A stretch of DNA of 32,000 nt from NCBI RefSeq assembly GCF_963922255.1, contig NZ_CAWUIC010000016.1:11360-43359 (forward strand), in the 5' to 3' direction. The notes under the pieces were generated by a model that saw only the letters and a program-made list of their open reading frames with translations, did not search any database and was not told the origin of the DNA. Shown here piece after piece: positions 1 through 32,000 of the stretch. This DNA is from an uncultured Flavobacterium sp. Its GTDB lineage: Bacteria; Bacteroidota; Bacteroidia; Flavobacteriales; Flavobacteriaceae. A program made the translations under genes and the position numbers. Positions within the stretch are counted from its first letter, which is position 1, and each line of letters starts with the position of its first letter.

Positions 1-1
1 T

Positions 2-874
2 GAAATTTATGGTTTGCCTAAAATATTAAAAGATAATGGTTACAATACTGCGTTTTTTCATGGTGCATTTAACGGAAGTCAAAACTTTGATCAATATTGC
101 AAAGTAGCTGGATTTGATGCTTATTATGGCAAAAATGAATACGATGGTCCAGAAGCTTTTGATGGAAAATGGGGTATTTTTGACGAAGAATTTTTTCAGT
201 TTTATTGCCGAAAAATGTCGAGTTTCAAACAGCCTTTTTTTACTTCTATTTTTAGTATTTCATCGCACAATCCATATACAATTCCTGAAAAATATAAAGG
301 AAAATTTCCAAAAGGAACAACTAAAATTCACGAAAGCATAGCTTATTCTGATTTTGCCTTGAAGCAATTTTTTAAATCTGCCAGTAAAGAAGATTGGTTT
401 AAAAATACCATTTTCGTAATAACTGCTGATCATACTTCATCAGAACCAACAGAAGATAAATACAAAACAAACGTTGGAAAATTTAGAGTACCAATTTTAT
501 TCTATAATCCAGGAAATCCAAATTTTGGAGGCATAAATTATAAAAATGTTCAGCAAATTGACGTTATGCCATCACTAATTGACCTATTGCATATTAAAAC
601 TAAAATGGTTTCTTTTGGTAAATCTTTTCAATCTGAAAAAGACTTTGTAGTCTATTATTTGGACAATATTTACCATTATATAAAAGGTGATTATTACTTG
701 GCTTTTGATGGAAAAAAGGCTTTAGCCTTATATAATTTCAAGAAAGACGAATTAATGAAAACCAATTTACTTTCGACAGAAAAAGAAAAAACCGATGAAA
801 TGGAACGATTCATTAAAGCTTATGTACAATCGTTTAATGAACGAATTATCAATAACAAATTAACGGTTCAATAA
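2..874 (+). CDS. LtaS/sulfatase-family (alkaline-phosphatase superfamily) transferase, C-terminal part; the 5' end lies outside the window
   Basis: The frame is open from nt 2, with no in-frame stop before the track start at 14, which is only a TTG. Motifs NTAFFHG, SISSHNPY and FVITADHTS are typical of LtaS/sulfatase-like enzymes. Confidence 0.7.
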   Translation, partial: EIYGLPKILKDNGYNTAFFHGAFNGSQNFDQYCKVAGFDAYYGKNEYDGPEAFDGKWGIFDEEFFQFYCRKMSSFKQPFFTSIFSISSHNPYTIPEKYKGKFPKGTTKIHESIAYSDFALKQFFKSASKEDWFKNTIFVITADHTSSEPTEDKYKTNVGKFRVPILFYNPGNPNFGGINYKNVQQIDVMPSLIDLLHIKTKMVSFGKSFQSEKDFVVYYLDNIYHYIKGDYYLAFDGKKALALYNFKKDELMKTNLLSTEKEKTDEMERFIKAYVQSFNERIINNKLTVQ

Positions 875-1621
875 TTTTTCTTGACGTTGTAATTTCAACA
901 ATTTCGCGTATTTCATGTGTGAAAAGAAACCTTGAATTAAAGCAATTGTGATGCCGTCAATTCCATTAAAAATTCCTTTTTTCAAGAAATAACATCTAAT
1001 AAAAGCTGTCAATCCATTTATAACTGGTTTGGCTGCTCCTACTCTTTTTCCTTGGTCAAAAAGTTGTTGTGCATGCCAAGTTGAATATTGATTTTTCTTA
1101 GCTACAATTTGTTCAAATGAATCCCAACCATAATGTAGAATATGAACTGGAACTTTCTTTTCGTTAGTAGTCACAATAGATTGATGCACTTTGGCTTCAG
1201 AAGGTTTTGCTGTTTTTTTATTGAAAAATCGAACTTTATGATCGGGATACCAACCTGAAAAATCAATTAATTCATCTCCTAAAAAATTCTTTACTCGAAA
1301 CGAAAAAGCATCATAGTTTCCGATTAAATATTTTTCATCTAAAATGAATTTTTCAGCATCTTTATCCAAAAATTCATCAGCATCTAGATTTAAAATCCAA
1401 TCGTTTTTGCAATATGGCAAACCATGTGTCCGTTGTGGTCCATCACCCAAAAAAGCTTGAGAAATCACTTTTGCTCCTTTAGATTCAGCAATTTCAACCG
1501 TTTTATCTTTACTCAATGAATCAACAATGATAACTTCATCACAAACTTTGAACAAAGCATCTATGCATTTTCCAATGTTTTTTTCTTCATTAAATGTAAT
1601 AACCAAACCGCTGATTGCCAT
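860..1621 (-). CDS. Glycosyltransferase family 2 (KdtX/WaaE-like LPS-core type)
   Basis: The N-terminus GLVITFNEEKNI...IIVDSLSKDKT and the DxD segment DWILNLDADEF form a GT-A/GT2 signature. Size is 253 aa. Confidence 0.8.
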   Translation of the reverse strand: MAISGLVITFNEEKNIGKCIDALFKVCDEVIIVDSLSKDKTVEIAESKGAKVISQAFLGDGPQRTHGLPYCKNDWILNLDADEFLDKDAEKFILDEKYLIGNYDAFSFRVKNFLGDELIDFSGWYPDHKVRFFNKKTAKPSEAKVHQSIVTTNEKKVPVHILHYGWDSFEQIVAKKNQYSTWHAQQLFDQGKRVGAAKPVINGLTAFIRCYFLKKGIFNGIDGITIALIQGFFSHMKYAKLLKLQRQEKLLNR

Positions 1622-1640
1622 ATTTTGAATTTTATAAGCA

Positions 1641-1648
1641 CAAAAATA
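1641..1648 (-). promoter_or_regulatory. Bacteroidota-type -7 promoter box (TAnnTTTG) for the GT2 gene 860-1621
   Basis: Plus strand CAAAAATA equals minus strand TATTTTTG, an exact match to TAnnTTTG. It lies 19 nt upstream of the start codon. Confidence 0.35.
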
Positions 1649-1713
1649 CTGTTTTTATTTAAAGTTTTTAACTTTCAGTTTACTTATGTACTTTAGCACT
1701 TTAATTAAGAAAA

Positions 1714-2778
1714 ATGAAAATTTTAATCATTCAACAAAAACGAATTGGTGATGTTTTAACTAGTTCAATCTTAGCCAATAGTCTAAAAGACCATTATCCA
1801 AATGCAACAATTGATTATATGTGCTATGCCAATTGTGTGGATGTTTTAAAAGAAAACGAAGCAATTTCTAACATAATAGTTTTGGAACAAAAAGTTAGAA
1901 AAAACTACCTTTCATTATTTAAATTCATTTTTAAAATTAGAAGTCAGAAATATGATGTTGTTATTGATGCTTACAGTAAATTAGAGACCAATTTAATTAC
2001 CTTTTTTTCCGGTGCTAAATATAAAATATCTTATGAAAAAGGCTATTCAAAAATATTTTATAATCACAACATCAAACGATTACCAAACGGTACAAAAAGC
2101 AACTATGGTTTAGCGATTGAAAATAGATTGGCTTTATTAAAACCATTAATCAAAGAGGAAATCACTGATTTTAAACCGAAAATTTTTCTTTCTAATTCTG
2201 AAATTGAAGCTGCCAAAAAAACAATTATAGAAGCACATATTCCACAAAACCAACCTTTATTTATGATTGGTATTTTGGGAAGTGAATGGTACAAAACGTA
2301 TCCTTTAGAAAAAATGGCTGAATTGTTAGATTACACCGTTGAAAAAACGAATGCTTCTTTGTTATTTAATTATATACCAAATCAAAAAGAAGATGCTTTG
2401 AAGCTTTATAATTTGTGTAACGAAAAAACACAACAAGCTATTTTCTTTAACATTTATGGAAAAAGTCTTCGTGAATTTTTAGGTTTATTATCACAATGCA
2501 ATGCTTTGATTGGCAATGAAGGTGGTTCAGTAAATATGGCAAAAGCGTTGTTTGTTCCAACGTTTTCGTTGTTTTCACCAAGTGTTGATAAGGAAACTTG
2601 GCAGATTTTTGAAGACGAAAAGAACATTTCCATTCATTTAAAAGATTTAAAACCAGAAATTTATGCTGAACATGATGAGAAATTCATCAAAGAACATACG
2701 TTTAAATACTTTGAAGAATATCCAATTGAGCTGATTAAGGAGAAATTGGATGCTTTTTTTGAGGAGATTGATTTATAA
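1714..2778 (+). CDS. Glycosyltransferase family 9 (ADP-heptose:LPS heptosyltransferase-like)
   Basis: The N-terminus MKILIIQQKRIGDVLTSS and the C-terminal GNEGGSVNMAKAL are GT9 hallmarks. Size is 354 aa. Confidence 0.85.
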   Translation: MKILIIQQKRIGDVLTSSILANSLKDHYPNATIDYMCYANCVDVLKENEAISNIIVLEQKVRKNYLSLFKFIFKIRSQKYDVVIDAYSKLETNLITFFSGAKYKISYEKGYSKIFYNHNIKRLPNGTKSNYGLAIENRLALLKPLIKEEITDFKPKIFLSNSEIEAAKKTIIEAHIPQNQPLFMIGILGSEWYKTYPLEKMAELLDYTVEKTNASLLFNYIPNQKEDALKLYNLCNEKTQQAIFFNIYGKSLREFLGLLSQCNALIGNEGGSVNMAKALFVPTFSLFSPSVDKETWQIFEDEKNISIHLKDLKPEIYAEHDEKFIKEHTFKYFEEYPIELIKEKLDAFFEEIDL

Positions 2779-2788
2779 ATATTTTTTG

Positions 2789-3559
2789 ATGAAAATAACT
2801 TACTTTATTTTATTTATAATATTTTCAAACTTAACTTTTTCTCAAAAAATATTTGAAGGAGAGCTAATATATACTTATAAAATAAATTTAACTGATACAA
2901 TTAAATTTAAAACTCCTAAGAAATTTTTAAAGAAAGGAAAGGAAACAAAAGTAACAGAAAGTGATTTAAAAAATTCTTCCGAGTTTTATGATACTATTCG
3001 AATAAAATACAAAAATGGTAATTACATAATTAACAAAAATGACAAAAAGAATCTAACTTTAATTTTGTTTGATAGTCTCGAAGAAGCAGTTAAAATATTT
3101 CCTAAAGAAAAAACTTTAATAAAATTTTATTTAAATACTAATAGAGAAATTAAAAATAACTCATTTGAGGACTTTAAAGAAATCATTTCAAAAGATACAA
3201 TTTATAAAAATTTTGGAACTTGTAAATATTATAAATTAATTTATGAATTTGGTGAAGAAGAATTTATTATTAATGAAAGTTTTGACAAATTAATGATTAA
3301 TAAAAATATTTTGTCTGAAAATTATTTAAATCAATATTACACTAATGAAGTATCAAATTTTATTAACAAATCAATTTTGTTATACTATTCTAAATACAGT
3401 AATAATTTAAAATTTGATAAAATTGAAACTTCTTTAGTATGTATAATAAAAAAAGAGATTAATGATAAAGAATTTCAACTTCCTAACCATGTTGAAGATT
3501 TTGAAATGAGCAAAATTATGCCAAATAGTAAGACAAAATATTATTTGATTAAAGACTAG
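2789..3559 (+). CDS. Hypothetical secreted protein, extremely K/N/I-rich
   Basis: It is a long ORF. The start at Met14 (2789) gives a signal peptide MKITYFILFIIFSNLTFSQ and removes the overlap with the GT9 gene. I recognised no family motif. Confidence 0.55.
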   Translation: MKITYFILFIIFSNLTFSQKIFEGELIYTYKINLTDTIKFKTPKKFLKKGKETKVTESDLKNSSEFYDTIRIKYKNGNYIINKNDKKNLTLILFDSLEEAVKIFPKEKTLIKFYLNTNREIKNNSFEDFKEIISKDTIYKNFGTCKYYKLIYEFGEEEFIINESFDKLMINKNILSENYLNQYYTNEVSNFINKSILLYYSKYSNNLKFDKIETSLVCIIKKEINDKEFQLPNHVEDFEMSKIMPNSKTKYYLIKD

Positions 3560-4377
3560 GAATTAATATACTGCGAAATTCCCTTTTCAATGGCAGTTAT
3601 ATTATGTTTTTTATTATATGCTCTGATAGCAAAATTTTTCTCCCAAGTTTCTTTGGTGGCATAACCTCTTTTATGATCTAAATGCAAACAAATAGCTTGA
3701 TAGCGAATTTGTTTTGCCAAAACACCAAAATTGAATAAACGTTCTCCAACTTCTCTATCTAAACCACCATATTGCATTTCTTCGTTGAAACCATTTACAG
3801 CGATTAAATCACTTTTAAAACAAGAAGTATTGTGACCATTGAAGGTTTTCTTGGTTGGAGTTATCCAATTCATAAAAATAGCAAAATACTTATTATGTGT
3901 CAGTTTTGTTAACTTAAAACTTTTTTTAACTCCATTTTTAATCAACCAAGATGTTGAAAAACAATTTTGCATTTTTATATCTTCAAATGAAATAGTTTTT
4001 GAAGTTATCATTGGTAATTTAAAATAACCACCAGAAAGAAAATATCCTTTTTCTTGAAATTTCAGATGTTGAGCCACAAAATCTTTCCTTGGAATACAAT
4101 CTCCATCTGTGAATAATAAATACTCTGAATTAGTTTTAAGTATGGCTTTATTTAGAATTTTACATTTTTGAAAACCATTGTCTTCTTGCCAAACATGAAC
4201 AATTGGAAACTTATATTTAGTTTGAAAAGACTGAATTACATCCTTAGTTTTATCATTAGAACCATCATCAGCAACAACAACTTCAAAATCATTCTCGGTT
4301 TGATGGCAATAGCCTTCGAGAACTTTTGATAGCCATTCTTCTGAATTGTAAGTAGTAATGATTACGGATACCTTCAT
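3556..4377 (-). CDS. Glycosyltransferase family 2
   Basis: Motifs VSVIITTYNSEEWL, VVADDGSNDKT and FTDGDCI (DxD). It is a paralog of 5244-6047, sharing HVW.ED.G.QK.KI.NKAI and the C-terminal IEKGI.QYI. Confidence 0.8.
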   Translation of the reverse strand: MKVSVIITTYNSEEWLSKVLEGYCHQTENDFEVVVADDGSNDKTKDVIQSFQTKYKFPIVHVWQEDNGFQKCKILNKAILKTNSEYLLFTDGDCIPRKDFVAQHLKFQEKGYFLSGGYFKLPMITSKTISFEDIKMQNCFSTSWLIKNGVKKSFKLTKLTHNKYFAIFMNWITPTKKTFNGHNTSCFKSDLIAVNGFNEEMQYGGLDREVGERLFNFGVLAKQIRYQAICLHLDHKRGYATKETWEKNFAIRAYNKKHNITAIEKGISQYINS

Positions 4378-4402
4378 GAAAACTATTAAGTTTGGAAAAT
4401 TA

Positions 4403-5188
4403 CTATTTTTTCCAAAACTTTAACCTCTTTTTTATCCTTTTTTTTCGGTAAAAACGATATTGAAAATCTTTAGTCAAGTTCCACATAGTCGTAAAAACTT
4501 TATCTTCATCGATTCCTGAAAGTTTTGCATATTCGTTACTCATTATAGCAACCATATCTTCTTTTGGAGTAATTTTAGAAAGATTTTTCATTCGAGTTTC
4601 AAAATTCATTGAATCATGAAATTTCATTCTGTTTAAATCCACTAAATAAAAATCATATTTACCTTCAGGTTTTTTGATAATCAGTGTGTTTCCTGGTGAA
4701 TGATCTAAAAATTCAATTCCTTTTTCATGCATCAAAAACGTGAATTGGGTAAACTGACGTAATATATTTTCTGCATCTGGATAATCGGTTTCAACTAATT
4801 CACGATACGTTAAATCGCATTGTAAATGTTCACTTACGTAGTAACTATTTTTTAATCCTAAAAAAGAAGAATTTTCAAAATAAGCAATTGGTTTTGGAGT
4901 TCCAATATTATTCTTTAATAAATGATTTGCATATTCGAACGAGCGTTGAGCTTTAGATTTTCTAAAATATCGGTAAGCAATTTTATTAATTAAATTAGGT
5001 TCTTTAAACGATTTTACATTTAAAGTTAACTTATTTAACTCAAAAAGTTTAATGGTATTTCTGTTTCCTTTTATGAATATTTGACCCGAATTATCGAAAT
5101 TCTTGATGAAATTTTCAATTTGTTCTTTCTTTTCTAAAAAGGTATCGTTTAGTTTGTACACCATTATTTTTTTTTCAAAATTATGCAT
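4403..5188 (-). CDS. Lipopolysaccharide/Kdo kinase family protein (protein-kinase-like fold)
   Basis: It has a catalytic-loop-like LDHSPGNTLI and a DFG-like YLVDLNRM, with size and context inside an LPS-core cluster. The start could instead be Met9 (5164). Confidence 0.6.
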   Translation of the reverse strand: MHNFEKKIMVYKLNDTFLEKKEQIENFIKNFDNSGQIFIKGNRNTIKLFELNKLTLNVKSFKEPNLINKIAYRYFRKSKAQRSFEYANHLLKNNIGTPKPIAYFENSSFLGLKNSYYVSEHLQCDLTYRELVETDYPDAENILRQFTQFTFLMHEKGIEFLDHSPGNTLIIKKPEGKYDFYLVDLNRMKFHDSMNFETRMKNLSKITPKEDMVAIMSNEYAKLSGIDEDKVFTTMWNLTKDFQYRFYRKKRIKKRLKFWKK

Positions 5189-5243
5189 ACAATTTAATTA
5201 AACCAATATTTTAGGTATTTTTACCAAAAAATAAATCAAAAAA

Positions 5244-6047
5244 ATGAGTTTATTACCAAAATCATCCCTTGTAACTCCAACTTATAATTGGCCAGAAGCT
5301 TTAGAACTTTTACTTTTAAGCATAAAGAATCAAAGCGTTTTACCAAATGAAGTTATAATTGCTGATGATGGTTCAAGAGAGGAAACTACTCAATTGATTC
5401 AAAAATTTCAAACTGATTTTCCGGTGCCTTTAATTCATGTTTGGCACGAAGACAATGGCAATCAGAAACCAAAAATCATGAACAAAGCAATTGCAAAAGC
5501 TAAACATGATTACATTATAGAAATTGATGGTGACATTATTATGCACAAAGATTTTGTAAAAGACCATTTGACTTATGCCGAAAAAGGACTTTATTTATTT
5601 GGTTCAAGAGTAAATATTCAAAAAGATATTTTAAAAACTATTTTTGATAAAAAGATAATCAACTTTGGTTTTTTCGCTAAAGGCATTAAAAAAAGAACTA
5701 GAACTGTTCGTTTTCCATTATTTATGAAATATGCTAAAATTCACGAAGAACGTTCAGGAAAATTGAGAGGTTGTAATATGTCTTTTTGGAGAGAAGATTT
5801 CATTAAAATCAACGGTTTTAATGAAGGTTTAGTAGGTTGGGGAATTGATGATTCTGAAATGATTCAACGTTTACATAATATTGGAATTAAAGGAAAAAGG
5901 TTGAAACAAACAGCTATTGCTTATCATATTTATCATAAAGAACAAGATAAAAACAACCTTGAAATTAATAATGCAATAGAAAAAGAAACCACTGAAAAAA
6001 GAATTACCTTTATTGAAAAAGGGATAAATCAATATATTTGTAACTAA
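5244..6047 (+). CDS. Glycosyltransferase family 2
   Basis: Motifs TPTYNWPEAL, IIADDGSREET and EIDGDII (DxD). It is a paralog of 3556-4377. Confidence 0.8.
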   Translation: MSLLPKSSLVTPTYNWPEALELLLLSIKNQSVLPNEVIIADDGSREETTQLIQKFQTDFPVPLIHVWHEDNGNQKPKIMNKAIAKAKHDYIIEIDGDIIMHKDFVKDHLTYAEKGLYLFGSRVNIQKDILKTIFDKKIINFGFFAKGIKKRTRTVRFPLFMKYAKIHEERSGKLRGCNMSFWREDFIKINGFNEGLVGWGIDDSEMIQRLHNIGIKGKRLKQTAIAYHIYHKEQDKNNLEINNAIEKETTEKRITFIEKGINQYICN

Positions 6048-7153
6048 CTTACACCCACTAATTTTTGATATTCTTCTAAAGTTTTCTGAGCAATATATTT
6101 TGCAGTGAAGTGTTCTTTTATTATTGCTTTTCCTTTTTCGGAGAATTGTTTTTGCAATTCTTTATTATCTAGTAATTTCTGTAATTTTTCAGCTAAAGAT
6201 TTACTGTCTTTTATGTCAGCTATAAAACCATTTTCTCCATCAATAATAATATCAGAAACAACACCAACTTTAGTGGAAACTATTGGAATTCCAATCAACA
6301 TAGCTTCTAATAAGGATGTTGGACCACCTTCACGTTGAGAAGTTAGTAAAAACGCATCAAATTGCGTATTTAAAGAAGAAGCATTTTTAATTTTATCCAT
6401 AAAAACTATCTCCTTGAAAACTCTTTTTTCAATAGCATACTGTTTTAAACTATCAGTTTTTTTAGAAAATTCACCAACTTGAATAAACACTATATCATTT
6501 CTTTTCAGATTATATTTTAATTCAGCAAGTGAATCAATTAAAGTGAATAAATCTTTCGCATTTGTATGATTGGCAATATTTCCAACAATAAATTTATCCT
6601 TTGGAATATTATATAAGTCTCTAATATTTATTTTACTAGATTTATCCAAAATATTTAAAGAAACACTATCATTGATAACAACAGTTTTGTTTAACGTTTT
6701 TTCGTTTAAAGTTTTACCAAAAGAATCTTGAACCATTTTTGAAACACAAATTATAGAGTCAATTCTTTTACTATTATATTTTAATTTACTCAAAAAACTA
6801 CCACTAACACCAACACCTTTTTTTGAAAAAATTAATTTTGTTTTAAACCTATAAATGAAATTTGAAATTAAAAAGAACATTAGTGAATCACTTGTATGCA
6901 AATGAACTATATCAGGTTTATGATTTTTAATTGTTTCTGCTAAATGCTTATAATTAGAAAATTTATTAAGTTTTCTTGTTTTACAAGCTAAAAAAGGTAT
7001 ATTTATTTTACTACATTCGCTTTGTAAAACCGACCTATTAAGTCCATAAACAATATTTTCAATATTTAATCCGTTTAACTGTGGCACTATATAGATTATC
7101 TGTTGCTCATTTCCTCCCCAACCTTTTGCTCCAGATATATGTAGTATTTTCAT
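6044..7153 (-). CDS. Glycosyltransferase family 4 (GT-B fold)
   Basis: The N-terminus is MKILHISGAKGWGGNEQQ. The C-terminal EGGPTSLLEAMLIGIPIVSTKVG...DGENGF is the GT4 nucleotide-sugar binding region. Confidence 0.8.
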   Translation of the reverse strand: MKILHISGAKGWGGNEQQIIYIVPQLNGLNIENIVYGLNRSVLQSECSKINIPFLACKTRKLNKFSNYKHLAETIKNHKPDIVHLHTSDSLMFFLISNFIYRFKTKLIFSKKGVGVSGSFLSKLKYNSKRIDSIICVSKMVQDSFGKTLNEKTLNKTVVINDSVSLNILDKSSKINIRDLYNIPKDKFIVGNIANHTNAKDLFTLIDSLAELKYNLKRNDIVFIQVGEFSKKTDSLKQYAIEKRVFKEIVFMDKIKNASSLNTQFDAFLLTSQREGGPTSLLEAMLIGIPIVSTKVGVVSDIIIDGENGFIADIKDSKSLAEKLQKLLDNKELQKQFSEKGKAIIKEHFTAKYIAQKTLEEYQKLVGVS

Positions 7154-7249
7154 AAAATTATTTGTTACTTTGCCTACGTAATTTTTTGTAAAAATATATA
7201 AAATAAATTGCAGTTACAAAAGAGAAGTAAACAAAAAATAAACTAAAAA

Positions 7250-8167
7250 ATGCTAGATTTATCTATTGTTATTATAAATTACAATACAAGTAACTATACT
7301 ATTAAATGTATAGAAAGCATTTTTGAACATACTTCTGAAGATTTAAATTACAATATAAAGATTGTTGATAATCACTCTAGCAAAGGAGATGTTAACAACC
7401 TTGAACACTATTTAAAAAATTTAAATAACCCTAAAATTTCCTTTTTAAAAAATCATATTAATGTTGGATTTGGAGGAGGAAACATGATTGGTTGTCAATT
7501 TTCGGATGCAACTTATTATGCTTTTGTAAACAATGATTCATTGCTTCTAAATGATTGTTTTACTATCATTATAAATCAAATGAAAAAAAATGATGAATAT
7601 GGAATTTGTGGGCCTCAAAGTTATAAAGAAGATGGAAAATTATTACCAACTTTAGATCACTTTTCCTCTCCATTAAAAGAGTTGTTTGGAAGATATTTTT
7701 TAGAAAAAATTAATCCAAGAAAATACCCCAATAGAAAAATCGAATACAAAAGTCCTAAACGTGGACAGTTTGTATCAGGAAGCTTTATGGTGGTGAAATC
7801 GGAAGATTTTTGGAATGTAGGTGGATTTGATACCAACATTTTTTTATATCATGAAGAAACTGATTTATGTATTCGTTTGGCTAAAATAAAAAAATATGCT
7901 TACCTGATTCCTGAAGCAAAATTTATTCATTTTCATGGAGCTAGTACACCTAAGTCTATTGAAATTAAAACAGAATTAAAAGTTTCTTTACTTTATATAA
8001 TTAGAAAACATTATGGTTATATAAACTATAGAATTATATTACTTTTTCTTCAAATAAAGTATTTTATAAAGAGTATAAGAAAACCTAAATACTGGTATTT
8101 GTTTAATATCTTATTTAGAGGTGGAAGATTAACAGATTCATTGAAGCATAAGCAAAATAATAAATAG
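7250..8167 (+). CDS. Glycosyltransferase family 2 (rhamnosyltransferase-like)
   Basis: Motifs LSIVIINYNTSNYT, IVDNHSS, FVNNDS and YHEETDLCIRL. It has a hydrophobic C-terminal tail. Confidence 0.8.
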   Translation: MLDLSIVIINYNTSNYTIKCIESIFEHTSEDLNYNIKIVDNHSSKGDVNNLEHYLKNLNNPKISFLKNHINVGFGGGNMIGCQFSDATYYAFVNNDSLLLNDCFTIIINQMKKNDEYGICGPQSYKEDGKLLPTLDHFSSPLKELFGRYFLEKINPRKYPNRKIEYKSPKRGQFVSGSFMVVKSEDFWNVGGFDTNIFLYHEETDLCIRLAKIKKYAYLIPEAKFIHFHGASTPKSIEIKTELKVSLLYIIRKHYGYINYRIILLFLQIKYFIKSIRKPKYWYLFNILFRGGRLTDSLKHKQNNK

Positions 8168-8173
8168 AAATTT

Positions 8174-9343
8174 ATGACTCTTCTTAAAAGGCTTTTTAAC
8201 AAGGAAATTCATTTTGAATTTGGTTCTCTATTTAATAGTGGTCTTTATGATTCAAATAGAAAAACTGTTATTATCGTTACTGGAACGATTCCAACTTTTG
8301 ATAAAGATTCAGGTTCAAATAGATTAAAAGAAATTATTCTTTCTTACAAACAATTAAACTACAATTGTATATTGTGTTACCAATCATCAGGTAATGACGA
8401 AAAATACATTGAATTTTTCAATAATAAAGGAGTTCTTTTATATTCAGAATTAGAAAATAAAAACAAACTAATATCATTATTAAAAACTATTCCTAAAGTT
8501 GATTTCACATGGTTTTATGGACCTAACACTTTAACAAAGCACTATAAAATCTTTAAAAAAATATTGCCAAATTCAAAATCTATCTATGATATGGTCGATA
8601 TTCACTTTCTAAGGTATAAAAGAGCCATTGAATTAAATCCTAAACGAATTTCATTAAAAAAAAGATATAAGAAGTACTTTAAAATTGAAACTGTTTTAGC
8701 TAAAAAAGTTGACGTAATAATATCAATTTCTGAACAAGAAAAAGAAGTTATGTCTGCTTATGTTGACAAAAACAAAATTATTACAATTTCAAATATTCAT
8801 TATATAAAGGTTGAATTACAAAAAACATCTTCATATGAAGATAGAGAAAATATTTTGTTTATAGGTTCTGCACATACTCCAAATATAGATGCATTATACT
8901 TTTTAAAAGACAAAATAATGCCTTCAGTATGGAAAAAATTACCAGAACTTAAAGTAGATATCATTGGTAATTTAGATAAAGAAATTTCAGATATAAAACA
9001 TCCAAATATTATTTTTCATGGCTATGTTCCAGAAATTGAAACCTATTTTAATTCTGCGAAATTTATGATTGCTCCTTTACGTTATGGTGCTGGTGTAAAA
9101 GGTAAAATTGGTCAATCTTTTGAGTATCATTTACCATTAATAACTACTAATATTGGAGCAGAAGGAATGTTTTTAAAACACAACGAAAATGCATTAATAG
9201 CTAACAATGCTGAAGATTTCGCTAATGAAATAATCAACCTTTATGAAAACAAAAATCTTTGGCTAAAACTTCAAAATAATTCTGAAGATAGTTTGAAACC
9301 ATTTTCAAGAGAAATTTTAAAAGAAACATTAAAAAAAATATAG
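8174..9343 (+). CDS. GT-B fold glycosyltransferase (GT4-like)
   Basis: Motifs FDKDSGSNRLKEI near the N-terminus and GAGVKGKIGQSFEYHLPLITTNIGAEGM near the C-terminus. It is collinear with the C-terminal half of 9346-11385. Confidence 0.7.
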   Translation: MTLLKRLFNKEIHFEFGSLFNSGLYDSNRKTVIIVTGTIPTFDKDSGSNRLKEIILSYKQLNYNCILCYQSSGNDEKYIEFFNNKGVLLYSELENKNKLISLLKTIPKVDFTWFYGPNTLTKHYKIFKKILPNSKSIYDMVDIHFLRYKRAIELNPKRISLKKRYKKYFKIETVLAKKVDVIISISEQEKEVMSAYVDKNKIITISNIHYIKVELQKTSSYEDRENILFIGSAHTPNIDALYFLKDKIMPSVWKKLPELKVDIIGNLDKEISDIKHPNIIFHGYVPEIETYFNSAKFMIAPLRYGAGVKGKIGQSFEYHLPLITTNIGAEGMFLKHNENALIANNAEDFANEIINLYENKNLWLKLQNNSEDSLKPFSREILKETLKKI

Positions 9344-9345
9344 TT

Positions 9346-11385
9346 ATGAAGTTGAAAAAAAAAATAAGCCTTTTTTTTAGGAGAAGAAGAAAAGTTAAAC
9401 AACTTGAAGATAAACTAAAAAACATACAACCTAAAGTACTTACTAAAATTGACAGAACACCTATTTCATTTAAAAGTTCTGAAAATCCAAAAGTTTCTAT
9501 AATTATTCCTTTTTATAACCAAGAAATTTACACTTGGAATTGTCTTCAGTATTTACATAAGAACTTGACTGATAATTATCCATTTGAAATTATATTAATT
9601 GACGATAATAGTTCTGAGAAATATGATTTCACAAATGCTTCTGGAATTAATATTATTAAAAATGAAACTAATTTAGGCTTTTTAAAAAATATTAACAAAG
9701 GAATAAACGCTTCCAAAGGCGAGTATGTTTATTTATTAAATAATGACACAGAAGTCTATGAAAACTTTCTAGATGAACTTTTTTATGTCTTTGAGAACCA
9801 TATGAATGTTGGTGCTGTTGGTTCTATGTTATTAAATCCAGATCAAACATTACAAGAAGCTGGTTCTGTCTTTATGAAAGATTTTACTATTCATCAAATT
9901 GTGAGAAACAGAAAACCGTTTTATCCAGAAGTTAATTATATAAGAAAAGTAGATTATTGCTCAGGATGTAGTTTATTATTTAAAAAGCATAAAGATAATG
10001 GAGATTTAAATTTATTCGATGAACAATTTGCTCCAGCTTATTTTGAAGAAACTGATTTATGTTTTGATTTAAAGTACAATCAAAATAAAAGTGTTTATTA
10101 TACACCTTTTTCTAAGGTTTTACATTTTAATGGAATTACATACAACGATAAATCTAAACAAAATCAAGAAAGTAATAACCGTAAAGAAATTTTATTTAAA
10201 ACGAATCAAAAGAAGTTTTATGATAAATGGAATCAACAAATAAATAGCATTCAAGCTGAATGTGTTGAAGATAGAATTTTAGAAATCAACAACAATAAAT
10301 CTATTTTATTTATAAACGATACTGTTCCAGAATTTGATAGAGATTCAGGTTCCAATAGATTGAAAGAAATTATGAATGTATTTGTAGAAAAAGGGTACAA
10401 TGTATCTTTCGTTTCTAAAGATATATTCATATGGCAAGCCTATTTAGAAGTTTATCAAAGAATGGGAATTAATAGTTTTTATGAACATTTGCAGTACAAA
10501 GATTATAAATATTTTATTTCAAAATATTGTGCAAATGCTAACTATGTTTGGATTTATGGTCCTAATAGTTTTAAAAATTATTATGAAAAAATTAAATCTC
10601 TTTTTTCAAATGCAAAATTCATTTATGATATGGTTGACATTCATCATTTAAGATTTAAAAGAGCATCTGAAATCAACAAAGAAGATAAAAGTAATTTAAA
10701 AAACTATTTAGCCTACAAAAAAATTGAACTAGAAGCCGCAAAAGTATCTGATTATACAATTACTATTTCTGATGACGAAAAAGAGTTCATGAAAACATAT
10801 TGTGATGAAGAAAAACTAATTACAATATCTAATATTCATTATCCTAAAGTAAAACAAACAGAAATAAATCAGTTTGACCATAGAAGTGATATTCTATTCA
10901 TTGGTTCTACACATCATCCAAATGTAGATGCTATTTATTTTTTATATAATAATATAATGCCAATTGTATGGAAGTCTTATCCAAAAATGAAAGTAAATAT
11001 TATTGGTAATATAAATACTGTTGTTAAAGATATTACTGATGAAAGATTCATTTTCCATGGTTTTGTTTCTGATATTGAACCACTATTTAATAATGCAAAA
11101 TTAATGGTAGCTCCTTTATTGATTGGTGCAGGTGTGAAAGGAAAAATCGGTCAAGCTTTTGAATATTACCTACCTGTTGTAACAACTAGTATTGGAGCAG
11201 AAGGAATGTTTTTAAAAGATGAAGAAAATGTTTTAATTGCAGATGAACCAAAAGATTTTGCTAACTCAATTATAAAATTATACACTGATGATGTCATTTG
11301 GAAAAAACTTTCTCAAAATTCAGAAAAAAGTTTGTACCCTTTTTCTATTGAAAAAGTAAATGATGTTATTAATGAAAATTTTTAA
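9346..11385 (+). CDS. Two-domain glycosyltransferase: N-terminal GT2 fused to a C-terminal GT4-like GT-B domain
   Basis: The N-terminal half has VSIIIPFYNQE, LIDDNSS, LLNNDT and YFEETDLCFDL. The C-terminal half has FDRDSGSNRLKEI and GAGVKGKIGQAFEYYLPVVTTSIGAEGM. Size is 679 aa. Confidence 0.75.
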   Translation: MKLKKKISLFFRRRRKVKQLEDKLKNIQPKVLTKIDRTPISFKSSENPKVSIIIPFYNQEIYTWNCLQYLHKNLTDNYPFEIILIDDNSSEKYDFTNASGINIIKNETNLGFLKNINKGINASKGEYVYLLNNDTEVYENFLDELFYVFENHMNVGAVGSMLLNPDQTLQEAGSVFMKDFTIHQIVRNRKPFYPEVNYIRKVDYCSGCSLLFKKHKDNGDLNLFDEQFAPAYFEETDLCFDLKYNQNKSVYYTPFSKVLHFNGITYNDKSKQNQESNNRKEILFKTNQKKFYDKWNQQINSIQAECVEDRILEINNNKSILFINDTVPEFDRDSGSNRLKEIMNVFVEKGYNVSFVSKDIFIWQAYLEVYQRMGINSFYEHLQYKDYKYFISKYCANANYVWIYGPNSFKNYYEKIKSLFSNAKFIYDMVDIHHLRFKRASEINKEDKSNLKNYLAYKKIELEAAKVSDYTITISDDEKEFMKTYCDEEKLITISNIHYPKVKQTEINQFDHRSDILFIGSTHHPNVDAIYFLYNNIMPIVWKSYPKMKVNIIGNINTVVKDITDERFIFHGFVSDIEPLFNNAKLMVAPLLIGAGVKGKIGQAFEYYLPVVTTSIGAEGMFLKDEENVLIADEPKDFANSIIKLYTDDVIWKKLSQNSEKSLYPFSIEKVNDVINENF

Positions 11386-11434
11386 TTTTTTTCCAATTAT
11401 TAAATTTAAAACTAAAAAAACTAAAAACAAATAA

Positions 11435-13303
11435 ATGTCGCAGAAAAAATACTTCCCTCATATTGATGGATTACGTGGAATTGCTGTTTTATTAGTTTTA
11501 CTGTTTCATCTTGATAATTCCCTTTTCAAAGGAGGATACATTGGTGTAGATGTTTTTTTTGTAATTAGTGGTTACTTAATTAGCACAATACTAATTAATA
11601 AAATTGATAGCAATTCCTTTTCATTTAAAGACTTTTATCTGAGAAGAATGAAAAGATTGATGCCTGCAATGCTATTTGTAGTAATATTGACAATAGTAAT
11701 GGGATATATCATTTTTCCTTTACACTTATTAGAAAAATCTTTAAAATCATCAACTGCATCAATATTATCTTTTTCAAATATATTCTTTTTCAATGAATCT
11801 GGTTATTTTGATTCAGGAGCTCATTTAAAACCATTACTTCATACATGGTCATTATCTGTTGAAGAACAATTCTACTTAATTTGGCCTTTTCTATTATTTT
11901 TTACTTTAAAAATCAAGAAAAAAATTTATAGGATTTTAGTGTTAACAACTATAGGTGTTATTAGTTTAATTTATTGTGAGTATTATTTAACCATAAATAG
12001 TTCTGCTGCATTTTTCTTAACACCATTTCGCGTTTTTGAATTTCTTATTGGAACTTTACTTTTTTGGACAAACAAAATTGAATTTAAATTGTTTATCAAA
12101 GAAGTACTTTCATTTATTAGTATTACTGGATTAGTTTTTCTTAGTTATTTTTATGACAATAATGTAGCTTTTCCGGGTGTTAATGCTTTATTACCTTGTC
12201 TTTTTTCTGCAATTTTAATACACAATACTGGACAATCAAAATATGTAAGTTTAATTTACAACAATCAACTTATTAGATGGTTTGGTAAAATATCCTATTC
12301 ATTATACCTTATTCACTGGCCATTTATTGTGTTTTACAAATTTTTATACACTCAAGAATTAGATTTAATAGACCAATTCATTCTATTTATTGCTTCTACT
12401 TTTGTAGGATTTCTCATTTACAAATTTGTTGAAACTCAGTATAGAGAAACAAGAAACAACAGCAAACCTTCAAATACAATCATCTATATCATTTCAACAA
12501 TAGCCTTAATTTTAACAGTTAATTTGCTGATACTTAAATTTGGCTCATTTATTTTCAACACAAAAAACACAACTAACTACAGTTTAAAACAAATAGAAAA
12601 CGGAAAAGAATTAAGGTTTAAATTTTGTAATGAACAGTTTTTAAATGACATAGCTTTAGAAGAAACAAGTCACAAAGAACAAGTTTTAATACTTGGTGAT
12701 AGTCATGCACCAGATGCACTTAATTTTTTAAAACTTGCCTATCCAAATTATGATTATAGAATGCTGACAGAAGGAGGTTGTCCACCAATGATCAAGTCAG
12801 ATTTAAAATTAATTGAAAACCATCCAGTAGAAATAAAAAACAATTGTTATGCTTTAATGGATAAGATTATCACATTAGATTTATCGGGTTATGAATATAT
12901 TGTAATCAATGTTATGTTTGATTGGTATAAACCTGACAATTTAGTTAATTATATCAAAGAGTTAAAAAAGAAAACTGATGCTCAAATAATTGTTTTTGGT
13001 AATTATATAATTCTAAATGATGATTTGGTTAACCATCCCAATTTAGCTAAAAGTTTAACTAATGATGATATTAAAAGTTTAGCATTATATGAAAATGAAT
13101 TAAAACTTAAATCTAAAGGGCTATACAGATATATTAGTAAAAAGGATTTATTGTGTAAAAATAATTCAAACGACATTAAAGATTGTGTTATTTTTACAGC
13201 TCAAAATGCTCCAATGACTTATGATAGTAATCACTTAAGCTTTGAGTTTGCTGAAATAATTTCAGATAGTTTATTAGCAAAAAAAACAAATGTCTTTAAT
13301 TAG
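11435..13303 (+). CDS. Acyltransferase family 3 with C-terminal SGNH domain (OatA-like glycan O-acyltransferase)
   Basis: The N-terminus is HIDGLRGIAVLLVLLFH with about 10 hydrophobic helices. The C-terminal domain carries LILGDSHAPDA (SGNH block I). Confidence 0.85.
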   Translation: MSQKKYFPHIDGLRGIAVLLVLLFHLDNSLFKGGYIGVDVFFVISGYLISTILINKIDSNSFSFKDFYLRRMKRLMPAMLFVVILTIVMGYIIFPLHLLEKSLKSSTASILSFSNIFFFNESGYFDSGAHLKPLLHTWSLSVEEQFYLIWPFLLFFTLKIKKKIYRILVLTTIGVISLIYCEYYLTINSSAAFFLTPFRVFEFLIGTLLFWTNKIEFKLFIKEVLSFISITGLVFLSYFYDNNVAFPGVNALLPCLFSAILIHNTGQSKYVSLIYNNQLIRWFGKISYSLYLIHWPFIVFYKFLYTQELDLIDQFILFIASTFVGFLIYKFVETQYRETRNNSKPSNTIIYIISTIALILTVNLLILKFGSFIFNTKNTTNYSLKQIENGKELRFKFCNEQFLNDIALEETSHKEQVLILGDSHAPDALNFLKLAYPNYDYRMLTEGGCPPMIKSDLKLIENHPVEIKNNCYALMDKIITLDLSGYEYIVINVMFDWYKPDNLVNYIKELKKKTDAQIIVFGNYIILNDDLVNHPNLAKSLTNDDIKSLALYENELKLKSKGLYRYISKKDLLCKNNSNDIKDCVIFTAQNAPMTYDSNHLSFEFAEIISDSLLAKKTNVFN

Positions 13304-13341
13304 GCACATATATATTATCAAAAGTAAAAACACAAAATCTT

Positions 13342-14256
13342 ATGAAAGCTAAAATAAAAGTCGGATATCTTATTTCATACGATTATAATTATTTAATGAA
13401 TTCACTTGAAAGCATTTATAAATATGCTGATTTAATTGTATTATGTTATGATAAAGATTTTAAAACTTGGTCAGGAAATAAGTTTTTGATACCAGATAGT
13501 TTTTTTGAATCCATAAAAAAATTTGATACAAAAAATAAAATAAAGTTTTATTCTGATACTTTTTATATTCCAGAAAATATTTCAAATCCAATGTTAAGTG
13601 AAACAGTACAAAGGAATAAATTAGGTGAATTCATGGGAAAAGGTGGTTGGCATATTCAACTTGATGTAGATGAATATGTTTATGATTTTAAAAAAATGTT
13701 TACTTACCTCAAAAAAAGTGCTTTTTTATTAAAAGATCCCATTAACAAACCATATTCATTAATAGCACAATTTGTTGTTCTGTATAAAAAAGATGAAAAC
13801 GGTTTTTATGTAATAAATCCTATAAATGAAGATTTTTACTTTGCAACAAACAATCCAAAATACATAAGAGCAAGGCAAACAAATTGGACATGTTTGTATA
13901 CTGATCAAAGAGTACTACATCAATCTTGGGCAAGAGACGAACATGAAATAAAACAAAAATTAGATAACTGGGGACATAAAAATGATTTTAACGGTGACGA
14001 ATATTTTAAAAAATGGAAAAATATAAATGTCAATAATTATGAAAAATTAATTGACTTTCATCCAGTAGAACCAAAAGTTTGGCATAAATTAGTTTTATTA
14101 AAATATAAAGATGTAAAATCATTGATTAAAAATGCAAGCATTTTATTCCCTCAACCTCACACATATTCAATATTGTTAAATTTAAAGAAACAAATGAAGC
14201 TTCCTTTTTTATTAAAAGTTGAATTAAAAATAAAAAAGTTTTTATTTGAAAAATAA
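13342..14256 (+). CDS. Hypothetical protein, possibly a divergent GT-A fold glycosyltransferase
   Basis: SETVQRNKLGEFMGKGGWHIQLDVDEY mirrors the E..QRN.G....W...LD.DE arrangement seen in the GT2 gene at 860-1621 (GPQRTHGL...DWILNLDADEF). There is no other recognisable motif. Confidence 0.4.
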   Translation: MKAKIKVGYLISYDYNYLMNSLESIYKYADLIVLCYDKDFKTWSGNKFLIPDSFFESIKKFDTKNKIKFYSDTFYIPENISNPMLSETVQRNKLGEFMGKGGWHIQLDVDEYVYDFKKMFTYLKKSAFLLKDPINKPYSLIAQFVVLYKKDENGFYVINPINEDFYFATNNPKYIRARQTNWTCLYTDQRVLHQSWARDEHEIKQKLDNWGHKNDFNGDEYFKKWKNINVNNYEKLIDFHPVEPKVWHKLVLLKYKDVKSLIKNASILFPQPHTYSILLNLKKQMKLPFLLKVELKIKKFLFEK

Positions 14257-14259
14257 ATC

Positions 14260-14820
14260 ATGAACACAGAAATACACAACGCATACGAAGTAATAAAAGA
14301 AGGTGGAATAATCCTTTATCCAACTGATACTGTTTGGGGAATTGGTTGTGATGCATCTAATGAAGAAGCCGTTGCAAAAATATATGCTCTTAAAAAAAGA
14401 GAAGAAAGCAAAAGCATGATTTGCCTTATGAATTCTGAAAAAATGGTTTTTAACGTTTTTAAAGACATTCCAGAAGTAGCTTGGGAAATTTTAGATTTGT
14501 CGGAAAAACCTACTACTTTAATTTTAGATAAACCTAGAAATGTAGCGAAAAATTTAGTCGCTCAAGATGATACTCTTGCCATCAGAATTGTAAAAGAGCC
14601 TTTTTGTTTTAAATTAATGGAACGCATGAAAAGACCTTTGGTTTCTACTTCTGCAAACATTTCGGGTGAACCAACACCAAAATCCTTCAAAGAAATATCA
14701 TCTGAAATTATAAAAGGTGTAGACTATGTAGTAAATTTGCATCACGAAAAAATTTGCAAAAATCCTTCAACAATTATAAAACTAGGATTAGATAGTCAAG
14801 TGAAAATTATTCGTAAGTAA
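14260..14820 (+). CDS. tsaC: L-threonylcarbamoyladenylate synthase (YrdC/TsaC family)
   Basis: It has ILYPTDTVWGIGCDA, KKREESKSMICLM and VSTSANISGEP. At 186 aa it is a single-domain YrdC-type protein. Confidence 0.8.
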   Translation: MNTEIHNAYEVIKEGGIILYPTDTVWGIGCDASNEEAVAKIYALKKREESKSMICLMNSEKMVFNVFKDIPEVAWEILDLSEKPTTLILDKPRNVAKNLVAQDDTLAIRIVKEPFCFKLMERMKRPLVSTSANISGEPTPKSFKEISSEIIKGVDYVVNLHHEKICKNPSTIIKLGLDSQVKIIRK

Positions 14821-14827
14821 TTAAATA

Positions 14828-14848
14828 ACCGCAGATTCGCAGATTTTT
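14828..14848. repeat. Left arm of a perfect 21-bp inverted repeat bracketing the GxxExxY ORF
   Basis: ACCGCAGATTCGCAGATTTTT contains a tandem octamer CGCAGATT x2 (14830-14845). It ends 5 nt before the ATG at 14854. Confidence 0.95.
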
Positions 14849-14853
14849 TTACA

Positions 14854-15237
14854 ATGGAAGATTATTTACATAAAGAAGAAACATTTAAAATCATAGGAAT
14901 ATTATTTGAAGTTCATAAAAATCTTGGAAAAGGATTTTCTGAAATTGTATATAAAGATGCTATCGAGTTTGAATTTAATGAAAATAAAATTCCTTTTGAA
15001 AGAGAAAAAGAATTTTCAGTGAATTACAAAAACACAACCTTAAAACACAAGTTTTATGCTGATTTTGTGGTTTTTAATAAAATTATTCTAGAAGTAAAAA
15101 CAGTTGATTGCTTTAACAACAGTCATTATAATCAGTGTTTAAACTATTTACGAGTATCTAATAATGAATTAGCTTTATTAGTTAATTTTAATTCTATTTC
15201 ACTTGAATACAAGAGAATTGTAAGAACAAAAAAATAA
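14854..15237 (+). CDS. GxxExxY protein (PD-(D/E)XK nuclease-fold family)
   Basis: GFSEIVY matches GxxExxY. ADFVV...ILEVK supplies a D...ExK nuclease-type triad. The 127-aa size is typical of the family. Confidence 0.8.
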
Positions 15238-15256
15238 AAATCTGCGAATCTGCGGT
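15236..15256. repeat. Right arm of the perfect 21-bp inverted repeat
   Basis: AAAAATCTGCGAATCTGCGGT is the exact reverse complement of 14828-14848. It begins inside the TAA stop codon (15235-15237). Confidence 0.95.
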
Positions 15257-15262
15257 AAAAAA

Positions 15263-16690
15263 ATGAATTACACAAAAGCTCTAAATAACCCAATTTTTAA
15301 AATCATTGCAAAGGCAAGTCAAGAACTTAATGTTGAAACTTATGTTATCGGTGGTTTTGTTCGCGATTTTCTCTTAAATAGACCTTCTAAGAAAGATATA
15401 GACGTCGTTGCTGTTGGAAGTGGTATTGATTTAGCTCTTAAAGTTTCTGAGCTCTTACCAAACAAACCAAAAGTCCAACTTTTTAAAAACTACGGAACAG
15501 CAATGCTTCGTTACAAAGACACAGACATCGAATTTGTAGGTGCTAGAAAAGAAAGCTATCAAACAGAAAGTCGAAATCCAAAAGTTGAAATTGGAACGCT
15601 TCAAGATGATCAAGAAAGAAGAGATTTTACTATAAATGCTTTAGCTTTTTCTTTGAATGAAAACAATTATGGTGATTTAGTTGATCCATTTAATGGTGTT
15701 TCAGATTTGGAATCTAAAACCATCAGAACACCTTTAAATCCTGATATCACTTATTCTGATGACCCTTTACGAATGATGCGTGCAATTCGTTTTGCAACAC
15801 AATTGAATTTCGAAATCGAGGCTGAATCTTTAGAGGCTATTTCAAGAAATAAAGAACGAATTTCAATCATTTCTGGAGAACGAATTGTAGACGAATTAAA
15901 CAAAATTCTTTTAACAGACAAACCTTCAATTGGCTTTCTACTTTTATACAAAACTGGACTTTTAGACATTATCCTTCCTGAATTAACTGCATTAAATAAT
16001 GTAGAAGAAATTGAAGGTCATACCCATAAAAACAACTTTTATCATACCTTAGAAGTTGTAGATAATATTTGCCCAAATACTGATGATGTCTGGTTGCGTT
16101 GGGCTGCTTTGTTGCACGATATTGGAAAAGCTCCCACAAAAAAATTTAGTAAAAAGAATGGATGGACATTTCATGGACATGAATTTTTAGGGGGAAAAAT
16201 GGTAAAAAAAATCTTCATAAGATTACACATGCCACAAAACCAAAAAATGAAGTTTGTCCAAAAAATGGTTATGATGAGCTCGCGTCCAATTGTTTTATCA
16301 GAAGATATTGTCACCGATTCAGCTGTTAGAAGATTGATATTTGATGCTGGTGAAGATGTTGAAAATTTGATGACACTTTGTGAAGCTGATATTACTACTA
16401 AAAACCCTCATAAATTCAAAAAATACCATAACAATTTTGATATTGTTAGGCAAAAAATTGTCGAAGTTGAAGAACGTGATCATGTAAGGCAATTTCAACC
16501 TCCTATTTCAGGTGAAGAAATCATGGAAATTTTCAATCTAAAACCTTCAAGAGAAATCGGTGTTTTGAAAGAAGCTGTTAAAGAAGCCATATTAGAAGGA
16601 GAAATTCCTAATGAATATGAAGCTGCTTACCAATTTATTTTAGTAAAAGCAGCTAAGATGGGTTTAACTCCTATTCAAAAAAACAAATAA
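15263..16690 (+). CDS. cca: tRNA nucleotidyltransferase (CCA-adding) / poly(A) polymerase family protein with HD domain
   Basis: GGFVRDFLL...DIDVVA is a pol-beta nucleotidyltransferase motif, followed by [12 protein letters not shown] and the HD motif LLHDIGK. Size is 475 aa. Confidence 0.75.
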
Positions 16691-17200
16691 ATGACATCTT
16701 TTACTTTTAGAAAAGCAACCTTAAAAGATAAAACTGCAATTTGGAATATTGTTCAAGATGCTATTTTAAGAAGAAAAAAAGATGGCAGTTCACAATGGCA
16801 AGATGGTTATCCTAATGAAGGAATTATAGAAAATGACATAAAAAGCCAAGCAGGATACGTTTTAACAGATGAAAATATTGTTATTGGCTATTGTGCTGTG
16901 TTAATCAATAACGAACCTGAATACGAAAAGATTATAGGAAAATGGATTACAAATGAAGATTTTGTAGTGGTACATCGTATTGTAATTGACACTCGTTATT
17001 TAGGCAAAGGCTTGTCAAAAGTTATTTTAAAAAACATTGAAAATCATGCCCTAAATAACAATATTAAAAGTATTAAAGTTGATACTAATTTTGACAATAT
17101 ACCCATGATGAAAATTTTTGACCAAATGGGTTATATCTATTGTGGTGAAGTCTATTTTAGAGGTAGTCCAAGAAGAGCCTACGAAAAAGTTCTTTCCTAA
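16691..17200 (+). CDS. GNAT family N-acetyltransferase
   Basis: RYLGKGLSK matches the acetyl-CoA binding Q/RxxGxG/A motif. Size is 169 aa. The ATG directly abuts the cca stop (TAAATG). Confidence 0.75.
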   Translation: MTSFTFRKATLKDKTAIWNIVQDAILRRKKDGSSQWQDGYPNEGIIENDIKSQAGYVLTDENIVIGYCAVLINNEPEYEKIIGKWITNEDFVVVHRIVIDTRYLGKGLSKVILKNIENHALNNNIKSIKVDTNFDNIPMMKIFDQMGYIYCGEVYFRGSPRRAYEKVLS

Positions 17201-17241
17201 ATTTTATGATTTGTTTTTTGAAGTTAAAGTAAAAAAACAAG

Positions 17242-17249
17242 TAATTTTG
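17242..17249 (+). promoter_or_regulatory. Bacteroidota-type -7 box (TAnnTTTG) for the heme A synthase gene
   Basis: TAATTTTG is an exact match 19 nt upstream of the ATG at 17269. There is a TTG-containing stretch about 25 nt further upstream. Confidence 0.4.
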
Positions 17250-17268
17250 TAATAAATGAAATCAAGTA

Positions 17269-18288
17269 ATGAAAACGAATAAACCAGTCATCATTTGGCT
17301 ACTTTCAGGATGTGTGTTGTTATTTATCATGGTAATGGTTGGAGGAATTACGCGTTTAACCAATTCTGGTTTATCGATGACCGATTGGCATTTAGTTACC
17401 GATACATTTCCTCCTTTAAGTGAAGAAAAATGGGTGGATGCATTTGAAGAATACAAGAAATTCCCTGAATACCAAAAAATTAATATTCACAACGATTTTA
17501 CACTTTCTGATTATAAATTCATTTATTTTTGGGAATGGTTTCACCGTTTTATTGGACGAATTATCGGTATAGTCTTTATTATTCCTTTCTTTTATTTCTT
17601 AATCAAAAAGAAATTAGATTCATCAACCATAAAAAAATGCATCATCTTATTATTGATGGGTGCTTTTCAAGGCTTTTTAGGTTGGTTTATGGTTAAAAGT
17701 GGTTTAATTGACAATCCAGATGTGAGTCATTTTAGATTGGCTTTACACCTAACTTTCGCATTTATTACCTTCGCTTACACACTTTGGGTTGCTTTGGATT
17801 TAATTTATCCAGAAAAAAACGAAATCTATAAATCACTCAGAACAATTGCGAGAATAGCTTTTGTAGCTTTAATCATCCAAATTATTTATGGTGGTTTTGT
17901 TGCTGGTTTAAACGCTGGTTTGGTTCATAATCATTGGCCTTTGATGAGTGATGGGCAATTCATACATGATAGCGTTTTTATTGAACAATCTACCTTATTT
18001 AAAAACTTGGTTGAAGGGAAAAGTGGTGTTCAGTTTGTTCATAGAACATTTGCTTATGTTGTAGTTGCTTTAATTGGTTATTTATATTACAAGAGCCGAA
18101 AAATCAACTTAAACACTACTCAAAAGAGAGGAATGAAAGTGCTTTTATCATTTGTATTTCTACAATTCATTCTTGGTGTTTTCACTTTACTTTTTCATGT
18201 TCCTTTGTGGTTAGGATTGACGCATCAGCTAATGGCTTTTTTACTTTTATCAGCAATGACTTTTGTGTTGCATCGTTTATCTAAATAA
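17269..18288 (+). CDS. ctaA: COX15/CtaA family heme A synthase
   Basis: It has about 8 TM helices. The N-terminus GGITRLTNSGLSMTDW, plus WEWFHR and VHRTFAY histidine motifs, are typical of COX15/CtaA. Confidence 0.8.
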   Translation: MKTNKPVIIWLLSGCVLLFIMVMVGGITRLTNSGLSMTDWHLVTDTFPPLSEEKWVDAFEEYKKFPEYQKINIHNDFTLSDYKFIYFWEWFHRFIGRIIGIVFIIPFFYFLIKKKLDSSTIKKCIILLLMGAFQGFLGWFMVKSGLIDNPDVSHFRLALHLTFAFITFAYTLWVALDLIYPEKNEIYKSLRTIARIAFVALIIQIIYGGFVAGLNAGLVHNHWPLMSDGQFIHDSVFIEQSTLFKNLVEGKSGVQFVHRTFAYVVVALIGYLYYKSRKINLNTTQKRGMKVLLSFVFLQFILGVFTLLFHVPLWLGLTHQLMAFLLLSAMTFVLHRLSK

Positions 18289-18344
18289 AAATAGTATATT
18301 TACTATTCCGACTATATTGTCACATTTCTTTTTGATTATTATGA

Positions 18345-19118
18345 ATGTCAAAACTTGCCGAAAAAGATAAATTTTTAGATTTATCAGACTATGGAAGACC
18401 TTTTGGAAAAGCCTTTGCTTTGCTATTAAAGAATACCAAATTCACTCCAATTCATGTAACTTTACTTTTCGGAATTTCCGGATTAATTGCTGTTTTTTGC
18501 ATACTAAATCATTACTATTTTGCAGCTGGATTCTTCCTGATTTTGAAGTCCATTATTGATGCTGCAGATGGCGAATTAGCCCGTATAAAAAATACTCCTT
18601 CTTACACTGGAAGATACCTTGATAGTGTCTTTGACATTGTCTTAAATTTTATGTTTTTAATGGCAATTTACTATGTTTCAAACACCTCTTTTTGGCTTAC
18701 AATATTAGCTTTTTTTGGTATACAATTACAAGGAACTTTATACAATTATTACTATGTAATTTTAAGAAATAAATCAGTTGGTGGAGACGCAACAAGTAAA
18801 ATTTTTGAATACAAATCTCCTAAAGCTTTGCCTGGTGAAACTCAAAAATCGGTTGATATTTTATTCAAAATTTACACTGTTTTTTATGGTGGTTTTGATA
18901 AAATAATTCACTTTTTAGATAAGAATGCTTACAAGGTAAAAACGTTTCCAAATTGGTTTATGACTTCATTATCTGTTTTTGGATTAGGTTTTCAACTGTT
19001 GATAATTGCCATTATGTTACCTTTAAATTTGATAGAACTCATTATTCCCTTTTTCGTTGTTTTTACCTTAATGATATTTGTATTCATTGGTATTAGAAAA
19101 CGCTTTATTAAGGCTTAA
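18345..19118 (+). CDS. CDP-alcohol phosphatidyltransferase family protein
   Basis: DGELARIKNTPSYTGRYLDSVFD is an exact match to DG-x2-AR-x8-G-x3-D-x3-D. The protein is polytopic. Confidence 0.85.
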   Translation: MSKLAEKDKFLDLSDYGRPFGKAFALLLKNTKFTPIHVTLLFGISGLIAVFCILNHYYFAAGFFLILKSIIDAADGELARIKNTPSYTGRYLDSVFDIVLNFMFLMAIYYVSNTSFWLTILAFFGIQLQGTLYNYYYVILRNKSVGGDATSKIFEYKSPKALPGETQKSVDILFKIYTVFYGGFDKIIHFLDKNAYKVKTFPNWFMTSLSVFGLGFQLLIIAIMLPLNLIELIIPFFVVFTLMIFVFIGIRKRFIKA

Positions 19119-19212
19119 AATAGCGATAGATAATTCTTATAGTAATAGGTTAAAATATTATTTTTCAATATATTAAATAAAATTATATAAACAAATAATT
19201 GAATATCTAATT

Positions 19213-19968
19213 TTACCCAATCCAAGACTTAAAATCAGAAACTTTTTCTCTAGAAACGATTACTTCTTCTTCTTTGTAAGAAGGTAAAATCACTTTTAAT
19301 CTTGAATTACTATAAACCTGAATCTCTTTAATTGCTTTCAACGGAACTATAAATTTTCGACTTACGCGATAAAAATCTTTTGGATTTAACTCCTCTTCTA
19401 TATGTTCCAAAGTTGTATCTAAAAGGTAATTTCGATTTTCAAAAGTGTGCAAATAAGTACCTTTATTTTCGCTATAAAAACACTCAACCTCATCGATAGA
19501 AATCACTTTGAGTTGCTGACCAATTTTGACAGAAAATCTATTTTTATATTCTTTAGTTTCTGAACCTAAAATCATCTTCTTGATCATGTCAAAATCCAAA
19601 TTAGAAACTGTGTTTTTTTGGACTTGATTTTTAAATTTATTTATGGCAATTTCCAAGTCAACATCATCAATAGGTTTTAACAAATAATCGATGCTATTTA
19701 GCTTAAAAGCACGCAAGGCATATTCGTCATAAGCAGTAGTAAAAATGACCGCACTTTTGATGTCAATTTGCTCAAAAATTTCAAACGATAATCCGTCCGA
19801 AAGTTGAATGTCTAAAAAAATTAAATCAGGATGATTGTTGTTTTGAAACCATTCTATTGATTCCTCTACAGAATGTAAAAGTGTATGTACTTCTAAACCC
19901 AATTTTTCAACTTTTCGTTGCAACAATCTTGCTGCTGGTTTTTCGTCTTCGATGATTATGATATTCAT
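19213..19968 (-). CDS. LytTR/AlgR family response regulator
   Basis: The N-terminal receiver domain is MNIIIIEDE...DLIFLDIQLSDG...TTAYDEYA. The C-terminal LytTR domain contains FYRVSRKFIVPLKAIKEI. Confidence 0.9.
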   Translation of the reverse strand: MNIIIIEDEKPAARLLQRKVEKLGLEVHTLLHSVEESIEWFQNNNHPDLIFLDIQLSDGLSFEIFEQIDIKSAVIFTTAYDEYALRAFKLNSIDYLLKPIDDVDLEIAINKFKNQVQKNTVSNLDFDMIKKMILGSETKEYKNRFSVKIGQQLKVISIDEVECFYSENKGTYLHTFENRNYLLDTTLEHIEEELNPKDFYRVSRKFIVPLKAIKEIQVYSNSRLKVILPSYKEEEVIVSREKVSDFKSWIG

Positions 19969-20018
19969 GTTTTTTAAATTTTAATCTGCATACTAATTAC
20001 TGAACACTGACAACTAAT

Positions 20019-20387
20019 CTATTCCCATTTGTTATTTTTCTCTTTCTCCATCAACTCCTTAATTTTTCGTTCTTCCCAATCACTTCCTAAAATCATTCCT
20101 GGTAAAAAAACAGATAATCCATGAGCTAACAATCCAATTCCCCAAAAGAAAGCTGTTATAAAATTATGCCATTGAAAATAACTTTCTCCTTCTCCAAGAT
20201 TTTGATAATTAATTACTACAAACATTAAATTGATAACTAAATAAACTAATGCATGAGTATAAAAACCCTTTATTCGTTTTACTCTTTTTAAAGCTTCATA
20301 ATATTTAGCATCTTCTGGATTTGTTGGTATATAATTTTTAAAATCTCTTCTATCCATTCTTCTTTGTGTTCTGTCTTCTATACTCAT
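20019..20387 (-). CDS. 2TM domain-containing small membrane protein
   Basis: Y-x2-A-x3-V-x3-KGFY-TH is followed by two hydrophobic helices and then SDWEERKIKE. It is a paralog of 20389-20700 and of the kinase C-terminus. Confidence 0.75.
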   Translation of the reverse strand: MSIEDRTQRRMDRRDFKNYIPTNPEDAKYYEALKRVKRIKGFYTHALVYLVINLMFVVINYQNLGEGESYFQWHNFITAFFWGIGLLAHGLSVFLPGMILGSDWEERKIKELMEKEKNNKWE

Positions 20388-20388
20388 C

Positions 20389-20700
20389 TTATTTGAATTT
20401 ATTATTTAACTTTTCTTCTTCCATGAATTGTTTAATCTTTTTTTCTTCCCAATCTTTATTAAAAAATGGAAAAAAGTTAAACACTCTCATTCCATGTAAT
20501 AAGACTCCAATTCCCCAACCAAGCAAAGTCCAAATGAACCATAGAACTTCTGGAGTATATTTAAGGTTGATGTATATTATTATAATCATTACTACTACAA
20601 AACTTAATAAATGACTATAAAACCCTTTTATTTCTTGTACTTGTTTTTTAGCTTTTTGATAACGTTCAAAATCATTATTCTTTTCCATAATTAGTTCCAT
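20389..20700 (-). CDS. 2TM domain-containing small membrane protein
   Basis: It has the same module: YQKAKKQVQEIKGFYSH, two helices, then KDWEEKKIK. As tracked, the start overlaps the kinase stop by 10 nt. The alternative Met5 start at 20688 leaves a 2-nt gap. Confidence 0.75.
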   Translation of the reverse strand: MELIMEKNNDFERYQKAKKQVQEIKGFYSHLLSFVVVMIIIIYINLKYTPEVLWFIWTLLGWGIGVLLHGMRVFNFFPFFNKDWEEKKIKQFMEEEKLNNKFK

Positions 20701-22046
20701 TTTGATTCCTCTTTATTTTCTTTTTGTAAAATTTCTTGAATTTTCTTCTCTTCCCACGATTTTCCATAACCAAAAGTATCAAAGGCATGAAAGGTTAAAC
20801 CTAATCCCCAACCTAACATTGGAAACCAAAACCATTGAAAACTTGATGTGTTTAAATTAATTATGATAAGAATAGGAATAACACAGCAATAAGAAATTAA
20901 ATTTCCATAAAATCCTTTTAATTTTTCTACTCTATCTTTTGCTCTATCATAAGCTGTTTGTTCGTTGTAATTATAATTTGTTTCCATAACTGATATTTGT
21001 TTTGTTAATATGGGAAGTTTTAACTTGAAGTATTCGTCTGTATCTTCAACTATAACATTTCGTTTAGATAAAATTGCATATCTATTTACAATGTTTTGAA
21101 GCCCAACACCTCTTCTATTTTGTAATACTTCCTTTTTTTGTTTGTTATTTTCTATTATTAATTCATTTTGAATTATACCAATCTTAATGTGTAAAGGTTT
21201 TTTTTCGCTAACTACATTGTGTTTTATGCAATTTTCTAATAATAATTGTAACGATAACGGAACTACTTTTGCATCTTCATTGTCAAAATTTTCTGGAATT
21301 TCAAAAGTTATACTGTCTTCAAATCGCATTTTCAATAAATTCATGTAGGTTTTTGCAAAAGCTAATTCTTCTGCAACTGTAACCAATTCTTTATCCTTTT
21401 GTTCTAAAACATATCTGTAAATTTTAGATAAAGAAGTGGTGAATTTTTGTGCATTTTCTGGATTTTCTTCGATCAATGAACTCAAAACATTTAAACTGTT
21501 GAATAAAAAATGAGGATCAATCTGGTTTTTTAAACTCTCAAACTTGGCTGAAGCTGTTCCTGCAATAATCTTTTGTTCTTTTATTTTATTTTCTTGCGAT
21601 TTTCTATAAAAATAAATTAAGTGAAAGATTAAAGTAATTATTAGAGTAATCAAAAGTGAAATTAAATAGAAACTAAATTTTTCTTCCCTAATAAATTTTT
21701 CGAATGATTCCCTGTAAATAATAACTTCTGTAGTATATCTAATACAAAAAATACCGAACATGGTTAAAAGCACACTTCCTATAGCACTAATAAAAAATCT
21801 ATATCTACTATATTTTTCCCATCTAACTTTATTGTTCAAATAATCAAAATAAGTACCATTAATTATTGATAATACTACACCATAAACGCAATAATAGCCA
21901 AATTCTACTAACAAATCGTTATTAAATTCCGGTCTTCTTCCAAAAGTATATTCAATACCAATTATTACACAAAAAATTACAATACTAATGATAAGTCCTT
22001 TGAATAAAGCTTTTATTATATTTTGAATTATTTTCTGAATTGTCAT
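20691..22046 (-). CDS. LytS-type sensor histidine kinase with four N-terminal TM helices and a fused C-terminal 2TM module
   Basis: H-box DPHFLFNSLNVLSSLI, N-box LQLLLENCIKHN and G-box RRGVGLQNIVNRY are present. The last ~90 aa (YDRAKDRVEKLKGFYGN ... KSWEEKKIQE) form a 2TM module. Confidence 0.85.
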   Translation of the reverse strand: MTIQKIIQNIIKALFKGLIISIVIFCVIIGIEYTFGRRPEFNNDLLVEFGYYCVYGVVLSIINGTYFDYLNNKVRWEKYSRYRFFISAIGSVLLTMFGIFCIRYTTEVIIYRESFEKFIREEKFSFYLISLLITLIITLIFHLIYFYRKSQENKIKEQKIIAGTASAKFESLKNQIDPHFLFNSLNVLSSLIEENPENAQKFTTSLSKIYRYVLEQKDKELVTVAEELAFAKTYMNLLKMRFEDSITFEIPENFDNEDAKVVPLSLQLLLENCIKHNVVSEKKPLHIKIGIIQNELIIENNKQKKEVLQNRRGVGLQNIVNRYAILSKRNVIVEDTDEYFKLKLPILTKQISVMETNYNYNEQTAYDRAKDRVEKLKGFYGNLISYCCVIPILIIINLNTSSFQWFWFPMLGWGLGLTFHAFDTFGYGKSWEEKKIQEILQKENKEESKWN

Positions 22047-22067
22047 GATACGTTTTTTAAGAATTTA

Positions 22068-22688
22068 TTATTTACACGCTGCTAATACTTCCTTAGCTCT
22101 ATCTAATCCCCAATTGGGATGAAAAGGTGTTTCTAATTTAAAACTTTCAAATAAAGGTATTGCTTTTGCAATTTGCTCACACATTGGTGATGTATCTTGA
22201 CCGAAAAACTTGGCTGAACCCATTTCAAATTCTGCTTTAGAGAACATTACTCTTGGATTTTCAGGAGCTATTCTTGTTGCTTTAGCATAAATGTCTTTTG
22301 CCATAATTGAATATTTCATTCCGTTTTTCATAGGATCTAAAACAATCCAACCTGTATAAATCATTCCTTGTAAAACTAATAGCTCTGGGTTTTGATTATC
22401 ATTACTTAATTCTATATCTAAAGCCTTTTGAGCTGAATCTAGTAACGAAGTAACTTTTTCTTTATCTTGTGTTTGAAAAGAAGCTAAAGTGTTAACTAAT
22501 GCTGCATAATAGTTCGGTAACCAATTGTCTTTTTCAACTGAAGCTAAATTTTCAAATACTGCAACAGCTTCAGTATTTTTTCCAGTTTGCCATAAACTCA
22601 TTCCATTTTTCATTTCAATTTCATAATTAGATTGAGCTGAAACTAAACTACAAACTAAAATGGCGATAAATGTGATAATTTTTGTCAT
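22068..22688 (-). CDS. Hypothetical secreted protein, probably helical-repeat (TPR-like)
   Basis: It has a signal peptide MTKIITFIAILVCSLVSAQS and lies 21 nt upstream of the kinase gene on the same strand. The TPR-like call is only an impression from its helical, A/L/E-rich periodicity. Confidence 0.5.
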   Translation of the reverse strand: MTKIITFIAILVCSLVSAQSNYEIEMKNGMSLWQTGKNTEAVAVFENLASVEKDNWLPNYYAALVNTLASFQTQDKEKVTSLLDSAQKALDIELSNDNQNPELLVLQGMIYTGWIVLDPMKNGMKYSIMAKDIYAKATRIAPENPRVMFSKAEFEMGSAKFFGQDTSPMCEQIAKAIPLFESFKLETPFHPNWGLDRAKEVLAACK

Positions 22689-22873
22689 AATTTCTAAAAT
22701 TTAAAGTTAGTATTTCTTTTTTGATGAGACAAAGTTGCATTAGATTAATTCATTTTTAAAAATGTATTAACCGAACTGTTGTTTTTTGAGGATGAATTGT
22801 AATTTTATAGTGATTTAAATTTTTCAGAAGTTAAAATTGACATCGAATTAGTACATTTACAAAAACATTACTC

Positions 22874-23788
22874 ATGGAGTACCAACAAATTTTAAACTCA
22901 ATATATAACGAAGTTAAGCTACTAGAAAACAAGGGTTCTATTGCAGATTACATTCCTGAATTAACTAAAGTTAATGCTTCTAAATTCGGAATTTCATTAA
23001 TTGATAACCAACAAAACATTTATAATGTAGGAAATGCAACTGAAAATTTCTCGATTCAAAGTATCACAAAAGTTTTTACAACTGCATTAATTTTTTCTAA
23101 AATAGGAAATGATTTATGGAAAAGAGTCAATTTTGAACCTTCTGGAAACGCTTTTAATTCTTTAGTTCAGTTAGAATATGAAAACGGAATTCCAAGAAAT
23201 CCTTTTATAAATGCTGGTGCTTTAGTTATTGCCGATTTAATGTTAGAACATTTTGAGGATCCAAAAACATATTTTTTAAATTTTGTAAGAACATTGGCAA
23301 ATTCAGAAAACATTAACTACAATTCAAAAGTGGTTTCTTCGGAAAAAGATACAGGTTTTAGAAATGCTGCATTAGTCAATTATATCAAATCCTATGGCAA
23401 TATTAGAAACAATCCAGAAGATGTTTTAGATTTTTATTACCATCAATGTGCTTTAGAAATGAATTGTGAAGAATTAGCCAAAAGTTTTCAAGTCTTTTCA
23501 AATAATGGAATAAATCCATATAATAACGAGCGTTTACTTACTTCAAGTCAATGCAAAAGAATGAATGCCTTAATGCAAATGTGTGGTTTTTATGATCAAG
23601 CTGGAGAATTTACTTTTAAAGTAGGTTTACCCGGAAAAAGTGGTGTTGGTGGTGGCGTTACTGCTGTTTTTCCAAACAATTATACCGTTGCTGTTTGGAG
23701 TCCAAAACTAAATAAAAAAGGAAATTCTGTTTATGGATTAGAAACTTTAGAACGATTAACCACAATCACTGAAGCCTCAATATTTTAA
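22874..23788 (+). CDS. glsA: Glutaminase A
   Basis: It has SIQSITKVF (the Ser-x-x-Lys catalytic motif of the serine-dependent beta-lactamase-like glutaminases), NPFINAGA and GLPGKSGVGGG. Size is 304 aa. Confidence 0.9.
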   Translation: MEYQQILNSIYNEVKLLENKGSIADYIPELTKVNASKFGISLIDNQQNIYNVGNATENFSIQSITKVFTTALIFSKIGNDLWKRVNFEPSGNAFNSLVQLEYENGIPRNPFINAGALVIADLMLEHFEDPKTYFLNFVRTLANSENINYNSKVVSSEKDTGFRNAALVNYIKSYGNIRNNPEDVLDFYYHQCALEMNCEELAKSFQVFSNNGINPYNNERLLTSSQCKRMNALMQMCGFYDQAGEFTFKVGLPGKSGVGGGVTAVFPNNYTVAVWSPKLNKKGNSVYGLETLERLTTITEASIF

Positions 23789-23821
23789 ATTTCTACTTTC
23801 AATTTAAACAAATTAACGATT

Positions 23822-24274
23822 ATGAAAAAAATACTTTTTATTCTTTCAATATTTATTTATACATCAAGTTTAGCACAAACAGAATCTACTTTTGATGAAA
23901 AGCTAGCAAAAGAACTCGGTGCTGATGAATATGGCATGAAAACCTATGTGTTTTGCCTTTTAAAAACTGGAACTAACACAAAGGCTACCGAAAACGAACA
24001 AAAAATAGCTTTTGAAGGTCACATGCAAAACATGAATAAATTAGTTAAAGAAAACAAATTAATAGTTGCTGGACCTTTTTACAAAAATGAAAGAAATTAC
24101 AGAGGAATTTTTATTTTTAATTGTTCAACAATCGAAGAAGCTGAAGAATGGGTTAAAACCGATCCAGCTATAATAGCGAATCTTCTCGAAGCTGAACTAA
24201 CACTTTGGTATAGCAGTGCTGCCTTAATGAAAGTTGATGAAATTCACGATTCGATAGCTAAAACTAAAATCTAA
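23822..24274 (+). CDS. YciI-like family protein with N-terminal signal peptide
   Basis: The signal peptide is MKKILFILSIFIYTSSLAQ. The core KTYVFCLLKTG...HMQNMNKLVKENKLIVAGPF...DPAI resembles the YciI/DGPF fold. Confidence 0.55.
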   Translation: MKKILFILSIFIYTSSLAQTESTFDEKLAKELGADEYGMKTYVFCLLKTGTNTKATENEQKIAFEGHMQNMNKLVKENKLIVAGPFYKNERNYRGIFIFNCSTIEEAEEWVKTDPAIIANLLEAELTLWYSSAALMKVDEIHDSIAKTKI

Positions 24275-24325
24275 AATCTTATCAACAAATCCATTTTTGA
24301 CAAAAGTAGTTTCTTAAATAATACT

Positions 24326-24333
24326 TACTTTTG
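24326..24333 (+). promoter_or_regulatory. Bacteroidota-type -7 box (TAnnTTTG) for gene 24356-24883
   Basis: TACTTTTG is an exact match 22 nt upstream of the ATG. There is a TTTG about 30 nt further upstream. Confidence 0.4.
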
Positions 24334-24355
24334 CCATTCATAAAATTTCAAACCA

Positions 24356-24883
24356 ATGATTTATAAATTTAGAGCTATATTAGATACTAAAGAAGATATT
24401 TTTAGAGATATTGCTATAGAAAAAACAAACACTTTAGAGGATTTACACAACGCAATTGTCAACGCTTTTGGTTTTGACGGAACTGAAATGGCTTCATTTT
24501 ATATGTGTGATGATGAATGGAATCAAGAATTTGAAATTCCACTATTTGACACCGGAGAAACTGAAGGTGAAGTGAGAACAATGAATGAGTTTATTCTTGA
24601 AGATAATTTAGACAAATACCACACAAAAATTATTTACGTTTATGATTTCTTAAACATGTGGACTTTCTACGTGGAATTAGCCGTAATTGAAGATGAAAAA
24701 GAAGAAGGTGTAATTTATCCAGCTTTATTATTCTCTCAAGGTGAAGTTCCTTTAGAAGCGGAAGACAAGTTATTTCAAGCTGAAGGCAGCTTAGATGAAG
24801 ATGATTATGACGAAGATGATTTAGATATGTTCGAAGGTGATGACAGCTTTGAAGATTTTGGTTTTGAAGAAAATTGGAATTAA
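24356..24883 (+). CDS. PRiA4_ORF3-like (plasmid pRiA4b ORF-3 / IS1096 passenger TnpR-like) family protein with acidic tail
   Basis: The N-terminus IYKFRAILDTKEDIFRDIAIEKTNTLEDLHNAIVNAFGFDG and YVYDFLNMW are typical of the family. The last ~40 aa are strongly D/E-rich. Confidence 0.55.
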   Translation: MIYKFRAILDTKEDIFRDIAIEKTNTLEDLHNAIVNAFGFDGTEMASFYMCDDEWNQEFEIPLFDTGETEGEVRTMNEFILEDNLDKYHTKIIYVYDFLNMWTFYVELAVIEDEKEEGVIYPALLFSQGEVPLEAEDKLFQAEGSLDEDDYDEDDLDMFEGDDSFEDFGFEENWN

Positions 24884-24895
24884 ACTTTTAGGTTA

Positions 24896-24920
24896 AAAGG
24901 TTATGAGTTTATAAGGTTAA
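24896..24920. repeat. Left arm of a 25-bp inverted repeat (24/25) in the spacer before the nucleoid-associated protein gene
   Basis: AAAGGTTATGAGTTTATAAGGTTAA begins 12 nt after the upstream stop codon. Confidence 0.9.
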
Positions 24921-25035
24921 AAGGTATTGTGGAATTACATACTTTTAAAAATATAACTTTATTTAATCTTTTTTTTTACTCAAAACCTTCTAAATTCTAA
25001 TACTCTTAATTTTCTACACAAACCCTTTTAAACTC

Positions 25036-25060
25036 TTAACCTTATAAACTTATAACCTTT
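25036..25060. repeat. Right arm of the 25-bp inverted repeat
   Basis: TTAACCTTATAAACTTATAACCTTT is the reverse complement of the left arm with one mismatch. It ends 8 nt before the ATG at 25069. Confidence 0.9.
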
Positions 25061-25068
25061 CCTCACAA

Positions 25069-26127
25069 ATGATAAACCTATTCAACGCCCACATAGACAA
25101 TCTTTCCATTCATAGAGTTGGAAATAAAAGCCGAAACGAAGCCATCTTTTTATCTGAAAACCCTTATGGTTTAAATGATGAAATTATGCCTTTATTAAAA
25201 GAATACTTCTTTAAACCTTTTCGTGAAAAAGAAGAAAACTACTTTCAATTTGCTCATGATGTGGATTTAGAATATAACGATATGTTCAACTTAGCTACTG
25301 AGATTTTTACTAATCCAAGTGAAGTTCATAATGTATCTAAAAAAATAACAACACATTTGTTTGAGCAATCAAATCATCCGCATATTAAAAATGGTGAAGT
25401 TTATGTTGCTTACTTTTCAAATGTTTCGATTGACAATAATGTTGTCGATGCCATTGGTGTTTTCAAAAGTGAAGTACAAACAGATTTCTTGCAATTTGAA
25501 GAAAACGGAAGCAATCTTGAAATGATTTTACAACAAGGAATTAACTTGAATAAGTTGGATAAAGGTTGTATTATTTTCAATTATAAAAAGGAAGAAGGTT
25601 ATAAAATTTTAACCGTTGATAGCAATAGATATGATGCTCGTTATTGGTTAGAACATTTCTTATCTGTTGATGCTTTTCAAGATGAAAATTTCATGACTAA
25701 GAAGTATTTAAAATTCTGTCAAGACTTTGCTAAAGATGTAGTTTTACCTGCAGAAGACAAACAACAAGAGGTTTTATTCATGAATAGAGCTATCAATCAC
25801 TTTGCAAAAAATGACGCTTTTGAAGAAACTGCTTTCTTGAATGAGGTTATGGAAAACCCAGAATTTATTCCAGAATTTAAAAACTACAAAGTAGATAAAG
25901 GTGAAAAATATAGTATTGAAGACGTAACTGATTTTCCTATTGCAAATGCAGCTGTGACTGATGTTCGTAAGAAATTGAAAAACACCATTCATTTAGATAC
26001 AAATGTTCAAATTAAGTTAGACTTTGTAAACTCTGATTCTGCTCAAAAATTTGTTGAAAAAGGTTGGGACGAAGAAAAACAAATGTATTATTACTTAGTT
26101 TACTTTAATAAAGAACAGAAAGTATAG
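25069..26127 (+). CDS. Nucleoid-associated protein, NdpA/YejK-like (NA37 family)
   Basis: The N-terminus LSIHRVGNKSRNEAIFLSENP and the overall 352-aa size match the flavobacterial nucleoid-associated protein family as I recall it. No search was run. Confidence 0.65.
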   Translation: MINLFNAHIDNLSIHRVGNKSRNEAIFLSENPYGLNDEIMPLLKEYFFKPFREKEENYFQFAHDVDLEYNDMFNLATEIFTNPSEVHNVSKKITTHLFEQSNHPHIKNGEVYVAYFSNVSIDNNVVDAIGVFKSEVQTDFLQFEENGSNLEMILQQGINLNKLDKGCIIFNYKKEEGYKILTVDSNRYDARYWLEHFLSVDAFQDENFMTKKYLKFCQDFAKDVVLPAEDKQQEVLFMNRAINHFAKNDAFEETAFLNEVMENPEFIPEFKNYKVDKGEKYSIEDVTDFPIANAAVTDVRKKLKNTIHLDTNVQIKLDFVNSDSAQKFVEKGWDEEKQMYYYLVYFNKEQKV

Positions 26128-26163
26128 TATTCACTGTTCAGTTTATAGTGTTCAGTAAAATAT

Positions 26164-26202
26164 AATTCCTCAATTACGAATAAGTGGTTGAGGAATTTTT
26201 TA
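26164..26202 (+). terminator. Rho-independent terminator after the nucleoid-associated protein gene
   Basis: A 10-bp stem AATTCCTCAA / TTGAGGAATT (26164-26173 / 26188-26197) has a 14-nt loop and is followed by a T run. Confidence 0.7.
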
Positions 26203-26208
26203 TATTTG
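26201..26208 (+). promoter_or_regulatory. Bacteroidota-type -7 box (TAnnTTTG) for gene 26229-26855
   Basis: TATATTTG is an exact match 20 nt upstream of the ATG at 26229, immediately after the terminator. Confidence 0.4.
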
Positions 26209-26228
26209 AAGTAAATTCAACAGAAATC

Positions 26229-26855
26229 ATGACAAAAATCGAATTACAAAAATTCATTGAAGAAAAATCTAATCGTCAAATTGTATTAAAAGAACGCATG
26301 AATCTTTTAAATGCATTAGATGATGAGCTATCAGGTTCTAAAATTGGTCGTTGGTTTGGAAGTGCTTATTTATCTACAAAACGTTTTATTACACTTACAT
26401 TAGGAATTATTCTTATTTTAGGTTCTGTGTTGTTTTTCTTTTTTCCTCAAATCATTGTTAAAGACGAAGCGGTGAAGAATGAAATCATTCAGGATTACAA
26501 AACAAATTTTTCTCAAGAAACTGGAACGTCTTTACAAGCTAAGTTAGATGAGATTGCTACAACTTCTTCTAAATCAAAATCAATTTTATTGATTCAAAAT
26601 ATTGATAAGTCAATTGGTGATTCTATTAAAAACAATGATAAAAACAAGTTTCAATTTATGGCTATTTTAGTTTTTATTATGGGAATTATTTTACTTTACA
26701 TAGCACGATTGACTAAAAAAATTCAGTTAAGAAACACTAAAATTTCTGATGCTGAAAAATTAACACTTTCTGCTATCAAAGATTATTCAGTTACAATTGA
26801 AGAAGAAGACAAAGAGCTTCAAGTTTTGAGAGAATATTTGAATACTATGAATTAA
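26229..26855 (+). CDS. Hypothetical membrane protein (two TM helices, coiled-coil-like termini)
   Basis: I moved the start to ATG 26229 because the tracked GTG start (26184) lies inside the terminator hairpin. The hydrophobic segments are ITLTLGIILILGSVLFFFF and FMAILVFIMGIILLYIA. Confidence 0.55.
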   Translation: MTKIELQKFIEEKSNRQIVLKERMNLLNALDDELSGSKIGRWFGSAYLSTKRFITLTLGIILILGSVLFFFFPQIIVKDEAVKNEIIQDYKTNFSQETGTSLQAKLDEIATTSSKSKSILLIQNIDKSIGDSIKNNDKNKFQFMAILVFIMGIILLYIARLTKKIQLRNTKISDAEKLTLSAIKDYSVTIEEEDKELQVLREYLNTMN

Positions 26856-26860
26856 TTAGT

Positions 26861-28267
26861 TTAAACTTCTTCATCAGGAAAAATCTTTCCAGGGTTTAAA
26901 ATATGATTGGCATCAAAAACACGTTTAATACTTTCCATAAGTTCTAAATGCGTTTTTGAAAAAGCTATGTCCATGTAATTTTTCTGAACATAACCAATTC
27001 CGTGTTCACCAGAAAGGGTTCCTTTTAACGCAACAGTTAATTCAAAAATCTCTCTGATTCCTTTTGGAACTTCTTTCTTCCATTTTTCATCGGATAAATC
27101 TCCTTTGATAATGTTTACATGCAAATTTCCATCACCAGCATGACCATAACAAACCGATTGAAAACCATATTTCATGCCTATTGCTTTTATACCATTTAAC
27201 AAAGCTGGTAATTCATATCTTGGAACAACGGTATCTTCTTCTTTATAAATAGAGTTTGATTTAACCGCTTCTCCAACAGCTCTACGCATTTTCCATAAAG
27301 CATTTTTTTGTTCTTCTGAATCTGCAAATAAAACCTCATCAATTTTATAATTTTCTACAACTTCTAGAATTTTTTCAGCTTCTAACATCAAAATTTCAGG
27401 ATAATTTCCATCTACTTCAATCAATAAATGAGCTTGAATATTATCTTTAATTGCAACACTAACACCATCAATATACCTCATCGTCCATTCTAAAGCATCA
27501 CGTTCCATAAATTCTAAAGCACTTGGAACAATTCCAGCTCTAAAAATGGCAGAAACAGCTTCACAAGCTTCTGTCGAGTTATAAAAAGGAACCAAAAGCA
27601 ATACATTATGTTTGTTGGCTGGAATCAATTTTAAAACTATTTTTGTAATAACTCCAAGTGTTCCTTCGCTACCAACCATTAATTGCGTTAAATTGTATCC
27701 CGTTGAGTTTTTTAGTGTATTGGCTCCTGTCCAAATGATTTCTCCATTAGGCAAAACAACTTCTAAATTTAAAACATAATCTTTAGTCACACCATATTTT
27801 AAAGCTCTTGCTCCACCCGCATTTTCGGCTACATTTCCACCAATCCAACAGCTTCCTTGACTACTTGGATCAACTGGATAAGACAGGTTTTTTTCTAAAA
27901 CGGCTTCACGCAAAACTTGAGTTATCACCGCTGGTTCAACTGTGACTTGAAGGTTTTTTTCGTCAATTTCTATGATTTTGTTTAATCGTTCCATAGAAAG
28001 CCCAATCCCTTTTTGAACACATAAAGCTCCACCACTTAAACCCGTTCTTGCTCCAATTGGAGTAATTGGAATATAAAATTCATTAGCAACTTTTAAAATT
28101 TCAGAAATTTCTTTTGCATTTGCTGGTTTTAAAACTACACTTGGAGGAAAAACATAATCTTCTGTTTCATCGTGTCCGTAATGATTTCTGGTTTCTTCAT
28201 CCGTAAAGATGTAAGATTCACCAACAATATTTTTTAATAATTCGTATATGTTCTTCTTTAATTCCAT
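26861..28267 (-). CDS. FAD-binding oxidoreductase (GlcD / D-lactate dehydrogenase-like, PCMH-type FAD domain)
   Basis: It has ITPIGARTGLSGGA, GGNVAENAGG, the C-terminal GTLSGEHGIGY and LNPGKIF. Size is 468 aa. Confidence 0.85.
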   Translation of the reverse strand: MELKKNIYELLKNIVGESYIFTDEETRNHYGHDETEDYVFPPSVVLKPANAKEISEILKVANEFYIPITPIGARTGLSGGALCVQKGIGLSMERLNKIIEIDEKNLQVTVEPAVITQVLREAVLEKNLSYPVDPSSQGSCWIGGNVAENAGGARALKYGVTKDYVLNLEVVLPNGEIIWTGANTLKNSTGYNLTQLMVGSEGTLGVITKIVLKLIPANKHNVLLLVPFYNSTEACEAVSAIFRAGIVPSALEFMERDALEWTMRYIDGVSVAIKDNIQAHLLIEVDGNYPEILMLEAEKILEVVENYKIDEVLFADSEEQKNALWKMRRAVGEAVKSNSIYKEEDTVVPRYELPALLNGIKAIGMKYGFQSVCYGHAGDGNLHVNIIKGDLSDEKWKKEVPKGIREIFELTVALKGTLSGEHGIGYVQKNYMDIAFSKTHLELMESIKRVFDANHILNPGKIFPDEEV

Positions 28268-28276
28268 TTTTTTAAT

Positions 28277-29188
28277 TTAAAAATTTAATAAAATCCAATA
28301 CCAAAAAGCTAAGGTTATAAATGATAATGGAATACCAATTCCTACCATCATACTACTTAATTTTGGTTTTAATCCATAAGTGGAAGCTAAAATTGCTCCT
28401 GTAATCATTGGAGCCATAGCTGACTCAATAATCGAAACATCAATCATTAAACCAGATGCTCCAAATATTTTCTTGTACAAAATAAAGAAAAAAACAGGTG
28501 TAATCATTAATTTAAACAGTAAACCTAAACTAAGAAAAGTCCAATGTTTGCTTTTTCTTTCAATTTTCAATTGTAAACCTACAGCAATTAGAGCAATAGG
28601 TGTTACTGTGCTTCCTATTCTTTGAAAAACTGATTGTAAATCAACCGGAAAATCTACATTAAAAATATTCAATAATACAGCCACTACAAAAGCTATAAAA
28701 GGAGGAAAAAATAAAATTTTTTTGACAATTGCATTTAGACTTAATTCTTCTCGTGAAAATAGTGTTGCTACAATTATTCCTAAAGTTGCCATCACCACAA
28801 AACTTCCTGGTTGATCTATTACAATAGCAGTTTCAATACCTTTTGAACCATAAAGGGCTTCAACTACTGGAAATCCAACGAAAGAAGTGTTTCCCAAACC
28901 AGCAGTTAAAATTAAGCAACCAATTAACTTTTTAGACCATCCTAGATATTTCCCCAAAGAATAAAAAAATACAAATGCTAGCCCAAAACCCAACCAAGCA
29001 ATTCCTAATGGATATAACAAACTAGTTGATATTTCAATTTTTGGAATATAATACAATGCCAAACCTGGCAAAGAAACATAAATAACAAACTGATTTAAAA
29101 CAACATGCATATTCTTAGGCAAAGCTTTAGCATATTGAAAAGAAACACCTATCAATAAACAGATGAAAATTAAAAGTAGATTATCCAT
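28277..29188 (-). CDS. AEC (auxin efflux carrier) family transporter
   Basis: It is 303 aa with about 10 TM helices. The motif GLGNTSFVGFPV is typical of AEC/membrane transport family proteins. It lies 9 nt upstream of the oxidase gene. Confidence 0.75.
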   Translation of the reverse strand: MDNLLLIFICLLIGVSFQYAKALPKNMHVVLNQFVIYVSLPGLALYYIPKIEISTSLLYPLGIAWLGFGLAFVFFYSLGKYLGWSKKLIGCLILTAGLGNTSFVGFPVVEALYGSKGIETAIVIDQPGSFVVMATLGIIVATLFSREELSLNAIVKKILFFPPFIAFVVAVLLNIFNVDFPVDLQSVFQRIGSTVTPIALIAVGLQLKIERKSKHWTFLSLGLLFKLMITPVFFFILYKKIFGASGLMIDVSIIESAMAPMITGAILASTYGLKPKLSSMMVGIGIPLSFITLAFWYWILLNF

Positions 29189-29205
29189 TAGATTTATATG
29201 AATTA

Positions 29206-29213
29206 CAAAGTTA
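29206..29213 (-). promoter_or_regulatory. Bacteroidota-type -7 box (TAnnTTTG) for the AEC transporter / oxidase operon
   Basis: Plus strand CAAAGTTA equals minus strand TAACTTTG, an exact match 17 nt upstream of the start codon at 29188. Confidence 0.4.
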
Positions 29214-29288
29214 AAAGCATTATTTGATTATGGAATGTAAAGTTCTTTTTTTTCAAAAAAATTGTACATTTACACAAAGAGACTATTT

Positions 29289-30374
29289 TTGGAAAATCAA
29301 CATAAAAAATCGGCATTATCAGAAGTTAACGGAGTCAATCAACCTGATCCGTTAAGCAATGCTGTTGCCAAAAGAATTCAACAAAAAAGAAAAATTATTC
29401 CTTCTGCTTTTGAATTAATTGAAGCTATCAAAAAAGGTGATAAAATCGCTTTAAGTAGAGCAATTACTCTAGTCGAAAGTACCAATCCAGAACATTTAGA
29501 ACGTGCTAATGAAGTGATCAATGGTTGTTTGCCTTTTGCAAATAAATCGATCCGAATAGGAATTACTGGTGTTCCGGGTGTTGGAAAAAGTACTTTTATT
29601 GAAGCTTTTGGAACGTATCTGACTTCGATTGATAAAAAAGTGGCAGTTTTAGCTGTTGACCCAAGTAGTTCAATAAGTCACGGAAGTATTTTGGGTGATA
29701 AAACTCGAATGGAAGAATTGGTTAAAGACGAAAATGCTTTTATTAGACCAAGTGCTTCAGGTGATAGTTTAGGTGGTGTCGCCCGAAAAACGCGTGAAAG
29801 TATTATTTTATGCGAAGCTTGTGGTTTTGATACTATAATTATTGAAACCGTTGGTGTTGGCCAAAGCGAAACTGCTGTGCATAGCATGGTTGATTTCTTT
29901 TTATTGTTAAAGATTGCTGGTGCTGGTGATGAATTACAAGGCATTAAACGTGGCATTATGGAAATGGCTGATACAATTGTAATTAATAAAGCCGATGGAG
30001 ATAATATTTCTAAAGCTAAACTAGCAAAAACCGAATTCAACAGAGCATTGCATTTATTTCCGGCAAAAACAAGTGGTTGGATTCCTAAAGTTTCTACTTG
30101 CAGTGCATATGAAAAAACAGGAATTGATAATGTTTGGTCTATTATATCAAATTACTTTGATTTAGTGAAGGAAAATCAATTTTTCGAAAAGAAAAGACAT
30201 GACCAAAATCAATTTTGGATGATGGAAACCATCAATGAACAATTAAAAAACAATTTTTATAATCATCCTGAAATCATAAAACTACTTGAAGAAAATAAAA
30301 AAGCCGTCCAAAATAATGAATTATCACCTTTTGCAGCAGCTCAATTACTTTTGGAAAAATATTTCACACTATAA
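29289..30374 (+). CDS. meaB: Methylmalonyl-CoA mutase-associated GTPase MeaB (ArgK family)
   Basis: It has a P-loop GVPGVGKST, plus ETVGVGQSE and NKADG. There is no ATG near the 5' end. The candidate starts are TTG 29262 (the track start) and TTG 29289. I prefer 29289 because 29262-29272 looks like the promoter -7 region. Confidence 0.8.
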   Translation: MENQHKKSALSEVNGVNQPDPLSNAVAKRIQQKRKIIPSAFELIEAIKKGDKIALSRAITLVESTNPEHLERANEVINGCLPFANKSIRIGITGVPGVGKSTFIEAFGTYLTSIDKKVAVLAVDPSSSISHGSILGDKTRMEELVKDENAFIRPSASGDSLGGVARKTRESIILCEACGFDTIIIETVGVGQSETAVHSMVDFFLLLKIAGAGDELQGIKRGIMEMADTIVINKADGDNISKAKLAKTEFNRALHLFPAKTSGWIPKVSTCSAYEKTGIDNVWSIISNYFDLVKENQFFEKKRHDQNQFWMMETINEQLKNNFYNHPEIIKLLEENKKAVQNNELSPFAAAQLLLEKYFTL

Positions 30375-30383
30375 TAACAAAAA

Positions 30384-30420
30384 CCTCAATGAAGTCATTT
30401 TATCACTGAGGCTTTCTATC
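30384..30420 (+). terminator. Weak hairpin just after the meaB stop
   Basis: CCTCAATGA / TCACTGAGG (30384-30392 / 30403-30411) forms a 9-bp stem with one mismatch. It is followed by CTTTCT only, a poor T tract. Confidence 0.3.
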
Positions 30421-30528
30421 CAAAACAAACTTAACTAACTATATATTAATCTTTCTGAAAATATATAGTACAAATATGAAACTCTTAAACTAAAGAATAT
30501 CAGGAAAACAACCTTAAATTAAAATAAT

Positions 30529-30555
30529 AAACACCTTATTAAAAAGGGTGTTTTT
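30529..30555 (+). terminator. Terminator-like hairpin with T tract in the meaB-lipoprotein spacer
   Basis: AAACACC / GGTGTTT (30529-30535 / 30547-30553) has an 11-nt loop, and the T run extends to 30555. No ORF ends near it. Confidence 0.45.
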
Positions 30556-30581
30556 CCTTAACTATATAAATAGAAATAAAT

Positions 30582-30589
30582 TAAATTTG
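30582..30589 (+). promoter_or_regulatory. Bacteroidota-type -7 box (TAnnTTTG) for the lipoprotein gene
   Basis: TAAATTTG is an exact match 24 nt upstream of the ATG at 30614. Confidence 0.4.
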
Positions 30590-30613
30590 TAACACAACTA
30601 AATCAAAACTACG

Positions 30614-31243
30614 ATGATGAAAATTAGAACTATTGTAACAGTGATTCTTTTTTCAACGCTCTTTTTTTTTAATGCATGTAAACCTGAGAGTAGTGAAGAA
30701 ATCCTAAATGTAAAAGCACCATCGCAAATAATTTCAGTTGAACAAGCTGTTGAAATGAAAAAAACATACCAAGATACTATAGGTAATTTAATAAAACTAA
30801 ACAATTCAACACCAGAAGAAGAATATGATCCTACATTATTTGCTTTTATAGAATTAGATTCTTTAAAACAATATATAGCGTACTTAGAAGAAGTGGAACG
30901 TTTAAATGATAAAAAAATATCTGGAATTAGAGTTTATTTTGCTGCTTATCCAAGTACTTCAAAAAGCAACAACAAAGAGCCTTTATATAAAAGTAGAGAA
31001 ACATTCTTTTTTGCACCAACTATGGAAGTTGCTCCAAATGAATGGGGAAGAGAATATCCAAATTTGAGAAATATTCCGTTTTATATTGAACCTACAGGAA
31101 AAAACAGAATAATTGGAAATTTTAAAGCTATTGACGGTCTTTTATGTAAAAAAGATTCTCGTACAAGTGGTACAAAATCGAATGATAGTGAAAAAACAAG
31201 TTTAATTTTAAATGAAATGCAACTAACTCCTCCTCCAAAATAA
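30614..31243 (+). CDS. Hypothetical lipoprotein
   Basis: The signal peptide has a lipobox-like LFFFNAC followed by KPESS. I recognised no family motif. Confidence 0.55.
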   Translation: MMKIRTIVTVILFSTLFFFNACKPESSEEILNVKAPSQIISVEQAVEMKKTYQDTIGNLIKLNNSTPEEEYDPTLFAFIELDSLKQYIAYLEEVERLNDKKISGIRVYFAAYPSTSKSNNKEPLYKSRETFFFAPTMEVAPNEWGREYPNLRNIPFYIEPTGKNRIIGNFKAIDGLLCKKDSRTSGTKSNDSEKTSLILNEMQLTPPPK

Positions 31244-31257
31244 CAATTGAATAATTA

Positions 31258-31929
31258 ATGGAAATTAAAAATATACCTTTAGCAGATTTAAAAGACTTTT
31301 TTACTTATTTTCAAATAGTCACAGCGATTGCAGGGTCATTGTGTTATTATAAGTATAAAGATACGTATTTAAAATACTTTTTATTTCTGCTTTGGTATAT
31401 TGTTATAAATGACTTTACGGCAAAATATTACAGTAAAAACATTTCAGTTTACAATGTTTTTTTTTATAATATTTTTCAAGTTGTTTCATTTACATTCTAC
31501 ACATTATTATTTAAAAACGCTATAAAAAGTCTTAAAAATAAGAAGACAATTTCTATTTTATTAGCTTTTTATTATTTATCTTATTTAATTAATTTAATCT
31601 TTGTTGATGATTTTTTTACAGACTACTTTTCAAATACGTATATAATTGGTGCTGCAGTAGTTATAACTTCAATATTGATTTATTTTTATGAAATTTTGAA
31701 CTCTGATAAAATCATACATGTTAACAAAATGATGGTGTTTTGGATTAGCATTGGATTATTATTAATGTATCTACCAAATATTCCTTTTAATGTTATTAGA
31801 AATTATTATAAAACTTCACCTACAATTCCCTATATTTATATGGTAAATTTTTTATTAGTATTTATTTATAATATAATTATAATTTCAGGTTTTATATGGA
31901 GCAGCAAGGAACAGAGGGACTATTTTTAG
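31258..31929 (+). CDS. Hypothetical polytopic membrane protein (about 6-7 TM helices)
   Basis: It is a long ORF with regularly spaced hydrophobic segments, 14 nt after the lipoprotein gene. I recognised no family motif. Confidence 0.5.
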   Translation: MEIKNIPLADLKDFFTYFQIVTAIAGSLCYYKYKDTYLKYFLFLLWYIVINDFTAKYYSKNISVYNVFFYNIFQVVSFTFYTLLFKNAIKSLKNKKTISILLAFYYLSYLINLIFVDDFFTDYFSNTYIIGAAVVITSILIYFYEILNSDKIIHVNKMMVFWISIGLLLMYLPNIPFNVIRNYYKTSPTIPYIYMVNFLLVFIYNIIIISGFIWSSKEQRDYF

Positions 31930-32000
31930 CAATTATAGTTTTATTTAGCGTTTGTGTCATCATGGTTTTTCTGTTTATAATTTTTCAAAAAAAGAAAAAT
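31896..32000 (+). CDS. Probable 5' end of a membrane-anchored sensor histidine kinase (truncated by the window end)
   Basis: ATG 31896 opens MEQQGTEGLFLAIIVLFSVCVIMVFLFIIFQKKKN, running to the window end. This is a single TM anchor followed by QKKK, as in flavobacterial NarL-type partner kinases. Only 35 codons are visible, so the call is weak. Confidence 0.3.
   Translation, partial: MEQQGTEGLFLAIIVLFSVCVIMVFLFIIFQKKKN

Follow-up and report, generated by a model that had tools for sequence, protein, structure and literature searches.

A GxxExxY nuclease gene framed by inverted octamer repeats in the tsaC-cca spacer of Flavobacterium resembles an rRNA intervening sequence in design

Why should a small gene wedged between two housekeeping genes be framed, almost to the nucleotide, by a perfect inverted repeat? 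The question arose in a 32-kb stretch of Flavobacterium DNA, the whole of which we analyzed and refer to as the window. The upstream host gene tsaC (L-threonylcarbamoyladenylate synthase, 14260..14820, + strand) and the downstream host gene cca (CCA tRNA nucleotidyltransferase, 15263..16690, + strand) are both co-oriented with a cassette that measures 429 nt from arm to arm (14828-15256, + strand). The whole inserted unit equals the full tsaC-cca spacer (14821..15262, + strand) and consists of short spacers, both arms, and the ORF. An earlier note on this DNA had offered two readings of the arrangement, one at the RNA level, where the arms would pair in a transcript like an RNase III substrate or an rRNA intervening sequence (IVS), and one at the DNA level, where they would be the ends of a small gene cassette without a transposase.

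The perfect 21-nt inverted repeat was as that note described it. The left arm, ACCGCAGATTCGCAGATTTTT (14828..14848, + strand; 14828-14848 in the note), has an 18-nt core, ACCGCAGATTCGCAGATT (14828-14845), of two tandem CGCAGATT octamers followed by a TTT extension. The right arm, AAAAATCTGCGAATCTGCGGT (15236..15256, + strand; 15236-15256), is its exact reverse complement, so that each arm carries the octamer twice as had been claimed. Spacing to the ORF also agreed with the earlier account, with 5 nt between the left arm end and the ATG and a right arm that begins at base 2 of the TAA and shares the last two stop-codon bases. The right arm ends 6 nt before the cca ATG. A chance origin of the repeat was excluded, as the note had argued, by 2 matches at ≤3 mismatches against 0.00 expected from 100 shuffles. 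Up to 3 mismatches, there was no further arm copy in the 32-kb window. The octamer CGCAGATT occurred 4 times in 32 kb, always inside the arms (0.41 expected; no shuffle reached 4). A gathering-threshold scan of the window against Rfam gave no match. The right arm terminates in TGCGGT, a sequence that resembles the Haemophilus USS. A DNA-uptake sequence was ruled out by the presence of two copies only across the 32-kb window.

The ORF (14854..15237, + strand) encodes a GxxExxY protein of 127 aa, a minimal PD-(D/E)XK nuclease by its profile matches. It scored 134 bits to TIGR04256 (cut-off 35), covering model positions 2-116 of 116, and 122.3 bits to PF13366 PDDEXK_3 (cut-off 22), which bears out the nuclease-fold ORF that had been called between tsaC and cca. 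The predicted GFSEIVY motif and D...ExK triad were likewise upheld, with E30, D70, E80, and K82 invariant among seven proteins from six phyla. An AlphaFold (AF2) model of the protein (pLDDT 93.9) had the secondary-structure order alpha-alpha-beta-beta-beta-alpha-beta-beta, and its best PDB match was Cas4 SSO0001 (TM 0.60, E = 1e-5), followed by lambda exonuclease, splicing endonuclease, and Hjc. A sequence search of solved structures with the same protein gave no meaningful match. A profile search for diverse GxxExxY relatives returned mostly the same Flavobacterium clade again, and full-text literature searches on the family produced incidental mentions and statements of "function unknown" only. 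The role that we give the nuclease in the cassette is a putative one.

Both arms and ORF occupy the tsaC-cca site in about 75 of 80 Flavobacterium species, and the arms are conserved in all of them. Across 78 aligned cassettes, mean column identity was 0.92 in the left-arm core and 0.93 in the right arm, compared with 0.61 in the adjoining spacer. Column identities in the ORF were 0.88, 0.93, and 0.70 at the first, second, and third codon positions, and the ORF was intact in 75 of the 78. These values show that arms and protein are both under purifying selection at tsaC-cca across Flavobacterium. [quoted passage not shown] The right arm is the more uniform of the two among loci.

Among Flavobacteriaceae genera the tsaC-cca site is empty, occupied, or decayed. 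The search for empty sites that the earlier note had proposed found such junctions in Algibacter (16 nt) and Aestuariibaculum (69 nt), neither with any trace of an arm. Relative to these empty sites, arms and ORF together are an insertion. Where the ORF is dead the arms are still present, which shows that the cassette can drop its ORF yet retain its arms.

The insertion is also exchanged between species. In the sister species L065 and L078 the flanks are 96.6 and 95.2% identical while the ORFs share 72.9% and the arm flavors differ, and a second block replacement separates L031 from L081. Each replaced block has sharp boundaries, the tsaC stop on one side and the cca ATG on the other. Assembly artefacts are unlikely because all four genomes come from cultured isolates. 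The window itself is identical to L001 over positions 14806-15241 save for 1 mismatch and a 5-nt indel, and the flanks of this block are 82% and 86% identical. By Fitch parsimony, the ORF tree accounts for arm flavor in 4 steps, against 21 for the host-flank tree and a random mean of 26.9; since flavor follows the ORF and not the host flanks, vertical inheritance alone was ruled out. Arms and ORF have thus repeatedly been swapped as one block for diverged alleles of other species. The other-flavor arm sequences were CGCAAATT and CACGAATA.

Searches for the hallmarks of known mobile elements were negative within their scope. No direct repeat that could mark a target-site duplication was seen beyond the arms in the window, relatives, or ORF-less copies, no transposase was present within the cassette, and no integrase gene occurred in the neighborhoods inspected. 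An integron cassette was ruled out by the inverted repeats on both sides and the constant orientation of the ORF-bearing cassettes examined. A tblastn search of a phage collection gave no match, and of the 10 matches to the arms in viral contigs most were chance occurrences within unrelated sequence; a phage feature was rejected on these grounds.

The same arms recur at other sites, with and without the ORF, as the search suggested in the earlier note revealed. ORF-less minis with the same arms were found at L050, L008, and L011, and 38 further minis from metagenomes, with loops of ~70 nt, lie at ≥25 distinct and unrelated intergenic sites between convergent, divergent, and co-oriented gene pairs. 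Compared with Rfam, the 38 mini loci contained no rRNA and only two tRNAs and one Flavo-1 RNA. One assembly held at least seven copies of a composite element containing ORF-less arm pairs. A GxxExxY paralog, 57% identical and at another locus, has the same arms. Tandem arm arrays at L110, L128, and L136 invited a CRISPR-like reading that was ruled out because the "spacers" are near-identical. With the arms recurring elsewhere and conserved in relatives, the repeat cannot be called incidental, and the DNA-level reading of a small transposase-less cassette is borne out by the empty sites, the block replacement, the arm-ORF linkage, and the arms at other sites. The cassette resembles MITEs and small IS-derived elements in its terminal inverted repeats, its short ORF-less derivatives dispersed in intergenic DNA, and the one composite version that reached at least seven copies in an assembly. 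Unlike MITEs or IS elements, it has neither a transposase nor a visible target-site duplication, and its ORF-bearing copy is fixed at one conserved site in one orientation.

These distributions bear on whether the arms could be a host regulatory or insulating hairpin with no role in processing or mobility, for example an operator through which the ORF regulates itself, or a stem that stops a ribosome or an exonuclease from passing between tsaC, the ORF, and cca. Such a device would fit arms that hug the start and stop codons of the ORF in all loci, the constant 6-12 nt between the right arm and the cca ATG, and the greater uniformity of the right arm over the left. The empty sites show, however, that tsaC and cca do without it, the same arms surround short, unrelated loops between genes in convergent, divergent, and co-oriented pairs, and the arms travel with the cassette, independently of the host genes. 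We consider a host hairpin improbable.

The bracketed architecture extends beyond this gene and these arms. Distant GxxExxY genes in Sphingomonas (inside fabD-fabG), Bernardetia, and Treponema have analogous brackets built from other octamers. In the cca-ctaA spacer of Yeosuana and Mariniflexile, period-8 inverted arrays surround genes of PF05635, the "23S rRNA IVS protein", and arm-bracketed PF05635 genes in this spacer were present at loci L099, L100, and L102. These S23p-family cassettes have the same architecture and a product that is a four-helix bundle without a nuclease fold. PADLOC returned no defense-system match for the GxxExxY nuclease or the S23p-like protein.

Covariation indicated that pairing of the arms is maintained. 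In the alignment of the arms, 97.5% of cells were paired, a value reached by 0 of 500 shuffles and far from the 20-45% of slid controls. Six arm pairs had changed on both sides among Flavobacterium cassettes, and the arms of marine genera, GCCACGAATACACGAAT and ATTCGTGTATTCGTGGC, differ from those of Flavobacterium at six more compensated positions; much of the raw covariation count stems from two old cassette lineages, of G and A flavor, rather than from numerous independent events. Folding of the cassette region, which the earlier note had recommended, placed the arms in the closing stem of the MFE structure (z = -5.1), and RNAalifold recovered 15 of 18 arm-stem pairs as the sole sizeable conserved helix. 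Because a perfect inverted repeat would fold just as readily on the antisense strand, or as a cruciform or hairpin in DNA, its fold by itself does not identify RNA as the form that matters. Selection at the RNA level alone would be expected to leave a G.U bias among sense-strand mismatches, and none was seen (12 wobble, 16 A.C, 21 other); the absent wobble bias neither confirms nor excludes RNA pairing. The four octamer units were of one flavor in 74 of 76 loci and change together, and the unit itself is particular to each lineage or family. A simple RNase III stem gives no reason for tandem units that change in this concerted way.

Concerted change of the units is, on the other hand, the expected product of homogenization, and together with the absent wobble bias it would suit a repeat with no function that hitch-hikes with a conserved gene and whose two copies stay identical through template switching or gene conversion. 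Arms of 18-21 nt set about 400 nt apart are poor conversion substrates, however, and they are near-invariant genus-wide while third codon positions and the neighboring spacer have drifted. Arms of unrelated sequence but the same geometry are found in other phyla and also enclose genes of a different protein family, and the ORF is lost before the arms. A functionless repeat is strongly disfavored, and we regard it as scarcely credible.

The known elements that most resemble the cassette in layout are the IVSs of bacterial rRNA. The helix-45 IVS in the 23S rRNA of Coxiella burnetii is 428 nt long and has a 28-bp terminal stem that is cut by RNase III, tandem GACAGAT units at its 5' end, an ORF in the loop, and signs of horizontal acquisition. 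That ORF has been reported as decaying and probably untranslated, and a 2016 study of the Coxiella IVS described the mechanism and origin of bacterial IVSs as still unclear more than 25 years after their discovery. Compared with this element and with the Leptospira IVS, which has an S23p ORF, the cassette is alike in length (429 nt here, 428 nt in Coxiella), in the >20-bp stem with which terminal inverted repeats enclose the whole element, in its short tandem-repeat termini (GACAGAT in Coxiella, CGCAGATT here), and in a loop ORF of about 120 aa. Shared too are the existence of short ORF-less versions, the decay of the ORF with the termini kept, and a sporadic distribution with horizontal transfer between species. 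In relatives, a PF05635 (S23p-family) gene with octamer-array arms sits one spacer away. The cassette differs in that it lies between protein-coding genes and not in a 16S or 23S rRNA helix, and in that its ORF is a PF13366 PD-(D/E)XK nuclease and not an S23p / PF05635 four-helix bundle. Purifying selection on its ORF is also evident, with 75 of 78 copies intact, whereas the Coxiella ORF is reportedly decaying. Excision by RNase III was shown for rRNA IVSs and would apply here by analogy. The RNA-level likeness to an rRNA IVS or RNase III substrate is supported in design and covariation, that is by the Coxiella layout, the both-side changes, and the RNAalifold stem.

We therefore favor, at about even chances, a selfish cassette of rRNA-IVS design in an mRNA spacer, in which a nuclease replaces the S23p protein and RNase III would cleave the stem. 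A sigma-70-type scan, with a consensus that does not cover Bacteroidota-type promoters, detected no excess of promoter-like sites near the cassette, and the sole terminator-like site around it was a trivial one, in the left arm on the minus strand. The orientation of the ORF-bearing cassettes examined always matches that of their neighbors. From the lack of a recognizable promoter or terminator of its own and this constant co-orientation we infer read-through from tsaC. The tsaC read-through transcript would then include the cassette, and pairing of its arms would give a duplex, 21 bp long here and 18-28 bp in relatives, with precisely the ORF in its loop. This duplex may be cut by RNase III, as happens in rRNA IVSs; the cut would part the tsaC message from that of cca, free or destabilize the ORF message, and so allow the host to tolerate the insertion. 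Between genomes, the cassette moves at the DNA level, either through recombination within the short stretches conserved at the gene ends or with assistance from the encoded nuclease. The DNA-level and RNA-level readings look like two aspects of one element.

A different account begins with the nuclease. The arms could be DNA recognition sites of the GxxExxY protein in the cassette, which would bind each of the 8-nt units, either as duplex DNA or after extrusion as a hairpin, and cut at or near the arms, with RNA pairing as a by-product; cutting would drive cassette replacement or homing and the spread of ORF-less arm pairs, in parallel to RAYT transposases and REP/REPIN or to a free-standing homing endonuclease. 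Recognition by the protein would account for four units per cassette that evolve in concert and are specific to a lineage or family, for the link between arm flavor and ORF lineage, and for the 57%-identical paralog that retains the same arms. ORF-less arm pairs at many sites, with at least seven composite copies in one assembly, and sharp replacement boundaries also point this way, as do stems without wobble bias and invariant catalytic residues in a protein whose nearest folds are DNA nucleases of the Cas4 / lambda-exonuclease type. Yet S23p cassettes are bracketed alike without a nuclease fold, so that the bracket needs no nuclease inside, and the arms survive a dead ORF. PD-(D/E)XK enzymes cut without strand transfer, no target-site duplication is visible, the 32-kb window has no other arm copy, and arm density is far under that of typical REPs. 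The arm-ORF linkage follows from physical proximity alone. We hold this account to be somewhat unlikely.

The two systems invoked by that account match the cassette in part. As with a RAYT gene and its REP/REPIN sequences, a small gene lies between short repeats in inverted orientation and has long been kept at a single locus, and different gene lineages pair with different repeat sequences. Dispersal of the repeat is matched in part: inverted doublets around short loops occur at ≥25 metagenome sites, and one assembly has at least seven composite copies. RAYTs, however, are HUH/Y1 transposases of the IS200/IS605 type, whereas only PF13366 / TIGR04256 matched here, repeat density is low with no further copy in 32 kb, and whole-cassette replacement between species is frequent in the cassette, unlike in RAYT/REPIN systems. 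Free-standing homing endonuclease genes of T-even phages are similarly small nuclease genes wedged between conserved genes, with presence/absence and allele polymorphism at a fixed site and a phylogeny discordant from that of the host. They differ in that the cassette flanks have no co-conversion gradient and in that the bracketing inverted repeats and ORF-less derivatives belong to the cassette and not to homing endonuclease genes. To our knowledge, GxxExxY is not a recognized homing endonuclease family.

A broader reading would unite these observations. GxxExxY and S23p cassettes, minis, and classical rRNA IVSs may form one mobile superfamily whose hallmark is arrays of tandem 7-8-nt units in inverted orientation. 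The encoded protein, here a PD-(D/E)XK nuclease, would recognize its own unit and work on the arms, which would drive homing or replacement and the spread of minis, and cutting of the arm duplex by the RNase III of the host would make the insertions harmless both in operons and in rRNA. We put this forward as a speculative proposal that, taken whole, is unlikely.

The literature consulted portrays IVSs as rRNA-gene parasites, with an origin, a mobility, and an ORF function that are all unclear. The cassette indicates that IVS-type architecture is not confined to rRNA, and the link between GxxExxY and IVSs gives a large family of uncharacterized nucleases a concrete genomic lifestyle. For annotation, it matters that such cassettes lie within the housekeeping operons tsaC-cca, fabD-fabG, and gmk-nadD, and that read-through of an arm sometimes gives spurious C-terminal gene extensions. 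In culturable Flavobacterium, both mobility and processing can be tested directly on dozens of natural variants: swapped alleles, empty sites, decayed copies, and derivatives without the ORF. If the superfamily reading were true, it would provide a mechanism and an origin for bacterial IVSs, and would amount to a RAYT/REPIN-like system built on a restriction-enzyme fold.

The GxxExxY gene in the tsaC-cca spacer is part of a self-contained, portable unit whose complementary arms are under selection. As the earlier note had described, the ORF (14854-15237, + strand, 127 aa) was enclosed by a perfect 21-nt inverted repeat, with ACCGCAGATTCGCAGATTTTT at 14828-14848 as the left arm and its exact reverse complement at 15236-15256 as the right arm (both listed on the + strand). 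The left arm ended 5 nt before the ATG, the right arm started within the TAA stop, and the cassette measured 429 nt arm to arm. Its neighbours, encoding TsaC (14260-14820) and the CCA-adding enzyme (15263-16690), were on the same strand as the ORF. A chance origin of the repeat is disfavoured, as searches allowing ≤3 mismatches detected no copies in the window beyond these two, and 0 in 100 shuffles. The octamer CGCAGATT occurred four times in the window, every time within the arms, against an expectation of 0.41. Folding the cassette gave a closed stem (z = -5.1), and no known RNA families were found in the window with Rfam. The window also contained a perfect 16-nt inverted repeat, TAGAAAAAGGGTACAA / TTGTACCCTTTTTCTA, at 10385-10400 and 11332-11347, whose arms have 931 nt between them and lie close to the end of the 9346-11385 ORF.

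A scan with one genome per species yielded 80 loci, almost all from Flavobacterium, with the order tsaC-GxxExxY-cca in about 75 of them and arms throughout. Across 78 aligned cassettes the arm columns were 0.92–0.93 identical vs 0.61 for the 12 nt immediately outside, and we consider it highly improbable that the arms have no function. Empty sites were present in Algibacter marinivivus and Aestuariibaculum lutulentum, with 16 and 69 nt, respectively, from the tsaC stop to the cca ATG. Neither site had any trace of the arms, which are therefore part of the cassette and not of the host spacer. The cultured sister species F. erciyesense (locus L065) and F. turcicum (L078) shared 96.6% and 95.2% identity in the flanks and 72.9% in the ORFs, and differed in arm flavour, meaning the sequence variant of the octamer units. 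F. omnivorum (L031) and F. xanthum (L081) had the same pattern, and in both pairs identity was high through the tsaC stop, collapsed over the spacer, arms, and ORF, and returned at the cca ATG. A metagenome contig (L001) matched the window over 14806-15241 except for one mismatch and a 5-nt indel, with tsaC and cca flanks of only 82% and 86% identity, and the Mariniflexile gromovii cassette (L077) was 87.6% identical to that of another locus (L076) with flanks of about 70%. Over all loci, arm flavour required 21 parsimony steps on the flank tree, near what random assignment gives (mean 26.9, minimum 20), vs 4 on the ORF tree. These step counts and the allele swaps point to a site that is almost always occupied, with an occupant that is often replaced and arms that travel together with the ORF. 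The sharp replacement boundaries may come from a site-specific mechanism, or from crossing-over within the tsaC and cca ends, which are short and highly conserved. A 940-nt contig of low coverage (L002, 1.3x), possibly a chimera, had an ORF identical to that of the window, a left arm with one base different, and unrelated sequence in place of cca directly after the right arm.

Arm flavours came in matched pairs, namely ACCGCAGATTCGCAGATT / AATCTGCGAATCTGCGGT, ACCGCAAATTCGCAAATT / AATTTGCGAATTTGCGGT, and GCCGCTGATTCGCTGATT / AATCAGCGAATCAGCGGC, the last in locus L082, and a GATGCGC arm variant in locus L005 was compensated on both sides. Other Flavobacteriaceae genera had the arms GCCACGAATACACGAAT / ATTCGTGTATTCGTGGC, which differed from those of Flavobacterium at six positions, all six compensated. 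Over the alignment, 97.5% of cells in the 18-bp stem were paired and six pairs had changed on both sides, values reached in 0/500 shuffles, and sliding the partner by 1–3 columns left 20–45% paired. RNAalifold independently recovered 15/18 stem pairs as the sole sizeable conserved helix. A purely regulatory hairpin is an improbable account of the arms. Because the site is usually occupied, the occupant is often swapped, and the arms move along with the ORF, the raw covariation traces in part to a small number of old cassette lineages rather than to many independent changes, but distinct compensated arm variants are still substantial in number.

Searching for the arms beyond tsaC-cca recovered cassette copies at other loci (L005, L008/L011), and a paralog of only 57% identity at a different locus (L130) had these arms too, in a nested arrangement. 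Minis, in which the same arms surrounded 65–76 nt of unrelated AT-rich sequence and no ORF, were found in L008, L011, and twice in L050. One L050 mini (2797-2909) was complete and followed an ORF without its own right arm, and the second (4333-4437) lay between cca and ctaA in place of an acetyltransferase gene. Locus L062 contained a solo right arm (2931-2948) of a different flavour, AATCAGCGAATCAGCGGC, 30 nt past the cassette's own right arm; this arm and the L050 minis look like scars of cassette turnover. Scanning metagenomes for the mini geometry gave 38 instances at ≥25 distinct intergenic sites, often 5–20 nt from gene ends, with convergent, divergent, or co-oriented neighbours, and none of the 38 was in rRNA. 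A composite MITE-like unit of ~205 nt, with CCGCAGATTCGCAGATT arms nested within the outer inverted repeat TTAGAGTCTGTCCATA / TATGGACAGACACTAA, occurred in at least seven copies in one assembly (sample Ga0156174; contigs L109, L112, L114, L117, L137, L138, L139), each with unique flanks. Arms also persisted around dead ORFs in L056, L063, L071, Mariniflexile rhizosphaerae, and M. litorale. The inactivating changes (cassette region of L056, L063, and L071; L099 2055-2216; L100 2146-2500) were internal stops, frameshifts, and 14-nt or 5'-end deletions, and these copies kept both arms, or at minimum the right arm, with 0–1 mismatch.

Three loci (L110 ~100-260, L128 ~5990-6150, L136 ~360-500) contained a tandem array of ~42-nt period, each repeat an arm plus the near-identical spacer GAATATTGCCGCAGATTCGCAGATTGTTATTGT..., with a single opposing arm at the end. 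Their likeness to CRISPR is superficial, as the spacers do not vary. In L134, a Flavo-1 RNA (RF01705, 72 bits; 7415-7492) had a mini element (7541-7644) about 50 nt away. The window itself had a second ORF-less element of mini-like design and another unit (24886-25062), with ~5 AAGGTTAW units opposite ~5 TAACCTTW units in 28-nt arms that were 93% complementary around a 109-nt loop. It was preceded by a PRiA4_ORF3-like gene (24356-24883) and followed by one for an NA37 nucleoid-associated protein (25069-26127), each on the + strand.

The encoded protein matched TIGR04256 ('GxxExxY protein') over its full length (134 bits, cut-off 35) and Pfam PF13366 (PDDEXK_3), in agreement with the assignment made from sequence. 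E30 of the GxxExxY motif, D70, E80, and K82 were invariant in seven proteins from Flavobacterium, Treponema, Persicobacter, a fusobacterium, Gemmatirosa, Bernardetia, and Sphingomonas. The nearest solved structure to the confident AlphaFold model (pLDDT 93.9) was the Cas4 nuclease SSO0001 (E = 1e-5, TM 0.60), with lambda exonuclease/RecE, tRNA-splicing endonucleases, and Hjc resolvase ranking next. The invariant residues and closest folds indicate a predicted minimal PD-(D/E)XK nuclease, with a modelled fold compatible with a DNA or RNA substrate. Column identities of 0.88/0.93/0.70 at codon positions 1/2/3 and intact ORFs in 75/78 cassettes show that the protein is under purifying selection. 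PADLOC gave no defence-system match, the phage collection searched had no homologs, and the literature contained only incidental mentions of the family, for which the Pfam entry lists the function as unknown.

The cassette was always oriented like its neighbours, and no promoter or terminator was evident in a scan with the sigma-70 consensus, a weak test in Bacteroidota; together these make read-through from tsaC probable. The arms in such a transcript would pair into a 21-bp duplex (18–28 bp in relatives) that RNase III could cut, by analogy with the intervening sequences (IVSs) of bacterial rRNA genes, and cleavage would split the host messages apart and free the ORF message or make it less stable. 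We give an IVS-type cassette processed by RNase III about even odds. Stem mismatches (12 G.U-type, 16 A.C-type, 21 other) had no wobble bias. Most arm variation was on the left, where an A-to-T change (alignment A1 columns 18 and 26; CGCTGATT / CGCTAATT) recurred without compensation at ≥11 loci in different cassette lineages, and the right arm was near-invariant within each flavour. All four units were of a single flavour in 74/76 loci and thus changed in concert. The missing wobble bias, the left-heavy variation, and the concerted tandem units count against a purely RNA-level account. Of the two readings in the earlier note, the DNA-level cassette was borne out by empty sites, block swaps, and arms elsewhere, and the RNA-level stem was supported by covariation and the conserved fold, with the mismatch pattern counting against it. 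An ordinary RNase III substrate has no need of concerted units, which leaves room for protein recognition unit by unit, most economically by the encoded nuclease. Such recognition may be the primary function, in a RAYT/REPIN-like or homing-like manner, but we consider this rather unlikely, given that cassettes of S23p (PF05635, the classic IVS-encoded family) share the architecture without any nuclease and that the arms outlive ORF loss. Nuclease-arm recognition and IVS-type processing by RNase III are not mutually exclusive.

Distant GxxExxY genes, carried by large plasmids or chromids, were wedged between co-oriented housekeeping genes with short-unit repeats on their flanks: CACGCGAAGGCGCGAGGACGCG / CGCGTCTTCGCGGCTTCGCGTG around the Sphingomonas gene (fabD-GxxExxY-fabG), CACAGAGA units in Bernardetia, ACACGGATTCG / CGAATCCGTGT in Treponema, and a direct repeat with AATCCGTG units on a fusobacterial plasmid. 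The Sphingomonas CDS was called through the right arm, giving a C-terminal extension (L088 2477-2905). Yeosuana and two Mariniflexile species had a PF05635 '23S rRNA intervening sequence protein' / bAvd-like gene (134–138 bits; L099 4063-4377, L100 3946-4308, L102 3981-4352) in the next spacer, cca-ctaA, which held a GxxExxY-type mini in L050. Inverted period-8 arrays, CAAAGTNN ... NNACTTTG, of up to 14.5 copies stood on both sides of these genes; in L100 the 14.5 tandem copies were downstream and the upstream units lay within the 3' end of cca. The M. litorale Cca was 8 aa longer, its 3' end reading through octamer units (L100 3900-3943).

The Coxiella 23S IVS is 428 nt long, with terminal inverted repeats that form a 28-bp stem cut by RNase III and 2–3 tandem GACAGAT units at the 5' end, directly ahead of the S23p ORF. 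It is thought to be horizontally acquired; its authors left the origin and mobility of IVSs unresolved and cited horizontal IVS transfer among Leptospira. The window cassette, at 429 nt, was of nearly the same length, matched it in layout, and had CAGAT within its unit. Two other published cases fit the IVS-type pattern: in F. columnare, gmk and nadD have a gene for a 'four helix bundle protein' between them, and the IVS-protein gene FP0094 of F. psychrophilum is expressed. RAYT/REPIN systems share the geometry, but the HUH transposase that defines RAYT is absent from the cassette. MITEs share inverted termini and short derivatives, whereas the cassette had no transposase or target-site duplication. 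Free-standing homing endonuclease genes share the population behaviour, and cleavage of a target allele by the cassette's putative nuclease would be a further likeness. No literature description of the bracket or of its conservation was found, nor of the cassette swaps and minis. The cassette resembled rRNA IVSs in every respect testable here, but it lies outside rRNA and carries a different ORF family, so we did not file it in the rRNA IVS class. We classify it instead as a variant of the IVS kind, an IVS-type element outside rRNA carrying a putative GxxExxY nuclease. The bracket design is common to the GxxExxY family and links it to rRNA IVSs.

Follow-up and report, generated by a model that had tools for sequence, protein, structure and literature searches.

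Gene Content and Conservation of the Locus

The window, that is, the whole 32-kb stretch of DNA that was analysed, contains an array of five open reading frames (ORFs) on the minus strand that encode, in gene order, a secreted protein, a sensor histidine kinase, two free-standing membrane proteins carrying the 2TM domain (2TM proteins A and B), and a response regulator with a LytTR DNA-binding domain (Table 1). Neighbouring genes are separated by a 21-nt gap, a 10-nt overlap, a 1-nt gap, and a 50-nt gap, and an alternative ATG for 2TM protein A would leave a 2-nt gap in place of its overlap with the kinase gene. The array had been picked out in an earlier reading of the sequence alone, made without database searches (the sequence-only reading), whose gene coordinates and spacings agree exactly with ours; the profile searches that it had proposed, with the 2TM, His_kinase, and LytTR families, all returned Pfam matches.

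Table 1. Genes and predicted regulatory elements of the locus (ORF coordinates read from the window)
Feature	Coordinates	Strand	Evidence
Predicted LytTR-type operator, ACAATTCAT-N12-ACAGTTCGG	22771..22800	-	Consensus match, conservation
Probable Bacteroidetes -7 promoter element, CAACTTTG	22730..22737	-	7/8 matches to TAnnTTTG
Secreted HusA/FqPBP-family protein, 206 aa	22068..22688	-	Signal peptide, AF2 fold, profile match
Sensor histidine kinase, 451 aa	20691..22046	-	Pfam, AF2 secondary structure, fold and profile matches
Free-standing 2TM protein A, 103 aa (alternative start 20688)	20389..20700	-	Pfam, topology, orthologs, dN/dS
Free-standing 2TM protein B, 122 aa	20019..20387	-	Pfam, homologues, last-copy consensus, dN/dS
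Response regulator, receiver and LytTR DNA-binding domain, 251 aa	19213..19968	-	Pfam, invariant residues, dN/dS

The neighbourhood census that had also been suggested covered 80 related loci from Flavobacterium, Winogradskyella, Eudoraea, Christiangramia, Kordia, Flagellimonas, and other genera of the Flavobacteriaceae. The same order (gene of the porphyrin-binding protein family, or PBP gene; kinase-2TM gene; free 2TM copies; LytTR regulator gene) was found at 80 of 80 loci, an agreement that chance cannot explain. Of 74 loci, 66 have the PBP gene and 8 lack it, and the free 2TM genes number from zero to six per locus, the commonest number being two, as in the window. No conservation of the flanking genes was found across the related loci. 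The five genes are a single conserved signalling cassette of the Flavobacteriaceae.

A Candidate Porphyrin-Binding Protein

The product of the first gene had been described as a secreted accessory protein; its signal peptide stood up to analysis, and by fold and profile the protein appears to be of the HusA/FqPBP type. A likely signal peptidase I site precedes Q19, which is kept in 59 of 60 orthologs, and C170 and C205 are kept in all 60. A lipoprotein reading was ruled out because C13 occurs in only 19 of the 60. The AF2 model (pLDDT 93) has the nine-helix, TPR-like, right-handed superhelix of HusA, and its best fold match in the PDB is HusA itself (6bqs; TM 0.78/0.80, rmsd 2.8 A, 191 columns), with generic TPR proteins well behind at TM 0.62 or less. 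The family profile matched the HusA sequence PG_2227 with an E-value of 3.4e-15 over residues 20-206. Binding of haem or porphyrin by HusA has been shown (PMC6173696). HusA F80 corresponds to F71 of the window protein, which is conserved, and L123/V124 correspond to V116/L117, which are still hydrophobic. HusA W130 and Y164 correspond to G123 and G157, both invariant glycines among the orthologs, and since two of the four haemin-binding residues are thus replaced, the ligand may differ. HusA also differs in being an outer-membrane lipoprotein, whereas in the window protein the signal is of the signal peptidase I type and a lipobox cysteine is not conserved.

A closer comparison is offered by FqPBP of Flavobacterium quisquiliarum (WP_179002276.1), a member of the same family of ~21 kDa when mature, with a HusA-like fold and one Cys pair, which binds PPIX, ZnPP, and haemin in vitro (bioRxiv 10.64898/2026.04.07.716877). 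The ten binding residues named for FqPBP were compared by residue numbering, with an offset of +18. At this single offset all ten match in the orthologs from loci L059 and L072, whose genes lie directly upstream of the kinase gene; the window protein shows six identities and four conservative replacements (I115, E153, F161, and D196, where FqPBP has V, D, W, and E). By homology, then, the secreted protein belongs to this family as a candidate porphyrin binder. It may act as the periplasmic co-sensor proposed in the sequence-only reading, but a role as an effector is just as likely. The FqPBP preprint reports no homologues by sequence search and no genomic context (bioRxiv 10.64898/2026.04.07.716877); the present analysis links the family with a LytTR box and with an operon for kinase, 2TM proteins, and LytTR regulator.

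The Kinase and the Response Regulator

The kinase consists of four N-terminal transmembrane (TM) helices, a DHp domain with H179, a compact catalytic domain, a disordered linker, and a C-terminal 2TM hairpin spanning about residues 362-447. Pfam recognised His_kinase (PF06580) at residues 167-245 (E 1.5e-26) and 2TM (PF13239) at residues 368-440 (E 1.7e-27). H179 sits in a DPHFLFN motif and, like N272, N300, G313, and G315, is invariant in 80 of 80 orthologs. No Pfam match to HATPase_c was found in the kinase at E≤0.1. Its fold matches are the catalytic domains or cores of GanS, DesK, PhoQ, and other kinases, with a profile match to GanS at E 5e-14. Both the N box (E271, N272) and the G2 box (G313, G315) are invariant; the G1 position (DxGxG) is occupied by E-N300-N-K-Q, leaving no recognisable G1 box, and the ATP lid is ~25 residues shorter than that of GanS, so kinase activity is putative and only assumed. 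Pfam found no 5TM-LYT sensor domain (PF07694) in the kinase, whose four N-terminal helices match no known family and are joined by short outer loops of about 15 and 25 residues. Of the earlier designation as a LytS-type kinase, the His_kinase (DHp) domain is what remains, there being neither a HATPase_c match nor a 5TM-LYT domain.

The designation of the regulator as a LytTR protein needed no change, with Pfam matches to Response_reg (E 4.4e-14) and LytTR (E 2e-22). Residues E7, D8, D53, T78, and K98 of the acceptor pocket are invariant in 72 of 72 orthologs, and dN/dS is 0.075. A PF06580 phosphoacceptor paired with a receiver-LytTR regulator is common to the window and to LytS/LytTR-type systems such as S. 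aureus LytSR and E. coli BtsSR and YpdAB, as is operon-level autoregulation, which is predicted here. The window kinase differs from theirs in having four unrelated TM helices instead of a 5TM-LYT or GAF input, in its missing G1 box and shortened ATP lid, and in the TM hairpin that follows its catalytic domain, free paralogues of which are encoded in the same operon.

Fused and Free-Standing 2TM Modules

The claim that the locus encodes three 2TM modules, one at the kinase C-terminus and two free-standing, was borne out by Pfam E-values of the order of 1e-26 to 1e-29 (2.6e-29 for protein A and 4.6e-26 for protein B) and scores of 91-101 bits against a curated cut-off of 24.8. The modules are 35-38% identical to one another, the columns of the shared motif quoted in the sequence-only reading are invariant, and the repeat is visible in the DNA too, at spacings of 373 and 293 nt. 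In AF2 models the module is a helical hairpin with an N-in/C-in topology that follows the positive-inside rule, and in protein A, also N-in/C-in, the outer loop is 7 aa long. The C-terminal segment of the kinase, which had been taken to be membrane-inserted, has a topology that fits such a hairpin with both ends cytoplasmic; the monomer AF2 model of the kinase (pTM 0.37) is uninformative on the packing of this tail. Protein B is of a "last-copy" type, a class with a consensus of its own; it has a basic extension at the N-terminus and an outer loop of 17 aa with GESYF. Of the 26 loci with a GESYF-loop copy, 24 have it in last place. Protein B has 1853 homologues, many of them 65-97% identical at 122 aa. 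A 450-kb contig from an uncultured Flavobacterium sp. carries exact copies of protein B and of the secreted protein.

An orthologous first copy corresponding to protein A is present in 79 of 80 loci, and dN/dS relative to the related locus L001, with dS close to saturation, is 0.30 for protein A and 0.21 for protein B. The small 2TM genes are thus genuine genes that purifying selection maintains, and they are conserved together with the kinase that bears the 2TM tail, as the sequence-only reading had required. Among 246 2TM modules, F42, Y43, W82, G83, W104, and E105 are 94-99% conserved and the membrane histidine 85-88%. The family comprises 2818 clusters, with architectures that include free-standing, 2TM-2TM, kinase-2TM, and kinase-2TM-2TM forms; 2TM is fused to PF06580 kinases at either end, and in some kinases an N-terminal 2TM is the sole membrane part. 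A distant, unrelated lineage again has neighbouring genes for a free 2TM protein, a LytTR regulator, and a kinase fused to 2TM, with no PBP gene among them, and since such systems exist, the 2TM module is not porphyrin-specific. We infer that free and kinase-fused 2TM modules may co-assemble in the membrane, for which the natural 2TM-2TM and kinase-2TM-2TM fusions, the kinases with 2TM as their only membrane part, and the gene neighbourhood in the distant lineage provide indirect support.

The free 2TM proteins might alternatively be membrane-tethered antagonists that sequester the LytTR regulator. In 79 of 80 loci the regulator gene follows directly on the free 2TM genes, streptococcal HdrM and BrsM provide a precedent for small membrane proteins that hold a LytTR regulator (PMC6193735), and one locus (L088) has 2TM proteins and a LytTR regulator with no recognisable kinase. 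In the window, however, the receiver is intact, with D8, D53, T78, and K98 invariant, and a cognate kinase is present; moreover, 2TM is found fused to kinases and was never seen on regulators, and no search related it in sequence to HdrM or BrsM. We therefore consider this reading very unlikely. The HdrRM and BrsRM systems of Streptococcus mutans resemble the window in that a LytTR regulator gene adjoins a gene for a small membrane protein and in their autoregulation (PMC6193735), although their regulators have no receiver or kinase and their membrane inhibitors are not of the 2TM family.

A Conserved LytTR Box and Its Regulon

The established LytTR consensus consists of 9-bp repeats with a 12-bp spacer. 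The predicted operator of the window is made up of two 9-bp direct repeats, ACAATTCAT (22800-22792) and ACAGTTCGG (22779-22771), with a 12-bp spacer and a 21-bp register, and is close to the AgrA site of the AgrCA system, ACAGTTAAG. It is the sole zero-mismatch match to ACARTTC-N14-ACARTTC in the 32-kb window. Of 77 related loci, 61 have this box ahead of the first gene of the operon, with a spacing of 21 in every case, and over 1.75 Mb there are 229 box matches at spacing 21 against 21-46 at spacings 18-24. When metagenomes were scanned with the box alone, independently of any protein, 97 of 112 scorable sites preceded genes of the system. The probable -7 element of the window begins 63 nt after the start of the first repeat, and among the 100 best box sites 35 have TAnnTTTG starting precisely at +63, a position at which A..TTTG is the consensus; from this element the transcription start of the operon can be placed provisionally. 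The operon thus appears to switch itself on through the conserved box, activation being the presumed direction of regulation, and because it bears a LytTR box, the regulator would control these genes in addition to possibly receiving input from them.

In 44 of 80 related loci a gene for a TonB-dependent receptor is adjacent and has a separate box in front of it, located at -91 to -94 relative to the start codon, which places the receptor, on the strength of box and position, in the same regulon in many relatives. Searches with the receptor gave no specific family assignment. No homologue of it was found by tblastn in the 32-kb window, so the cognate receptor gene that stands beside the binding-protein gene in a Hus-like uptake locus is missing there. 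With no receptor in the window, and with the PBP gene absent from 8 of 74 loci, the 2TM/kinase core would work without either. The resemblance to the Hus system of P. gingivalis (HusA haemophore and HusB TonB-dependent receptor) lies, in the window, in the HusA homologue, to which 44 of 80 related loci add the adjacent receptor gene; the hus regulator HusC is of MarR type (PMC12094164), whereas the window regulator belongs to a LytTR two-component system. Genes for the envelope proteins DUF2306, PMT_2 glycosyltransferase, and DUF2807/Toastrack are occasional guests in the operons of relatives.

Such guests would fit a non-tetrapyrrole signal, for example stress on the envelope or membrane, a shortage of iron, or a different hydrophobic compound, with the HusA-like protein, a DUF2141 protein, and the receptor as no more than co-regulated cargo. 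The glycines in place of HusA W130 and Y164, the 2TM/LytTR systems that have no PBP, and the lack of a specific family assignment for the receptor point the same way. Against this, most loci have the PBP gene at the head of the regulated operon, a member of its family binds porphyrins in vitro (bioRxiv 10.64898/2026.04.07.716877), and the pairing of a HusA-like protein with a TonB-dependent receptor mirrors the P. gingivalis hus locus (PMC6173696, PMC12094164); we regard a non-tetrapyrrole signal as distinctly unlikely.

The regulon also bears on whether the free 2TM proteins are effectors concerned with handling or buffering lipophilic tetrapyrroles or with membrane stability, the kinase tail reporting their state or anchoring the catalytic domain. 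The LytTR box precedes their genes, which in six loci also have a separate box to themselves; copy number ranges from zero to six, a pattern seen in dosage-driven effector families; aromatic and histidine residues of the hairpin are conserved; and an outer-membrane receptor and a periplasmic binder are encoded, whereas no inner-membrane transporter is encoded in the locus. Yet 2TM is fused to PF06580 kinases at either end and in some of them is the only membrane segment, placed where a sensor domain would be, it co-occurs in free and kinase-fused form with LytTR regulators where PBP and receptor are absent, and the membrane histidine is just 85-88% conserved, so an effector role, while credible, seems unlikely.

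Proposed Mechanism and Comparison with Known Systems

On balance we think it somewhat more likely than not that the locus is a self-contained, positively autoregulated two-component cassette governing Hus-like capture and uptake of tetrapyrroles (porphyrin/haem), with the 2TM hairpins as membrane partners of the kinase. The kinase (H179) would phosphorylate the response regulator on D53, and a phosphorylated regulator dimer would occupy the two direct repeats upstream of the Bacteroidetes-type promoter and activate the whole operon, that is, the porphyrin-binding protein, the kinase, both 2TM proteins, and its own gene. The adjacent TonB-dependent receptor and DUF2141 protein of many relatives would likewise be driven by this box. 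The signal is presumably a hydrophobic tetrapyrrole bound in the periplasm by the secreted protein. As the outer loops of the kinase are so short and the 2TM hairpins are even less exposed, a helical bundle would read this signal within the inner membrane or at its surface. The hairpin would serve as a generic membrane partner or input module of PF06580 kinases, the kinase tail and free copies packing through a conserved WGxG face and juxtamembrane helices, and the free copies, as products of the regulated operon, may feed back on kinase output. For the window species, we infer both that the ligand is a tetrapyrrole and the sign of the 2TM feedback.

Haem-related two-component control by kinases with little extracytoplasmic sequence, as in the window, is known from ChrS and HrrS (Corynebacterium) and HssS (S. 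aureus). The principle, a lipophilic tetrapyrrole read in the membrane, would be shared, the window ligand being putative; those kinases, however, belong to families unrelated to that of the window, work with OmpR/NarL-type regulators, and have no binding protein and no 2TM modules. A bolder proposal, which we put forward as speculation and think improbable, is that the 2TM hairpin is a modular, exchangeable sensing unit within the membrane, the kinase tail and the variable free paralogues forming a combinatorial bundle of helices that detects a lipophilic tetrapyrrole delivered from the HusA-like protein in the periplasm. If true, the cassette would be a previously undescribed kind of porphyrin/haem sensor and the switch of Hus-like uptake throughout the Flavobacteriaceae.

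Small membrane proteins encoded with, or controlled by, a two-component system include MgrB, SafA, and MzrA of E. coli and LiaF and VraT of Firmicutes. By analogy, the 2TM proteins may contact the kinase within the membrane and adjust its gain or feedback; unlike those proteins, they are paralogues of the kinase's own domain, arranged in tandem and in variable number.

A conserved operon around a kinase with a C-terminal 2TM hairpin

The ORF listing reproduced exactly the five-gene minus-strand array described in the sequence-only reading, and the spacings proposed there, gaps of 21, 1, and 50 nt and a 10-nt overlap between the kinase and first free 2TM genes, were confirmed on the window sequence; an alternative ATG at 20688 would convert the overlap to a 2-nt gap. 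Pfam searches identified PF06580 and PF13239 in the kinase, 2TM in each small protein, and Response_reg and LytTR in the regulator. The module that had been recognized three times, at the kinase C terminus and in two free-standing proteins, is PF13239 in every instance (35–38% identity), with the motif proposed for it common to all three, and the repeat is also detectable at the DNA level. The first protein gave only sub-threshold TPR matches in Pfam. Proteins 100% identical to the secreted protein and to 2TM-B are recorded from a 450-kb contig of an uncultured Flavobacterium sp. The regulator gene is followed by no identifiable terminator, and no Rfam family matched anywhere in the window.

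Coordinates of the operon, its putative control elements, and neighboring genes in the window
Feature	Position	Strand	Remark
Secreted porphyrin-binding family protein (PBP)	22688-22068	-	
Kinase with C-terminal 2TM hairpin	22046-20691	-	
2TM-A	20700-20389	-	
2TM-B	20387-20019	-	
LytTR regulator	19968-19213	-	
Putative LytTR box	22773-22800	-	one perfect site in window
Probable -7 element CAACTTTG	22737-22730	-	fixed +63 position after first repeat
Glutaminase	22874-23788	+	divergent from operon promoter region
COX15/CtaA heme A synthase	17269-18288	+	~1 kb past regulator
Gene run	7250-13303	+	resembles surface-polysaccharide cluster
GT2/GT4 fusion glycosyltransferase	9346-11385	+	member of run 7250-13303
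AT3-SGNH acyltransferase	11435-13303	+	member of run 7250-13303

More than 8000 relatives of the kinase were detected, the best 120 of which all combine PF06580 with PF13239 and are named "2TM domain-containing protein." A genome scan gave 80 loci (52–76% identity) from many Flavobacteriaceae genera, and a neighborhood census of these by ORF calling and phmmer bore out the co-conservation of the small proteins with the kinase that the sequence-only reading called for: kinase-2TM, free 2TM copies, and LytTR regulator occur together, in the invariable order secreted protein, kinase-2TM, free 2TM copies, regulator. The number of free copies ranges from 0 to 6 per locus (one in ~18 loci, two in 37, and three in 15), and 66 of 74 loci have the secreted protein gene. 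Within the array, intergenic gaps have medians of 6–26 nt; the median ahead of the regulator is 59 nt. Relative to the related locus L001, dN/dS is 0.08–0.36 across all five genes, with dS near saturation, and flanking genes showed no conservation with the cassette across related loci. In some loci, membrane-protein genes interrupt the array after the last 2TM gene, ahead of the regulator (L005:6969-7634, L054:7031-7507, L036:7351-8841); seven loci have DUF2306 at this position, and three have a PMT_2 (ArnT-like) glycosyltransferase.

The secreted protein belongs to the HusA/FqPBP family

The AF2 model of PBP was confident (pLDDT 93), and among PDB structures the Porphyromonas gingivalis hemophore HusA (6bqs, TM 0.78/0.80) matched it far better than any other; the PBP family profile matched the HusA sequence over its full length (E 3.4e-15). 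The hydrophobic groove of HusA takes heme and metal-free porphyrins without iron ligation (PMC6173696). F80 of this groove corresponds to the conserved F71 of PBP, and L123/V124 remain hydrophobic, whereas W130 and Y164 are replaced by invariant glycines in PBP orthologs. FqPBP (WP_179002276.1) is an abundant ~21 kDa protein of F. quisquiliarum with a HusA-like fold and one disulfide, which binds PPIX, ZnPP, and hemin and disperses Pseudomonas biofilms; its authors reported no sequence homologs and did not give its genomic context (bioRxiv 10.64898/2026.04.07.716877). Compared through the ten residues named in that preprint rather than the whole sequence, FqPBP matches the orthologs at two related loci (L059 and L072) in all ten at a single offset of +18, and both genes lie directly upstream of a 2TM kinase; the window PBP is identical in six and conservative in four. 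In a cluster look-up, the L059 and L072 proteins were singletons with accessions other than that of FqPBP. The lack of conservation at C13 shows that PBP is no lipoprotein. Its signal peptide is followed by an invariant glutamine, Q19, in line with the Q rule for signal peptidase I substrates in Bacteroidetes, and the protein has an invariant Cys pair.

FqPBP and its family thus gain a kinase and regulator, a DNA operator, and in many species also a receptor; no paper that we found connects HusA/FqPBP proteins with a LytTR system. The P. gingivalis hus genes were considered as a regulatory link and rejected: HusC is MarR-type, HusD is an unassigned membrane protein, and there is no LytTR protein.

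A LytTR-type box defines a regulon

By k-mer counting, ACAATTCA was recovered in 33 of 66 upstream regions and in none on the reverse strand. The full box, ACAATTCATCC-N10-ACAGTTCRGT, consists of paired 9-bp direct repeats with a 21-bp register, the arrangement known from AgrA and other LytTR regulators. Allowing spacings of 20–22 and requiring ≥12/14 matches ≤300 bp from the first operon gene, we found the box in 61 of 77 loci, PBP-less loci included, with a spacing of 21 in every one; over a 1.75 Mb control, there were 229 matches at 21 versus 21–46 at spacings 18–24. Thirty-five of the 100 best sites have a −7 element, TAnnTTTG, starting at a fixed 63 nt after the first repeat. A sigma-70 promoter scan was uninformative: it gave 23 sites versus 25 expected, and its consensus is unlike Bacteroidetes promoters. 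Six loci (L034, L040, L046, L052, L053, and L058) have a second box after the kinase, 95–111 nt upstream of the first free 2TM gene, which gives the 2TM genes and regulator of these genera a box-driven unit of their own.

A TonB-dependent receptor (~717 aa; CarbopepD_reg_2, Plug, and barrel) is encoded upstream of the cassette on the same strand in 44 of the 80 loci, with its own box at −91 to −94. No receptor homolog was found in the window, and neither PDB nor NCBIfam offered an informative match on the specificity of the receptor. When metagenomes were scanned with the DNA box alone, the first downstream gene at 112 scorable sites encoded PBP (38), DUF2141 (34), TonB-dependent receptor (15), kinase (8), 2TM (1), DUF2306 (1), or other proteins (15). 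Four of this last group are DUF2807 ("GIN"/Toastrack-type) lipoproteins of ~240 aa (L121, L123, L171, and L194), a position that hints at further regulon members. The secreted DUF2141 protein (PF09912, ~137 aa) is often first after the box, ahead of or replacing PBP (L059:3861-4277, L116:3305-4333), and natural PBP-DUF2141 fusions occur; the window contains no DUF2141 gene.

The kinase has a reduced ATP site

In the AF2 layout, four N-terminal TM helices, DHp, and an alpha/beta catalytic domain are followed by a disordered linker (350–360) and a helix-TM1/TM2/helix module (362–447); this is a monomer model (pLDDT 72, pTM 0.37) from which tail packing against the N-terminal helices is not readable. 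A membrane hairpin after the catalytic domain, with tandem free paralogs in the same operon, is an unusual layout. The core matches structures of GanS, DesK, and other kinases. Pfam gave no HATPase_c match in the kinase; at about residues 296–320 the G1 box is E-N-N-K-Q (N300) in place of DxGxG, and the ATP lid is ~25 residues shorter than that of GanS. H179, N272, N300, Q303, K305, G313, and G315 are invariant in 80 of 80 orthologs, as are E7, D8, D53, T78, and K98 of the regulator in 72 of 72. The kinase would be active despite its reduced ATP site.

2TM hairpins as probable partners of PF06580 kinases

The consensus of 246 modules is Y..A..rV..iKGFY.H, TM1, N, a short loop, gWGiGl..H...vF, and WEErKI. 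Separate signatures distinguish the kinase tail and the last free copy, which indicates positional orthology. By charge distribution, every hairpin has its N and C termini in the cytoplasm, with outer loops of 7–17 residues. Heme ligation by the membrane histidine was considered and rejected: the TM2 His is only 85–88% conserved compared with 94–99% for WGxG, GFY, and WE..K, a pattern that favors a packing role over axial ligation. The 17-residue outer loop of 2TM-B (residues 60–76; …GEGESYFQWHNF) is strongly conserved in last-copy orthologs, whereas the loops of other copies are not. Docking of PBP on this GESYF loop was also rejected, since the two do not co-occur (a GESYF copy in 23 of 62 loci with PBP versus 3 of 8 without).

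A profile search placed 2818 clusters in the 2TM family, mostly free-standing proteins of ~100 aa and many tandem 2TM-2TM proteins of ~200 aa. Among longer members, Pfam identified kinase-2TM and kinase-2TM-2TM proteins, kinases in which the C-terminal 2TM is the sole membrane segment, and others with an N-terminal 2TM directly before DHp and a canonical HATPase_c, as retained in the individual kinases P0489 and P0494. One such lineage has a free 2TM gene followed by 2TM-kinase and LytTR regulator, with neither PBP nor receptor, and further contexts likewise pair 2TM with LytTR regulators. An operon at L088:603-3125 combines a LytTR response regulator with a CarbopepD_reg-2TM protein and two free 2TM proteins and has no recognizable kinase. 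Gene fusions are the usual genomic sign of separate modules working together, and the fusion architectures and recurrent contexts therefore mark 2TM as a generic partner of PF06580 kinases. Across Bacteroidota, 2TM is by this genomic pattern a likely partner or input module of these kinases and of LytTR regulators. The hairpins may instead be effectors, or antagonists of the LytTR regulator. This operon offers a tractable example of a kinase domain found as separate subunits too, and PF13239, named but functionally uncharacterized, gains a firm genomic context. The literature search found no papers on this family: its sole match to a 2TM domain-containing protein was SlyB, an unrelated glycine-zipper 2TM protein, and a phage-shock-protein (PSP) paper used "2TM" as a generic term.

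A candidate tetrapyrrole-responsive switch

Databases already annotate the genes one by one and catalogue the kinase-2TM architecture. The homologies, conservation, operator, regulon, and fusion architectures are direct observations; the best-supported reading of the locus is a positively autoregulated two-component cassette that would control Hus-like capture and uptake of a tetrapyrrole. The regulator would activate rather than repress, and the ligand would be a tetrapyrrole read within the membrane. There the hairpins would co-assemble, serving the kinase as membrane partners or input modules, with feedback supplied by the free copies. The signal may be something other than a tetrapyrrole. 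The tetrapyrrole-switch reading is open to direct testing. Members of the Flavobacteriaceae either associate with algae and detritus, in which chlorophyll and heme breakdown products abound, or are heme-needing fish pathogens, and a tetrapyrrole-responsive uptake switch, if real, would be relevant to both lifestyles. The F. johnsoniae pair FJOH_RS09515/09520 was rejected as the same system, being an adjacent LytTR/kinase pair with no 2TM genes stated (PMC10197871).

Among neighboring genes, the glutaminase lies outside the system because it has no homolog in any of the 80 related loci. A surface-polysaccharide-like gene run lies on the plus strand. A COX15/CtaA homolog occurs within 5 kb in 33 of the 80 loci, which may be mere synteny within Flavobacterium or a heme-related link.
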